Shown: positions 1 to 64,000, counted from the stretch's first letter. The stretch is 64,000 nucleotides of DNA from Nitrospirota bacterium (GCA_963699545.1 CAVOUE010000003.1:352001-416000), one strand, 5' to 3'. Made by a program: numbers and translations. Notes: generated from the letters alone by a model not told the origin.

Positions 1-1
1 A

Positions 2-661
2 ATGGTGATGAAGCAACCGGATCTCGGCACTGCGGTGATTCTCCTGCTCGTTTTTTTCTCGGTCGTTTCCACAAGGGGGTTACAGAAGAAAGTCGTTGCA
101 CTGATTCTTCTCATCGGTCTCATCTCTGTTCCCTTCCTCGGCAATATACTCTGGGAGGGCCTTAAGGACTATCAGAAGAACAGGCTTGTTGCCTTTCTGG
201 AGCCGGACGTTGACCCGGCCGGCATCGGGTATCACATAAATCAGTCGAAGGTCGCCATAGGCTCGGGCCATTTGGTGGGCAAAGGGTATTTGAAGGGGAC
301 CCAGGGGCCTTTCCGGTTCCTCCCGGAAAAGCACACCGATTTCATATTCGCGGTCTTTGCCGAAGAATGGGGCTTTATGGGGAGCGTCATGCTTCTGGTC
401 CTGTACCTTGCGTTGATTCTCCGGGGGCTCGACACCGCCAGGAAGGCAAAGGATGAATTCGGGCGTTTCCTTGCGATCGGTATTTCCTTCATGTTCGCCA
501 TTTATTTTTTCGTCAACATCGGCATGACCCTCGGCATTATGCCCGTTGTCGGCGTGCCCCTTCCTTTTATGAGTTACGGAGGCACCTCGCTCCTTGCCAA
601 TTTCATTGCCGCGGGGATGCTCATCAGCATACGGACAAGGCGGTTTGAACTGTTCTATTAG
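2..661 (+). CDS. rodA: Rod shape-determining SEDS protein RodA (5'-truncated by window edge)
   Basis: QPDLGT, GYHINQSKVAIGSG, PEKHTDFIF and GVPLPFMSYGG SEDS motifs. Confidence 0.93.
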   Translation: MVMKQPDLGTAVILLLVFFSVVSTRGLQKKVVALILLIGLISVPFLGNILWEGLKDYQKNRLVAFLEPDVDPAGIGYHINQSKVAIGSGHLVGKGYLKGTQGPFRFLPEKHTDFIFAVFAEEWGFMGSVMLLVLYLALILRGLDTARKAKDEFGRFLAIGISFMFAIYFFVNIGMTLGIMPVVGVPLPFMSYGGTSLLANFIAAGMLISIRTRRFELFY

Positions 662-710
662 TAGAAACTGGGGATTTTTTGCCGTTGTTAAATTATGGTG
701 AAAATAAATA

Positions 711-755
711 GGAGAGCTGAAAATGATCGAACTCGTGACCTCTTTAATGCCGTTC
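711..755 (-). pseudogene. Degenerate 3'-half fragment of tRNA-Ala(GGC)
   Basis: Reverse complement gaacggcattaaagaggtcacgagttcgatcattttcagctctcc matches the tRNA at 3430-3505 at 34 of 45 positions by manual alignment. Confidence 0.6.
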
Positions 756-818
756 TCGAGCTGAATACTGAGGGAAGCGGCTAAAAATACGAGAAAACAA
801 AGTCACTATTCCTGTTCT

Positions 819-1113
819 CTATGCCTTTCGTGTTTCGATCTTAATAACTATCTGTGCATCAAGCGCGTCGCGATCTTCTTCAGTGTCGAAAGTTTGGGCA
901 GCCCGTGGGTGAGGCCCTCGATCCGTGGAGATCGTCGACTGGGGCATGCCGGCCTTTTTCGCCACCTGCTCCTGGGTCATCTTTTTCCTCTGCCGCTGTT
1001 CGATGATGCTCTTTGCCAAGCTCGTATTCGGGGAGGAGCTTTTCATACTCCTTCCTGACGTTTTTGTTCTTCAGAAGTTCTTTTACGTGTTCCTCGTAAG
1101 TATTCTTTTTCAT
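819..1113 (-). CDS. XRE/HigA-like HTH antitoxin (split by frameshifts, probably sequencing errors)
   Basis: Joined frames give MKKNTYEEHVKELL...EYELAKSIIEQRQRKKMTQEQVAKKAGMPQSTIS...; directly downstream of a RelE-like toxin. Confidence 0.8.
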
Positions 1114-1114
1114 A

Positions 1115-1468
1115 TTACACCTCCCTCGAAAGGTAATCCTTCATCCTTTCTTCGGCTGTTTCAATCTCCCGTTGCGGGGTCTTGTCCGTCTTCTTTGTAA
1201 ATCCGTGCAGGAGTATGAACTTTTTTCCCGTATGGGTGAAGTAGAGTATCCTGCTGATTCCTGTCTTGTCCTTGATCCGTATCTCAAACAGCTTCTTGCG
1301 ACCGGTAAGCTGTTTCACATACGGTTCCTTTACCAGAACCCCGTATTCCGTGAGCAGTCTGGTAATGAAGATATACTTTGCCTGACCTTCAGGCGAAAGA
1401 CCATCGACAAATTCCCTGACAGGGCATCTACCGTCAGCCGTCACATAGTATTCGATGGCCCAGTGCAT
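1115..1468 (-). CDS. RelE/HigB-family (Gp49-like) toxin
   Basis: WAIEYY...CPVREF, LFEIRIK, RILYF, ILLHGFTKKTDKTP motifs; toxin-first gene order. Confidence 0.88.
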   Translation of the reverse strand: MHWAIEYYVTADGRCPVREFVDGLSPEGQAKYIFITRLLTEYGVLVKEPYVKQLTGRKKLFEIRIKDKTGISRILYFTHTGKKFILLHGFTKKTDKTPQREIETAEERMKDYLSREV

Positions 1469-1477
1469 GTTTTATTA

Positions 1478-1495
1478 TATAGCACTGATGCTATA
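1478..1495. promoter_or_regulatory. Inverted repeat, likely autoregulatory operator of the toxin-antitoxin operon
   Basis: tatagca-ctga-tgctata about 10 bp upstream of the toxin start. Confidence 0.55.
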
Positions 1496-1815
1496 AAGGC
1501 AAGGGCACTCTTTACGACGAACAAGACAGTCACAATATGCACGATCTAATGGGGAGTGGTATCCCTATGCGTTCAGCAATCAATGGCATCGTCGCGCCGA
1601 ACTTCTATGTCTTGCAACACCCCTGTGGTTTGGTCTGTCCCACCTGCAAGGGATTGAAAAAGATTATTGTTGATTGTTGTCCCTATTATCAGGGAGATTT
1701 TGAATAACATGATGAAGCATTAATCTATTGTGAATTTTGTTACTCCCTTGCATTACCATTTTGAAGTATGAGAAAATGACCATAACAGACAACATAAAAT
1801 TCATAATTAGAAAAC

Positions 1816-2427
1816 ATGAACATGAGTCTTTTTAAAAAACTGTTCAGTAGGACTAAACCTGAAACGCACTTGTCGCCAATGGCTGAAACTGCAACGAGCA
1901 TTGTAAAAGCAATTATAAGTGCATCATATTCTTGTTACGAAACTCTAAATCCAATGTTGCGTGTTGCAAGCGAAAAGGAAAACCCTTCTGCTGAAATTTA
2001 TGGCTACTTTGAGTACATCTATTTTTTTACTCATATTGTGATGAGATTTGCAAATGCAGAGTTGTCTTCTTATCAATTTGAGAGACTCAAGACTTTGGTA
2101 CTGCCTGTTATAAGTGAAACTGCAATTGACACCTTTAGATGGGATAACTTGCCATCGGACTACAAGCCAAAAATGGTAGATGAATTTGACCAACATTTTG
2201 AGAAAACAAATCAAGAATATTTGATGTGTGCAGAATGGTTGCCATCCCAGGGGTTGTCAGATAATAGTTCCATCTTCTCAAAAGTCATTAAGAATATATT
2301 TGATGTGTATGGTTATCCCCCCAATCATGCATTAATGAATATTGCCACAGGCATCGTGTCAAATGAACTATTCAAAATGAACATTCAGGCTTTAATATCG
2401 CAAATAAAACGGCAAGAGAAACTATAG
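1816..2427 (+). CDS. Hypothetical protein (AT-rich islet)
   Basis: 203-aa ORF, co-oriented with the next gene, 6-bp gap. Confidence 0.7.
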   Translation: MNMSLFKKLFSRTKPETHLSPMAETATSIVKAIISASYSCYETLNPMLRVASEKENPSAEIYGYFEYIYFFTHIVMRFANAELSSYQFERLKTLVLPVISETAIDTFRWDNLPSDYKPKMVDEFDQHFEKTNQEYLMCAEWLPSQGLSDNSSIFSKVIKNIFDVYGYPPNHALMNIATGIVSNELFKMNIQALISQIKRQEKL

Positions 2428-2433
2428 TCATAA

Positions 2434-3165
2434 ATGGAAAAAGAGTATAAGAAATGTTTTGTTGCTGTGCTTGATATTTTGGGATTTGAGGAACGCATTA
2501 AGAAAATCCGTGACGCTTCTCGCATACTTTACGACCTGCAACAGTTGAAAAAACTTTACGGGATAATGACAGATAAAGGACGACATGGGGTAAAAGGATT
2601 AATTATGTCAGACACCCTACTGCTATATTCAGAGCAAGATGACTTTGAGAGCTTCAAACTATTGATAGGGGTTGTTGCAGAGACTATTTGCGATGGTATG
2701 GGGTTAAGTACCACAAACATAGCCACACCATTCACACGCATGTTATTTAGGGGTGCAATATCTTACGGTGACTTTTGTATTGATGAGACGGAAACCCTAT
2801 TTTTTGGACCTGCATTCATCGATGCTTATCATTGGGAGAAGAAACAGGAATGGATAGGTGCTATATTAACGCCTGCCTGTGTTGACTTTATAAGGACAAA
2901 AAAGTTTATTGTCCAGAATCTATTAGTTGAATATGATGCACCGATAAAAACGACACCTATTGTGGATAGGGAATGCAAGAGTGATATTCATTCTCAAGTA
3001 TCCTTGTGTGTTTGTTGGGCAAATTGTTTTGCTTATAGAACACACACAAATTTGAAGCATATTACAATAGAAGAAAAATTTAAGCAAAAATGGGAATACA
3101 CAGAAAAGTTTTTTGAATACTGTCGGAAGAAATCGATGGATGATGAGAAAATTAAAGACAAATAA
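2434..3165 (+). CDS. Class III nucleotidyl-cyclase-like domain protein
   Basis: FVAVLDILGF, MSDT, FRGAISYG and FGPAFIDAYHWE motifs resemble the adenylate/guanylate cyclase fold. Confidence 0.6.
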   Translation: MEKEYKKCFVAVLDILGFEERIKKIRDASRILYDLQQLKKLYGIMTDKGRHGVKGLIMSDTLLLYSEQDDFESFKLLIGVVAETICDGMGLSTTNIATPFTRMLFRGAISYGDFCIDETETLFFGPAFIDAYHWEKKQEWIGAILTPACVDFIRTKKFIVQNLLVEYDAPIKTTPIVDRECKSDIHSQVSLCVCWANCFAYRTHTNLKHITIEEKFKQKWEYTEKFFEYCRKKSMDDEKIKDK

Positions 3166-3335
3166 AGAAGAAGAGATTTCCACCTTTGAGAATATCACCT
3201 TAGAGCAGACACACACCACAGCCTTGACAGGAACCAACCAGACAAAAACCAGACAATTACCCAATTTAAAACATTTGGGCTTATTGTTGCAAATCCTCAA
3301 AGTATGTTATTTTATATAGCATTGTAGTTCAGAGA

Positions 3336-3414
3336 GGGGCTGTAGCTCAGTTGGTCGGTACGACTCGTGCCGAGGAGAGCGGTCGATGCGACAGGTCGCC
3401 GGTTCTCTTCCGGT
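3336..3414 (+). pseudogene. tRNA-Ala-like remnant 1 with palindromic insertion and replacement
   Basis: ggggctgtagctcagttg [gtcggtacgactcgtgccga] ggagagcg [gtcgatgcgac] aggtc gccgg-ttctctt-ccggt; lacks the 3' acceptor strand. Confidence 0.75.
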
Positions 3415-3429
3415 GTAGAACATCAGTTT

Positions 3430-3505
<76 letters not shown>

Positions 3506-3516
3506 GACGATTGACC

Positions 3517-3762
3517 ATGCCTTTCTATGTTTATGTCCTCAGGAGTGAGAAAAGCGGCAGATCTTATATCGGCCATACTGCCGATCTCCCGAAGCGACTT
3601 GTCGAGCACAATATCGGAAAGAGCAAAGCCACAAAAGGGAAGGGACCATGGCGGCTTGTATATCGGGAGGAATTCGAGACCCGATCGAGGGCGTCTTATC
3701 GGGAACGGCATTTCAAATCAGTCAGCGGCAGGATGGAGCTAAAGAATAAGGGGATTCTCTAA
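3517..3762 (+). CDS. Small stand-alone GIY-YIG nuclease (UPF0213/SLX1-like)
   Basis: FYVYVLRS...SYIGHT, RLVEHN, PWRLVYREEF, ERHFKS motifs; 81 aa. Confidence 0.9.
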   Translation: MPFYVYVLRSEKSGRSYIGHTADLPKRLVEHNIGKSKATKGKGPWRLVYREEFETRSRASYRERHFKSVSGRMELKNKGIL

Positions 3763-3810
3763 GGAGAGCGGTCGTATCGACAGGTCGGTCGCATCGACTC
3801 AGCTCCACCA
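3763..3810 (+). pseudogene. tRNA-Ala-like remnant 2 with anticodon and T arms replaced by 11-bp palindromes
   Basis: ggagagcg [gtcgtatcgac] aggtcg [gtcgcatcgac] tcagctccacca, starting immediately after the nuclease stop codon. Confidence 0.75.
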
Positions 3811-3950
3811 TGTATCCCAGTCTTTGTTACGCTTTATGCCCTCAAAGGAACCGATTCTGTCTTGCGCCGGAGAGGGACACAGTTTTCCTGCGAAGTATTA
3901 TGGCTGAATAACCCTTCAGTGGCCGTGATCCACTGCTGGTATCAAAAACC

Positions 3951-4142
3951 TTATTTGACCGCGACCAGAGCAAGTCCCAGTTTTTTCTCCAGATCCCTTA
4001 ACTGGGCTATCTCATCGTCTTTCAGGGGAGTGATACCAATATCCTTGCATGAAAAAGCGACGACGGTTTTCCCCATCTTCTTCTCCAGTGACTGGACCGC
4101 TTTGAGCTTCTCTCCGTCAAGCTGCGCAAACGTGCATAACAT
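3951..4142 (-). CDS. Small hypothetical protein with an internal tandem repeat
   Basis: AAGGAGG RBS before the ATG at 4142; two LEKK(M/L)G..(V/L)VA repeats. Confidence 0.7.
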   Translation of the reverse strand: MLCTFAQLDGEKLKAVQSLEKKMGKTVVAFSCKDIGITPLKDDEIAQLRDLEKKLGLALVAVK

Positions 4143-4244
4143 AGCTGCCTCCTTTTCTCTCAGCATAGTTGACACGGAGCAGGTTGTCAAGGTCCGTATG
4201 CGCACCCCCTTTGTCTCTCCTTGCCCCTTCGATTATAATAGTCC

Positions 4245-4844
4245 ATGTCCGCAGGAGAGGAAAAGGTGTGGGAAACCCTCGCAAGCCTCGACCCGGGTGA
4301 AGTGTGCAGGAGGACGGATTCGACCTTTGACGCGGCGTCAGGTCTCTACATGCTGAAATCCTTCGGCAGAGATTTTTCCGTTTTACCCGGGGAGAAGAAG
4401 ATATTCAGCCATTCACCTGACGGCGAGATCTTTTTGCAGAGACTTGGCTATTTTTTCAGACTCTCGGTCGTCGGGTATCTTGCCATTGCCAGGGACGTTT
4501 CTCCCACAGGACGCATTGTTACCCCGGTGAACATGAAAAGCGGACAGCTCTTTTTCAGGGGGTCACATGTTCTTCCCCTTGACAGGGTGGCTGATAGGTA
4601 CGGCAATGACAGGGAGGCGTTTCTGAAGAGAGGCAACGAACTGGGCGGGGAAAGGCTCGGGTACGGCGACGCTTCGGTAAAACTCCTGCCGCTTCCGCGT
4701 GTTGCCGTGGTCGCGATCCTCTGGACAGCGGACGATGAATTCCAGGCCAGGGCCGATCTCCTGTTCGATTCCTCCTGCGAGATCCAGTTGCCCATTGATG
4801 TTGTCTGGTCCATCGCGATGCTCAGCACGCTGGTGATGGTTTAA
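4245..4844 (+). CDS. DUF3786-like protein
   Basis: FFRGSH, LPRVAVVAILWTADDEF, LLFDSS motifs. Confidence 0.75.
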   Translation: MSAGEEKVWETLASLDPGEVCRRTDSTFDAASGLYMLKSFGRDFSVLPGEKKIFSHSPDGEIFLQRLGYFFRLSVVGYLAIARDVSPTGRIVTPVNMKSGQLFFRGSHVLPLDRVADRYGNDREAFLKRGNELGGERLGYGDASVKLLPLPRVAVVAILWTADDEFQARADLLFDSSCEIQLPIDVVWSIAMLSTLVMV

Positions 4845-4885
4845 AGCCGCACTCTTTTTGATGCAGGAGCCGGCATGAGCGCCCC

Positions 4886-5716
4886 TTGACAGGAATCTTC
4901 CCTGAAGGTTTTAATAGAAAGGTGGATTTGACCGATCTCAGCGCCAGGAAACCCCTGCTTACCCTGCTTCGGGTGCAATGCATCGTCTTCCTCCTTGTGC
5001 TCCTTGTTGCGTCCTGTTCTTCAAAGAAAGTGGTGAAGACTGACGAGACCTTTGACCCTGAGAGATCTCTTGCCAGAGGAACAGAACTCATTGAAAAGAA
5101 GGAGTACGAAGAGGCGCGCAAGGTGCTTCTCGAGGTGAAGAACAGGGACCTCACGAAGAAACATGCTCCCCTTGCACAACTGAAGATCGCGGATTCGTAC
5201 GTGAGGGAAGAAGAGTACGATGCAGGTATTGAAGAGTACCGGAAGTTCCTCGAGATGTACCCTGACCATAAGAATGCGTCCTATGCCCAGTATCAGATAG
5301 CCATGGCGTCTTTCGTCCAGATAGAAAGCCCCGAGAGGGGCTATGGCGCTGCAGCGAAGGCCTTGAATGAGTTCGAGAAGCTGAAACGGATGTTCCCCCG
5401 GAATCCATACAGGGAGATGATCGAGCTCAGGATCGAGAAATGCAGGAACACCATGGCAGACTATGAGTTCCTTGTCGCCGAATTTTACTTCAAGAAGAGT
5501 TCCTACACTGCTGCAGCGGGGAGGTTCCAGCAGCTTCTCACCAAGTTCCCCGATTACAAGAAAGGGCCCCTGGTCCTTTACCGTATCGCTTTCTGTTATA
5601 AGAAGCTCGGCAACAAGGATAAGGCCCTGGAATACTATACCCGCCTCATCGAAAAATACCCCAATGACAACGTCATTAAAGAAGCCAAGAAAGAGTTCGC
5701 CTCCTACAGTAAATAG
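4886..5716 (+). CDS. bamD: Outer membrane protein assembly lipoprotein BamD
   Basis: Lipobox LVASC, TPR repeats, YPDHKNASYAQY, FPRNPY; true start may be downstream. Confidence 0.85.
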   Translation: MTGIFPEGFNRKVDLTDLSARKPLLTLLRVQCIVFLLVLLVASCSSKKVVKTDETFDPERSLARGTELIEKKEYEEARKVLLEVKNRDLTKKHAPLAQLKIADSYVREEEYDAGIEEYRKFLEMYPDHKNASYAQYQIAMASFVQIESPERGYGAAAKALNEFEKLKRMFPRNPYREMIELRIEKCRNTMADYEFLVAEFYFKKSSYTAAAGRFQQLLTKFPDYKKGPLVLYRIAFCYKKLGNKDKALEYYTRLIEKYPNDNVIKEAKKEFASYSK

Positions 5717-6353
5717 GGAATATTATCCTGCCTTTCTGAACATCGCCGGCCGGCAGTGCGTGATCATCGGGGGGGGAAAGGTGGCGGAAAGAAAGTGTTC
5801 GGGCCTTCTCAGAGCCGGCGCACGGGTGACGGTCATAAGTCCCGGGATCACCCGGTCGCTTGAGCGGTCCAGGGAAAAGGGACTCCTGAACCATGTCAGG
5901 CGCCGCTACCGGAAAGGGGACCTGCGAGCCGCCTTCGCCGTCATTGTCGCTACAGATTCGGAGGCGACGAACCGGCAGGTGGTGACCGATGCTGCCGCGG
6001 CTGGCGTCCTAGTGAACGTTGCGGATAATCCCTCCCTGTGCACTTTCATAGCTCCTTCCGTCCTGACAAGAGGGCCTTTGACCATAGCCATTTCAACAGG
6101 TGGTGTCAGCCCGGCAATGGCGCGCACCATAAGAAGGGAACTTGGGCGGATGTACGGTGCTGAGTTTTCAGGATATCTGAGGTTCGTGAAAGGAATAAGG
6201 AGAAGGGCGCTGAGAGAGATGAGCGAGAAGAGGGAGCGGGAGCGATTCCTGAAGGGACTTGCGTCAGAAGAGATGATGGCCCTCCTGCGCCGGCAGGGGT
6301 TTCGGGAGGCAAGGAAGACCGCCATGAAACGGTGGCAGGACCTACGACGATAG
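5664..6353 (+). CDS. Precorrin-2 dehydrogenase/ferrochelatase (SirC/CysG N-terminal type)
   Basis: YYPAFL, IIGGGKVAERK, VNVADNP..CTFIAPS, IAISTGGVSP; start uncertain. Confidence 0.88.
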   Translation: MTTSLKKPRKSSPPTVNREYYPAFLNIAGRQCVIIGGGKVAERKCSGLLRAGARVTVISPGITRSLERSREKGLLNHVRRRYRKGDLRAAFAVIVATDSEATNRQVVTDAAAAGVLVNVADNPSLCTFIAPSVLTRGPLTIAISTGGVSPAMARTIRRELGRMYGAEFSGYLRFVKGIRRRALREMSEKRERERFLKGLASEEMMALLRRQGFREARKTAMKRWQDLRR

Positions 6354-6436
6354 CTTTGCAGAGGCCCGCTTTTTTTGCCGCTGAACAATGCCATGGCGAA
6401 GTGCAAAATCTTTTGCATGATGTATAATTAAAGAGT

Positions 6437-7189
6437 ATGCCAGATAAGAAGACCATAAGAATGACATCGAAGCTCGGTTCCGAGTTCGACTCAGAAGTGA
6501 TCGCAGGGAAAGAAAAATATCTTGTGCAGACAGAGGACTGCGGGGAGAAGAGACCTCTCATCATCACCCGCATATACTTTGGCGGGCAGATCTTGCTGAC
6601 GAGGAAGACCGACTACAGCGACATGCTCGATGCCTCTGACAGGGAAGCGAAGGTGCAGGAGCTTATGCAAAAACAGCACCGTCAGACTGTAAACTCTGTC
6701 AGGGGGGGTAAGTTTAAGAGGGCAAAGACCACTGCGGAGTACATTGAAGAGGCGAAAGAACTTCTGAAGGGCAAGAACAAGAGAAGCGCCCTCAGGGTGC
6801 TGAGCGACGCAGTGGAACATTACCCTGACGATCCGTTCATCCTCTCCTATCACGGTTGCCTTGATGCTATTGCCAACAAAAACTACAGGGAGGGAATCGA
6901 TGCATGTCTTCTGGCCATAGAGGTCTTGAAGAAGAAGGTGCCCTTCGGTGAGGATTCCTTGTTCCCTGTTTTTTATCTCAACCTTGGAAGAGCCTATCTT
7001 GCGTCAGGGAAAAGGAAGGAAGCCATGACTGCGTTTAACAAGGGGCTTGCCATTGACGCGCAGAACAAGGACATTCTGTGGGAGATCAGAAAGCTCGGCA
7101 TAAGGCAGAAGCCCGTCGTCCCTTTTTTGAAGAGATCAAATCCCATCAACCGTTACATCGGCATAATGCTCCACGCAATGAAGAAGTAG
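6437..7189 (+). CDS. TPR-containing protein
   Basis: FYLNLGRAYLASG...AFNKGLAID TPR pattern. Confidence 0.75.
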   Translation: MPDKKTIRMTSKLGSEFDSEVIAGKEKYLVQTEDCGEKRPLIITRIYFGGQILLTRKTDYSDMLDASDREAKVQELMQKQHRQTVNSVRGGKFKRAKTTAEYIEEAKELLKGKNKRSALRVLSDAVEHYPDDPFILSYHGCLDAIANKNYREGIDACLLAIEVLKKKVPFGEDSLFPVFYLNLGRAYLASGKRKEAMTAFNKGLAIDAQNKDILWEIRKLGIRQKPVVPFLKRSNPINRYIGIMLHAMKK

Positions 7190-7229
7190 TCTGCTAGATT
7201 GCCCCCCGGACATTTTCCCCCGCGCTTGT

Positions 7230-7775
7230 CTATTGAGACTGAGCCATCTGCTTCAGGAGTTCCGCGATCTTCCTTGCGATCAAATCCGGCAGGAGATCCC
7301 TGTTATCAAGGGTTACCTCATGGATTTCAATATCTTCCCTCTTTTTTATCCCCAGGAGAAAATCATCGCCGCCAAAGGTGATGGTGCCAACAACGATATT
7401 CGGAGAGTCAAGGGCATGGAGTGCGGCCTGTCTGAAGACTTCAGAAAAACATTCCATCTTGCCGATCTCATCAAGTATGATGACATTCCTGCTGACGGGA
7501 GTGATGGAGGGGACGGCAATGGTCTCGATGTTCTCAATGCTTACTCCATAGCGTCTTATATGGAATCGAGACCTTATGTCCTGATGGGCAAGGTGCCCCT
7601 TTCCGCCGTCAAGGGTCCTCATCAGAAAGCCAACCCTTCGTCCTTCTACTCTCTCCTCTTCTGTGTAAAATCCATTGGCGGGAAAACCGAGATCCTGGAT
7701 CACTTTCTTGATGACGGTCGTTTTCCCTGACGAAGGCGCGCCCGTCAGGAAGATATTTTTCTTTACTGGGCTCAT
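7230..7775 (-). CDS. THEP1-type nucleoside triphosphatase
   Basis: Walker A GAPSSGKT, GFYTEE, IILDEIGKME. Confidence 0.9.
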   Translation of the reverse strand: MSPVKKNIFLTGAPSSGKTTVIKKVIQDLGFPANGFYTEEERVEGRRVGFLMRTLDGGKGHLAHQDIRSRFHIRRYGVSIENIETIAVPSITPVSRNVIILDEIGKMECFSEVFRQAALHALDSPNIVVGTITFGGDDFLLGIKKREDIEIHEVTLDNRDLLPDLIARKIAELLKQMAQSQ

Positions 7776-8023
7776 AGGAATAATTGTAACCGAAGGAGGG
7801 GATGAAGAGAAGTGAGGAAAGACCCTCCCGCTCTCCCGCTGATCGAGCCGACCTCATACTATAGAATTTAGATAGAGTGAAAGTGAAAAGGGCAAGGGTC
7901 TACTTCGCTTGATGGGATCCTTTTAATAATGCAATTACTGAAGCTTAAGTGCTGAAAGTTGTCATAATTGAAATAGCAGTGCCCTGCGCATGCCTCCCCT
8001 GGGCTTGTCATATGGGCCATATC
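7745..8023. repeat. Intergenic repeat family, copy 1 (first 75 bp identical to 9925-9999)
   Basis: Direct comparison with 9925-10139, 11152-11198 and 13675-13776. Confidence 0.85.
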
Positions 8024-8046
8024 GCGACAGGAATCTTTAAGGGAAC

Positions 8047-8961
8047 TTAGGGTTGTGTAATCTTATTGATACGTTTAGACCGCTTATGCTCGTACATTGA
8101 TTTGTCTGCTTCTTGAAGAAGTACCTCAAGGGAACATGGGCTCTGGGGATCAAAGTGTGCTGAACCCATACTAATGGAGAGCACGTATCCTCTGCTTCTT
8201 GTTGAGTTTAGAGTTTCCAGGTCATTCTGCAATCGCGACGTAAGGACGTCGCTGCGTTATCCTGAAAATGTCCGTGCGGAGAGTACGACGAATTCGTCGC
8301 CGCCAACGCGGGCACTGATGTCAGCCTCTCGATAATTTTTCCTGAGGATATTCGCGATCTCTACTAACGCCTGATCGCCCTCAATATGACCATGCACATC
8401 ATTAATTTCCTTTAGGTCATCTAGATCAGCATAAAGGATATATATCCCTTTCTTGTTTCTTTTTGCTATCTTTAACTGGTGTTCAGCCAAAGCAAACAAT
8501 CCCCGACGGTTCAAGAGTCCTGTGAGGTCATCGGTAAGCAGAAGTCCACGGGTTTGTTCTTGACCTTCGGCATGCTTTATCCTTGCCAAGAGCTCTTTTA
8601 GCGTAAAAGGTTTCTTGATAAAGTCGGACGCTCCGGCTTCAATGGCTTTATCATAATTGAAATCATCGATATGTCCGGTCATGGTAATAACGATTATGTC
8701 AGGGCTAAGTTGCTTGACTGCTGCGGTAAGTTCAAGACCTGTCATGCCGGACAGTGCAATGTCTGTTATGACAATGTCGAAAGAGGTTTTGCCTAAAAGG
8801 TTGAGAGCCTCTTCGGCATTCGGGGCAGTCTCACAGTGATAACCGTTTATCGACAAACCTTCCGTGAGCACGTTGAGCATGATTTGATCATCTTCAACGA
8901 TCAGTATCGAGCTTATTTTATCCATTCCAGGGTCAGGAGTCACTGTCGGCTTCTTCAACAA
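8047..8961 (-). CDS. Receiver-GGDEF diguanylate cyclase (frameshift near 8260)
   Basis: REC domain (IVEDD, TDIAL, KKPF), TDDLTGLLNRR, RxxD I-site, GGDEF; C-terminus continues in ORF 8047..8232. Confidence 0.88.
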
Positions 8962-9026
8962 CTCCGTGGAAATTGAGCGAAGGGGGAGTGCCCCTTTTTT
9001 CGCTTGAGACTTTTACCTCGCTGGGT

Positions 9027-9843
9027 CTAGGCTTCAGCCTTGCGGTTGTGTGCCACCAAAGATTTGACCACTTCCCATCCGATCTTATTCATTTCAGCCA
9101 TTTTAGTGATTTCCTCTAACGCGGTCCTGTTGTCGTATGAGACAGCTCGGTAAGGCCTCGGGGAGATAAGAGCATCGTATACGTCACATACAACTATTAT
9201 CTCCACCATGCGGTCTGTGAGCTGTATCCCGCGGGGCATGCCTGAACCATCTTTCCTCTCGTGATGATCCCTCGCCACTATGGCGGCAATGTTCTTTTGG
9301 ATCCTTATGAAAATAGCTGAGAAGGACATATCCTGCAGTGGTATGATGATCTATGATGCTCTTTTCAGTCCTAGTGAGCGGGGTGACTTTTTTTAAGATA
9401 TGCAAAGGAATGCAGATTTTACCAATATCATGAGTAGGGCCAGTCGAAACTTCATTTATCCACTCCGGATAATCAGGCAACAGATCTCTGGCAATCAATG
9501 CAGAAAGAGCAAATACCATAAGGACGTGGCAATATGTATGGTAGTCGTTTCTCTTGAAATAATCCAGTGACTGCAAAACGGGAATGACGAGGTGAACCTT
9601 CTCCAGCATGGTCATGACTTCTGCAATTTTCTCCTGACCAGAGAAAATCAAATCGTATGGAGGTCTGCTTATTTGACGGAGCAGGTCATGTTTTACCATG
9701 CCATATTCGAGCAATGGATAGGTTTGATAAGATGTTGTCTTGCTTGAAGAGATCAAATCCTCTAACGTCTCCGTTGAAAGGACAGTGCCGGCCGGCAGCA
9801 ACAGTTGGTTATCCAATGTGTGAACAGGGTAATGGAGTCTCAT
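9027..9843 (-). CDS. HD-GYP-family phosphodiesterase (frameshift near 9310)
   Basis: HDIGK, HHERKDGSGMPRG, DVYDALISPRPYR across two frames. Confidence 0.85.
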
Positions 9844-9924
9844 AGCATCCTTAAAAGGTTTCCGGTTCTATATTAGGCAAATGCTCGACTTTTTTCAATA
9901 GCATGATGTCAAGAAGAAAGCATA

Positions 9925-10139
9925 TCAGGAAGATATTTTTCTTTACTGGGCTCATAGGAATAATTGTAACCGAAGGAGGGGATGAAGAGAAGTGAGGAAG
10001 GGCTTTCCCGCTCTCCTGCTGACCGATTCTACCTCATATGAAGAAATTTGGGATAAAGTGGAAATGGAGGGGGCAGGGGTTCACGGCTTTTGGACGGAAT
10101 TGTATTAATTAACGAAGTTATGAAATTGAGATGCTGAAA
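9925..10139. repeat. Intergenic repeat family, copy 2, including the duplicated first 10 codons of the NTPase gene
   Basis: 9925-9999 identical to 7745-7819, then divergent similarity. Confidence 0.85.
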
Positions 10140-10179
10140 TATTAGCTCTCAGTGTATTAGAGCAGTTATGAAGACACTG

Positions 10180-10785
10180 TCAAGTGGGAGATCCCTCCGA
10201 CCGAGGCTCAGATAGCTCTTTTGCGAGTTTTTTCAGTTCTCTGAGTAGACTGGCTAAGGCGTCAAATTGTATGGATTTATCAGCGATGGAAACTCCATCT
10301 CCGCTTTGAGTCAGCATAAGCATGGGCATTCTACCTCTGACAAACCTGCCGTCCGCTATCATTTCATCCATATGCTCGACTATGTCTCGGATGTCAACGA
10401 AGGCTTTGGTATAACTGTTGATAATCTTTCTGGTTGTTCGAGGGATTGCTGGGCTTCCTTTATGACTTTTCAACCTGTCAATGAAGCGCAATGCACGCCT
10501 GACACTATGGATGCAAGTTTCCATATGTGCGACTGACCGGAAAAGAGCAGATAGGGGCAACAGTGCACCATCTCGCAGGGTTGCTACTTGCTGAAGATAT
10601 GAAGATCGAGCCTCTTCGTATTCAAAGACAGCTTTGTCCACGATTCGAATAAGATTGTGGGCGTAAAACCAGACTTGATCGAGGTCTTGCCTCCACCTCC
10701 CGATAAAAATGTTGAGGACGGTATCAGGCATTAGCGGCTCGTTGATAGAAGATAAATCGGGCATTTTAAGTTTAAGAGTGGCCAT
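10180..10785 (-). CDS. Hypothetical helical protein, candidate HEPN-like RNase
   Basis: R-x4-H motif (RDIVEH) in the C-terminal half of a helical-looking sequence. Confidence 0.5.
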   Translation of the reverse strand: MATLKLKMPDLSSINEPLMPDTVLNIFIGRWRQDLDQVWFYAHNLIRIVDKAVFEYEEARSSYLQQVATLRDGALLPLSALFRSVAHMETCIHSVRRALRFIDRLKSHKGSPAIPRTTRKIINSYTKAFVDIRDIVEHMDEMIADGRFVRGRMPMLMLTQSGDGVSIADKSIQFDALASLLRELKKLAKELSEPRSEGSPT

Positions 10786-10802
10786 TCGTCTGCTTTTTTT
10801 CT

Positions 10803-11027
10803 TTAATCGAAGCTATTTTCGTTGGGGGCGTGAGCGTTCAGCAAGTCAATTATTTCGTCCAGTTTGTCATTCATGGCCTCAAAGAATTGAGCTATAGTTG
10901 ACAGAATATACATGCCAAAAATGGCAGCAACATATAGCCGCCAAGGGTCAGGTAGTTGTGAGACGACTGCGAGGCCGAGGAAGAATACTATAAATTTCCA
11001 CCAACCTGCTTTTCTGATCTTTCCCAT
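10803..11027 (-). CDS. Small membrane protein with two transmembrane helices
   Basis: AAGGAGG RBS, two hydrophobic segments. Confidence 0.65.
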   Translation of the reverse strand: MGKIRKAGWWKFIVFFLGLAVVSQLPDPWRLYVAAIFGMYILSTIAQFFEAMNDKLDEIIDLLNAHAPNENSFD

Positions 11028-11151
11028 GCTCCCTCCTTATGCTCGAAGTTGTAGTGAACTCGGTGATGGTTGATCCATTTCTCTTCAAGTTTTTGTTTGA
11101 AATGTACAACTTCTGCGAAGTTCTGTCAACGAGAAGCAGACTATCTTGGAA

Positions 11152-11198
11152 AATTCGGGATAAAGTGGAAGGGGCAAGGGTTTACTGCGTTGGATGGC
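11152..11198. repeat. Intergenic repeat family, copy 3 (partial)
   Basis: gggataaagtggaaggggcaagggtttac resembles segments near 10050-10085 and 7870-7903. Confidence 0.65.
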
Positions 11199-11408
11199 GT
11201 ATCGTTGGTAAATCAGCTTATGTCTCTGAGACGTTGAGGACACCGACAAGTCGAGAGTTCATACGAAACCAAACTATGGCGGATTTCTGAAAGAAATTTA
11301 CGGTAACATCAGCAATCAGTCAGCCGACGGCCCTGCGGGTTGGCGACATTGCATTAGATCTCCGTAGTTCTTTTTGTTTTTCTTGGCAACGCCGCTATTG
11401 ACCATTTG

Positions 11409-13400
11409 CTAGGCAGGATTGGTTTTACCCTCCAGCCACTTACGGAAGCGCTTCGTTAACGCTATCTCTATTTGTGCACGCGTCTCTCCAACGTGACGCA
11501 GTACTCCAGCCAACTCAAGAAGAACGAAGACTACCACGCTAAGTCCGATGAAGATTCCAAAGGGGCCGCTATGAAACGGATGCATAACAATGAGCGCCAC
11601 CGCACCTGTCACAATGAAAATGGCCACTCCCCACTGCAATATATAGGACAGGCCTCTTGCCCAACTGCGGGCGCGGCCCTCCATTACGAGAGCCTGCTTC
11701 CGGGCACGTTCCGCAGATTCTCGATCAACAGTGTCTGCGCGTGCGATTGCCTCACGCTCCCTTGCTTGAGAGGCGGCAAGTTTATTTTCGTAATCTTCCG
11801 TTATTGTACGAACTCGGTCTTCAGCCTTTGCGGCGTAGCCCTCCCTGACTCTTTCGACAACTTCGTCCAAAGACGTTGCATCAATATCTTTGGAAGTGTC
11901 GTTTTCAAGCTCGGCATCTCTCAGTAGTCTATCTGACATCGAGGAAACGAGAATCGCTGTAACCTCATCGGAGTTAAGCCTATTAGATTCCTGTAATCTG
12001 TCAAGATGACGTAGAAACCTTCTCCATGTTCTCTGTGACGGCCGCAATGCAACGGAGCAGAGAGCCACGAGTTCCTGAACCTTGAGGTTCACGGCAAGAG
12101 ACGGCTTCTTCAGCCAAGCTATATTAGTGAGTGCCCGGATGTGCACAACTGGCGGAACTCCAGTTTCATGCTCATCTTCTTCCCACCAAAGTCTTGTGTT
12201 GAGAATAACGCGGGGAGAAGAGGTAGCGAAGATTGCTTTTGCGTCGTCCAGGCTTGAAGAACGGTGACCCTTCCGAAGAGTTATAGTTGCCGCGACACAG
12301 TCAACATCATGGAAAACCCGTGGCTCAAATTCGTCCTTTTTAGTCGGATCAGCAAGCCTGGCCGCGAGAGCTTTTTCTCCTGAGGTGTATTTATGTACAT
12401 GGGTTGGTGTTTGCATAATTTGGAATCCACTCGAACGGACTTCAATTTTTAACAGGGCTGACATCTCACGGACATCGCTTACCGAGTATTGCTGAGTAAG
12501 GAAATGTCGAGACATGGGGTCAGCTCGCAGCGATCGACGGCCTTCTGACGTGGCTAACCGGACTTCGAACATTGCGAGAATTCGCTGGATTTCCTGAATC
12601 GTCTTATCGAGGACTAGACATTGAACTCCATTCGCCTTTAGAACATCAACGCTTTCTCTCACGAGGGTTTGCATTGCCGTGCCCTCATAGCCAAGCGCTT
12701 GCCGAACAATGTTGCTGTCAAAAATCACGAGTAAATCCTTAAAGCGATGAGTTATTCTACTCATATCAGGCAGAAAAGCGGCGTGGTAAAGGACTAGCCC
12801 TTCGAGCATCTCACGAAGGATCTTTGCCAAAGTCGGGTCTTGATAAACACAATCGCAGATGAATGCGGCAATAGCATTCCGCTCTCTTTGCCCTCCACTT
12901 CTTGTCTCTGACAGTTTAGGAGTGCCTTCAATCAGCATTCCAACCTGCTCTTCATCGAGGAAGCTGAGCAGCATCTCCAGTGCAGCGTCTTCTGTTTCGA
13001 TTGTTATCCCGAACTTCTCGGAATAGAGTTGCAGAGCCCTTCCGAGGCGACGTTGCTCAGCTTCAATCTGTGATTTGCCACTAGCTACGTTTATCTGTGG
13101 AAGAGCTTGATTTGGATTCCGTTGATATCGACCTGCGTCACGCAGAAGGATTTTCTTTTTGATGAGTCGCTGTAACAGCGTCGTCATTGTTTGTATTGGC
13201 ATAGCGATTCCATGCCGCGTAGCCAGTGCTTCCTGTATTTCGCTGGCAATGAAGCTTCCGTTGAATTGCGTGATAACGTCGATAATCAGAGGAATGAAAA
13301 TACCCAAGTGATCGTTGCCCTCATCGAGCAGTGCTTTCAGATAGGCAACCGTCACCAACGCACCAGGTCGAGTTCTGAGATCCTCTATTGTTGTAGGCAT
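11409..13400 (-). CDS. Large hypothetical protein with PIN-like motifs, coiled coil and two C-terminal transmembrane helices
   Basis: VIFDSNIV, TIQEI and FHDVD acidic motifs; AGGAGG RBS; hydrophobic C-terminus. Confidence 0.6.
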   Translation of the reverse strand: MPTTIEDLRTRPGALVTVAYLKALLDEGNDHLGIFIPLIIDVITQFNGSFIASEIQEALATRHGIAMPIQTMTTLLQRLIKKKILLRDAGRYQRNPNQALPQINVASGKSQIEAEQRRLGRALQLYSEKFGITIETEDAALEMLLSFLDEEQVGMLIEGTPKLSETRSGGQRERNAIAAFICDCVYQDPTLAKILREMLEGLVLYHAAFLPDMSRITHRFKDLLVIFDSNIVRQALGYEGTAMQTLVRESVDVLKANGVQCLVLDKTIQEIQRILAMFEVRLATSEGRRSLRADPMSRHFLTQQYSVSDVREMSALLKIEVRSSGFQIMQTPTHVHKYTSGEKALAARLADPTKKDEFEPRVFHDVDCVAATITLRKGHRSSSLDDAKAIFATSSPRVILNTRLWWEEDEHETGVPPVVHIRALTNIAWLKKPSLAVNLKVQELVALCSVALRPSQRTWRRFLRHLDRLQESNRLNSDEVTAILVSSMSDRLLRDAELENDTSKDIDATSLDEVVERVREGYAAKAEDRVRTITEDYENKLAASQAREREAIARADTVDRESAERARKQALVMEGRARSWARGLSYILQWGVAIFIVTGAVALIVMHPFHSGPFGIFIGLSVVVFVLLELAGVLRHVGETRAQIEIALTKRFRKWLEGKTNPA

Positions 13401-13674
13401 TCGCCGATATCCTCCTAATCTACTGCAACGTTATCTGACTTCATAGAACGCAACATCTTGTATGTATAAGTTTGATTTAACATAGATTAGACGGATTCTC
13501 TTATATCATAGATTCCGTATAGCATCTATATATGCCGCACTTGGCCCATTTTTTGGCTTTTAATGTGGATAGCGCAATGTCCCCAAAGGCGACTACCATT
13601 AATAACTTACACTTTTTCGAACATTTTGAAAAGCGCGGACTTCGGGAAGGAACGATTTCTGGCGAGGGAGGCGG

Positions 13675-13776
13675 GACCCTACCGCTCTCCCGCTGACCGA
13701 GCCAGAAGGGGGAGGACAGGCGCAAAGGGCGTGCCCTGCGCGTGGCCTCCCCTAGGATTGTCATATAGGCCATATC
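13675..13776. repeat. Intergenic repeat family, copy 4
   Basis: 13675-13703 matches 7821-7849 at 27 of 29 positions; 13731-13776 closely matches 7979-8023. Confidence 0.8.
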
Positions 13777-13823
13777 TCAACGAGAGATTTGCCAGGGCGA
13801 GCACGTCTCTTAATTGAGTCGAT

Positions 13824-14226
13824 CTATAGCCCGTTTTTTTGAAGGCTCTTAAGAGTTTGCCAGGTGTTGCTGCCTGGCAGACGGCACTGCCAAAAGATCA
13901 ACCCATTTACGGAGGTGCCAGTGATCGAATGAGCTGCAGCTGATGGAGAACTTGAATCTATCGCCATTTGCGACCAATGAACCGTTGTCGACCTTGCCCT
14001 CATAAAGTTTCCCCTTGTGAGGTGCTCTGAGTTCGGTGCCATGGGGGAGAGTAATACCTCTGGAAACCCAGGGGATGCCATTAAGCTTGGCGGGTTCTTT
14101 CGTCTTTGCTAACAAAGGTAGTTCAAGGACGCGTCTAAGAACACTGTTATAGGTGTCGGCGTCATCCGTGAGTAAACTTGTCAGCTTCTTGTAGACATCG
14201 AAATCAATCGGTATGGTTGTGTACAT
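13824..14226 (-). CDS. RAMA/DUF4357-like modified-DNA reader protein (frameshift near 13955)
   Basis: LPHGTELRA..KGKLYEGKV in one frame and SPSAAAHSITGTSVNGLIFW in the next. Confidence 0.65.
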
Positions 14227-14274
14227 TGTCTTATCCTCCTTAATGTAATATATAGCGCTCAGCACTATAAGTTA

Positions 14275-14303
14275 ATAATAGCAGTAAACGGAGATGATGT
14301 CAA
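14275..14303 (-). promoter_or_regulatory. Sigma70-type promoter
   Basis: TTGACA-17 bp-TATTAT upstream of the 14226 start; imperfect inverted repeat at 14251-14269. Confidence 0.7.
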
Positions 14304-14580
14304 GAAAAAAATGCGGGGAAGATTGTCTCCAGCTTATGGCACTACGGCTCGACGCGGGTCTTATTGCAGGGAAAGCGGTTTTCCTGCAATAACGGCGCAT
14401 GTTATTGCGATCTGGAGAAATTAGATTCGCTCAGCGTCAAGAAGATTGACGGGCGGCTGGACATCTGGAATAAAAAGGGGATTACGGAATCCCGTAACCC
14501 CTTGAAACGGATCGTGAGCGCATTCCCGCAGCTTTCTGCGGGGTGAGTGAGGGAATATAATAAGGACAATTCCCTGCGTT

Positions 14581-14613
14581 AAGATACCCTGCGGTTTCGC
14601 CGCAGGGTATCTT
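14581..14613. repeat. Perfect 14-bp inverted repeat next to the tRNA-Arg 3' end
   Basis: aagataccctgcgg-tttcg-ccgcagggtatctt. Confidence 0.75.
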
Positions 14614-14623
14614 CATTTTAAAG

Positions 14624-14697
14624 TACCCCCTGCAGGAATTGAACCTGCGACACCAGGTTTAGGAAACCTGTGCTCTATCCAACTGAGCTAAGGGGGC
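14624..14697 (-). tRNA. tRNA-Arg(CCT)
   Basis: Cloverleaf, anticodon arm caggt-tt-CCT-aa-acctg; CCA not fully encoded. Confidence 0.95.
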
Positions 14698-14746
14698 GAA
14701 AGAAAGCTGAGAGCTTACAGCTGTCAGCTTACCGCAAATCAAAGAC

Positions 14747-15202
14747 CTAAGACTCCAGAATCTCGAAGACCTTCTTCACTGCGTCTTCTGCATTATCTGC
14801 CGGTATGACACCCTTGATGTCCCATGTTTCTATGCCGACTACGGGCTTTCCCATCTGGAGTGCAAAGGCTATCTCTGAAAGTGTTCCATACTCACCACCG
14901 ACGGCGATAACAGCATCCGCAGTGCGCGCTATAATAACATTTCTGCCGATTCCCAGTCCAGTTACTATGGGGATATCAATATACGCGTTTACGTCCCTCT
15001 TATGGTCCTGGGGAAGTATTCCGACGGTGAGACCTCCCTCTGTCCTGGCCCCTCTTGAGACCGCCTCCATGACGCCGGTGAGACCGCCGCAGACAACCAC
15101 GGCATCTCTTCCGGCAATCAATCGGCCGACCTGTTCAGCCTCCCTCAGAAGTCTTTTCTCGACCTTCCGTCCGCCGATCACTGATATCAGTTTCCTTGAC
15201 AT
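14747..15202 (-). CDS. LOG-family protein (TIGR00725-like)
   Basis: VCGGLTGVMEAV, RNVII, GGEYGTLSEIAFAL. Confidence 0.88.
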   Translation of the reverse strand: MSRKLISVIGGRKVEKRLLREAEQVGRLIAGRDAVVVCGGLTGVMEAVSRGARTEGGLTVGILPQDHKRDVNAYIDIPIVTGLGIGRNVIIARTADAVIAVGGEYGTLSEIAFALQMGKPVVGIETWDIKGVIPADNAEDAVKKVFEILES

Positions 15203-15212
15203 GGACACCATT

Positions 15213-15482
15213 TTACCTCTTATGTTTTCTCCTATCAAGGACTTCAGCGAGGAGGGGAAAGAGCAGGGAACCTCCAGGCAGGAAGAAGACTGCCATGACA
15301 GGAACGGCCCCCGATATGCCCCGCAGGTGGCCCTTCAGTTCACGCTTCTCCTCTCTTGTCCACGGAAGGCCTGTGTTCCGATGCTTCATGAGGAGCTGCA
15401 TAAGTCCCCGGACCTCAAGGACTTCCTTCAGGATGAACTCCCTGTTACCGGTGATGAGCCTTTTGATGTAGTTCAGCAGCAT
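15213..15482 (-). CDS. Hypothetical protein
   Basis: 89-aa ORF with LMKHRNTG..WT and LPGGSLLFP; RBS present. Confidence 0.65.
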   Translation of the reverse strand: MLLNYIKRLITGNREFILKEVLEVRGLMQLLMKHRNTGLPWTREEKRELKGHLRGISGAVPVMAVFFLPGGSLLFPLLAEVLDRRKHKR

Positions 15483-15522
15483 CTCCCCCTGAATGTACCA
15501 GGACAGTGAAAGAAAGAAGAGA

Positions 15523-15599
<77 letters not shown>

Positions 15600-15648
15600 A
15601 TAGTGAGTCCCCCAAAAGTCCGCCGACTTTTCGAGGACTCCAGCCCAA

Positions 15649-15746
15649 TGGCGGGAGCGTGTGGGAATCGAACCCACCCTGCCCGCTTTTGGCAGGCAAC
15701 ACTGGATTTGAAGTCCAGGAGGGACACCAGAACCCTATGCGCTCCC
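15649..15746 (-). tRNA. selC: tRNA-Sec(TCA)
   Basis: 98 nt, anticodon arm ctgga-ct-TCA-aa-tccag, long variable arm, GCCA end. Confidence 0.93.
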
Positions 15747-15993
15747 AGGCATACATAATACTGCATTTGCCGATGTCCTGGCAACTACGGTTTTTTGCGG
15801 GAATCGTGAGTGGCGTGAAAATATTGCGAAACGATTATAAAAGAAAGGCGGATAGAAACGAGCGGTTTAGCTGAAAGCCGAACCGGAGGCCAAATTACAG
15901 AATGAGTCGGTTCAAATCCCTGTTGTTGAACAGCCCATCTTGCCGGTAGTGCGGCTCCGGGTCTTCTCCCTGGCAGGCCCGGGAAGCACTACG

Positions 15994-17277
15994 CTACTTT
16001 TTTCCGAGGGCTCTTTCCACGGTCTTTATGGCGCAGAACTCCCCGCACATGCTGCATACCTCCGCGACAGAGGGAGGAACCTGTCCTCTCCACTCCCTCA
16101 CTCTGTCAGGGTCAAAGCTAAGGGACATCTGTCCTTCCCAGTCGAGGTTCTTCCTGCACTGAGCCATCTTCCTGTCTTTCTCGATGGCGCCGGGTATCCC
16201 TTTCGCAATATCTGCAGCGTGCGCCGCTATCTTTGAAGCGATCACCCCCTCTCTCACGTCGTCAATGTTGGGGAGGCGTATATGCTCGGCAGGAGTCACA
16301 TAGCAAAGGAAGTCAGCACCTGCGGCACCTGCAATGGCGCCTCCTATGGCTGCGGAGATATGGTCATAGCCCATCCCGATATCGGTAACCAGGGGACCGA
16401 GCACATAAAAGGGTGCGCCTTTGCAGATCTCTTTCTGCAGTTTTATGTTCAGTTCCACCTGGTTCAGAGGAACATGTCCGGGACCCTCTATGATCGCCTG
16501 GACACCGGCAGCAAGGGCTCTGTCTCTCAGTTCACCAAGGGTGACCAGCTCTTCGATCTGGCTTCTGTCCGTTGCATCCGCGAGGCAGCCGGGCCTGAAT
16601 CCGTCCCCCAGGCTCAAAGTCAGGTCATACTTTCTCGCCATCTCCAGGAGCCTGTCATACTGTTCAAAAAGGGGATTTTCCCTGTCATTATAGATCATCC
16701 ATTCAAGGAGAAAAGCCCCCCCTCTGCTCACAACGTCGAGGATCCTTCTGTCTTCCTTCAGCCTCTCTATTGCCTTCCGCGTGACACCGCAGTGGACTGT
16801 CACAAAATCCACGCCGTCCTTTGCATGTCCCTCGATCACCTCGAACAGCTTATCGGGACTCATCTCTGCGATATGTCCGTGCCTTTCGGTCGTACTCACC
16901 ACGGCTTCGTAGATGGGGACTGTCCCGACAGCAACAGGAGACTTCTTAATGAGCGTGTTTCTTAAATCTTTAATAGCGCCTCCCGTGGAGAGGTCCATGA
17001 CCGCATCAGCCCCATATTTCGCCAGGACTTCAAGCTTCTTTATCTCCTCATCATAGGAAACCCTGTCTTTTGATGTGCCGATATTTGCATTGATCTTCGT
17101 CCTCAGCCCCCTGCCGATCCCGAGGGGGGTGATATCATGGAACACGTTTCTGGTGATAACGGTTACCCCTTCAGCAATGTCGGACGCAAGCTTCTGAGCG
17201 GAGGTGCCTTCGGCCTGTGCAACCGCCTCCATCTCTGCGGTAACGATCCCTTTTCTTGCCAGTTCTATCCTTGTCAT
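15994..17277 (-). CDS. thiC: Phosphomethylpyrimidine synthase ThiC
   Basis: KINANIGTS, VMDLSTGG, VSRGG, EGPGH, CSMCGEFC. Confidence 0.96.
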   Translation of the reverse strand: MTRIELARKGIVTAEMEAVAQAEGTSAQKLASDIAEGVTVITRNVFHDITPLGIGRGLRTKINANIGTSKDRVSYDEEIKKLEVLAKYGADAVMDLSTGGAIKDLRNTLIKKSPVAVGTVPIYEAVVSTTERHGHIAEMSPDKLFEVIEGHAKDGVDFVTVHCGVTRKAIERLKEDRRILDVVSRGGAFLLEWMIYNDRENPLFEQYDRLLEMARKYDLTLSLGDGFRPGCLADATDRSQIEELVTLGELRDRALAAGVQAIIEGPGHVPLNQVELNIKLQKEICKGAPFYVLGPLVTDIGMGYDHISAAIGGAIAGAAGADFLCYVTPAEHIRLPNIDDVREGVIASKIAAHAADIAKGIPGAIEKDRKMAQCRKNLDWEGQMSLSFDPDRVREWRGQVPPSVAEVCSMCGEFCAIKTVERALGKK

Positions 17278-17296
17278 AGTTATTCTCCTCGCCCCC

Positions 17297-17938
17297 TCAA
17301 GAGTGATGGGGATCACCCACGGTTCTTAAATACCCCTCCGTTGCCCCTTTAATATCAGCCTCGCCCAGAATGCCGCTGATCAATGCAATCCCACGGGCTC
17401 CCGCATTCATTACTTCCTTAACCCTGCCGGGGGATATGCCACCGATGCCAAAAACAGGAAGAGAGACCTGTTCACTCACCAGGTGCAAGGCCCCTATTCC
17501 TACAGGCTCTCCATATTTCCGCTTGGAGGGCGTGTCATACACAGGTCCGAAGGTGATAAAATCCGCTCCTTCCCTCTCTGCGGTGCGTGCCTCCTCGGGG
17601 TCGTGAGTCGAAGCTCCGATGAATAATCTCCTGCCCACGATCTTTCTTGCCGCACCTACAGGGATCCCCGCCCGGCCGAGGTGTACCCCGTCAGCCTCCA
17701 CGCACATGGCGACATCAACTCTCTCATTGATAAAAAGCAGTGCACGATATTGTGCGGTGACTTCTCTCAGCCTGTATGCCAGTTCAAGGAGTTCCCGTAT
17801 CGGCAGATCCTTCTCCCTCAACTGGACAGCCCTTAAGCCCGCCTTCAGCGCATCCTCCACGGCAGTGATGAGCGATGAGTGACGCGCAATGAGTTTCCGG
17901 TCGGTGATCAAATATAAATTGAAATCAACTATGTTCAC
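17297..17938 (-). CDS. thiE: Thiamine-phosphate synthase
   Basis: VQLREK, DGVHLG, GASTH, GPVYDTPSK. Confidence 0.92.
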   Translation of the reverse strand: MNIVDFNLYLITDRKLIARHSSLITAVEDALKAGLRAVQLREKDLPIRELLELAYRLREVTAQYRALLFINERVDVAMCVEADGVHLGRAGIPVGAARKIVGRRLFIGASTHDPEEARTAEREGADFITFGPVYDTPSKRKYGEPVGIGALHLVSEQVSLPVFGIGGISPGRVKEVMNAGARGIALISGILGEADIKGATEGYLRTVGDPHHS

Positions 17939-17962
17939 TCATACCTTTTGCTGGTGCGGCAG

Positions 17963-18736
17963 TTACAGCATTCCCTCTATCGGACTGCTCGCTGTGGCAT
18001 AGAGCTTTTTCGGTATCCTTCCCGCTTTGTATGCAAGCCTGCCGGCGATGACCCCATGCCGCATAGCCTCCGCCATGGACAGAGGATCCCTTGCTCCTGC
18101 GATAGCGGTGTTCATTAAGACGGCGTCGCATCCCAATTCCATAGCGAAAGTGGCATCAGAGGCCGTTCCGACTCCTGCGTCAACAATGATAGGGACCTTT
18201 GCCTGTTCGAGTATGATCTTTATGTTGTACGGGTTTCTGATCCCGAGCCCTGAACCGATGGGTGCGCCAAGGGGCATCACGGCCGCGGCGCCCGCATCCT
18301 CCAGTCTCTTCGCCATGATCGGGTCGTCATTGGTGTAAGGGAAAACAATGAAACCTTCCTTTGCCAGTATCTCCGTCGCCGTCAAAAGTCCCATGGTATC
18401 GGGAAACAAGGTCTTTTCATCCCCTATCACCTCCAGCTTCACCATGTCCGAAACCCCTGCTTCCCTTGCAAGGCGGGAGTATCTCAGGGCATCTTCAACC
18501 GTATAACAGCCGGCGGTGTTGGGAAGTATCTTGTATTTCCGCGGGTCGAGATAATCAAGAAGATTTTCGGATTTCCTGTCAGTGATGTTCACCCGCCTCA
18601 CCGCCACAGTCACCACATCCGCACCGGATGCCTCGATCACTTTTCTTGTTTCCTCGAAATCCTTGTATTTCCCGGTGCCGATCCAGAGTCTGGACCTGAA
18701 CTCTATGCCTTTAATGATCAATGTGTCTTCCATCAT
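17963..18736 (-). CDS. thiG: Thiazole synthase
   Basis: [29 protein letters not shown]. Confidence 0.96.
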
Positions 18737-18944
18737 TCCTCCTGTGTTGTCCTCCACCAACAAAATAGACGATCTCTACGTTGTCACCGTCTTTGAGCCG
18801 GAAATCTTCGAGATCCCTTTTTTTGATAACCACGAGGTTCACTTCAACGGCAACCCTTTCAGGGACTATTTCCATTTCCCTTAACAACTGTGCCAGGGTA
18901 TGTCTTTCCGTGGTATATGCTTCCCCATTCACCTTCAGTTTCAT
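18711..18944 (-). CDS. thiS: Sulfur carrier protein ThiS (with C-terminal extension)
   Basis: [22 protein letters not shown] followed by 12 extra residues. Confidence 0.9.
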
Positions 18945-18973
18945 GTCACGCTATGTCTGCATCTTGAGCAAAT

Positions 18974-19010
18974 AAAAAATCCTCTCTCCCGAAGGTCGGG
19001 AATAGAGGAT
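18974..19010 (-). terminator. Intrinsic terminator of the riboswitch expression platform
   Basis: Minus-strand hairpin atcctct...cccga..tcggg...agaggat followed by a U tract. Confidence 0.7.
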
Positions 19011-19029
19011 CATTCTAGCACTCTTTTTC

Positions 19030-19118
19030 CCATTCCCTACGCCGGAATTACCCGGATCAGGTTCAAGGGGTCTTCCCACAGATAAGGAAATTCTCAGGCC
19101 TTATGGCCTCCCCCAAGG
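19030..19118 (-). ncRNA. TPP riboswitch
   Basis: Minus strand ggggga...ctgaga...accccttgaacctgatccgggtaattccggcgtagggaa, upstream of thiS. Confidence 0.93.
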
Positions 19119-19208
19119 ATTACTTTATAATATACCATTCTTATTATTTTATCAAAGGTCCCGCTGCCACGCATTGACATCGGGATTGCCAAAGAGAAAT
19201 AATTAAAC

Positions 19209-20132
19209 ATGACGCCAAGATTTAACGCCTTCGGGCTTTTCCTCAAAAAAAGATTTGGTACCATTGTATACAAGGTGAACGTGGACGCCGGGTTTACCTG
19301 CCCTAACCGGGACGGCACCCTGGGGGTGACAGGATGCATCTACTGCAATAACGACAGCTTCAGGCCGTCGGAATGCAAGACCGAAATACCCCTCAGGGAA
19401 CAGATACGGAACGGGATAAAATACCTCTCGATGCGGTACAAGGCGAGCAAGTTCCTTGTCTATTTTCAGCCTTATACGAACACGTACGCACCGGTAGGGG
19501 AACTGGAAAGGATGTTTCGGGAGGCCCTTTCTCTTCCTTCAGTGATAGGCCTGGCCATAGGAACGAGGCCCGACTGTATCGATGAAGAGAAGATAAGGCT
19601 GCTCAGGGAGCTCGCAAAGGATCACTTTGTCCTGGTGGAATACGGATTGCAGTCGATCCACGACAAGTCCCTCCGGTATATCCTAAGGGGACACGACTAC
19701 AGGACCTTTCTTGAGGCGGTGGATATGACAAAAGAAAAAGGCATACATATCGGAGCCCATATTATTGCGGGCCTTCCTACCGAGACAAGGGGTGAGATGC
19801 TTGCCATGGCTGACGAACTCTCGACCATCCCTATAGGATTTCTAAAAATACATCAGCTCCAGGTGGTGAGAAATACCCCCCTCGCACAACAGTACCTGGA
19901 AAAGCCCTTTCCTACCTTCGGATATGACGAATATCTTGACTTCCTGGTGGATTTTATCGAACGTCTGTCCCCTGAGATCGTTCTCCAGAGACTGTTTGCG
20001 CTTTCTCCTGATGATATCCTCATCGCGCCGCAGTGGGGCAGGACCCGGCAGCAGATCCTGCGGGACATCAACGAACGGTTTAGCCGGAGGGAAGCGCTCC
20101 AGGGTTCAAAATGCCTCTGCTGCAAACACTGA
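19209..20132 (+). CDS. Radical SAM protein (TIGR01212/YhcC-like)
   Basis: GFTCPNRDG...GCIYC, YFQPYTNTY, GTRPDC. Confidence 0.9.
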   Translation: MTPRFNAFGLFLKKRFGTIVYKVNVDAGFTCPNRDGTLGVTGCIYCNNDSFRPSECKTEIPLREQIRNGIKYLSMRYKASKFLVYFQPYTNTYAPVGELERMFREALSLPSVIGLAIGTRPDCIDEEKIRLLRELAKDHFVLVEYGLQSIHDKSLRYILRGHDYRTFLEAVDMTKEKGIHIGAHIIAGLPTETRGEMLAMADELSTIPIGFLKIHQLQVVRNTPLAQQYLEKPFPTFGYDEYLDFLVDFIERLSPEIVLQRLFALSPDDILIAPQWGRTRQQILRDINERFSRREALQGSKCLCCKH

Positions 20133-20162
20133 TCTTCTTCTGCTTCTCCTCCCCATTGAATC

Positions 20163-20405
20163 GTGCCTGATCTGAAGGTTGATTTGATTGCTTATTCAGG
20201 CTCGAGAGGGGAAGAGATTCCCCGTTCGTTCATCCTCTCCGGCGAAAAGATTGAGGTCGTTTCCATTCTGGGAAGGTGGATTGAAGAGTCATCTGTGGGG
20301 ACGGGAAGGAAGAGGTTCTTTCACGTCCAGGGAAGCGACGGATACAGGCACAGGGTCTATTTTGATGAGGCAAAGAAGGTATGGTTCCTGACCGATGCCG
20401 GATAA
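20163..20405 (+). CDS. Hypothetical protein
   Basis: 80-aa ORF, YSGSRGEEIPRSF. Confidence 0.6.
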   Translation: MPDLKVDLIAYSGSRGEEIPRSFILSGEKIEVVSILGRWIEESSVGTGRKRFFHVQGSDGYRHRVYFDEAKKVWFLTDAG

Positions 20406-20419
20406 CCCTCAAGGCCACG

Positions 20420-20635
20420 TTAATCGAGGAGCCGGTAGCCAAGCTTCTCTATGCTCTCCCTGGAGATCTTTAGGACATCCTCTTCCATGATCTGTGAGTC
20501 ATCAAAGTCTATTACGATATTGCCATCCTCCGCATCAATGGAGTTTACGCCGTCCATCTTTCCGATGAACCTCATCAGCGCAAGGGAACATTCATCGCAG
20601 AATTCCTTCTGGACGTGTAACGAGATCTTCTTCAT
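20420..20635 (-). CDS. Heavy-metal-associated (HMA-like) domain protein
   Basis: CxxC (CDEC), DGV, IEKLGY; RBS present. Confidence 0.7.
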   Translation of the reverse strand: MKKISLHVQKEFCDECSLALMRFIGKMDGVNSIDAEDGNIVIDFDDSQIMEEDVLKISRESIEKLGYRLLD

Positions 20636-20709
20636 GAGCCTCCTCCTTCATGCGACATTATAGAGGTCAAAGGGGAATGGGTCAATCTCCTCCCAACTGG
20701 GAGGAAAGG

Positions 20710-21846
20710 TTATCCCCGGACAAGTTCGATGACCGTCACCTCAGGTGGGGATAAAAAGCGGATAGGTGGTCCCCATGTCCCCGATCCCCTGCTCACATAT
20801 AAAAGGGAACCCCCGCTGAGCTTTGCGAGTCCGGCTTCGTTTGGATAGTAAAGCCTGGTGGCGAGGCTGAAGGGGAATATCTGGCCCTTGTGAACATGTC
20901 CCGAAAGCTGAAGATCAAAAAGACGGGCGGCATCCCTTTCCACAAGGGGTCTGTGCTTGAGGAGGAGGGTAAACTTTTGCCGGGGAAGCGATGAAAGCAG
21001 ATCCCTCTCAGAAATCCCTGTTCCGGGGTCAAAGAGTTTCCCGGCAGGGTCGTCCACCCCTGCAATGTTGATCGCATCGGCTACAGTAACCCCTCTCCCC
21101 CTGAGAAGCGTGAAGCCTGCCAGTTCGGTGAAACAGCGGGAGTTTTCGAGCCCCGCATAGAATTCGTGGTTTCCTGTGACCGCGAATTTTCCGTATTTTG
21201 GCTCGATCTCTTTTAAGAGGTCTGAAAGGCCGTTCAGCTTACAGACCTGTCCGTCCACGAGGTCCCCTGTTGATACAAGGATATCCGGCTTCTCGGCCTT
21301 CACGATCTCAAGGATCCTCTGTAGTCTCTGTTCTCTCACAATGAGCCCGAGATGGACATCAGAGATCTGGACGATCTTCAGCCTGCCGACGTCCGCCGGA
21401 ATTTTTTGGGTCTTGACAACTATCCTTTCCATGCGGATATCCCTTGCCTCAAAATACCCATAGACTGCTATGGATAAGGAGATCAGAAGGCCGACGGAAA
21501 AAGAATGGCGTGCCGAAAGGGTGAAGGAAGAAGGTTCCTGTTGTAGAATGAGTCCTGACACCCACACCAGAAGCGTGAACACATCCATGACAAGGGAGAC
21601 GGAGAAGAACAAGAAAAGGACAGCTCCCCAGACAAATCCGATATGCGCCATAACCCGTGCAAAGAGCTCAAAACCGAATCGCTCGGAATAGCGCACAATG
21701 ACCGGGGCAAGGACCATGAGCAGCATGAAAAGTGCGAGGAGGATACCGGCGGCGGATCCGAACGCGAGGGCCGCCTTTGCCTTCAGGAAGGCATAGAGGT
21801 GTATGCCTCCGTAAACCAGGAAAAAGGTTACCAGGAAGAGTCTCAT
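20710..21846 (-). CDS. Membrane-anchored metallophosphoesterase
   Basis: SDVH, GDLVD, GNHE, SGHVH; N-terminal transmembrane helices. Confidence 0.9.
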   Translation of the reverse strand: MRLFLVTFFLVYGGIHLYAFLKAKAALAFGSAAGILLALFMLLMVLAPVIVRYSERFGFELFARVMAHIGFVWGAVLFLFFSVSLVMDVFTLLVWVSGLILQQEPSSFTLSARHSFSVGLLISLSIAVYGYFEARDIRMERIVVKTQKIPADVGRLKIVQISDVHLGLIVREQRLQRILEIVKAEKPDILVSTGDLVDGQVCKLNGLSDLLKEIEPKYGKFAVTGNHEFYAGLENSRCFTELAGFTLLRGRGVTVADAINIAGVDDPAGKLFDPGTGISERDLLSSLPRQKFTLLLKHRPLVERDAARLFDLQLSGHVHKGQIFPFSLATRLYYPNEAGLAKLSGGSLLYVSRGSGTWGPPIRFLSPPEVTVIELVRG

Positions 21847-21967
21847 TCTGTTCCCTCAGGAAACGTCCTTCTCTCTTTAGGCATACGCCTTCTTATAGGA
21901 AATAACTGACTATCCAGATTATAGCAGAACCCGTTTGTTCTCTCTGAGCATGAGGGGAGAGGTGAAG

Positions 21968-22429
21968 CTATTTCCTGAATATCCTGTGGCACCTGACACA
22001 CGCGTCGAGGAGCCTGTGTGTCTGCCTCTGGATAACCCTCGCGTTGTTTTCCCTGGCCGCCTTGAGAAGGAGGTCGAGTTCGCGGTGGAATTTATTGTCC
22101 AGCCTGACAAATTCCCTGAAGCGTTTCTGGTTCCTGGGGAGCACGATCTTTGCCCCACCCTTGACCGCCTGCTCGACCTGCACCCTCACTTTGTTTGTCT
22201 CCTGGAAGGCCGGAACGATCCTTCCCGGTTCGTTCAGCACGATGGCATCCACCGTAACCTTGAGAGCGCTGTCAAGGGCAATCATCTCTTTCTGGATCAG
22301 GTTACCCGATTCCGACTGTCCACTGCCCGGTGCGATCCCGAAGCAGAAGAGCGCTACCATGCAACAGAACGCAAATACCACTGCCAGCAGGCACATCCCG
22401 TGAAGGCGATTATCGGGAGCGCGCATCAA
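21968..22429 (-). CDS. Exported class II (c'-like) cytochrome c
   Basis: Signal-like N-terminus, single C-terminal CVRCH. Confidence 0.7.
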   Translation of the reverse strand: MMRAPDNRLHGMCLLAVVFAFCCMVALFCFGIAPGSGQSESGNLIQKEMIALDSALKVTVDAIVLNEPGRIVPAFQETNKVRVQVEQAVKGGAKIVLPRNQKRFREFVRLDNKFHRELDLLLKAARENNARVIQRQTHRLLDACVRCHRIFRK

Positions 22430-22893
22430 AAGGTTCCCCCGTGTCCGGCCCAGACGCCGAAAAAGACCGCTGCAAGACTCACTCCAAGGATGACCCAGTG
22501 AAATCTTGCCAGCAGGGCAAACACTCTTGTGGCGTCATATTTGTTAGGATCACTAAAGATTATCTTGAATATCCTCTTTTCGAACGTGAGCACGAAGGTG
22601 TAAAAGACCCATGCAACGAGCATAATGGAAACGCCCACCGTCTTCCTTGTAAAGAGCATGGTATGCAGGCCTGTCATGTATAAAAGGAGGAACCCGGTGA
22701 TTCCCGCTATCCAGGCGTAGTACCGAGCCTGTTTTGCAAAGATGCTTTCCACCCGCTGGAACATGAGGACCTTCTCAAGAGAATCACCCATCTGCAAGAG
22801 CATCGGAAAGATTATTATGGTTACAAAACTTACCCCGCCGATCCAGAGCACGACAACGGTGACATGGACAGCGGTGAGGAGAGGTGCGAGCAT
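22426..22893 (-). CDS. Integral membrane protein (CopD-like N-terminus)
   Basis: VHVTVVVLWIGG, four hydrophobic segments. Confidence 0.7.
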   Translation of the reverse strand: MLAPLLTAVHVTVVVLWIGGVSFVTIIIFPMLLQMGDSLEKVLMFQRVESIFAKQARYYAWIAGITGFLLLYMTGLHTMLFTRKTVGVSIMLVAWVFYTFVLTFEKRIFKIIFSDPNKYDATRVFALLARFHWVILGVSLAAVFFGVWAGHGGTF

Positions 22894-22974
22894 TATTGCC
22901 TCCTTTGAGATGGCTGATGGCTCAATTATATCATTTTACCGTGAGGAGGGGCATTCCGTACCGTCCGACGGTTT

Positions 22975-23713
22975 TTACCATGTGAGAGATGAGCGGGCAA
23001 GGGTCACTACAAGGACTTCTTCCGCCCCTGCTTTCATAAGGGCTTTAGCGCATTCCCTCGCTGTGGCGCCGGTGGTCATAACATCATCCACCAGGATCAG
23101 ACGGTGCTTGTGGAGCCTCCCTTTGACTTCAAAGGAATTCCTGAGGTTCCTGGCCCGATCCTTTGCGTCGAGGCCTATCTGAGGCAAGGTCTCCCGTTTC
23201 TTAAAGAGAAGGTTCCTATGAACCGGTATCCTGAGATGGCGGGAAAGAGGCTTCGACAGCAGAAGCACCTGGTTGAACCCTCGCTCCCTCAGAGTCCTGG
23301 TGGACACCGGCACCGGAACAATACCGTCCATATCCGGGATGGGAAGTTCTGTTAAGAGCTTCCCCATGGGTAGTGCGAGTCTTCCTCAGCCCTGAGAATT
23401 TAAGCAGATGGATGGCCTCAGACAGGGCACCTGAATAGAGCCCGTAATTCAGGACTGTGGAGAAGGGGGACGCATGGCGAAGGCATTCTCCACATCGTCC
23501 GGAGTATTCCGACACGAGCGGTGAGGCGCATATCGTACATGAGGGACCTGTGTAACGCCGAATGGATCCCCAGCAGCTGGCGCAAAGGGGTGCATAGGAA
23601 ATGGTATCAGTAGGATTCTTGCAGAGAGGACACGACGAGGGATAGAGCAGAGAAAAGAGGGAAGACGCTAAACGTAAGCCGTTACGTCTAATATAGCGCC
23701 GCATTTCCCGCAC
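22975..23713 (-). CDS. comF: ComF-family protein (frameshift near 23385)
   Basis: N-terminal CxxC pairs, ERGFNQ, LVDDVMTTGAT. Confidence 0.85.
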
Positions 23714-24198
23714 TTCGGGCTGAACTGAAGTCTTTCCTTTGGGACCTTGTTTTTCACGTGGCAGCCTTGACAGGACACGATAACGGATTCGGCGGTGCGG
23801 TGAGAGGTCTCTTCAGATTTCATCTCGGTCGCTTCATGATGGCTGGCGGCTGAACGCTCATGGTGTCCGGTGTCCTCAGGTTCATCGCTGGCCTCGAAAT
23901 TCTTGAAAAATTCAAGGTAATTCGGATCCCGTTCGACCAACTCCACTCCCATGCCATTTTTTAACATGCTGAGGGCAGTCTTTATTGTTCTTCTGACAAC
24001 GCCTTTGAGGAGGCTAACCTTACCGTCAGGCAGGTAGACCTCTATTTCGATGACACTGCCCGGGGTCAGTCCATGCTGCGTCCTTATGAAAAGGCCGGCG
24101 GATGAAAAGTCACTCGAAATGCCCCTGTATTTCAGTCCGCCCGATGTGAATGTTACTTCAAGTCTCTTCGTGAATCTCTGACAGTATCTTCGACGCAT
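23668..24198 (-). CDS. PilZ-domain protein with C-terminal zinc ribbon
   Basis: RxxxR, DFSSAGLFI, GMGVE; CQGC...KNKVP...PKCGKC. Confidence 0.8.
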   Translation of the reverse strand: MRRRYCQRFTKRLEVTFTSGGLKYRGISSDFSSAGLFIRTQHGLTPGSVIEIEVYLPDGKVSLLKGVVRRTIKTALSMLKNGMGVELVERDPNYLEFFKNFEASDEPEDTGHHERSAASHHEATEMKSEETSHRTAESVIVSCQGCHVKNKVPKERLQFSPKCGKCGAILDVTAYV

Positions 24199-25488
<1,290 letters not shown>

Positions 25489-25598
25489 TTAACCCCTCGA
25501 TGAGAAATAAGCATCTGTCTCACTGAAACCCTGGTCGCCCGAATCGCCTCCGGACAACGCATTCCTGCTGTCGCATTCCCGTGAAAGGACAATCTGAT

Positions 25599-27179
25599 TC
25601 AGAGGGATACTACCTTTACGGAAAGGATATTCGGCATCTTCTTTATATCTTCCAGTTGAGCCGCTGTCACCGGTGTATCGATGCTCACCACCGATATCGC
25701 CATTCCCCCCGCCGCCTCTCTTCCAAAATGCATCCTCGCAATATTAATGCTGCATTTGCCAAGATAGGAACCGATATTGCCGATGACGCCGGGCTTGTCA
25801 TTATTATACATAAAGAGCATATTTCCCTCTGGCGCGATCTCCACGGGGAAATTATTTATCTTCACGATCCTTGGGTCCATCCTCCCCAGCAGAGTCCCCG
25901 CAAGATAGTTTTCCTTTCCGTTTATCCTCACCCTGAGGATGATCATGCTCTGAAAATCGCCTCCGTCGGCATTTTTCATCTCCTTGACCGCAATGCCCCG
26001 CTCTTTCGCGATAACGGACGCATTGACGAAATTCACGGTTTCTTCAAGGATCGGCGTCAGGAAGCCCTTCAGCAACGCAATGTTCAACGGCGCTGTGTTC
26101 AGCGACGACGCTTCCCCCCTGTACTCTATGGTCATCTCAGTGACAGCACCCTCAAAGACCTGAGCCGCAAAACTCCCCAGCTTCTCCGCAAGGGTCAAAT
26201 AGGGATGAAGCCTCAAGACCTGGTCGGCAGGCACTGAGGGGAAGTTCACCGCATTACGGATAACCCCGCTGATGAGATAGTCCACAACCTGCTCTGCGAC
26301 AGCAACGGCTACGTTTTCCTGGGCTTCTTCAGTGGCAGCACCGAGATGGGGTGTGCATATGAGATTGTCAAGGGTCAGGAGCGGGTTATCCCCCGGGGGT
26401 TCCTTCTCAAAGACATCCAGGGCAGCCCCTGCAACCTTGCCGCTCTTGAGGGCCTCGTAAAGGTCAGTCTCATTGACAATACCGCCCCGTGCGCAATTGA
26501 TAATCCTCACGCCGTCTTTCATTCCAAGGATGGTCTTCTTGCTGATGAGATTCTTTGTCTCCGCAGTAATGGGCGTATGCACGGTGATGAAATCGGAACG
26601 ACCGAAGAGTGCGGGCAGTTCGACTTTCTCGACACCCATCTCTTTTGCATTTTCTTCGCTGAGGTAGGGATCATAACCGATCACGTTCATTTCCAGGGCG
26701 AGGGCCCTTCGTGCAACCTGTTTTCCGATTGCGCCCATCCCTATTATGCCGATAGTCTTGTTGTAGAGTTCGACACCCATGAAACGCTTTTTTTCCCATT
26801 TGCCGTTTTTCATGGATGCCGTTGCCTGGGGGACCATCCTTGCCAGGGCGAACATGAGGGCTATGGTATGTTCTGCCGTGGTAATGGTATTTCCACCCGG
26901 CGTGTTCATCACCACGATGCCCTTCTTGGTGGCAGCAACCTTGTCCACATTGTCCAGTCCGGATCCGGCCCTCCCTATGACCTTCAAGCTGGTGGCTGCT
27001 TCCACGACATCTGCGGTCACCTTGGTGGCGCTTCTGATGATGAGCCCGTGGTATTCACCGATGCAGGCCTTGAGTTCCTCGGGGTTCATCCCTGTCTTCA
27101 CCTCAACGTCGAGGCCTGACTTCTTCAGTATGTCGATCCCCTGGGGGGACAAGTTGTCGCTTATGAGAACCTTCATCAA
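25599..27179 (-). CDS. serA: D-3-phosphoglycerate dehydrogenase
   Basis: GRAGSGLDNVD, NCARGG, TPHLGA, C-terminal ACT domain. Confidence 0.96.
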   Translation of the reverse strand: MMKVLISDNLSPQGIDILKKSGLDVEVKTGMNPEELKACIGEYHGLIIRSATKVTADVVEAATSLKVIGRAGSGLDNVDKVAATKKGIVVMNTPGGNTITTAEHTIALMFALARMVPQATASMKNGKWEKKRFMGVELYNKTIGIIGMGAIGKQVARRALALEMNVIGYDPYLSEENAKEMGVEKVELPALFGRSDFITVHTPITAETKNLISKKTILGMKDGVRIINCARGGIVNETDLYEALKSGKVAGAALDVFEKEPPGDNPLLTLDNLICTPHLGAATEEAQENVAVAVAEQVVDYLISGVIRNAVNFPSVPADQVLRLHPYLTLAEKLGSFAAQVFEGAVTEMTIEYRGEASSLNTAPLNIALLKGFLTPILEETVNFVNASVIAKERGIAVKEMKNADGGDFQSMIILRVRINGKENYLAGTLLGRMDPRIVKINNFPVEIAPEGNMLFMYNNDKPGVIGNIGSYLGKCSINIARMHFGREAAGGMAISVVSIDTPVTAAQLEDIKKMPNILSVKVVSL

Positions 27180-27188
27180 TCCTCCCGG

Positions 27189-28331
27189 TTACTTCATCAA
27201 GAGTTCTTCAGCAACTGCCACCCCCGAACCGAGTGTTATGGGGTATCCCATGGATTTCAGAACCATCTCCACCCCGGCAATTGCTGTAATGATGTCGAAT
27301 GTATCTGCATACCCTAAGTGGGCTATCCTGAATATCTTGCCTTTTGCCTGCCCCTGGCCGCCTGCGGCAGTGATGCCGTACTTGACTCTCAGATTCTTGT
27401 AGATCTCCTGACCATCAAGGCCATCGGGCGCCTTTATTGCGGTGACCGAGTCGCTCGGCGACTCTTTTGAGAACAGCTCCAGATGAAGGGCCTTCACCGC
27501 CGCCCGCGTGGCATTGGCAAGCCTCCTGTGGCGTGCAAACGCATTTTCAAGTCCTTCTTTCTGAAGAAGTTTCAGACATTCATTCAATCCTATGATCAAG
27601 GTCACCGGAGAGGTGAAATTCGTCTGGTTCTTGGCCAGAGATTCTCTCTCCTTCTTGAAATTGAAATAGAAATGCGGACACTTCGCGCTTTCGGCAAACT
27701 TCCATGCCTTGTCGCTGATCCCCACAAAGGCGAGCCCCGGGGGAAGCATGAGTCCCTTCTGCGAGCCACCGATCAGGACGTCAATCCCCCAGTCATCCAT
27801 TTTGAGGTCATGGGCAACAAGGGCGGAGATCGCATCAACAACGAGAATGGTGCCGCTGTATTTCCTGACGACTGAGGCAATGGACTCTATGTCGTGGTAG
27901 ACACCCGTTGAGGTTTCGGAGGCCTGAACAAAGACACCCCTTATGGAAGGGTCTGCCCTTAGTGCCTTCTCGATCTCCTCAGGTCTTACCGTGTACCCCC
28001 AATCGATCTTCATCTCCGTCACATCGAGTCCGTAGGCCTTGCATATCTTGGTCCATCTTTCACCGAAGTTCCCGGCATTAATGACGAGGGCCTTGTCTCC
28101 AGGGCTGAAGAGGTTGTTCACCGAGCCCACCATGCCCCCTGTCCCGGAAGAACAAAGGATGAGCACATCCTTTGTTGTCTGGCAAAGCCACTGAAGACCT
28201 TTCTTTGCCGCATCGAGCACAGGGAGAAAATCGGGTGACCTGTGATGAATAATGGGCATTGCCATGGCAAGCAGGGCTTCAGATGGCACGGGTGTTGGTC
28301 CCGGAGCAAGCAGATACCGTTTTAGCATCAA
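27189..28331 (-). CDS. Class V aminotransferase (serine-pyruvate/alanine-glyoxylate type; likely phosphoserine aminotransferase role)
   Basis: LAPGPTP, ETSTG, VDAIS, GSQKGLMLPPG; directly upstream of serA. Confidence 0.9.
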   Translation of the reverse strand: MMLKRYLLAPGPTPVPSEALLAMAMPIIHHRSPDFLPVLDAAKKGLQWLCQTTKDVLILCSSGTGGMVGSVNNLFSPGDKALVINAGNFGERWTKICKAYGLDVTEMKIDWGYTVRPEEIEKALRADPSIRGVFVQASETSTGVYHDIESIASVVRKYSGTILVVDAISALVAHDLKMDDWGIDVLIGGSQKGLMLPPGLAFVGISDKAWKFAESAKCPHFYFNFKKERESLAKNQTNFTSPVTLIIGLNECLKLLQKEGLENAFARHRRLANATRAAVKALHLELFSKESPSDSVTAIKAPDGLDGQEIYKNLRVKYGITAAGGQGQAKGKIFRIAHLGYADTFDIITAIAGVEMVLKSMGYPITLGSGVAVAEELLMK

Positions 28332-28513
28332 TTCCTCCTTATAACTTTACAACGCAGGGGCAAAGCGGGACGATAACTGTCTGGTAGTATCCTTATCCCC
28401 CTACGCTTTACTTTCCTCAACCCCCTTTTGCGGTCGTTTAGCATATCTTATGGAGCGCTCTTTGGTCAAGATTGCTTTACAAGCTTATGAAAGGATTAGT
28501 ATAATTAATAAAT

Positions 28514-29980
28514 ATGAAGAAAAAGGTTTTTGCAGGAATCGCCATCCTCCTGGTAGGGTTTCTCCTGGGAGGAGTTTCTTATTACATCATGGGGAAAATG
28601 ATTTCTCCCCCCTCTTTCCGCACCCCCTTTGACCCGAGGGTGCCCGGCCAGATGATCGAGACGAGCAGGGCCTTTTCCGAGATTGTGCAGGCCGTCTCCC
28701 CTGCAGTCGTGAATATATCCACCACGAAAACGGTGCGCAGGGATGCCTTGCCTTTCTCGGAGGACCCCTTTTTCGATCTCTTCAAGCCATTTCATGATTT
28801 TGGTCTCCCGAAGAAATGGAAAGAGCAGAGCCTCGGTTCAGGGGTGATCGTAACCGCTGACGGCTACATCATTACGAACAACCATGTGGTGGAAAAGTCT
28901 GAGGATATAAGAGTAACCCTCTTTGACAAGAGGAGTTTTCGTGGCAAGGTAGTGGGAGCGGATCCCAAGACGGATATCGCTGTGGTGAAGATCTCTGCTG
29001 AGAAACTGCCCACAATTCCCTGGGGTGATTCGGATAAATTGCAGGTGGGCGAATTTGTCCTCGCCATAGGCAACCCTTTCGGCCTCAGCCACACCGTGAC
29101 CATGGGGATCATCAGCGCAGTGGGCAGGGCCAATGTGGGGATTGCGGATTACGAGGATTTTATCCAGACCGATGCAGCCATCAACCCCGGCAACTCCGGC
29201 GGTCCACTTGTGAATATAAAAGGTGAACTTATCGGCATCAATACCGCAATTTTTTCGAGGAGCGGAGGGTATCAGGGCATCGGCTTCGCAGTTCCGAGCA
29301 ATATGTCCCGGCTTGTGATGGATCAGCTCATGAAACAGGGAAAGATCGTCCGGGGCTGGCTCGGCGTGACCATCCAGGACATTACCCCTGAACTTTCCCA
29401 GAAGTTCGGCCTTAAGAATTCCAATGGAGCCCTCGTAGGTGATATTGCCAAGGGCAGCCCGGCTGAGAAGGCGGGCATTGTGCGGGGCGACGTGATCCTT
29501 GAGTTCAATGGGAAGGAGATTAAGAGCGTCGGGAGCCTGCGGAATATGGTTGCCCAGAGCAAGGTAGGTTCCCAGGCGAAAGTGAAGATCCTCCGGAACG
29601 GCAAGGAATATGAAATGTCCGTTGTGATCGCTGAACTTCCCAGGGAGGTTGCCGGAGCCCCTGCAGAACCGTCGCCGGAGGATTTCCAGAAGAATGCCTT
29701 TTCCGGTATTACGGTAATGGACCTCTCAAAAGAGATCGCGAGGCAGCTGGGCCTCGGCGCAAATGAAAAGGGAGTCGTTGTGGTGAAGATCGAACCGGGG
29801 TCCACGGCTGATGAGGCCGGTCTTAAGAAAGGAGACGTGATTCAGGAGATGGACAGGAAAAGAGTGGGAGGGGTCGGGGATTTTAACAGGATAACCTCAG
29901 CCATAGAGCCTGGTGACACAACCCTGCTTTTCGTGAACAGGGGAGGGAGAAGGTTTTATATAACGATAAGAGGGTCATGA
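28514..29980 (+). CDS. HtrA/DegP/DegQ serine protease
   Basis: TNNHV, DIAV, GNSGG, two PDZ domains. Confidence 0.95.
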   Translation: MKKKVFAGIAILLVGFLLGGVSYYIMGKMISPPSFRTPFDPRVPGQMIETSRAFSEIVQAVSPAVVNISTTKTVRRDALPFSEDPFFDLFKPFHDFGLPKKWKEQSLGSGVIVTADGYIITNNHVVEKSEDIRVTLFDKRSFRGKVVGADPKTDIAVVKISAEKLPTIPWGDSDKLQVGEFVLAIGNPFGLSHTVTMGIISAVGRANVGIADYEDFIQTDAAINPGNSGGPLVNIKGELIGINTAIFSRSGGYQGIGFAVPSNMSRLVMDQLMKQGKIVRGWLGVTIQDITPELSQKFGLKNSNGALVGDIAKGSPAEKAGIVRGDVILEFNGKEIKSVGSLRNMVAQSKVGSQAKVKILRNGKEYEMSVVIAELPREVAGAPAEPSPEDFQKNAFSGITVMDLSKEIARQLGLGANEKGVVVVKIEPGSTADEAGLKKGDVIQEMDRKRVGGVGDFNRITSAIEPGDTTLLFVNRGGRRFYITIRGS

Positions 29981-30028
29981 TGCAGGAACGTAGGACCCAT
30001 CACGTCTTGTAGGGAAGGAGGTGAGATA

Positions 30029-31033
30029 ATGTTGCTTGTCATAAGGATAGCAGTCTTATCAGTGTTCGTATTGTCGGGGTATTTTATTGGTCTGAAGTAT
30101 AATGCATTTATTGAGGGAACCGCCCTTGGTCTCCTGTGCGGAATACTTTCGTTCCTTCTTGAGAGGGCGTTCAGGAAGGTTTCCCTGGGGAGGGTCATCG
30201 GCGCACTGGCAGGACTTCTCACAGGTATCGTTTTCGCAAACCTCATTCTCCTGCCTCTCAGGAGGATCATTCCTGATATATCGCTGGCCTCATTCATTCT
30301 GAATGCACTGTTGGGATATGGAGGGCTCCTCATGGGTCTGAAAAGGGGGGAGAATCTCACGCTCCCCGGTATTTTCAGGATATTTAAGGGACAGGACTCT
30401 GATGAGCATCTCAAGATACTTGATACGAGCGTCATCATTGACGGCAGAATAGCTGATGTCTGTGATGCCGGATTCCTGGACGGGATATTTCTCGTCCCCC
30501 AGTTCATATTGCAGGAACTCCAGCACATCGCTGACTCGCCGGATGCCCTGAAAAGAGCGCGGGGGAGGCGGGGGCTCGATATTCTCCACAGGGTACAGAA
30601 GATGGCCCATATTACAGTGAGGATAACGGATGAGGACTTCCCGAAGATCAAGGAGGTGGATTCAAAGCTTGTCGCCCTTGCAAGGGTCCATGATGCAAAG
30701 GTGATCACCAATGATTTTAATCTCAACAAGGTAGCTGAACTTCAGGGTGTTACCGTGCTGAATATCAATGAGCTTGCCAATGCTCTGAAGCCCGTTGTCC
30801 TTCCCGGTGAGGCGTTGCGGGTTTTCGTGATCAAGGAGGGCAAGGAATATAACCAGGGCGTTGCATACCTTGATGACGGGACCATGGTGGTGGTCGAGAA
30901 CGGCAGGAGGCTTATCGGGAAGAACGCGGAGGTCGCGGTCACCAGTGTTCTCCAGACCACTGCGGGGAGGATGATATTCTCCAAGCCGAAGGAAGAATAC
31001 GAACGGGAAGAGTTCAAGGCAGTCAAGTCATAA
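30029..31033 (+). CDS. Membrane PIN/TRAM-domain protein (YacL-like)
   Basis: [31 protein letters not shown]. Confidence 0.93.
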
Positions 31034-31042
31034 AGCGGACAT

Positions 31043-31750
31043 GTGCGCATGAAGGAAAACATTGTTGCCATAGTGCCGGCGGCTGGCCTGGGAACGAGGT
31101 TCAGCCCCGGTACCAATAAGCCCTTCCACATGCTCCTTGGCAAGCCTCTCATCGTCTGGTCCCTTGAGATCCTCGAGATGCTTCATGAGATAAAGGAAAT
31201 AATCCCCGTGCTGAAGGAGTCCGACCTGGAGACAGGTGTGGAGATCTTTGAGCGCCACAGCCTTTCAAAGGTAAAGAGGATCGCCCCAGGGGGAAAGGAG
31301 AGGCAGGATTCGGTATATAATGGCCTGAAGCTTGTTAAAGACAGGTCAAGCGTAGTGCTCATTCATGATGGCGCGAGGCCCCTTCTCGATGGCGCTATGG
31401 TGAAGACCGCTCTCAGCGCTCTCCCGGGTTTTGACGGCGTGATCGCAGGTGTTCCGGTAAAGGACACCATAAAGGAAGTGCAGGACAGCGTGGTGAAGAG
31501 AACGTTAAGACGTGAGACGCTGTGGGCTGTCCAGACGCCGCAGCTCTTCCTTTATGATTCCCTCATGAAGGCATACGATGCAGCGATGGAAGAGAATTTT
31601 TATTCGACTGACGATGCTGCGTTGCTGGAACGAAGCGGGGGCAGGGTCAGGGTGGTTATGGGGTCGTATTCCAACATAAAGGTCACCACGCCGGAGGATA
31701 TACCCTTTGCAGAACAATTGTTGCGGGAGAGGATGAAGCCCGGAGAATGA
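31043..31750 (+). CDS. ispD: MEP cytidylyltransferase
   Basis: AAGLGTR, RQDSV, IHDGARP, QTPQ. Confidence 0.95.
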   Translation: MRMKENIVAIVPAAGLGTRFSPGTNKPFHMLLGKPLIVWSLEILEMLHEIKEIIPVLKESDLETGVEIFERHSLSKVKRIAPGGKERQDSVYNGLKLVKDRSSVVLIHDGARPLLDGAMVKTALSALPGFDGVIAGVPVKDTIKEVQDSVVKRTLRRETLWAVQTPQLFLYDSLMKAYDAAMEENFYSTDDAALLERSGGRVRVVMGSYSNIKVTTPEDIPFAEQLLRERMKPGE

Positions 31751-32223
31751 GAATCGGTATCGGGTATGATTCCCACAGACTTGTTGCGGGGAGGAAGCTC
31801 ATTCTGGGAGGCGTCGAGATCCCCTTTTCTCGGGGGCTTCTGGGCCACTCCGACGGCGATGTGCTTTGCCATTCCATCATTGATGCCATCATAGGCGCTT
31901 TGGGAATGGGTGACATCGGGACGCATTTTCCGGATTCGGACCCGAGATGGAAGGATGCTTCAAGCGTAGAAATGCTGAAATACATCGTTGAACTCGTTCG
32001 TGCCGGAGGTTATGAGGTAACATGGATAGATTCCATAGTGATAGCTGAGAAACCAAGACTTGCGCCATACATAGAGTCAATGAAAGCGGCAATCGGAGAG
32101 GCGTCCATCCCTCCGGGAATCGTCAGCATCAAGGCAAAGACGGAGGAAGGCATGGGGTTTGTGGGCCGTGAAGAAGGGATGGCGGCGCATGCGGTCTGCC
32201 TGTTGAGGAAGAAAAGGCTCTGA
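31747..32223 (+). CDS. ispF: MECDP synthase
   Basis: GYDSH, GHSDGDV, GDIGTHFPD. Confidence 0.95.
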   Translation: MRIGIGYDSHRLVAGRKLILGGVEIPFSRGLLGHSDGDVLCHSIIDAIIGALGMGDIGTHFPDSDPRWKDASSVEMLKYIVELVRAGGYEVTWIDSIVIAEKPRLAPYIESMKAAIGEASIPPGIVSIKAKTEEGMGFVGREEGMAAHAVCLLRKKRL

Positions 32224-32448
32224 TCCCACAGTACTATGTTTGTAATTGAGCCGATAACCCTTTCGGAGAAATTCAAAACAGGCGCTCTCTCCTCTTGTTA
32301 CGTGACTGCAACGAACTTCCTCCAGGCTGCACTCAGGGCTGCTTAACCGAACTCCAGTGAAATTTTTCCTCAGTGGTCGCCGGTTGCATATGACCCGGAC
32401 GGTGTAAAATCTGCTAACGTGTACGGTAATATATATAAGGATCATTGT

Positions 32449-34326
32449 ATGATTACTGATTCTCACTACGACGTGATTGTGATTGGGGCAGGCCACGCAG
32501 GGTGTGAAGCTGCCCTTGCAGCCGCACGAATGGGTATGGCGACCTGCATGTTCACCATGAACCTCGATACCATTGCCCAGATGTCCTGCAATCCTGCCAT
32601 CGGAGGTCTCGCAAAAGGCCATCTGGTAAGGGAGATAGATGCCCTCGGTGGAGAGATGGCAAAAAATACCGACAGGGCAGGGATTCAGTTCAGAATGCTC
32701 AACAGGTCAAAGGGACCTGCGGTGTGGTCCCTGAGGGCACAGGCAGACCGGGTACTTTACAGGCTTTCCATGAGAAGGGTGCTGGAATCCCGGAAGGACC
32801 TTTCCATAAAGCAGGCACTCATCGAGAAGGTCATAGTCGAAGATCGAGAGGTTAAAGGTGTTTCCACGTCCCTGGGCATCTTTTATGGGGCAAAGGCGGT
32901 CATCGTGACGACCGGGACCTTCCTCAAAGGATTAATCCACATAGGCCTTGACAGTTATCCCTCCGGGAGGGCAGGAGAGTTCCCGTCGGTGGGGCTTTCC
33001 GATTCCCTGAGAGAGCTGGGGCTCAGGATAGGCCGGCTCAAGACAGGAACGCCTCCAAGGCTCGATGCAAACACCATCGATTTTTCAAGAACGACACCCC
33101 AGTTCGGTGATGATCCGCCGCTTCCTTTTTCGTACAGCACCGCACGGATCACCAATCCGCAACTGCCCTGCTATATCACCTACACGAACAATGAAACCCA
33201 CAGGATAATCCGTGAAAACCTCGACCGTTCCCCCCTTTACAGCGGCAGGATAAAATCCATTGGTCCCCGATACTGTCCCTCGGTAGAGGACAAAGTGGTG
33301 AGATTCTCTGAACGGGAAAGGCATCAGGTATTCCTGGAGCCTGAAGGCCTGGAAACGAAGGAGTACTATGCAAACGGCATATCCACGAGTCTTCCCTATG
33401 ACGTGCAGGTGAGGCTTGTGAGGTCTATCCCGGGGCTTGAGGAGGCCGAGATAATGCGACCTGCCTATGCGATCGAGTATGACTTTGTCTATCCAACGCA
33501 GCTGAAGCACAGCCTCGACACAAAAGCGGTGAAAGGGTTATTTCTTGCCGGGCAGATCAACGGTACATCAGGCTATGAGGAGGCTGCAGCGCAGGGTTTG
33601 ATGGCGGGCATAAACGCAACCCTGCACATAAAAGGGGAGGAACCGTTGGTCCTCGGAAGGCACGAAGCATATACCGGTGTTCTGATCGATGACCTGGTCA
33701 CCAAGGGCACGAACGAACCATACCGGATGTTTACCTCTCGGGCTGAGTATAGGCTTCTCCTGCGTCACGACAATGCTGATTCGCGATTAATGGAGGAGGG
33801 ATACCGCATCGGCCTGCTCGATGAATCATCATACAGGAGATTCTGCGAAAAAAAGGAACTCATGGAAAGGGAGGCATTGAGGCTGAAGGGCACGAGGCTG
33901 AAGCCTTCCATGATAAACGAGGCGCTGGTTGTTCTCAATACGGCCCCTGTAAAAGAAGATGCCGCGCTGGAACAACTTCTGAAGCGGCCTGAGATCGGCT
34001 ATGATTTCATAAACAGATTTTCTCCTCCGGAAGAACCGTTATCAGAGGATGTCTGCAGGGAGATCGAGATCCGGATCAAGTACGATGGCTATATCCGCAG
34101 GCAGATGGAGACGGCGCAGAAGCTCAAGAGGATGGATGAAAAAATGATACCCGAGGGCATTAACTATTCCTCTATCAGCGGGCTTTCAAAGGAGATCGTC
34201 TTGAAGCTGGAGGAGGTGAGACCGGCGAATATCGGTCAGGCAGGCAGGATCCCGGGGGTTACGCCGGCGGCTATTTCCCTGCTCCTGATAGCGATAGAGA
34301 AGGGCAGAAGGGCAAGAAAACCCTGA
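32449..34326 (+). CDS. mnmG: tRNA U34 modification enzyme MnmG (GidA)
   Basis: GAGHAGCEAA, SCNPAIGG, PRYCPS, GQINGTSGYEEAA. Confidence 0.97.
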   Translation: MITDSHYDVIVIGAGHAGCEAALAAARMGMATCMFTMNLDTIAQMSCNPAIGGLAKGHLVREIDALGGEMAKNTDRAGIQFRMLNRSKGPAVWSLRAQADRVLYRLSMRRVLESRKDLSIKQALIEKVIVEDREVKGVSTSLGIFYGAKAVIVTTGTFLKGLIHIGLDSYPSGRAGEFPSVGLSDSLRELGLRIGRLKTGTPPRLDANTIDFSRTTPQFGDDPPLPFSYSTARITNPQLPCYITYTNNETHRIIRENLDRSPLYSGRIKSIGPRYCPSVEDKVVRFSERERHQVFLEPEGLETKEYYANGISTSLPYDVQVRLVRSIPGLEEAEIMRPAYAIEYDFVYPTQLKHSLDTKAVKGLFLAGQINGTSGYEEAAAQGLMAGINATLHIKGEEPLVLGRHEAYTGVLIDDLVTKGTNEPYRMFTSRAEYRLLLRHDNADSRLMEEGYRIGLLDESSYRRFCEKKELMEREALRLKGTRLKPSMINEALVVLNTAPVKEDAALEQLLKRPEIGYDFINRFSPPEEPLSEDVCREIEIRIKYDGYIRRQMETAQKLKRMDEKMIPEGINYSSISGLSKEIVLKLEEVRPANIGQAGRIPGVTPAAISLLLIAIEKGRRARKP

Positions 34327-34560
34327 GAAGCAGACAGCAGACAATGTGATCAAATAGTATAATAAATGCGCAGGCCAGAAAGTCTCAGAATTTTTCTAAT
34401 CGACATGATGGTAATATGGCATACCTTTATCTATTTAATATCGAGGTCTTTCCAGGATCTTCCCTCAGGCTTTTCTCACAAGGTGTCGTACAAAAATTCT
34501 TCTCCTTCCTGGCTTGCGCATATTCTGATGCTGTCTGCCCCCACCTAGGCGAGTAAGCGA

Positions 34561-35348
34561 ATGCGCTCTGCAACATCGTCTCCTGAATCGCTTCTCAAAC
34601 TGGGACTGAAAGAGCTATCCCTGCCCTACGGTCAGGAGCAGGTCAGGGCGTTCATGACCTACCTCTCCGAGCTGAAGAAGTGGAACAAGGCATACAATCT
34701 CACCTCATTAAAGACGGATGAAGATATTGTCATAAAGCATTTCCTGGACTCGTTGCTCTATCTCAAAGCGATACCCCCCGGTGAAGTGAGCCTGGCGGAT
34801 GTGGGAAGCGGTGCCGGTTTCCCGGGGATTCCCATAAAGATCATCAGACCGAGATCTCGGTGTATCTTGTGGAACCGTCGAGGAAAAAGGCGGGCTTTCT
34901 GCGCCATATTATCGGCATCCTCGGACTTCAAGGGATCGAGGTCGTGGAGAGAAGGATAGAGGAGATCAAATCCCTGAAGGTCGACATTGCGGTGACGAGG
35001 GCCCTCTTTGACATCAGGGATTTTTGCAGGAAGGCCATCCCCCTCGTAAAGGAAGGAGGATGGCTTATGGTGAGCAAAGGGCCAAAGGTGAATGAAGAGC
35101 TGAAGGTCATGAAAGACATGGATTATGAGGTTATGGCCTTACCCCTGCCCCTTTCAACGATAACGCGTTTTATCGTTGTTGTCGCCAGGGGCGGTCTGGG
35201 GGAAGGGACGGCGGAGAAACTTCATTCAGCGACGTGCAACGATGCACGATCAAAGGACACCGGTATCTGCATGAACGCAGAATGCCGGTTGAGAAAAGCT
35301 GGGTGTAAAGGGTTTGAAGGGTGTCCCGGGTTCAAGGCAAGGGCTTGA
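34561..35348 (+). CDS. rsmG: 16S rRNA m7G527 methyltransferase RsmG (frameshift near 34850)
   Basis: WNKAYNLT, HFLDSL, DVGSGAGFPG, VTRA, KG motifs. Confidence 0.9.
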
Positions 35349-35361
35349 AGATCACCCGTTA

Positions 35362-35377
35362 TGTTCCACGTGGAACA
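35362..35377. promoter_or_regulatory. parS site
   Basis: Perfect palindrome TGTTCCACGTGGAACA. Confidence 0.92.
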
Positions 35378-35537
35378 TCTCTTGTTCTAAGATTTTCATA
35401 GCATTTCATATATTTATTGCTCATCTGCTGACGTAACGAGAGTTCTGCCGCACAAGCCACGGACGATCGACGATCCTTGACTTTACAGGAGTACTCGATA
35501 GAATGAGATATCATCAAGAATTCAGGAGGTATTGGAC

Positions 35538-35936
35538 ATGACAAGGGGCAAGAAAGTGAAACAGCTGAGTTTCACCCTGCCGACAAGGGCCGGACTGCTT
35601 TCGGATGTGACCGGTGCCCTTGCGAAGGCAAAGGTGAACATCACGGCCATATGCGCCTATGAGATGGCAGGCAACGCTTATTTCATGCTCACCACGGACA
35701 GCGTGGCTAAAGCCGGGAAGTGCCTTGCTTTCTTAAGGATCGGGCTCGAAGAGGAGGGCGTGGTCGTGGTGGAAATGCCGAACAAGGCAGGGGAGTTGCA
35801 GAAGGTGGCGAAAAGGATCGCGGATGCAGGGATCAATATCGACTATATGTATGGAACTGCGGCGACGGGAAGATCCTCAACATGTGTCTTCAAGACATCA
35901 GACGATACGAAGGCGATCAGGGTCATTAACAAATAA
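35538..35936 (+). CDS. Tandem ACT-domain protein
   Basis: KQLSF...AGLL, NKAGEL, GINIDYMYG. Confidence 0.85.
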   Translation: MTRGKKVKQLSFTLPTRAGLLSDVTGALAKAKVNITAICAYEMAGNAYFMLTTDSVAKAGKCLAFLRIGLEEEGVVVVEMPNKAGELQKVAKRIADAGINIDYMYGTAATGRSSTCVFKTSDDTKAIRVINK

Positions 35937-36314
35937 GACAGAAGAATTTCCCGGGAACAGGCCACCAAGAAGATTCACGGCTCACCGCACCTGCCGGCTG
36001 TGGAGCCTCCGACGCTGCGGTCCGCGGTGCGAGCAGATCGGCTACCTGTTCCATGCCCTTGCCCCGAAGCCTTCGGCTCAGTTACACTATCATACTACGA
36101 TGAGCATCAGATCCAACGCAGGAAACGCAGTCTGTTTTCATCTCGAAAAGAGGGTGATCGAGAGGATAAGCAAAGGGATTCCCATGGATAGAAGGCCTGA
36201 CCTCGTTATCTGGGTTTGCCATTTTCCTCTTGCCTCGCTGTCCGGTATTCAGTGCCCTGTGCTGAGCGCTGACTCCTCCTGCCCCCACAACGGTCCTTTC
36301 TGCATTAATTGAAT

Positions 36315-36330
36315 TGTTCCACGTGGAACA
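36315..36330. promoter_or_regulatory. parS site
   Basis: Perfect palindrome TGTTCCACGTGGAACA upstream of parA. Confidence 0.92.
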
Positions 36331-36636
36331 ATAAAGACATGCAAAGTGCTTAGACATTTTGTTCACGAGGCTCCTTACTTACAGGAGAGGTATCCGTCTC
36401 TCGGCAAGACAATAGCCCTTCTCGACTGTGCTGGAGTCTGTCATCTAAGAACAGTATATTTCTCATGTATTGTTAAGGTCCGCTCTTGCGGACCGACACA
36501 TAACCCGGGGTCTTGCCATTCAAGCCGGATACATCTCCCGAGTTCATGAATTATCAGCTATATGCACTATGCTCTTTGCTCTTAGCCCTGGAGGTCGCCT
36601 TGCCCTGGCACTGTGAACTCTGTTAGAATTACCGCA

Positions 36637-37416
36637 ATGGCCACTGTCATAGCCATCGTAAACCAGAAAGGCGGGGTGGGAAAGACCACCACCGCTATTA
36701 ATCTTGGGGCTTGCCTTGCGCTTGCTGAGAAGGATATCCTCCTTATAGATACGGACCCGCAGGGCAATTCGACCAGCGGGCTCGGCATAAGACGCGATGA
36801 TATAAGGAAAAGCCTGTATGATGCCTATGCAGGCAGGTGCGCCCCTGACGAAGCGGTCATGCCCAGTGAGATGCAGCATCTGGATATTATCCCTTCCACT
36901 GTGGATCTTCTCGGTGTTGAGGTAGAACTGGTGGGAAAAGAGGGGAGGGAAGGTGTGCTCTCCCAGATTATAACTGACTTAAAAAAAGAGTATAAATACA
37001 TACTTATCGATTGTCCTCCCTCTTTGGGCCTGCTCTCCCTGAACGCTCTTGTCGCTGCCGGTTCGGTGATTGTGCCGGTCCAATGCGAGTACTACGCTCT
37101 GGAGGGGCTCAGCCTTCTCACAAGGACCCTCCACCTCGTGAGGAATTCCTATAATCCTTCCCTTGAGATAAAGGGCATTCTTCTTACGATGTTTGACGCG
37201 AGGAACAGCTTGTCCGGACAGGTTGCCGAGGAGGTGAGAAAGCACTTTGGGGAGAAGGTATTCGACACCGTGATACCACGCAATGTGACCCTTGCAGAGG
37301 CACCAAGCTACGGCAAACCCATAATCTTTTATGACGTCCGCTCCACTGGAGCGCAGAGCTATCTTTCCCTGGCAAAGGAGATCCTGAATGAAAACGGCAT
37401 TGGGCAAGGGGCTTGA
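36637..37416 (+). CDS. parA: Chromosome partitioning ATPase ParA/Soj
   Basis: NQKGGVGKTT, DPQGN, DCPPSLG, EAPSYG. Confidence 0.96.
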   Translation: MATVIAIVNQKGGVGKTTTAINLGACLALAEKDILLIDTDPQGNSTSGLGIRRDDIRKSLYDAYAGRCAPDEAVMPSEMQHLDIIPSTVDLLGVEVELVGKEGREGVLSQIITDLKKEYKYILIDCPPSLGLLSLNALVAAGSVIVPVQCEYYALEGLSLLTRTLHLVRNSYNPSLEIKGILLTMFDARNSLSGQVAEEVRKHFGEKVFDTVIPRNVTLAEAPSYGKPIIFYDVRSTGAQSYLSLAKEILNENGIGQGA

Positions 37417-38224
37417 ATCCCTCCTCCCTGATAAGACCCAGGAAATAATCAACATAGACATCACCCGCATAATCCCGGGGAACCAGCAGCCAAGGAAGGT
37501 CTTTAAGGACACTGCCCTGCAGGACCTGGCTGCCTCCATAAAGGAAAGGGGAGTCCTGCAGCCCATCATCGTTTCGCGCACGGGGGACGGCACGTTCAGG
37601 CTTATCGCGGGGGAGAGGAGATGGAGGGCCTCATCGCTGGCGGGGCTCAAGAAGATACCTGCCATGGTGAAAGATGTTGCCTCTGCTGATTCCCTCGAGA
37701 TAGCGCTGATCGAGAACATTCAGCGGGAGGACCTTAATCCTGTGGAGACGGCGGAGGCCTTTCACCGCCTGATGAAGGACTTCAGTCTCACGCAGGAGGA
37801 GCTTTCCGCAAAGGTCGGGAAGGACCGGGCGACCGTAGCAAATTACCTTCGCCTCCTGAAGCTCCCCGACGAGATAAAGAGATTTGTCAATGACGGTTCA
37901 CTAAGCATGGGTCATGCCCGTGCCCTTCTCTCCGTTGAAGGGAGGACCAACCAGCTGGAGGCAGCGAGAAGGATAATCCATAAAGGTATGAGCGTCAGGG
38001 GGACCGAGACCCTGGCGAAGAAATGGAGCACCGGGGCAAAGAAGAAGATAGTTCACCACAAGAAGGACCCGCAGATAGAATCCCTTCAGGAGAAGCTTAT
38101 TCGCAGCCTCGGCACCAAGGTCCGCATTCACCATAAAGGGAAGAAGGGGAAGATAGAGATCGAATACTATTCCCTGGATGAACTGGAAAGGCTTCTGGAT
38201 ATATTGATGGGTGAGGGAAGTTAG
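37388..38224 (+). CDS. parB: Chromosome partitioning protein ParB
   Basis: ALGKGL, QPR, AGERRWRA, ENIQREDL. Confidence 0.96.
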   Translation: MKTALGKGLESLLPDKTQEIINIDITRIIPGNQQPRKVFKDTALQDLAASIKERGVLQPIIVSRTGDGTFRLIAGERRWRASSLAGLKKIPAMVKDVASADSLEIALIENIQREDLNPVETAEAFHRLMKDFSLTQEELSAKVGKDRATVANYLRLLKLPDEIKRFVNDGSLSMGHARALLSVEGRTNQLEAARRIIHKGMSVRGTETLAKKWSTGAKKKIVHHKKDPQIESLQEKLIRSLGTKVRIHHKGKKGKIEIEYYSLDELERLLDILMGEGS

Positions 38225-38495
38225 GAGCAAGAAGCGGACTTCCGCACCGCGTCTGTCACTCGAGAATACAATGAGGAAGCGATCCGGACTTTCAACCGTC
38301 GACAAGATAAACATCGTCTGTGTGGTTATCGGAGTCCTGATTGGGCTCTTGTGGGGGATCCCTTTTAGCCAATGGCTCTTCCCCGGCTCTCTGTGGGCTG
38401 CGGTCGTTGTGGTGTTGTGGTGCGGAGGGTTCGGCTACCTTATGGGGTACTTCGTAAATCTCATTTTTGTGTCCCGCAAGTTTCGCGACAGGTGA
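38211..38495 (+). CDS. Small membrane protein
   Basis: Two hydrophobic segments; start uncertain. Confidence 0.5.
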   Translation: MREVRSKKRTSAPRLSLENTMRKRSGLSTVDKINIVCVVIGVLIGLLWGIPFSQWLFPGSLWAAVVVVLWCGGFGYLMGYFVNLIFVSRKFRDR

Positions 38496-38513
38496 GAAAG
38501 GAGATTCTCAGGA

Positions 38514-39920
38514 CTACTTCCCGATACAGAACTCGCTGAATATCCTGTTCAGGATGTCTTCAGTTGTGACCGAACCGACGATCTCACCCAGTCTATCCAG
38601 CGCATCACGCATTTCCACTGCCACGATCTCGAGGGGCATTTTGGTGCTCAAGGCACCGGCTCCCCTATTCAACGCATCAACGGCGCTGTCAATAGCCATC
38701 TTGTGTCTGATGTTGGTGACGATAACTCCCGGACTTTCATCGAAAGGACTTCCCGGTTGTGGTTTCCCGGTTCTTGTCATGGCCAGGCGCAAGACCTTAT
38801 CTTTGAGGGAATCCAGTCCTGATCCGGTCTTCGCGGATATGTTCGCCGCATCTCCGGCATAGGCCCTCAGGGCGGTTTCGAGGTAGGGTTGAGCAGCCGG
38901 CAGATCCGATTTGTTTATCGCAACAATGGCTTTCTTGTCCGTGACCTTTTCAAGCACCGCCTTGTCTTCAGCATTCATGGGAACGCTCCCATCGAGCACC
39001 GCTATCACCACATCAGCATCATCCATTGCCCGGAGGCTTCGCACTACACCTTCCTTTTCAGCCATCTCATGGGCCTCTCGAATCCCCGCCGTATCCATGA
39101 TCCTCACCGGCAACCCCTGAATGTTGAGATACTCCTCGATCACATCTCTCGTAGTGCCGGCGGTCTCGGTCACAATGGCCCTGTCCCTGTTCAGGAGAGC
39201 GTTGAGAAGGGAAGACTTTCCGACATTCGGCCTTCCGACAATCGCTACTTTGAGCCCCTCCCTGAAGAAGCGGCCCTCCTCAAAGCTCTTCGAAAGTTCA
39301 ACAAGACCGTCCCTGATGTCCTGGATCTCGCCCAAGATACGGTCCAGCGAGGCGGGCGCAATCTCTTCTTCCGGAAAATCTATGTATGCTTCCACGTGCG
39401 CGCACACGGATGTCATCCTGTCCCTTAATCCAGTGATCTTTTCGGAAAGACCTCCTGAGAGCTGCTCCAGTGCGATCTTCGCTGCTTCTCCCGTTTTTGC
39501 GGTGATAAGGTCCATGACCGCCTCTGCCTGTGACAGGTCAATCCTGCCGTTCAGGAAGGCCCTTTTCGTGAACTCTCCCGGTTCAGCCAGCCTTGCTCCA
39601 TGCTGCAGCACGAGTTCAAGTACCTTTCGCACGGCAAGGGTGCCGCCATGGCAGTTTATCTCCACGACATCTTCCTTCGTGTAACTGTTCGGGGCCTTCA
39701 TAACGGACACGAGCACTTCGTCGATGGTTGTTCCGGCTGAAGGGTTCTTTATGAAGCCGTAGGTAAGGGTATGGGATTCCGATTCCTGGAGTCTTTTCCC
39801 TTTTGGAGATGAGAAGAGTTTCTCTGCGATCGGCAGGGTGTCTTTCCCGCTCAGCCGCACAATGCCGATTCCTCCCTCGCCGAGGGGAGTGGATATGGCT
39901 GCTATGGTGTCATCGAGCAT
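38514..39920 (-). CDS. mnmE: tRNA modification GTPase MnmE
   Basis: DTIAAISTP, GRPNVGKSS, GTTRD, C-terminal FCIGK. Confidence 0.97.
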   Translation of the reverse strand: MLDDTIAAISTPLGEGGIGIVRLSGKDTLPIAEKLFSSPKGKRLQESESHTLTYGFIKNPSAGTTIDEVLVSVMKAPNSYTKEDVVEINCHGGTLAVRKVLELVLQHGARLAEPGEFTKRAFLNGRIDLSQAEAVMDLITAKTGEAAKIALEQLSGGLSEKITGLRDRMTSVCAHVEAYIDFPEEEIAPASLDRILGEIQDIRDGLVELSKSFEEGRFFREGLKVAIVGRPNVGKSSLLNALLNRDRAIVTETAGTTRDVIEEYLNIQGLPVRIMDTAGIREAHEMAEKEGVVRSLRAMDDADVVIAVLDGSVPMNAEDKAVLEKVTDKKAIVAINKSDLPAAQPYLETALRAYAGDAANISAKTGSGLDSLKDKVLRLAMTRTGKPQPGSPFDESPGVIVTNIRHKMAIDSAVDALNRGAGALSTKMPLEIVAVEMRDALDRLGEIVGSVTTEDILNRIFSEFCIGK

Positions 39921-40026
39921 GCTGTATTATACCCAACAACGACAATCCCTTGACATAGGCCAGGAACATTGCTATCTTAAAGACATCTTATAGATAGCGA
40001 GGCTGGTTTGATAGGAGAAGAGGAAA

Positions 40027-40284
40027 ATGAAGACAATACCAAAATTCAAATCAGAAAAGGATGAGGCTGACTTCTGGGCGTCCCATGACAGCACAGACTT
40101 CCTCGGTAAAACTAAAGAGGTGAAGGTTAAGTTTGTACGGCCCAAAAAGAAACTGGTCTCGCTCAGACTTGATGAAAAGACCATTAAGGAACTGAAGAAG
40201 TTCGCGCAGAAGAAAGGCATTGGCTATCTCGAACTGGTGAGAATGTGGGTCCTCGAAAATCTCGAGAAGACAAAGGCCGCGTGA
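40027..40284 (+). CDS. CopG/BrnA-like antitoxin (no intact toxin partner)
   Basis: IPKFKSEKDEADFWASHD, VSLRL...KGIGY. Confidence 0.8.
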   Translation: MKTIPKFKSEKDEADFWASHDSTDFLGKTKEVKVKFVRPKKKLVSLRLDEKTIKELKKFAQKKGIGYLELVRMWVLENLEKTKAA

Positions 40285-40416
40285 TCCACATAGGCGTGAT
40301 TTTAGATGCTTTTTTGCCGGATCTCTTTTTGAATATGATATGTTGATAACGAAAACGGGGAAATCCGGAGGGCCGTATATTAATTGTTTGGCAGCTAAAG
40401 TAAGAAAGGAGATGCC

Positions 40417-40647
40417 ATGGCTATCCCAAATGATGAGATAATAAAAAAGGAGCTTCTTGATCTTCTTGCTCATACGCCTGGTGGCAGACTTCCTGTCCAT
40501 AAGATTTATGATGAACTTGCGAAATTACATCCAGAGTTGACCCGTCAAGAGTTAAACGATCCTTATCGTCATTCAAAAAGCATGTGGGCCAATAGGGTCC
40601 AGTTTGCAAGGCTTCACGGAAGAGACACGAGTAGACCCAGAGAATGA
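40417..40647 (+). pseudogene. Truncated Mrr N-terminal-like winged-helix gene
   Basis: MAIP...LLDLL...WANRVQFARLH, then an abrupt end. Confidence 0.5.
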
Positions 40648-40790
40648 CATGACTGTCCTTTGTTCAAATTGCCACAGAATGATTCACCGGAGGAAAAACA
40701 AACCTCTATCCCTCAACGAGTTGCGCATTCTGGTTAATATGCGCTGAAATATGCCAATAAGGATCCAATCAGGGACAACACATCTTCTTA

Positions 40791-41192
40791 TTACACAAAC
40801 AAGGCTTCAAAATCCCTTGGAGTTACGATCTTAATGCCCTTATAGCTCTTTATCTCCAGCAGATCAGAGTCTCCTGTCACAAGATAATCCGCCTTTGCCG
40901 CCACGGCGCAGGCAATAATATTGTCATCATCAGCATCCCGGCAAATGTCCGTGATTTTGAGGTTATGCTCAATGACTTGACTAATCGCTTCACTTATGGG
41001 TTCCATCGCCAAAGCTAATTCTTCATGCGAGAGCCGGAATTTCTTCGAGAGGATGCGCCTAAGTTCCTTCATGATAAACGGGCATGAAACGAGTGAGAAT
41101 TCGCCCATGCGCGCCCTGTGCAATAGTTTCGAGCAAATCCCTTCAGTGATAATTGCCGCAATCAGCACATTCGTATCAAATACGGCAATCAT
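40791..41192 (-). CDS. PIN-family toxin
   Basis: VFDTNVLI, CRDADDDNII, YLVTGDSDLL. Confidence 0.9.
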   Translation of the reverse strand: MIAVFDTNVLIAAIITEGICSKLLHRARMGEFSLVSCPFIMKELRRILSKKFRLSHEELALAMEPISEAISQVIEHNLKITDICRDADDDNIIACAVAAKADYLVTGDSDLLEIKSYKGIKIVTPRDFEALFV

Positions 41193-41407
41193 GATATCGC
41201 TTTGAACACATCTTCCTCACTGACTATGCCAAGCTTCTTTGCCTTTGGGCCGAGTTTTTTCTGCACTGCCTTGAGTTTCATTTCCCACAGGAACAGACTC
41301 AGGGATTCCTTTACGATATCACTCTTGTTGCGCCCGGTACTCCTGGCAAACCTGTCAAGTTCCTCGGACATGTTTTCCGGCAGGCTGACGGATAAAACTG
41401 TTCTCAT
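41189..41407 (-). CDS. Ribbon-helix-helix (CopG) antitoxin
   Basis: VLSVSLPE...RNKSDIVKESL; ATGA overlap with the toxin. Confidence 0.88.
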   Translation of the reverse strand: MRTVLSVSLPENMSEELDRFARSTGRNKSDIVKESLSLFLWEMKLKAVQKKLGPKAKKLGIVSEEDVFKAIS

Positions 41408-41418
41408 AATGCACCTCC

Positions 41419-41432
41419 TGTATTACAATACA
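41419..41432. promoter_or_regulatory. Palindromic operator of the RHH/PIN operon
   Basis: tgtatt-ac-aataca just upstream of the RBS. Confidence 0.55.
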
Positions 41433-41527
41433 CTACAATAATAAAAAGTGCAATTTTGCCCTTGTTCCTCTACATTTGTCGGAAGTTGGCCCAGGTCACA
41501 AAGGGCGTGACACTTATTCCACTGACT

Positions 41528-42880
41528 CTACGGAAATATTTTCCCCGGGTTCAGGATATTCTTCGGGTCAAAGAGTTTCTTTATTCCTTTCATCAGATTG
41601 AGTTCGCTCTGTTTTATCTCCATCCCGATATACGGAGCCTTGGTGATCCCCACTCCGTGTTCGCCGGACATGGTGCCGCCGAGACCAAGGGTTAATTTGA
41701 ATATCTCCCTCACCACTGCATCCGCTTTTTTGTATTCCTCCTCATTGGATCTGTCGACCATCAGGTTTACATGGATATTGCCGTCCCCGGCATGGCCGTA
41801 ATTCACCAGGTTGATCCCCTTATCCTCTGAGAGTTTTCTCAGCCCGATGAGCAACTGCGGGATCCTGTCCCGTGGCACTACAACATCTTCACTCATCTTT
41901 CCCGGGCAGATATGAAAAAGGGCGGGGGACACCCTTCGCCTGCATTCCCACAATCTGTTCTTTGCGGCCTCGTCCTCAGCCATCCTGACATCAGCTCCCA
42001 GTTTCATACAGATGTCTGCAATCTTCCCGGCTTCCTTCTTAATGGTCTCCGTATGGCCGTCCACTTCTATGAGAAGGAGAGCCTCCACGTCGTCCGGGAG
42101 ACCCAGGGGCTGGAACTTCTCTACGGCCCTTATAGCCGCCTTGTCCATGATTTCCAGAGTTCTCGGAATGATCCTGGAGGAAACTATGTGGGATACTGCC
42201 CTGCCGGAAGCCTCCAGGTCCGTAAAAAGACAGAGAAGGGTAAGGACGTCCTCGGGGAGAGGAAGGAGCTTCAACCGTATCTTCGTCGCTACCGCGAGAG
42301 TGCCTTCAGACCCTACGAGGAGCCTTGCAAGATCATACCCCACTACCCCTTTGTATGTCCTGACCCCGACATTGACAATATCTCCGCCGGGAAGGACAGC
42401 CTCGATCGCCATGACATAATCTCGTGTAACGCCGTATTTCAAAGCTCTCGGACCCCCTGCATTTTCCGCCACGTTCCCGCCGATGGTACAGAAATTCATG
42501 CTGGCAGGGTCAGGAGGATAAAAAAACCCGTTGCTTTCCACTTCCCTCTGAAGTCTGCCGTTAATGATGCCAGGCTCCACGAGCACCGTGAGGTTGCCCT
42601 TTTCCAGCTCCAGCAGCTTGTTCATTCTTTCCATGCTCAAAACAACAGCGCCTTTGAGCGGGACCGCACCGCCGGACATGCCCGTGCCGGCGCCTCGGGG
42701 GACCACCGGTATTCCGTATTCAGAAGCATACTTCATGATCTGAGCCACGTGTTCCGTGTTCTCCGGCCACACCACTGCGCAAGGGGCTCCTTCAATCCCG
42801 CATGCATCAAAGCCATAGCATACGAGGTCTTCAGGGTTCGAGGAGCTTTTTATGTGAGGGAGTGCGTCGAGGATGTTCAT
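41528..42880 (-). CDS. FAD-linked oxidase (GlcD/D-lactate dehydrogenase family)
   Basis: PRGAGTG, YPPDPAS, GSEGTL, HAGDGNIH, SGEHGVG. Confidence 0.92.
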   Translation of the reverse strand: MNILDALPHIKSSSNPEDLVCYGFDACGIEGAPCAVVWPENTEHVAQIMKYASEYGIPVVPRGAGTGMSGGAVPLKGAVVLSMERMNKLLELEKGNLTVLVEPGIINGRLQREVESNGFFYPPDPASMNFCTIGGNVAENAGGPRALKYGVTRDYVMAIEAVLPGGDIVNVGVRTYKGVVGYDLARLLVGSEGTLAVATKIRLKLLPLPEDVLTLLCLFTDLEASGRAVSHIVSSRIIPRTLEIMDKAAIRAVEKFQPLGLPDDVEALLLIEVDGHTETIKKEAGKIADICMKLGADVRMAEDEAAKNRLWECRRRVSPALFHICPGKMSEDVVVPRDRIPQLLIGLRKLSEDKGINLVNYGHAGDGNIHVNLMVDRSNEEEYKKADAVVREIFKLTLGLGGTMSGEHGVGITKAPYIGMEIKQSELNLMKGIKKLFDPKNILNPGKIFP

Positions 42881-42907
42881 CGTATGAACCCCATCAAATG
42901 AAGAATC

Positions 42908-45900
42908 TTAAGACTCCACAAGCTGCATCGAAATAACCTTCGAGACACCAGGCTCTTCCATGGTTATCCCGTAAAGATAGTCAGCTGCTTCCATCGTTGC
43001 CCTGCTGTGGGTCACCACGATGAACTGTATGTTCCCGGCGAGTTCCCGGAGCATCCTCGCAAATCGGTCGATGTTGGACTCATCAAGTGCAGCATCCACC
43101 TCATCGAGGATACAGAGGGGGGAAGGTTTAATGAGAAAACTCGCAAACAGAAGAGACAGGGCGGTAAGGGCCTTCTCGCCACCTGAGAGGAGGGATATGT
43201 TCTGCAGTTTCTTCCCGGGCGGCTGTACGATAATATCTATGCCGGAATCGAGGATGTTGTTTTCATCCGTGAGGACGAGGCCGGCTTTTCCTCCGCCGAA
43301 GAGAAGGACGAATACCTCTGAGAACTTGGCATTGAGCTGATCAAAAGCGTCCCTGAGTTTCTTCCGGGTCGTACTGTTTATCTTGGTGATCGCCTCTTCC
43401 AGTTCCGCAATGGACTTGTTGAGATCATCCTGCTGCTGCGTGAGGAACTCGTAACGCGTCTTCAGTTCTTCATACTCATCGAGGGAGCCGAGGTTCACCG
43501 GGCCCAGTTCCTGGATCTTTGTCCTTATCTCGAGAAGCCGCTCTTCGTCCTGCGGGGACACAGGCTCTGCCTCAAAGGTCGCGATTTCGACGCCGTAATT
43601 CTGACCGATGACCCCTGAGACGGTTTCGATCTTCAGGCGATGTTCAGCTATGGAAATGTCTGCTTCATTGATCGCGGAGGTCAGGGAATCCAGCCTGCTG
43701 CGGTGTGCTTTGGACTCCTGCTCCGCCTTGATCAGCTCCTCGGACTCGTTGCGTATGACCTCCCTGCTCTCCGTTATCACGGTTTTGAGGCCGTCCGCTC
43801 TCAGAACAAGTCCTCTGAGCCTGCTGTCGTTCTTTGCGATCTCTTCGCTGCACTGTAGTATCCTTACCCCTGTGCCGGATTGCTCCTGTGCCAGCGTTTC
43901 CCGGGTTCTTGCCAGGTCGGCAAGTGTTTCCACGGAAGATTCCATCTCTTTCCTGATGGATTCTATCCGCTCTCGGGAGGTGTTCAGCGCCAATCTCAGA
44001 TCTGTAATGGATGCCCGTTCCGCTTCATAGCGCTCTTTGTTCCTCGCTATTTCATCCTGTATGGCGGTTACAAAGAGCTCAACCTCACTCTTTTTTGCCA
44101 TCATCCGTTCCGCTTCTGATTCCTTTTCCGATACGATGGCTTTCAGCGATTCCGTTTCCCTCAGGGTCTCGCCCCTTTCGATACTGAGGAAGGAGAGTTT
44201 ACGATTCATCCTCTCTTTATCCTCATTCCGGTTTTCGGCGGTCAATCTGAGGAGGGATATCTCTTTTTCCGCATCGATTATCGCCGACTCGATATCTTTC
44301 AGGGAACCCTGCTTTTCCAGGAGAGAGGTCTCGCCCGTCTCTAATGTCTCCCCGAGGCGCCCCATCTCACTCTTCTTATCCTCAATAAGGACGTCCAGCT
44401 CCCGTATCTCCCTCTTCCTTTTCAGTATCCCTTTCCCCTCGCCTATGAAGACCGCTCCCGACGGTTCAACGACCTCGCCGTCCAGGGTCACAAAAGTGGA
44501 TCGGGCATGCCCGCGACCGTCCGGTTCCCGGAGAAGGGAAAAAGCCGTATGGAGATCCCTGACCACCGTGATATCGTTCAGGAAACTTTTCAGAACCACC
44601 GGGATGTCGTCACCCTCGGAGTGGATGCGCACAAGGTCGCTCGCTTTTCCCACTATCGCGCCGCTACTGATGTCCCCCGCACGTTCAGAGGGGTCATTCA
44701 TCGCAGCGGACGGCATAGTGAGGGGGACAAAGGCCGTTCTTCTCATCCCCTTTCCCTTAAGAGAGGGGACGGCAGCCGAGATATCGTCAAGGGACTGAAC
44801 AATAAAGCCGTTTATCTTATCAAACAACGCGTTCTCAATGGCCTTTTCGTATGCCTCGTCAACATCGATAACCTCTGCGACAGACGCTATGATCCGAAGA
44901 TCCTCCGCAAGGGATTCCCTGGGGAGGTCTTCATGCATTATCTCCCGAAGGGAGTCCAGCCGTGAGGATGCCGAAGCGAGCTCCTCACGGACCCGTACTA
45001 TCGCATTCCGTGAATCTTCTGCCTTTGTCCTGTATTCCTCTATATCAGCGCTGAGGACCCTTGCCTGTTCGTTCAGGAGGAGGAGTTCATTGTTCTCACT
45101 GATGAGCGTTCCATCGGTCTCCCGGATGCTCGTCTCTATCCGTGAGAGCTGTTCCCTCGCTGCCTCGGACTCCTTTAGTGTTGCAGCGTGTTTTCTTTCG
45201 AGGTTCTCAATGGAGGTCAGTACCCTGCCCATCTCGTTCCTGCGATGGCTTATGTCTTCCGCTATCCTGAAGATCTCTCTCCTCTTCGCCTCTGTGGTCT
45301 CTTCCTGCTCGGAAAGCGAGTTCTCCATGACCTTGACGGCCTCGTTCTTCTCCGCCAGTTCCTGCCTGAGGTTTTCGACTTCAGAACCCAGATCCCCTCC
45401 CGCAGTTTCCAGTTCCTTTTTCCGGCTTTCTGTCGCAGCGGTCCTCTGGATAACATCCGACTCCTGCAGGGCGAGCTTCGTAACGTACTCCGTAAGGTTG
45501 GCCCTTTCCGTGGTCGACACCGCGATGACCCGCTCGGTCTCCGCGATTTCTCTTTCTAGCCCCCGGAGGTCAAGGGTGAGCGCGTCAAGGGATTTTTCTT
45601 TATCAAGAAGCTCTATCCGCTTCGTCTCGATAGCGTTCTCGATCGTGCTCAGTTCCGCTCTGACCACGGATTCTGTTTCCCGGAGAGAGGAGGCATCGGC
45701 CAGGGATCTTGTCCAGGGAGTTCCTGAGGTCCGAGTAATCCCTCTTCGCTATCTTCAGCTCGATGGACGTCATCTCAGCGGTGAGCTTCTTATATCGTTC
45801 TGCCTTCTTGACCTGCCTGTCCAGGGAATTGATCTGCCGCTTCACCTCTGTAATAATGTCGTTCACCCTCTGCAGGTTCATTCGGGAAGATTCAAGCTTG

Positions 45901-46443
45901 GAGAGCGCTTCTGCCTTTCTGACCTTGTATTTCATGACGCCCGCCACCTCTTCGATCAGGAACCTTCTCTCCTGGGGCTTAGCGTTGAGTATCTCTCCTA
46001 TCCTTCCCTGCTCCAGGATGGAATAACTTTTTATTTCAAGACCCGTGTCAAGAAAGAGGTCTTTGATATCCTTGAGCCGACACTGGCTCCGGTTGATCAG
46101 ATATTCGCTTTCGCCCGAACGGTACAGTTCTCCTTGCCACCGACGTGAGGCTCTGGGAGTCTCCGTTGCCCTGCTCAGGGGAATCAAAGGAAAGGAGGAG
46201 ATTCACCTCGGACATTCCCCTCGGGTTTTTTGTGGAGGAACCGTTAAAAATGATCTCCTCCATCTTTTCTCCTCTCAGGCTTTTGGCGCTCTGCTCGCCC
46301 AGGACCCAGCGGAAGGAATCCACGATGTTGCTCTTCCCGGCGCCATTGGGTCCAACGATACACGTGATCCCGGGGTGAAGCTGGAACGTGGTCTTTTCAG
46401 CAAAGGATTTGAAGCCGATCAGCTCAATCTTTTCTATGCGCAT
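42908..46443 (-). CDS. smc: Chromosome segregation protein SMC (frameshifts near 46140 and 45700)
   Basis: GFKSF and GPNGAGKSN at the N-terminus, hinge VTLDGE, LSGGEK and LDEVDAALD at the C-terminus. Confidence 0.93.
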
Positions 46444-46607
46444 AGCAATCCTGTCATTGAATTATTTCCGGAATTTTTTAGTATAACCTCTGCCGGAGGG
46501 TTATGACAAGCGTATATTTTTAAGTAACCGAACGCTCTCATGCCTCGCTTACCGGCATGGGTAACAGATAAATAAGCAAATATGATTTATAGATTAAATT
46601 TTTTAAT

Positions 46608-46637
46608 TTGACCGTACACTTATGCATGTATTACCCT
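46608..46637 (+). promoter_or_regulatory. Putative dsrA promoter with TACA-N8-TGTA in the spacer
   Basis: TTGACC-18 bp-TACCCT; same layout as 52068-52097. Confidence 0.6.
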
Positions 46638-46708
46638 TTATCAATTTCATCCCCAGTCCTATTCTGTGCGTATAAGGGTCGGAAGGATCAAAATAAAAGG
46701 AGGATTTT

Positions 46709-47893
46709 ATGTCAAAGAAGTATCAGACTCCACTGTTGGACGAGCTTGAAAAAGGCCCGTTCCCCAGCTTCGTGACGGAGATCAAGAAAGCGGCCGTAAA
46801 GAGTGAAATGGCTGCTGACGAGCTCGGACAGCTCGAAAAGTCTTACAGGGACAGACGCGGTTACTGGAAACACGGCGGTATTGTCGGCGTGAGAGGGTAT
46901 GGATCAGGTATCATCGGGAGATATTCTTCGTTGCCCGAGGAGTTCCCGAACGTCGCCCACTTTCACACTGTGAGAATCAACTCGATATCCGGGTTCTTCT
47001 ACACCTCGAAATTTCTGAAAGAGATGTGCGATATCTGGGACAAGTACGGGAGCGGACTTACCAACATCCACGGTTCTACCGGCGATATGGTCCTTCTCGG
47101 TACGACAACTGAAAACCTGGAACCGATATTCGCCGAGTTCTCCTCCAGAGGCTGGGACCTTGGTGGTTCAGGCTCTGCATTGAGGACGCCGAGCTGCTGC
47201 GTCGGACCGGCACGGTGTGAGTGGTCGAACATAAACACCCTCGATATCAACTACGCGATAACGCAGGAATGGCAGGACGAGATGCACAGGCCGGCGTTCC
47301 CGTATAAATTCAAGTTCAAGACGGCGGGATGCGCGGTCGACTGCATCGCGTCCATAGCACGTGCAGATTGCTCGATCATCGGGACATGGAAGGGCAAAAT
47401 AGCCGTAGATCAGGGCGAAGTCGCCAACTACGCAAAGAAGGGCATGAACATTTCGGAAGAGATCGTGAACAAGTGCCCGAGCAAATGTATGAGCTACGAT
47501 GGCAAGGAGCTGAAGATCGCTGATGAAGACTGCGTGCGCTGCATGCACTGTATCGCAAAGATGACGAAGGCGTTGAAACCAACCGGCGAAAAAGGCGCAA
47601 CCATCCTTATCGGCAGCAAGGCGCCCTTTGTTATCGGAGCAACCCTTTCCTGGGTCATCGTGCCTTTCATAAAGATGGAGCCCCCCTATACCGAATTTAA
47701 AGATCTGATAAGGAAAATGTGGGAATTCTGGGATGAATACGGCAAGAACAGGGAGAGGATCGGCGAGCTGATCATCAGAAAGGGAATGAGAGAGTTCCTT
47801 GAGTTTATCGGAGTGGCTCCCGTTCCTCAGCAGGTGAAGGAGCCGAGGAGGGACCCGTTCTTCTTCTGGACCGAAGAAGATCTGAAGCACTAA
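46709..47893 (+). CDS. dsrA: Dissimilatory sulfite reductase alpha subunit
   Basis: [16 protein letters not shown]...C..DC siroheme-[4Fe-4S] motif, CVRCMHC. Confidence 0.98.
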
Positions 47894-47927
47894 ACGTATA
47901 AAGTTTAATAATACAAGGAGGAAGATT

Positions 47928-48998
47928 ATGTCAGCACCACAGAGAAAAACAGATATAGGGCCCCCTCACTATAAGGATTTCCTGCCGCCCGTTATTCAGA
48001 AGAATTATGGTGACTGGAAATACCACGAGGTCATAAATCCCGGTGTCATGGTCCATGTTGCCAACGGCGGGGACAAGATCTGGTCGGTGAGGGTCGCTTC
48101 ACCAAGACTCCTCAGCACTGTCACCATCAGGGATCTCGCCGATATGGCGGAAAAGTACTGCGGCGGGCACATCAGATTTACGACGAGGAATAATGTGGAG
48201 CTTCTCGTTTCGGACGAGAAGAACCTCGAGCCGCTCCAGAAGGAGCTGAAGAGCAAGAAATATATGGTCGGCGGGATCGGGCCACGGATAAGCAATATCG
48301 TCCATACGCAGGGATGGATACATTGCCATTCGGCATGCACCGACGCGTCGGGTATTGTGAAAGTGCTCATGGACGAATTTGCCGATTATTTCACAACGAA
48401 AGAGACCCCGAACAAGGTGAGGCTTGCTGTCGCCTGCTGCGTGAATATGTGCGGCGCGGTGCACTGCTCGGACATCGCTGTGGTAGCGATCCACAGGAAA
48501 CCGCCGACGATCGACCACACAAGGGTTCCCAATGTCTGTGAGGTGCCGTCGACGATCGCGTCATGCCCCACCGGCGCAATCAGCCCGGATCCGGCGAAAA
48601 AGAGCGTCAAGATAAACGCGGACAAGTGCATGTACTGCGGGAACTGCTTCACCGTATGTCCGCCCATCGAGATTCACGACCCTGCATATGACGGCGTTGC
48701 GATCGTGGTCGGCGGCAAGGTGGGGAACCTCAGGTCCAATCCGAAATTCTCGAAGCTCGCTGTTCCCTTTATCAAGAACAATCCTCCGCGCTGGCCGGAA
48801 GTTACCGCGGCGGTAAGGAAGATTTTTGACGCCTACATGGCAGGGGCCCACAAGCATGAGAGGGTCGGAGAATGGGTTGAGAGAATCGGCTGGGAAAAGT
48901 TCTTTAAGATCACTGCCTTGCCCTTCACCTTCCAGCACATCGATGACTTTACGATCGCGCGAGAGACCTTCCGGACAACAGCAACGTTTAAGTGGTAA
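47928..48998 (+). CDS. dsrB: Dissimilatory sulfite reductase beta subunit
   Basis: [33 protein letters not shown]. Confidence 0.98.
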
Positions 48999-49070
48999 CA
49001 TAGCAGAGTAAGGAAGGGGGGGGACATTTCCCCCCCTCTATTATTAACTACGTTTAAACGGGGTGGCAGG

Positions 49071-49286
49071 ATGGAAAAAGAGGAAGTAAAACAGAAAATA
49101 TATGCGCTGATTGAAAAATCGGTAGGGAAGAAGAAACTGAAATCTTCTGATATTCAGAAGACCATATCTGCAGAAGCCGGCATTTCGAGGGATGAAGTAA
49201 AGGACGCATTAAAGGATCTCGTTGATGAGGGGAAACTCATCTACACGTATTTCGGCGGCAGTTTCGTAGAGATTCCTCCACAATAG
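49071..49286 (+). CDS. dsrD: DsrD-like small winged-helix protein
   Basis: 71 aa directly after dsrB; KKKLK...LKDLVDEGKLIYTYFGGS. Confidence 0.8.
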   Translation: MEKEEVKQKIYALIEKSVGKKKLKSSDIQKTISAEAGISRDEVKDALKDLVDEGKLIYTYFGGSFVEIPPQ

Positions 49287-49303
49287 CAAGCAGGCGATTT
49301 ATC

Positions 49304-49343
49304 AAAAAAAGGCAGTCCATTCATTGAGTGAACTGCCTTTTTT
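49304..49343 (+). terminator. Intrinsic terminator after dsrD
   Basis: aaaaaaaggcagt...actgcctttttt. Confidence 0.75.
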
Positions 49344-49514
49344 GTATTCCTTCGACCCGCAGCCCTTGGGCATTCCATGAACGGCTATCACCTGTCTTTT
49401 GGAGTGCGTAGCTCCCACGACAGCCAGCGGTCCTGGAGTTGGACAGGGCGAGGGGAGCGGGTTCTCCCTATCATGACCGTACCCGGTTTTTGGCACGATT
49501 GGTTATAATAAAAA

Positions 49515-50954
49515 ATGTCCCATAATTATCCGAGGTTGGTCATTGCCGGGCTGAAAGGCGGCTCGGGTAAGACGACACTGTCCCTTGGGTTGGTCAGGGC
49601 TTTGAAAAGAAAGGGCCTGAAGGTTGTGCCCTTCAAGAAGGGCCCTGATTATATTGATGCAGGCTGGCTTGCCGCCGCGGCAGAACATCCCTGCTACAAT
49701 CTCGACCCTTTCCTTGTCGGGAGTGACCGCCTGTTGTCCTCCTTTATGGCCCACGCAGAGAATTCGGATATCACCATCATTGAGGGGAACAGAGGACTGT
49801 ATGACGGCATGGATGCAGAAGGAACGTACAGTACCGCTGAAGTCGCAAAGCTCCTTCGCTCGCCAGTCATTCTCGTTGTCGATTGCACGAAAGTCACCCG
49901 CACGGTTGCGGCGCTGATTCTCGGAGCACAGAGATTTGACCCCCAGGTTGTCATACGCGGTGTTGTTCTGAACCAGATCGCGGGGAGCAGGCATGAATCG
50001 GTGATACGGACCTCCATAGAGAACTACTGCGGGCTTCCCGTGCTTGGAGCAATTCCGAGAAGCGATGTGGGCGAGTTCCCTGAACGGCATATGGGGTTGT
50101 TGCCCCATCAGGAGCATCCCGATACCGCGAAGGCTATTTCCTTTGTTGAGGAGATCGCCAGGAGGTATCTTGATCTCGACGGTATCCTGAAGATCGCAAG
50201 GAGCGTTGAGCCTGTAAGCTCAGGACAATGGACAAAGGGCAGGGGGCAGGGGGAAGACCGGCAAACCCCTCCGGACCACAGCCTATCGACCCGGATAAGG
50301 ATCGGCGCGATAAGGGATTCTGCTTTCCAGTTCTATTACCCGGAAAACTTCGAAGAGCTGAAGAAATGCGGGGCCGATATTGTCGAAATAAGCGCACTTT
50401 CAGAGAGGGAGCTACCCGATATCGATGCCCTCTATATAGGGGGTGGGTTCCCGGAAACCCATGCCATTTCACTTGCAGACAATATCCGGTTCCGTGACTC
50501 TCTCCGGAAGGCAGTCGGGGAAGGTCTCCCGGTATATGCCGAATGCGGCGGCCTTATGTACCTTGGTGAAGGACTTTTGCTCAACGAAAGGACATACCCC
50601 ATGGCGGGTATCTTTCCCTTGGTTTTTTCCCTTGAGAAAAAAACGCAGGCCCACGGATATTCTATTGCGGAAGTGGTGAAGAAAAACCCTTTTTATCCTG
50701 AAGGAACGATTTTAAAGGGTCATGAGTTCCATTATTCGAAACCTCACAATGTCGTCGAGGAAACGAACGGGTTTTCCTATGCCTTCAGGATGAAACGGGG
50801 GCAGGGGATACAGGGAAAGAGGGATGGTATCTGCTATAAGAATGTCCTTGCCACATATACACACCTCCACGCCTTTGGCGCACCGGAGTGGGCCGAAGGT
50901 CTGGTAAGGCAGGCAGCAGAATTTAAGGGAAAGAAGGCATTAGGAAAGGCCTGA
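49515..50954 (+). CDS. dsrN: Siroheme amidase DsrN (CbiA/CobB family)
   Basis: GGSGKT, KKGPDYID, ERHMGL, AECGG, HEFHYS; dsr context. Confidence 0.9.
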   Translation: MSHNYPRLVIAGLKGGSGKTTLSLGLVRALKRKGLKVVPFKKGPDYIDAGWLAAAAEHPCYNLDPFLVGSDRLLSSFMAHAENSDITIIEGNRGLYDGMDAEGTYSTAEVAKLLRSPVILVVDCTKVTRTVAALILGAQRFDPQVVIRGVVLNQIAGSRHESVIRTSIENYCGLPVLGAIPRSDVGEFPERHMGLLPHQEHPDTAKAISFVEEIARRYLDLDGILKIARSVEPVSSGQWTKGRGQGEDRQTPPDHSLSTRIRIGAIRDSAFQFYYPENFEELKKCGADIVEISALSERELPDIDALYIGGGFPETHAISLADNIRFRDSLRKAVGEGLPVYAECGGLMYLGEGLLLNERTYPMAGIFPLVFSLEKKTQAHGYSIAEVVKKNPFYPEGTILKGHEFHYSKPHNVVEETNGFSYAFRMKRGQGIQGKRDGICYKNVLATYTHLHAFGAPEWAEGLVRQAAEFKGKKALGKA

Positions 50955-51010
50955 ATCATGACGTGATCTTGTTCTCCACGCCTGGTTCCCTGGTGTGGGC
51001 GAGGAGGAAT

Positions 51011-51663
51011 TTGTCGGCTTCTCTGAAAGAAGAGATCAAGAAGGCTCTGCTCGAAAGGGATTTTGAGAAGGTAGCGCAACGTGCCCTTGCTGACAAGAAG
51101 GTGTTCCGCATGCTGATTTCTTTGGCCTATGACAAGGAGGAGCTGCTCTGCTGGAGGACGATCGAGGCTGTGGGAAGGGCTGCGGGAGCCGTTGCGGGGA
51201 AAGATCCTGCAATGGTGAGGGATATCGTTCAGCGACTCATATGGTCGGTGAGAGAGGAGTCCGGGGGATCGGTTGGAGCGCGCTTGAGATGCTGGGGGAG
51301 ATAGCCATAAATAGCCCGCACACCTGTGGGGACATTCCCCCGATCATTCTTTCATTCCATGAGGAAGAAAGCTTACTGAAAGGAGTACTGTGGGCTATGG
51401 GAAGGATCGTCCATTCAGGCCTCAACGGGACCGAGGGGACGTATGAGGTCGCAAGAAAAGCGCTTGACCACAAAGACCCTGCAGCGAGGGGCCTTGCACT
51501 CCGCGCGATTCCAGCAGCCAGGATCGCGGAGACTGCGGCCACGATCAGGGGCATGATGTATGACGAAGGGCGATTTGCTCTGTACGAGGACCATGAACTG
51601 GTCGAGACACGTGTGGGTGATATCGCAAAAAAGGTATTGGACGATCGAAGGAAAGAGGGGTAG
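51011..51663 (+). CDS. HEAT-repeat-like protein (DVU0298-like, from memory); frameshift in a G run near 51265
   Basis: Joined frames give RLIWSVREESGGIGWSALEMLGEI; GAGGAGG RBS before the TTG at 51011. Confidence 0.7.
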
Positions 51664-51664
51664 A

Positions 51665-52027
51665 TTGAGGCATAAAATAAGGGAAGACAAGGATGAAACG
51701 GCGAAATGCCCTTTTTGCGCCGCTATGATCGTGGCTCCCGAGGAGATAAAGACAGAGTCAGGGGGATTTATCGGCGGCAGGTGTGAGTGCGGGGCTGTCT
51801 ACGTGTGCGACCCCACGGGGCATAATGTGGGAGAGGCGTATCTTGATGCACTTACGTACGCCTGCGGTGAAGATGTTATGACGTTTGACTCTCTGAACAG
51901 CGGGGAAAACTACCGCGAGGCTGTGTTCAACTATGACATGAGAGCTCATAAATTGCGCGAGATCAGGGACATCCGAAGGGATTATTCCTGCAAGATCATC
52001 TTCATAAGAGTGGGGCCAAAATTATAA
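51665..52027 (+). CDS. Cys-rich hypothetical protein
   Basis: CPFC...GRCECGAVYVCDPTGHNVG. Confidence 0.7.
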   Translation: MRHKIREDKDETAKCPFCAAMIVAPEEIKTESGGFIGGRCECGAVYVCDPTGHNVGEAYLDALTYACGEDVMTFDSLNSGENYREAVFNYDMRAHKLREIRDIRRDYSCKIIFIRVGPKL

Positions 52028-52067
52028 AATAATAAACGACACAAATTAGCCGATAAGTTATTTTTAT

Positions 52068-52097
52068 TTGACCATACAGGTGCTATTGTATTATTGT
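52068..52097 (+). promoter_or_regulatory. Putative dsrC promoter with ATACA-N8-TGTAT in the spacer
   Basis: TTGACC-18 bp-TATTGT. Confidence 0.6.
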
Positions 52098-52211
52098 GTA
52101 TAACTTGCTCGGAGTTCGATTTGTCAGGCAGGTGATATAGAGCGGAGCACTCGGGCACCCGTCGAGTGAGAAAGATCTAAATACAAAGTTCAGCGAAAGG
52201 AGGAGTTTGAT

Positions 52212-52547
52212 ATGCCAACAATGGATTTTCAGGGAAAGCAGTACGAGATTGACGAGGACGGATATCTTGTCAACCTTGATGACTGGAACAAGGAGCTCGC
52301 AGACCACATCGCAAAGTTAGAGGAAATTCAGATGACCGATGCTCATTGGGAGGTAGTAAACTTCCTGAGAGATTATTACCAGAAGTATCAGATTGCACCG
52401 ATGATAAAGATCCTGGTAAAGGAGATTGGCAAGGTCATGGGGCCTGAGAAAGGGAACACAAAATACCTTTATGAGCTCTATCCGGGAGGACCTGCAAAGC
52501 AGGCATGTAAGATCGCCGGGCTCCCGAAGCCGACAGGTTGCGTATAG
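52212..52547 (+). CDS. dsrC: DsrC
   Basis: DEDGYL; GPAKQACKIAGLPKPTGCV with both C-terminal cysteines. Confidence 0.97.
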   Translation: MPTMDFQGKQYEIDEDGYLVNLDDWNKELADHIAKLEEIQMTDAHWEVVNFLRDYYQKYQIAPMIKILVKEIGKVMGPEKGNTKYLYELYPGGPAKQACKIAGLPKPTGCV

Positions 52548-52656
52548 GCAGCGAACACATAGGAAGTAGGAACTCCTGGCATCTGCCCTTCTCTCCTTCT
52601 GTTAAGCCGTGCCTCTTTTCCTACTTCTTTCCTTTCACTCTAAGGGGGAAGACGGG

Positions 52657-53178
52657 GTGAGCAGAGACGTACGGGATCTCCTATCGGAGAAGAAATCCGT
52701 CCTACTGGAACGATGGTTTGATATAGTCCTGGAGACGTATCCATCCGATTCATCTGGTTTCCTCAAGAATAAGAAAAAGCAGTTCGCAAACCCGGTCGGA
52801 CACACGATTTCCAAGGGTCTTGAAGATCTTCTGGATGAGCTTCTCCAGGAGCGGGCAATGGATGTTGAAAAGGTATCTTCCGCCCTCGAAAACATCATAA
52901 AGATCAGGGCAGTTCAGGACGTGCCTCCCTCGCGTGCACTTGCATTCGTGTTTCGCCTCAAGACCCTGTTGAGAGAGGAAATGGGGAGTGGGGGGCGTTC
53001 ACCTTCGGAAGAGATCGGGGCCCTTGAATCCAGGATAGAATCGATGGCCCTCATCTCCTTCGATCTCTTTATGAAATGCAGGGAGAAGATTTACGACCTG
53101 AAAGCGAACGAACTGAGAAACATGACGTTCAGGCTGTTGCAAAAGGCGAAGCTGGTATGTGAGATTCCCGGTGAGTAG
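52657..53178 (+). CDS. dsrT: DsrT (RsbRD N-terminal domain)
   Basis: FANPVG, IKIRAVQD, CREKIY; directly before dsrM. Confidence 0.88.
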   Translation: MSRDVRDLLSEKKSVLLERWFDIVLETYPSDSSGFLKNKKKQFANPVGHTISKGLEDLLDELLQERAMDVEKVSSALENIIKIRAVQDVPPSRALAFVFRLKTLLREEMGSGGRSPSEEIGALESRIESMALISFDLFMKCREKIYDLKANELRNMTFRLLQKAKLVCEIPGE

Positions 53179-53230
53179 CCGGATCGATAGATGGAAGTGA
53201 TCTAACTTAGAACGTAAAAGAGGTAAGACA

Positions 53231-54232
53231 ATGGGATCCATAGTTGCTTTCTTTGCAGTGATTGCACTTGTCCTGGCCGCATTCGTAGGTGTGAGCGCCG
53301 GGAACATGCACTTTCTCTTTGGCGTTGTTATCCCCTATGCGGCAATAATCATTTTCATAACCGGCTTTGTGTTCCGGGTTCTGAAATGGGGGAGTTCGCC
53401 GGTGCCCTTCTGTATACCCACGACCTGCGGACAGCAGAAATCCCTGCCGTGGATTAAGCAGAGCACCATCGATAATCCCTCCACCGCACCGGGCGTCATC
53501 GTGAGGATGGCGTTGGAGGTGCTTCTCTTCCGCTCACTGTTCAGGAACCTCAAAACGCAGCTGAGTGAGGGCCAGAGACTTGCCTATGGTGAAGCAAAGT
53601 GGCTCTGGCTGGCAGGGCTGGCTTTTCACTGGTCATTCCTGATCATTTTAGTGAGGCATCTGAGATTCTTTATCGCGCAGGTGCCTGTTCCCATCAAGAT
53701 GATCGAAGGCCTCGACAGTTTTTTGCAGGTCGGCGCGCCGCTTTTTTACATCAGTGACGCGGTGATCCTGCTGGCGGTGACCTATCTTTTTCTGCGGAGG
53801 GTCTTTCTTCCGCAGATGCGTTATATTTCCCTCCCGGCTGACTATTTCCCTCTTTTCCTGATCCTGGGCATCGCAGTCTCCGGCGTGCTCATGAGGTATT
53901 TCCTCAAGACAAATATTACGGGGGTCAAGGAGTTGGCGCTCGGGCTGGCCAGCTTTGTTAACCCTGATGCGAAACTCCTTGGGAGCATAGGTGTCATCTT
54001 TTACATCCATCTCTTCCTTATCAGCATTCTCTTCGCCTATTTTCCCTTCAGCAAACTGATGCACATGGGCGGGGTCTTCATGAGCCCGACGAGGAACATG
54101 GTGAACAACAGTCGTATGAAAAGACGTATCAATCCCTGGAATTACCCTGTGAAGGTGCATACGTATGACGAGTATGAGGATGACTTCAGGGAAAAGATGA
54201 AAGGGGCTGGGATACCAGTGGAAAAGGAGTAA
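53231..54232 (+). CDS. dsrM: DsrM membrane b-type cytochrome
   Basis: IPTTCGQQKSLPW, FHWSF, FPFSKLMH. Confidence 0.95.
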   Translation: MGSIVAFFAVIALVLAAFVGVSAGNMHFLFGVVIPYAAIIIFITGFVFRVLKWGSSPVPFCIPTTCGQQKSLPWIKQSTIDNPSTAPGVIVRMALEVLLFRSLFRNLKTQLSEGQRLAYGEAKWLWLAGLAFHWSFLIILVRHLRFFIAQVPVPIKMIEGLDSFLQVGAPLFYISDAVILLAVTYLFLRRVFLPQMRYISLPADYFPLFLILGIAVSGVLMRYFLKTNITGVKELALGLASFVNPDAKLLGSIGVIFYIHLFLISILFAYFPFSKLMHMGGVFMSPTRNMVNNSRMKRRINPWNYPVKVHTYDEYEDDFREKMKGAGIPVEKE

Positions 54233-54234
54233 CT

Positions 54235-55848
54235 ATGGCAAAATTTACCGCAAAACCGGATGAACTGGCAAAGATAGATTTCAGGCCTCCAGAGAAACAC
54301 TGGATGGATACTCCTGTCGAGATCAGGGAACATATGTTCTGTCACGCCGCCAAACCGAAGGAACTGGAAACCGTCAGTTTTCCCAATGCGCACGAGTGGA
54401 GACCCAATGACGAGGACTGGAAACTGCCGGAAAACTGGGAACGGACGATCCTGGAGGGAATGAAAGACCTCCTGGGGAAATACCGCTCTTTCAGGCTCTT
54501 CATGGATATTTGCGTACGATGCGGAGCCTGTGCCGACAAGTGCCATTTCTTCATCGGCACCGGAGACCCAAAGAATATGCCTGTTCTCAGGGCCGAACTG
54601 ATGCGTTCGGTGTACAGGGGGAACTTCACCCTGGCAGGGAAGATCCTGAGGAAGCTCGCCGGGGCAAGGGATCTAACGGTGAATGTGCTGAAGGAGTGGT
54701 GGTATTACTTCTACCAGTGCACTGAATGCCGCCGCTGTTCCGTATTCTGTCCCTACGGCATTGACCAGGCCGAGATCACGATGATGGGCAGGGAACTCAC
54801 CAATTTGATCGGTCTCAACATAGGATGGATAGCCGGCCCTGTGGCAGCCTGCTACATGAAGGGAAACCATCTCGGGCTGGAACCCCACACCATCACTTCG
54901 AGTATGGAATTTTTTGTGGATGATATAGAGACCATTACCGGAATCAGGGTGAACCCCACATTCAACCGGAAAGGTGCCGAGATACTCTTTGTCACCCCTT
55001 CCGGCGATCTCTTTGCAAACCCCGGTACCTACACTGCGATGGGATATCTGATGCTCTTTCACGAGCTGGGACTTGACTACACCTGGAGCACCTATGCTTC
55101 CGAGGGAGGCAACTTCGGTTTCTTTACGACCAACGAGATGGCAAAGAGGCTGAATTCTAAGATATATGCCGAGGCAAAGCGGCTTGGCGTAAAGTGGATC
55201 CTGGGCGGCGAGTGCGGCCACATGTGGCGGGTGATCCACCAGTACATGGACACATGGAACGGCCCGGCCGATTTCCTTGAAGCGCCGGTATCTCCCATCA
55301 CCGGCACACGGTTCGAAAATGCGAGATCCGCCAAGATGGTCCACATTGCGGAATTTACCGCTGACCTTATCAAACACGGAAAACTGAAGCTGGATCCGGG
55401 CCGTAACGATCATCTGAAGGTGACGTTCCATGACTCCTGCAACACGTCCAGGGGCATGGGGCTGCTGGAGGAACCGCGGTATATCGTCAAGAATATCTGT
55501 AACCATTTTTACGAGATGCCGGAAGACACCATCAGGGAAAAGACCTTCTGTTGCGGAAGCGGCACCGGGTTGAATGCATCAGAGAATATGGAGTTGAGGC
55601 TGAGGGGAGGCTTCCCCAGGGCAAATGCTGTGAAGTACGTCAGCGAACACTACGGGGTGAATATGCTCGCCAATGTCTGTGCCATTGACAGGGCTACCCT
55701 CTCCACCTCCATGGAGTATTGGGTCCCCGGGGTGGGCGTCGCCGGTGTTCACGAACTCGTCGGCAATGCCCTTGTGATGAAGGGGGAGAAGGAGAGGACC
55801 CAGGATCTGCGCCTTGAACCTCTCCCGGGGAAGGAAGGTGACGAGTGA
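54235..55848 (+). CDS. dsrK: DsrK iron-sulfur subunit
   Basis: CVRCGACADKC, CTECRRCSVFCP, GECGH, HDSC, CCG. Confidence 0.95.
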   Translation: MAKFTAKPDELAKIDFRPPEKHWMDTPVEIREHMFCHAAKPKELETVSFPNAHEWRPNDEDWKLPENWERTILEGMKDLLGKYRSFRLFMDICVRCGACADKCHFFIGTGDPKNMPVLRAELMRSVYRGNFTLAGKILRKLAGARDLTVNVLKEWWYYFYQCTECRRCSVFCPYGIDQAEITMMGRELTNLIGLNIGWIAGPVAACYMKGNHLGLEPHTITSSMEFFVDDIETITGIRVNPTFNRKGAEILFVTPSGDLFANPGTYTAMGYLMLFHELGLDYTWSTYASEGGNFGFFTTNEMAKRLNSKIYAEAKRLGVKWILGGECGHMWRVIHQYMDTWNGPADFLEAPVSPITGTRFENARSAKMVHIAEFTADLIKHGKLKLDPGRNDHLKVTFHDSCNTSRGMGLLEEPRYIVKNICNHFYEMPEDTIREKTFCCGSGTGLNASENMELRLRGGFPRANAVKYVSEHYGVNMLANVCAIDRATLSTSMEYWVPGVGVAGVHELVGNALVMKGEKERTQDLRLEPLPGKEGDE

Positions 55849-56252
55849 TGAAACTCTATGGTGGCGGAAAGATCATTGCCGGGCTTATCATCTTTTTCTT
55901 TCTGGTGACGTTCCCCTTTTTCCTTAATATCGGAAAGGTGAATGCCAAGCCGGATCTCAAAATCGATACCCCTGAGATACAGAAACTGGCGGAAAAGAAG
56001 TGCATAGAGCCGAAGGCGTTCATGAGGGCCGAGCATATGAAATTGCTGAATGACTGGAGGGATTTTGCGGTGCGGAACGGCGAGAGGCTTTACGTGAATT
56101 CTGAAGGAAAGAAATTCACCATCAGTCTTCAGAATACTTGCATGCACTGCCATTCGAACAAGAAAAAGTTCTGCGATGAATGCCACAACTATATGGCGGT
56201 GAATCCATACTGCTGGACATGCCATATAGCACCGAAGGAGAAGGAGTCATGA
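55845..56252 (+). CDS. dsrJ: DsrJ triheme cytochrome c
   Basis: Three CxxCH motifs, MRAEHM. Confidence 0.95.
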   Translation: MMKLYGGGKIIAGLIIFFFLVTFPFFLNIGKVNAKPDLKIDTPEIQKLAEKKCIEPKAFMRAEHMKLLNDWRDFAVRNGERLYVNSEGKKFTISLQNTCMHCHSNKKKFCDECHNYMAVNPYCWTCHIAPKEKES

Positions 56253-57073
56253 GCATGGACAGAAGGCAGTTCCTAAAGATAGCAGGCATTTCGACCGTTT
56301 TGGGACTGGGGGGCACGTCGGTTGTCAATGAGCTCACGAAGGGAGGGGTTGAGGCTTCTCACGTTCTGACCGACGAGAAGGCTTTGACCGCAAAGAGATG
56401 GGCCATGGTCATCAATGTGGACAAGTTCAAGACCGAAGAGGAATACAAGAGAGTCGTAAAGGCCTGTCACAGCATCCACAACGTGCCTGATATCGGAAAT
56501 CCTAAAGACGAGATCAAATGGATATGGACCGACACGTATGAACACACCTTCCCTACCCAGCCGAATGAGTACATCACGGAGAGCATCAAGCATAAGCCCT
56601 TTGTCCTTCTTTGTAACCACTGCGCGAATCCTCCGTGCGTGAGGGTTTGCCCCACCAAGGCTACGTTCAAGAGACCGGACGGGATTGTGATGATGGATCA
56701 GCATCGCTGTATCGGTTGCAGATTCTGCATGGCTGGATGCCCGTTCGGGGCGAGAAGCTTTAACTACAGAGATCCGAGGCCCTTTATCAAGGAGGAGAAC
56801 AAGGAATATCCCACGAGAGCGATAGGTGTCGTCGAAAAATGCACTTTCTGTTTTGAGCGTCTTGCCAAAGGCCTTATCCCGGCGTGTGTGGAGGCGTCCC
56901 AGCATGCTGCTAAAGAAAACGGCAGGGAACCAGGGATGTATTTCGGTGACCTCGATGATCCAGCCTCTGAAGTCAGAAAGGTCCTCAGCACCCATTACAC
57001 GATTAGGCGTAAGCCCGAGCTTGGAACAGAGCCCGGCGTTTTTTACGTTATAGGAGGTGACAGGAATGCTTGA
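56249..57073 (+). CDS. dsrO: DsrO periplasmic iron-sulfur protein
   Basis: Tat signal [27 protein letters not shown]. Confidence 0.93.
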
Positions 57074-58238
57074 AAAAGCGTTAACAGGAAGTCGAAGATA
57101 CTGGACTTGGGTATTCTTTTTGCTTGCCCTTGTCGGGATAGGTTTCATTAACTATCTCTATCAGTTCAAGAACGGTCTTGGAATAACCGGCATGAGCAGG
57201 GACGTTTCGTGGGGTCTGTATATTGGACAGTTTACCTTCCTCGTCGGTGTTGCGGCTTCTGCGGTGATGCTGGTCATTCCCCATTATCTGCACGACTTCA
57301 AGAAATTCGGAAAGATCGTCATCCTCGGAGAGTTCCTTGCCGTCGCTGCGGTGACCATGTGCGTATTGTTCATCTTTGTGGATCTGGGTCAGCCGATGAG
57401 AGTACTCAATGTGGTGCTGTACCCTACTCCCAATTCCATTCTGTTCTGGGATGCGATCGTTCTGAACGTCTATCTCATACTGAACATTACGATCGGCTGG
57501 GTGACCCTCGGCTCGGACCGGAAAGGGGTGAAACCGCCTCAATGGATTAAGCCACTGATCTATCTGTCGATCCCCTGGGCGTTCAGCATCCATACCGTTA
57601 CGGCCTTTCTCTATGCCGGTCTTCCGGGAAGGCATTTCTGGCTGAGCGCCATAATGGCAGCCCGCTTCCTGGCATCTGCTTTTGCCGGAGGCCCTGCGCT
57701 TCTTATCATTCTTGCACTGATTGTGAGAAAACTGACCAAGTTTGATCCCGGGAAAGAGCCGATTCAGGCGGTGGGAAAGATCGTGACCTATGCCATGATC
57801 GCCAACGTGTTCTTCCTTGGACTGGAATTCTTTACCGCCTTCTACAGCCAGATACCGGGGCACATGCATTCGTTCGTCTACCTGTACACCGGGCTTGAAG
57901 GACACGGAAAGCTTGTTCCCCTGATGTGGGCTTCCACCATCCTTGCGGTGGTCTCTCTTGTCCTCCTGATCTTCCCCTCGTTGCGCAGGAAAGAGGGTGT
58001 GCTGGCAGCGGCCTGTGTGGCGTTATTTGTTTCCTTATGGATAGACAAGGGATTCGGTCTTGTAATCGGAGGGTTTATTCCGAACCCCTTCGAAGGAATT
58101 ACGGAATACTGGCCGAGTCTTCGCGAAACACTAATTGCCACTGGAATTTGGGCGTTGGGGTTCCTGGTGCTCACCCTGCTTTACAAGATAGCGGTGACAG
58201 TGAGGGAAGAGACCGCAGGGATAGAGATGGAACACTAG
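57066..58238 (+). CDS. dsrP: DsrP (NrfD-family membrane protein)
   Basis: [18 protein letters not shown]. Confidence 0.93.
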
Positions 58239-58472
58239 AAGCACATCAGATATCTCATTCATCAAGAGGGCTATCCTGGGAAGGGTAGGGCCCTCTTGTG
58301 GTTTTGGGAAGCCGTGAAATCTGTGGCTGGAAGCGTGTACGCATCATGAGGAGGATGTCTAACGGAGATCAGGGGAAAAGCAAAGGTTCCGCCGCCGGTA
58401 TTGCCCCTGGAATTGATTTAGAGGCCGGATTTTATTTATAATAAGTGATAAAAATTAGGAGGTGATCATAAC

Positions 58473-58658
58473 GTGTACATGGTTACAGTAGACGCGGCAA
58501 AATGCGAGGGTTGTGAGGAGTGCGTAAATGTCTGCCCCCAAGGCGTATTCCAGATGGCCGCAACCAAGTCGGATCCGTATCAGACCGCGGAATGTGTTTT
58601 CTGTGAAAGCTGTCTTGGAGTGTGTCCTACAACTGCCATAGCCATAAATGAGATGTAG
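58473..58658 (+). CDS. 2x[4Fe-4S] ferredoxin
   Basis: Two CxxCxxCxxxCP motifs; AGGAGG RBS, GTG start. Confidence 0.92.
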   Translation: MYMVTVDAAKCEGCEECVNVCPQGVFQMAATKSDPYQTAECVFCESCLGVCPTTAIAINEM

Positions 58659-58674
58659 GATCAGCGCGAGGAGC

Positions 58675-58716
58675 AATAAAAAAGGGGATGCTTTTCACCG
58701 CATCCCCTTTTTTATT
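58675..58716. terminator. Bidirectional intrinsic terminator
   Basis: aataaaaaaggggatgc-N8-gcatccccttttttatt between convergent genes. Confidence 0.85.
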
Positions 58717-58764
58717 GCCTAAACAGAAGGGCGAAGTCTCAAAGGATGAAGAGTGCCTCTTCTC

Positions 58765-59016
58765 CTATGACTTCTGTATATAGAGTTCCCAGTACCCCTT
58801 GTCCTCGAGCTTAACCGACTCAAACTTGAACCCCTGCTTCTCACAATAGCGGGGGAGGGAGTCCTCTGCCGAGGCGGGCGCATCACAGAGGACCTTCAGC
58901 AACCCGCCGCTCGGTAGTTTCTCTAATGCCTTCTTGCTCAATACCAGGGGATAGGGGCATACCCTTCCCAGGACGTCAAGCGTCTCCGTTGGTGTCATAC
59001 TGCTCAGTTCTCCCAT
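58765..59016 (-). CDS. tusA: Sulfurtransferase TusA family protein
   Basis: LDVLGRVCPYP motif. Confidence 0.9.
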   Translation of the reverse strand: MGELSSMTPTETLDVLGRVCPYPLVLSKKALEKLPSGGLLKVLCDAPASAEDSLPRYCEKQGFKFESVKLEDKGYWELYIQKS

Positions 59017-59027
59017 ACATTTCCTCC

Positions 59028-59441
59028 TTAAAAGAACAAGAGATGGTTCGCTGAGTCCATCTCCTTCATGATCTCGCTGAATGCCACAACACTTGCCCTG
59101 GTCTCACCACCGATGTCCTCCGCGTCCATGATCAGGGCATCTTCAGAGATTCCGAACTTATCTACGTCCTCCTTACAGATCAGGACCCTTAGGTCAAGGA
59201 GGAGAGAGTTTTTTATATGCTGCTCGAGGCTTGTCACCCCGTACGTGTTCATGGCCTTCTGATCCTTGAGGCAGTTTAACACACCGTCTCCGATAAATGC
59301 CAGAACCGGCTCAACATTCTCGCCGTCCTCAAGATAAATCTCCACTGTCTGGCTCGCAATGGCGTGGGTTAATGCCAGTCTCGAAGCCTCCGTTTTATAG
59401 GGAAGGCTTTTCACTACGAATGCGAATTTCTTGATAGCCAT
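59028..59441 (-). CDS. DsrF/TusC-like protein
   Basis: FVVKSLPY, AFIGDGV..LKDQ, DSANHLLFF. Confidence 0.75.
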   Translation of the reverse strand: MAIKKFAFVVKSLPYKTEASRLALTHAIASQTVEIYLEDGENVEPVLAFIGDGVLNCLKDQKAMNTYGVTSLEQHIKNSLLLDLRVLICKEDVDKFGISEDALIMDAEDIGGETRASVVAFSEIMKEMDSANHLLFF

Positions 59442-59442
59442 A

Positions 59443-59805
59443 TTAATCACCTCCGATATGAAGGACCTTGTCTGCGCCGAAACAGCTCGCAAGATACCAG
59501 TCCATGCTGTGGCGCTTAAACCCTTCCATGGTATCTTCTTTATGGTATCCCCTCGCCTCAGCACACGCCTCACAGGCTGTTGCTTGGAAATTTCCTGTTG
59601 CAAATAGTTCCTGGAGCTTCTTCTCTAAAGCCGAATAATCCTTAAAAGCCCTCTGTCCCTTTTTCGAGAGCATTGTCGCATTGCCTGACACCCATAAATC
59701 GACTTTATGCCCCTTTTTTATCGCAGCCTCCGACAGCTTTACCGCAAAGTCCAGAGATAAAGAACCTACAAGTGATGAAAAAACACCGATCGTCAATTTA
59801 CCCAT
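59443..59805 (-). CDS. DsrE/TusD-like sulfurtransferase
   Basis: AAIKKGHKV, ACEACAEARG, ADKVL. Confidence 0.8.
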   Translation of the reverse strand: MGKLTIGVFSSLVGSLSLDFAVKLSEAAIKKGHKVDLWVSGNATMLSKKGQRAFKDYSALEKKLQELFATGNFQATACEACAEARGYHKEDTMEGFKRHSMDWYLASCFGADKVLHIGGD

Positions 59806-59814
59806 GATACCCCC

Positions 59815-60111
59815 CTATATCCATATGAGCTTCTCGTATTCGTTGAAGATCAGATCTACGAGATCATTGTATGTTATAGCCTTGACCCTGCTGTCAATAT
59901 CGGTTTCTGCGAACCCCCTTATCTGCAAATCTTCCGCGAGCGCATAGAGGTGAGGAGACTTCCCCAGTATCGGAGACTGTTTGCCGCCCTCTTTCACTTT
60001 CGCATGATAGACTCCGTTGCTGACGAGGATAATGCCAAGGGTGTCAGCCTTTAATCTTAATAAGGTGTCGTCCATATTCCTGAAGTCGCTGACAAGCACA
60101 CCTAATTTCAT
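59815..60111 (-). CDS. DsrH/TusB-like protein
   Basis: NGVYHA, LYALAEDLQIRG, ITYNDLVDL. Confidence 0.8.
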   Translation of the reverse strand: MKLGVLVSDFRNMDDTLLRLKADTLGIILVSNGVYHAKVKEGGKQSPILGKSPHLYALAEDLQIRGFAETDIDSRVKAITYNDLVDLIFNEYEKLIWI

Positions 60112-60226
60112 GAAACACCTCCTGGGAACATAAATTTTGGGAGTGCAATTTTATATCACTTGGAGTGATAAATTGTAAATAAAAAATCCTTTATAAATTC
60201 ATTAGTATTTGTTATAACTTACAGGC

Positions 60227-61237
60227 ATGAAGCACGATGTAACGATGATACAGGGCGATCGGGACAGGCCGACGGCGGTTTTCATACACGGATTAGGTAT
60301 GGATAAGAGGATATGGGAATCTCCCGATGAGGCGAGAGTGTTAGGGGGAAGGTTTCCTGTCAACCTGTTCATGGGCAGGGAACCAAAGCCTGAGATGAAA
60401 GAGGGAGGTGAGCAGGGGGAGATATCGAGAGGACTTTTCCTGGGTGAGCCATTGACGGGCCTCTCCACACTCTTCCATAGCCTCAGAGAACAGGGGTACA
60501 CGGTTATTACATGGAGCCAGCAGAGGCCTTCGGCGGAGATTGACAGCGCGGTCTCAGAGCTCAAAGATATCGTGACAATGTTCGAAGATTACGGGAGAGC
60601 AGGGATGGTTCTCATAGGCCACAGCAGGGGCGGGCTGGTGGCCAGGAAATATCTTGCCAGCGGTGACAAAAGAATTCGATGCCTGGTCACCCTGGCCACG
60701 CCTCATAAAGGCAGCAGGATGGCCCGATGGGTGGAGTATATCACTCCCCTGACATCGCTCATCCATCACTTTCTTCCGGATTCAGAGAAGGGCACAGTCA
60801 TATATGCGGCAAAAAGGACCTTCGATTTCCTGCGGAGCAAGGCAGTGAAAGAATTGCTGCCGGATTCCCGGGTCTTCAGGTCTCTCGATGATGATACAGC
60901 TCGCAAGGGGGTATATTATCTCTCAGTGGGGGGAAATAATCCGACCCTCTTTTCCGTGTACCGAAGGGTGATTGAGCCGATCCGGGACGGTGGGGAAGAG
61001 CGCTTCATGGTGAACCCCCTGAGGGTCTTTTCCGTTCCCGATATCCTTGAGAAGGTGATCCCTGCAAGGCTTTTCCCTGATGAGATGAAACAGGGAAAGG
61101 GGGACGGGTTTGTATCTGTGGAGAGTTCCATGCTTCCGTGGTCTGATGAACATCATGATGTTGCCGTGAACCATGCCGGAATACTTTTTGATGAGCGAGT
61201 AAAACGGGTGGTTGTCGATGCGCTCAATCATCTGTGA
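60227..61237 (+). CDS. Alpha/beta hydrolase (lipase-like)
   Basis: FIHGLG, GHSRGG, TPHKGS, GDGFV, NH. Confidence 0.85.
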   Translation: MKHDVTMIQGDRDRPTAVFIHGLGMDKRIWESPDEARVLGGRFPVNLFMGREPKPEMKEGGEQGEISRGLFLGEPLTGLSTLFHSLREQGYTVITWSQQRPSAEIDSAVSELKDIVTMFEDYGRAGMVLIGHSRGGLVARKYLASGDKRIRCLVTLATPHKGSRMARWVEYITPLTSLIHHFLPDSEKGTVIYAAKRTFDFLRSKAVKELLPDSRVFRSLDDDTARKGVYYLSVGGNNPTLFSVYRRVIEPIRDGGEERFMVNPLRVFSVPDILEKVIPARLFPDEMKQGKGDGFVSVESSMLPWSDEHHDVAVNHAGILFDERVKRVVVDALNHL

Positions 61238-61506
61238 GCTTTTGAGCTCTTCATGAGCCCCGGGAAGTCCTACCCGCACACGGGAGGGGACATCGTATAT
61301 AATGAATGATAGCAGGCCGGTTTTGAGGAGGTGGGGAGGGAAGCCTGTTGAAACGACGGTCTGCGTATTCCCGGGGATTGCTTGACAAAGAGGGAGTAAT
61401 GCTGTAAATGTAATAAGAGATTTGCTCGTAACCTTCACGGTGTTACGGGGCTGTTCATTTCAGAGGCTGGTTTCCGGCCTGCATGAGGCAATAATGGAGG
61501 ATGGTC

Positions 61507-61926
61507 ATGGCGAGTAAGAAACTGCAGGATATGCTCAACGACGCAATTGCAAGAGAGATTCAGGTAACTGTCCAGTATATGTGGCAGCATGTGATGGTGA
61601 AAGGTATCAATGCCGAGTCAGTGGGCGGTGTTTTCAAAGGCATTGCGATCACGGAGATGAAGCATGCTGAGGCGATCGCTGAGAGGCTTGATTACCTTGG
61701 GGGCGTGCCCACAACAAAACCGACGCCCATAGCGATCGGGAAAACAGCGAAAGAGATGCTTCAGATTAATAAGAAAGCCGAGGAAGATGCGATCAAACTG
61801 TATAACGAGATCATTTCCGTTGCTTCCAGAGAAGGTGATGTTGTGACCAGAAAACTCTTTGAGTCTATCCTTTCGGAGGAAGAAGGTCATCACAATACGT
61901 TCAGCACCTTGCTGGAAAAGGATTGA
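61507..61926 (+). CDS. Ferritin/bacterioferritin-like diiron protein
   Basis: EMKHAE, EEEGH ferroxidase motifs. Confidence 0.85.
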   Translation: MASKKLQDMLNDAIAREIQVTVQYMWQHVMVKGINAESVGGVFKGIAITEMKHAEAIAERLDYLGGVPTTKPTPIAIGKTAKEMLQINKKAEEDAIKLYNEIISVASREGDVVTRKLFESILSEEEGHHNTFSTLLEKD

Positions 61927-62187
61927 TCTCAGCGTTGCGGTTACCGCGGTGAGCAGTCAGTCCGCTGATGATGGATGTGCTGACTGCCCGTTGCAGGAAA
62001 GAGAGATGAAGGAGCAGGGGATAAAGAGCAATACTTCTCGAATCGCATCCTAACGAGCCGGTATCCTTAGGAGAGCATTCACCCTGTGCTGGCTTTCCCT
62101 TTTTGATTTTCACTTGCCCCCGGAAAGTTAAGTGTTCATGGTAACGAGGTGTTTCCTATCCCATAGAATGAAGAAAAGGAGGAAAGA

Positions 62188-63402
62188 ATGAAAGCCGTTG
62201 AGATCAAGAACGGTATCTACTGGGTAGGCGCGATCGATTGGGCGGTGCGGGATTTCCATGGTTATGCGACGCCCCGGGGTACAACCTACAATAACTATCT
62301 TGTCATGGACGATGAGATAACCCTGCTCGATACCGTCAAATACGACTTTTCGGATATTACGATCAAGAACATCAGCAGTGTGGTGAATCCTTCGAGGATA
62401 AAGAACGTGGTGATCAACCACATCGAAAACGACCATGCCACGAGTCTCGACAGGATCATGGAGCTGGCCAAAGATGCCACTATTTATATCACTGAGAAGG
62501 GCAGGAAGGGGCTCGGGAGATTCTTTGATACATCAAAATGGAGCATAAAGGTGGTGAAGACAGGGGATACGTTGCGTATAGGGAAAAGGACGCTCCTCTT
62601 TATCGAGACACCGATGGTTCATTGGCCTGATTCCATGATGACGTACATAGAGGGGGAGAAGATCCTCATAAGCCAGGACGGTTTTGGCCAGCATATTGCA
62701 TCCGCGGTGAGGTTCGACGATGAGTTCGTCGGCTGCGAATCCCTGTCGGAGCTGGAAGACGCGGTTGTCGATTACTATGCCAATATCCTCATGCCGTTTG
62801 GTCCGGTGATCAAGAACAAGATTGCGGAGATTCAGAAGCTGGGACTGGAGATAGAGATCATCGCTCCCGATCACGGGATCATCTGGCGGGCAGGGGCGAA
62901 GCAGGTCATGCAGAGGTATCTTGACATGGCAGAGGGCAAGGCAAATCTGAGCGTGCCGATAGTATATGACACCATGTGGCAGAGCACTGAAAAGATGTGT
63001 TTGCCCATTATGCAGGGGATAAAAGATGAAGGAGTGGAGTGTAAGGTCATCAAACTAAGGGCCACGCCCATGAGTGTTGCCATCAAGGAGTTCTGGAAAG
63101 CCCGGGGATGTCTTGTCGGGACCCCTACGCTTAATAATATCATGTATCCGACAGTGGCGGAATTCCTCACTCACTTAAGGGGACTCAGACCGAAAAACCG
63201 GATTATGGGTGCCTTCGGGAGCTTCGGCTGGGGTGGTGGCGCCGTGAAGGAGGCCTATGAAGAGTTCAAGAGGATGGGCCTCGAAACCTTTGAGCCGGGA
63301 TTGCAGATTCTCTACCGGCCGTCGCTGGAAGATGAGCAGAAGTGCTACGACTTCGGAAGGGAATTTGCACAGAAGGTGAAGGAATATCATTCCCGGTTCT
63401 GA
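62188..63402 (+). CDS. fprA: Flavodiiron protein (FprA family)
   Basis: GTTYN, NHIENDH, HWPDSM, APDHG, flavodoxin domain. Confidence 0.92.
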   Translation: MKAVEIKNGIYWVGAIDWAVRDFHGYATPRGTTYNNYLVMDDEITLLDTVKYDFSDITIKNISSVVNPSRIKNVVINHIENDHATSLDRIMELAKDATIYITEKGRKGLGRFFDTSKWSIKVVKTGDTLRIGKRTLLFIETPMVHWPDSMMTYIEGEKILISQDGFGQHIASAVRFDDEFVGCESLSELEDAVVDYYANILMPFGPVIKNKIAEIQKLGLEIEIIAPDHGIIWRAGAKQVMQRYLDMAEGKANLSVPIVYDTMWQSTEKMCLPIMQGIKDEGVECKVIKLRATPMSVAIKEFWKARGCLVGTPTLNNIMYPTVAEFLTHLRGLRPKNRIMGAFGSFGWGGGAVKEAYEEFKRMGLETFEPGLQILYRPSLEDEQKCYDFGREFAQKVKEYHSRF

Positions 63403-63442
63403 GAGGGGTCAACCTACAGAGCTCACTCAATAAGGAGGGATC

Positions 63443-63937
63443 ATGACAAAGTCGGAAAAGGATCTTCAGGAGGCATTTGCCGGGGAGTCGCAGGCGAACA
63501 GGAAGTACCTTGCCTTTGCAAAGAAAGCGGAGGCGGAGGGGTTCAAACAGGTGGCACGGCTCTTCAGGGCTGCTGCGGAAGCCGAGACAGTTCACGCACA
63601 CAATCACCTGAAAGAGCTGGGCGGTATAAGGAGCACGAGGGAAAACATTGAAGAGGCGATTCACGGCGAATCCTACGAATTCCAGAAAATGTATCCGCAG
63701 ATGATCGAAGACGCGCAGGCCGAGGGGAACAAGGGAGCGCTGAGGACATTTGGCTATGCGAATGAGGTCGAGAAGGTCCATGCAGGGCTCTATCAAAAGG
63801 CATTGGACAATCTCGGCAAGAATGTGGAGGCCGACTATTCTGTCTGTCAGGTCTGCGGCTATACCGCCGAAGGCGAGCCCCCTGATGAATGCCCCGTATG
63901 CAAGGCGAAGAAACAGGCCTTCAGGAAGGTCGATTGA
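63443..63937 (+). CDS. rbr: Rubrerythrin
   Basis: AFAGESQA, ETVHA, EKVH, CQVCG...CPVC. Confidence 0.93.
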   Translation: MTKSEKDLQEAFAGESQANRKYLAFAKKAEAEGFKQVARLFRAAAEAETVHAHNHLKELGGIRSTRENIEEAIHGESYEFQKMYPQMIEDAQAEGNKGALRTFGYANEVEKVHAGLYQKALDNLGKNVEADYSVCQVCGYTAEGEPPDECPVCKAKKQAFRKVD

Positions 63938-64000
63938 TGAGGGTGATTGCATTCCATGGCAGTCCGAGGGTTGAAGGGAATACCGAGATCCTGCTCAAGG
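63937..64000 (+). CDS. Flavodoxin-like/iron-sulfur flavoprotein (partial, runs off the window)
   Basis: MRVIAFHGSPRVEGNTEILLK; ATG overlaps the rubrerythrin stop. Confidence 0.7.
   Translation, partial: MRVIAFHGSPRVEGNTEILLK

Follow-up and report, generated by a model that had tools for sequence, protein, structure and literature searches.

A probable composite, decayed genomic island beside tRNA-Arg(CCT) in a Nitrospirota bacterium, built from small integrative elements

How a row of accessory genes, all facing one way and each trailed by a related repeat, comes to lie beside a tRNA gene is the question raised by a locus of a Nitrospirota bacterium (GCA_963699545.1, CAVOUE010000003.1:352001-416000). 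The window analysed here is this entire stretch of 64,000 nt, from whose first letter all positions are counted. The original prediction took the locus for an integrase-free, cassette-like array whose genes stack or exchange through the repeats. On the evidence below, window 7823-14622 is probably a composite decayed genomic island, derived from several copies of small integrative elements, all of one family, whose target is the 3' end of tRNA genes. The island itself is of a known kind; the family of Rep-Int elements behind it is undescribed.

The insertion and its cargo

On the left, the island is bordered by a host NTPase gene (7230..7775, minus strand; PF03266, E 5.2e-42) and the spacer upstream of it (7776..7822), which by BLAST is homologous to the entire empty-site spacer of the same-genus genome G001 and also aligned locally to positions 3906-3952 of contig L031. 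On the right stands tRNA-Arg(CCT) (14623-14697, minus strand), the integration target, whose 3' part two relatives, G074 and G178, carry as the direct att repeat of their intact elements. In G001, BLAST places the NTPase start 57 nt from tRNA-Arg, and the flanking sequence aligns to window 7213-7793 and 14623-15190, on either side of the island. Given that the site is empty in this congener, window 7823-14622 is an insertion, with its left edge at ~7822/7823. Comparison across relatives found other cargo at the same tRNA, so gene content is not invariant, and the proposed hotspot of variable content at tRNA-Arg(CCT) is borne out.

Between 7776 and 14622, every ORF with family or homologue support lies on the minus strand, and the ORF and Pfam analysis thus agrees with the predicted co-orientation of the supported genes between the NTPase and the tRNA. 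These genes occupy the cargo slot of the elements, and three of the seven cargo ORFs are disrupted. A REC-GGDEF response-regulator diguanylate cyclase gene (8047..8961, assigned by Pfam) is interrupted by an in-frame TAA, a substitution that falls inside the alignment to an intact 295-aa orthologue on contig L077 (82% identical). An HD-domain gene (HD_5; 9027..9843) has a frameshift near 9295-9300, with two overlapping ORFs that match consecutive parts of PF13487; a related contig is 1 nt shorter at 9300, next to a T4 run. A gene whose C-terminus matches DUF4357 (13824..14265) is split over two frames. The frameshifts in these last two genes could be assembly errors. The remaining ORFs, two of 201 aa and 74 aa (10180..11027) and one of 663 aa (11409..13400), are intact and have no assigned family; across the 663-aa ORF, contigs from run X1 are identical or differ by one letter. 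The labels PIN-TM for the 663-aa protein and HEPN-like for the 201-aa protein were not reproduced, as neither has a PIN or HEPN Pfam match at E <= 0.01, and their Atlas neighbours are hypothetical proteins without a name. The RAMA-like label of the split gene rests on a DUF4357 match that scores 27.6 bits, below the cut-off of 38.4.

No intact recombinase gene is present in the interval, as predicted, but the last ~25 codons of a tyrosine integrase gene survive at 14437-14510 on the plus strand. This remnant was identified by BLASTP (to residues 344-374 of the G074 integrase, E 1e-5) and by aligning its DNA with the 3' ends of the integrase genes of G074, G178 and G041/G177; G012 has the same remnant, at 88% identity. 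Between it and the tRNA, ~116 nt (14507..14622) belong to a dispersed short repeat family, with 7 further copies in the assembly; the insert is missing in 6 aligned relatives and has no relation to the repeat blocks described below.

A 35-mer from the tRNA 3' end (<=3 mismatches) occurs in the window solely in the tRNA itself. PF00589 has no match in the interval and 6 in the genome, the nearest on contig C3 at 130 kb, ~230 kb from the locus at 360-366 kb. No PF23343 Rep was found in the assembly, and the best integrase homologue, elsewhere in the genome, is 31% identical. With no att duplicate in the window and neither a Rep nor a close integrase homologue in the genome, the array looks immobile, and should now be so; with 87% completeness, however, the assembly may have missed an element that acts in trans.

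Rep-plus-integrase elements in related genomes

Relatives of the same order carry intact integrative elements of 3.8-5.1 kb that code for a Rep of the rolling-circle type (PF23343) as well as a tyrosine integrase and are bounded by perfect 29-51-nt direct repeats of the tRNA 3' part. Those of G074 (4653 bp, 44-nt repeat) and G178 (5092 bp, 51-nt repeat) are at tRNA-Arg(CCT), and that of G065 (3778 bp, 29-nt repeat) is at tRNA-Gly(CCC). All three contain the Rep, a conserved motif termed C and the integrase in identical order; in the full layout, an att repeat is followed by rep and small ORFs, then by motif C, next by either cargo or one small ORF, and finally by the integrase gene and the att inside the tRNA. 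The Reps of G074 and G065 match phrog_3419, 'rolling circle DNA replication initiation', and that of G178 matches phrog_10883, of unknown function. Pfam detected no conjugation or mobilisation genes among the ORFs of the intact elements. Related loci lie next to tRNA-Gly(CCC), tRNA-Met, tRNA-Leu(CAA) and tmRNA genes.

A search of 317 genomes from the order turned up Rep relatives in 20, and fragments with the Rep C-terminus alone in 9 places in 7 of the 317. Relatives show intermediate stages of decay at tRNA-Arg(CCT): G219 combines an intact integrase gene with C and a rep relic, G222 and contig L067 have relics of both genes around C, the integrase gene of G041/G177 is frameshifted, and G092 holds integrase and rep relics at the tRNA together with more rep-relic pieces 22 kb off. 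A limited search of literature and databases returned no name for small Rep-plus-integrase elements of Thermodesulfovibrionales.

The mosaic repeats

Repeat search and direct reading recovered the four predicted copies (copy 1, 7745-8028; copy 2, 9925-10139; copy 3, 11151-11231; copy 4, 13662-13782), and direct reading upheld their description as mosaics of three blocks. Block A occurs three times (near 7827, 10007 and 13681), block B three times (~7872, 10035 and 11142) and block C twice (7979 and 13731), all on the plus strand. When the whole 3.04-Mb assembly was searched with copy 1, matches (E < 1) were confined to C3:359.7-365.8 kb; the copies are thus restricted to this locus rather than dispersed like an IS or MITE, as the original prediction required. 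Copy 2 reaches further left than had been recognised, its left part (9925..10029) duplicating 31 nt from the start of the NTPase gene, the 47-nt upstream spacer and block A; 7745-7842 and 9925-10022 are 94.9% identical over 98 nt. Host flank within copy 2 is not predicted by simple accretion, and a second process is needed for it.

Judged by its matches, block B is what remains of a rolling-circle rep gene, namely its final ~30 codons. In copy 1 (7872..7955), decayed final codons, with in-frame stops upstream and a translation that closes on ...KGQGSTSLDGILLIMQLLKLKC and a stop, match by blastn the 3' ends of the G065 and G074 rep genes. The copy 2 relic (10035..10134), with one frameshift and the translation KKFGIKWKWRGQGFTAF/LDGIVLINEVMKLRC before its stop, matches the G065 and G074 Reps by tblastn and is 89% identical over 47 nt to the G074 rep. 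In copy 3 (11142..11237) the stop codon is retained (translation GKFGIKWKGQGFTALDGVSLVNQLMSLRR), and tblastn aligns the relic to residues 236-267 of the G065 Rep at 69% identity (E 1.7e-8). The three relics begin at almost one and the same codon, which could reflect one ancestral deletion derivative that was multiplied later, as against three independent decays.

Block C is a conserved non-coding motif, internal to the intact elements, and is probably the element's (putative) replication origin. Copy 1 contains it at 7979..8028 (core 8005-8023) with the 3' half only of the adjoining hairpin; in copy 4 (13662..13782), block A (13662-13703) is followed by a strong hairpin (13709-13752; -20.3 kcal/mol, z -2.86) and the C core (13758-13776). 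Copy 4 is 85% identical over 124 nt to contig L082, which has an integrase downstream. The 19-mer core (<=3 mismatches) occurs twice in the window, where 100 shuffles gave an expectation of 0.06, so the repeats exceed chance. The ~28-nt motif recurs in MAG records of Nitrospirota and of Verrucomicrobia/Lentisphaeraceae, and 5 of 9 folds place a hairpin 5' of the core. Block A is another putative backbone segment, near C in relatives (30-280 nt to its left in G041/G177, G179, L077 and L082) and absent from all intact elements searched. In copy 1 it lies at 7823..7849 with two direct TCCCGCT repeats; it is left of B in copies 1 and 2, and right of B in G179.

Origin of the island and its meaning

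The preferred reading is that several copies of these small elements inserted at the 3' end of tRNA-Arg(CCT), after which their mobility genes would have been deleted, three rep genes being cut to the last ~30 codons and one integrase gene to the last ~25. Cargo genes would have persisted, together with parts of the non-coding backbone, namely two copies of C and three of A. The retained cargo lies on the strand opposite rep and the integrase gene, hence the look of a gene followed by a repeat. The likely course would be successive integration at the tRNA (accretion), then deletions removing each int-att-rep junction, a route that PMC5704250 describes as a model for tandem islands. Successive site-specific integration is a step that we infer, since blastn-short located no tRNA-Arg 3' fragment, whether internal or distal att, in 7000-14560. 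The 31 nt of NTPase gene and the spacer in copy 2 would call for a chromosomal duplication or recombination with a closely related locus. Direct support is threefold: B, C and the integrase tail are homologous to intact elements, the congener's site is empty, and cargo varies among relatives. Also in favour, one and the same side of C is adjoined by different genes, namely GGDEF, the DUF4357 gene, Fic, HicA, a PLDc_N protein gene and unnamed ORFs. Motif C with the adjoining hairpin would serve as the Rep's double-strand origin, a role with which its anatomy is consistent.

Two other accounts give the repeats an active part. If the locus were an integron-like array without an integrase, the repeats would be recombination sites at which a trans-acting or unknown recombinase stacks and swaps cassettes. 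Co-oriented cargo that differs among relatives fits this, as do the imperfect 9-5-9 palindrome read directly in the C core and the sharp end of conserved sequence at ...ATATCTCAACGG, beyond which variable DNA begins in at least 12 loci. C thus does mark a sharp edge between conserved and variable DNA, but the repeats are not sites at which an integrase-free cassette system recombines: block B is a coding relic, namely a rep 3' end, C lies within elements that encode an integrase and carry att sites derived from tRNAs, and an integrase tail lies beside the tRNA. C is also present in two of the four copies only, and inspection disclosed neither attC-like R''/L''-L'/R' pairs nor a GTTRRRY/RYYYAAC pair, the palindromic core being confined to copies 1 and 4, so that the lack of clear attC symmetry noted at the outset stands. 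The repeat family occupies one place in the genome, the integrase-family gene nearest on the contig is the distant one named above, and no excision or exchange joints were seen among the reads and contigs examined, a thin data set. An integrase-free array is therefore very unlikely. Alternatively, C could be a rolling-circle nick site and cargo could enter by illegitimate joining or read-through, by analogy with IS91/ISCR or Helitrons; the slot by C would then fill through replication errors, with no recombinase action. Variable DNA begins within a few nt of the core, and does so on a single side; C shares its strand with rep, or with the rep relic, in all 8 loci where both were seen, the window included; a Verrucomicrobia contig (L038) has C ~120 nt upstream of the rep start, and a variable hairpin lies just 5' of the invariant motif, as PMC2440964 outlines for double-strand origins. 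In the Nitrospirota elements, however, C lies 0.35-6 kb downstream of rep, most C loci of other phyla have no Rep nearby (of ~12 loci of the Verrucomicrobia/Lentisphaeraceae type, one independent locus has a Rep within 2 kb of C), and variable cargo is also expected from ordinary hotspot recombination. Such capture is improbable, and it is equally doubtful that block C (GGCTTGTCATATAGGCCATATCTCAMCG) is a cross-phylum origin nick site of PF23343-type Reps beside a sharply bounded cargo slot filled by Rep-mediated illegitimate joining.

The site dif lies at the replication terminus and is recognised by XerC/D, and C might be a chromosomal dif duplicated by IMEX-like elements that depend on the Xer recombinases of their host. 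The palindrome-like core, its conservation across phyla at a copy number of one or two per genome, and the lack of an integrase beside C in the window would suit this. However, dnaA (C3:323.5 kb) is 36-43 kb away and the minimum of the cumulative GC skew (~315 kb) ~45-50 kb away, which puts the locus by the replication origin and not the terminus, and C in relatives adjoins different tRNA or tmRNA genes and is found inside integrase-bearing elements. Its position near dnaA refutes block C as the chromosomal dif, and Xer-dependent integration is barely credible.

Read as element wreckage, the island resembles the tandem accretions of CIMEs, IMEs and ICEs treated in PMC5704250: it lies at a tRNA 3' end, comprises several tandem element-equivalents, and has lost integration and replication genes while keeping cargo, with every intermediate state seen in relatives. 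CIMEs are defined as keeping attL and attR; here mobility genes are likewise gone, but the window yielded no second copy of an att. In common with AICEs of the pSAM2 type as portrayed in PMC2440964, the intact elements unite a tyrosine integrase with a rolling-circle Rep and integrate at tRNA 3' ends via identity segments tens of nt long; that source also records AICE remnants without the 5' part of rep. The three AICEs it names measure 10.9-17.3 kb, whereas the present elements measure 3.8-5.1 kb, belong to another host phylum (Nitrospirota/Thermodesulfovibrionales), show by Pfam no FtsK/TraB-like transfer gene and no Kor or Pif functions in intact relatives, and encode a Rep that matches PF23343, and RepSA only weakly (E 9e-5, below cut-off). 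The window itself has of Rep just the three 3' relics and, unlike a tRNA-targeting integrative element, no functional integrase beyond the tail of ~25 codons. Integron arrays share the co-oriented accessory genes, the trailing related repeats and the variable content, but IntI, attI and Pc are missing here and the repeats are relics of genes and of a putative origin, with the palindromic core in two of four. Motif C recalls rolling-circle double-strand origins in its invariant short sequence beside a variable hairpin, its link to a HUH-type Rep and CTTGTCAT in its core. The nick site given for the pC194 family in PMC2440964 is CTTGAT; the core here differs from that consensus and its position relative to rep varies.

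Island formation from leftover integrative elements next to a tRNA is an ordinary route. What the locus adds is a caution for gene-capture scans, since an apparent recombinase-free cassette array can arise from integrative-element wreckage, and, for Thermodesulfovibrionales, a newly recognised family of very small elements that pair a Rep with an integrase. If the ~28-nt motif is the Rep origin, it would be a marker for such elements and their relics in metagenomes. Were the capture reading true after all, the small Rep-Int elements would act as a platform for gene capture by rolling-circle replication, and their arrays, once decayed, would give rise to islands of defence and signalling genes by tRNAs in Nitrospirota and other phyla.

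Insertion at tRNA-Arg(CCT) and the repeat copies

In this Nitrospirota assembly (3.04 Mb, 13 contigs, 87% complete), the island is bounded on the left by an NTPase gene (7230–7775, minus strand) and on the right by tRNA-Arg(CCT) (14623–14697, minus strand), after which come tRNA-Pro and tRNA-SeC. The genes in between, all on the minus strand, are a REC-GGDEF gene with an in-frame stop (8047–8961), an HD_5 domain gene with a frameshift (9027–9843), intact ORFs without family of 201 aa (10180–10785), 74 aa (10803–11027), and 663 aa (11409–13400), and a gene with a DUF4357 tail and a frameshift (13824–14265). In the congeneric genome G001, 57 nt separate the start codon of the NTPase gene from the 3′ end of tRNA-Arg, and window positions 7213–7793 and 14623–15190 both align to this genome, one on each side of the site. 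Given this site and a local alignment in which spacer homology reaches ~7822, the insertion is delimited as 7823–14622, the first sequence of which is exactly block A. Between tRNA-Arg and tRNA-Pro there is also a SLOG/LDcluster4 (TIGR00725) gene (14747–15238), which occupies the same place in G001, G012, and G041/G177 and is therefore part of the host tRNA cluster, not of the island. The position of dnaA (C3:323514–323996, on the contig that carries the window at 352001–416000) and the cumulative GC-skew minimum at ~315 kb put the replication origin ~30–40 kb left of the window start, and the island is therefore origin-proximal.

A repeat search and direct reading bear out the original prediction of four related repeat copies assembled from three blocks (A, B, and C), and a genome-wide search for the family found no copy elsewhere in the assembly. 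The extent of copy 2 has to be amended: it starts at 9925 and takes in a copy of the initial 31 nt of the NTPase gene and of the spacer upstream, its left part being 94.9% identical to 7745–7842 over 98 nt. The labels "PIN" and "HEPN" proposed for two cargo proteins were not reproduced, and neither PADLOC nor NCBIfam assigned the unnamed cargo to a defence system with confidence. Rfam searches (E ≤ 1) of 6500–16000 returned nothing beyond the three tRNAs and noise, and those of 20 related loci matched tRNAs alone; a search of the island for a second copy or fragments of the tRNA-Arg 3′ part found none. A 13-nt exact match, ATGATGTCAAGAA, at 9903–9915 and 14294–14306, upstream of the HD gene and of the DUF4357 gene, has an E value of 0.007 in a small search and could be either one more relic of the backbone or a coincidence.

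Intact Rep–Int elements and their relics

Intact mobile elements occupy three of the loci with block C in related genomes, each between perfect direct repeats of a tRNA 3′ part: a 4653-bp element in G074 (44-nt att repeat, target tRNA-Arg(CCT)), a 5092-bp element in G178 (51 nt, intact tRNA at neither repeat), and a 3778-bp element in G065 (29 nt, target tRNA-Gly(CCC)). Each carries, in order, a Rep (PF23343) gene, block C on the same strand, a small ORF or cargo, and a tyrosine integrase gene whose 3′ end adjoins the att site. The Reps of G074 and G065 also match phrog_3419 (rolling-circle initiation), that of G178 matches phrog_10883 (unknown function), and Rep relatives are present in 20 of the 317 genomes of the order. 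In the G178 element (L126, G178:C1), the 51-nt repeats lie at 4368–4418 and 9460–9510 and match the tRNA-Arg 3′ part. ARAGORN detected no tRNA gene on this 19-kb stretch; each repeat is therefore a fragment, and the target tRNA is either absent or located at another place. Inside both ends of intact elements there is a tandem repeat, ATGGACACCTGT-ATGGACACCTGG (L127 991–1017 and 5395–5421; L126 4555–4578 and 9398–9421), one copy forming the last integrase codons and the other lying immediately upstream of rep, which makes it a candidate for arm-type integrase binding sites. In the window, a single degenerate copy persists at 14457–14467. The integrase arm-like repeat ATGGACACCTG has 21 matches against 16.6 expected, which is no usable signal.

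When the element proteins were compared with the window by tblastn, aa 236–267 of the G065 Rep matched 11142–11231 (69% identity, E 1.7e−8), with further Rep matches at 10035–10134 and 7872–7934. These matches show block B to be the C-terminus of Rep. Block B translates as GKFGIKWKGQGFTALDGVSLVNQLMSLRR followed by a stop, for comparison with FGIKWKWKGQGFTALDG and, further on, a final C and a stop in intact rep genes. The stretch 14437–14510 aligns to the integrase gene 3′ ends of G074, G178, and G041/G177 (BLASTP E 1e−5 against aa 344–374 of the G074 integrase), and G012 has an equivalent integrase remnant, 88% identical. With block B as the Rep C-terminus and an integrase tail next to the tRNA, the island can therefore be read on the plus strand as A1–B1–C1, followed by the GGDEF and HD genes; a copy of the NTPase 5′ end, spacer, and A2–B2, followed by the 201- and 74-aa ORFs; B3, followed by the 663-aa ORF; A4, a hairpin, and C4, followed by the DUF4357 gene; and the integrase tail, followed by the tRNA. 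This order is that of the intact elements, namely rep, block C, cargo, int, and tRNA, in repeated and truncated form.

Intermediate states are found in relatives. G219 has an intact integrase, block C, and a rep relic (aa 204–275), whereas G222 and contig L067 have an integrase relic, block C, and a rep relic; in L067, an intact orthologue of the window GGDEF gene lies between block C and the integrase relic. In G041/G177, the integrase is frameshifted and stands beside HicAB. Rep fragments restricted to the C-terminus occur at 9 places in 7 of the 317 genomes. Beside tRNA-Arg(CCT) in G092 are integrase and rep relics, with more rep-relic pieces 22 kb away. This locus (L165/L166, G092:C1 ~737–762 kb), with Rep 3′-relic pieces at three places (two adjoining) and an integrase relic over ~24 kb, represents another array of this type, larger than that in the window. 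The genes adjoining the same side of block C vary among loci, being GGDEF, the DUF4357 gene, Fic, HicA, a PLDc_N protein, and unnamed ORFs; this amounts to a defined slot with varying cargo. In G012 (L036/L168, G012:C14 31145–43676), a 2862-aa ORF lies on the rep strand between the rep relic (31145–31234) and block C (41998), and a Fic-domain gene is located on the far side of block C, before the integrase relic on the tRNA-Arg side.

Block C as a putative replication origin

The core of block C, TTGTCATAT-AGGCC-ATATCTCAA, is an imperfect 9-5-9 palindrome, with two occurrences in the window where 0.06 are expected. The 19-nt core was scanned through public collections and the 317 genomes; at 2 mismatches, the pattern was noisy over the genomes and a reversed-pattern control also matched often, and the matches kept were those with extended flanks (ccctgggc-core-tcaacgg). 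These lie near tRNA-Arg(CCT) in G012, G041/G177, G074, G180, G219, G222, and two metagenome contigs, near tRNA-Gly(CCC) in G065, near tRNA-Met in G186, and near tmRNA in G023. Twelve aligned contigs, labelled, where a label is given, as Verrucomicrobia and Lentisphaeraceae MAGs, have a common core; they were chosen by a 19-nt pattern fixing all core positions but two, and these two are invariant, as are five columns of the flanks that the pattern does not cover. At C12:154398, three congeners share a third C-like site, which lies inside an ORF and was dismissed as a chance or coding match.

The anatomy of block C fits a putative rolling-circle double-strand origin, a type of site that combines a conserved nick site with an adjacent hairpin or binding region of lower conservation (PMC2440964). 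The strand relation of block C to rep is fixed (8 of 8 loci), a strong hairpin that differs in sequence between loci ends 5–8 nt before the core in five of the nine loci folded, and in one Verrucomicrobia contig the block lies ~120 nt upstream of the rep start. Against such a role, most loci in other phyla have no Rep within 2 kb. Other Rep homologues in two Verrucomicrobia genomes have no C motif within 1.5 kb. A chromosomal dif (Xer) site was rejected on position, with dnaA at C3:323.5 kb, the GC-skew minimum at ~315 kb, and the locus at 360–366 kb. The PVC-type contigs L045, L049, L062, L066, and L085 bear two to three direct, iteron-like repeats of ~18 nt, GGTCNAAATTTGTCTTTG, 20–200 nt right of block C.

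In block A, TCCCGCT occurs twice as a direct repeat; copy 4 and the copies of relatives also have GCGGGA in inverted orientation upstream. The block lies 30–280 nt left of block C in G041/G177, G179, L077, and L082. It was not found in the intact elements, and to the eye it does not convincingly resemble the tRNA 3′ end. A stretch of ~116 nt (14507–14622) that separates the integrase tail from tRNA-Arg is absent from six aligned relatives. It has two hairpins, one of them a perfect 14-bp inverted repeat (14581–14613), and seven other copies (72–85% identical, 57–125 nt) on C1, C3, C5, C6, and C13, and looks like a dispersed repeat of the MITE/REP type.

Proposed accretion and decay, and relation to known elements

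The island derives from, and works like, tRNA-targeting integrative elements of the Int-plus-RCR-Rep type. Of the original prediction, a hotspot with variable cargo stands, whereas integrase-free cassette exchange through the repeats does not. The preferred explanation has elements integrating at tRNA-Arg and deletions then taking out the int–att–rep junctions between neighbouring elements, which would have left cargo and backbone relics, an accretion-and-decay route of the kind described for composite islands (PMC5704250). PF23343 has no match in the 87% complete assembly, and the closest integrase homologue, on another contig, is 31% identical. An in-frame TAA interrupts the GGDEF gene at a point where the 295-aa orthologue in L077 reads on (82% identity), and the HD and DUF4357 genes are each in two frames; a related contig from a soil metagenome is one base shorter at the HD break, beside a T4 run, and an assembly error might account for this frameshift. 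Contigs from two sequencing runs (5–6% of words), which covered parts of the GGDEF, HD, and 663-aa genes and the tRNA flank, contained no joints and no bridging contig.

Two features go beyond accretion and decay. Copies 1 and 2 have a common A/B junction and host flanks 95% identical, with B parts much more diverged, which suggests that copy 2 may have arisen by a later duplication, or by recombination with the chromosome of a close relative, anchored in the tRNA region. In addition, the three B relics start at nearly the same codon; their source may be a single deletion derivative and not three decays that took place separately.

The island was tested for the defining features of integrons, CIMEs in the strict sense, IS/MITE families, and IMEXs, and belongs to none of these classes. 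The closest named class to the Rep–Int elements is the actinomycete AICEs, from which they differ in host phylum, in size, and in having no detectable transfer gene. A literal text search of the literature for the block C motif string gave no match, and, within the scope of Rfam, four protein libraries, and this search, both the element family and the cross-phylum block C motif appear to be undescribed, which makes the finding one of modest interest.
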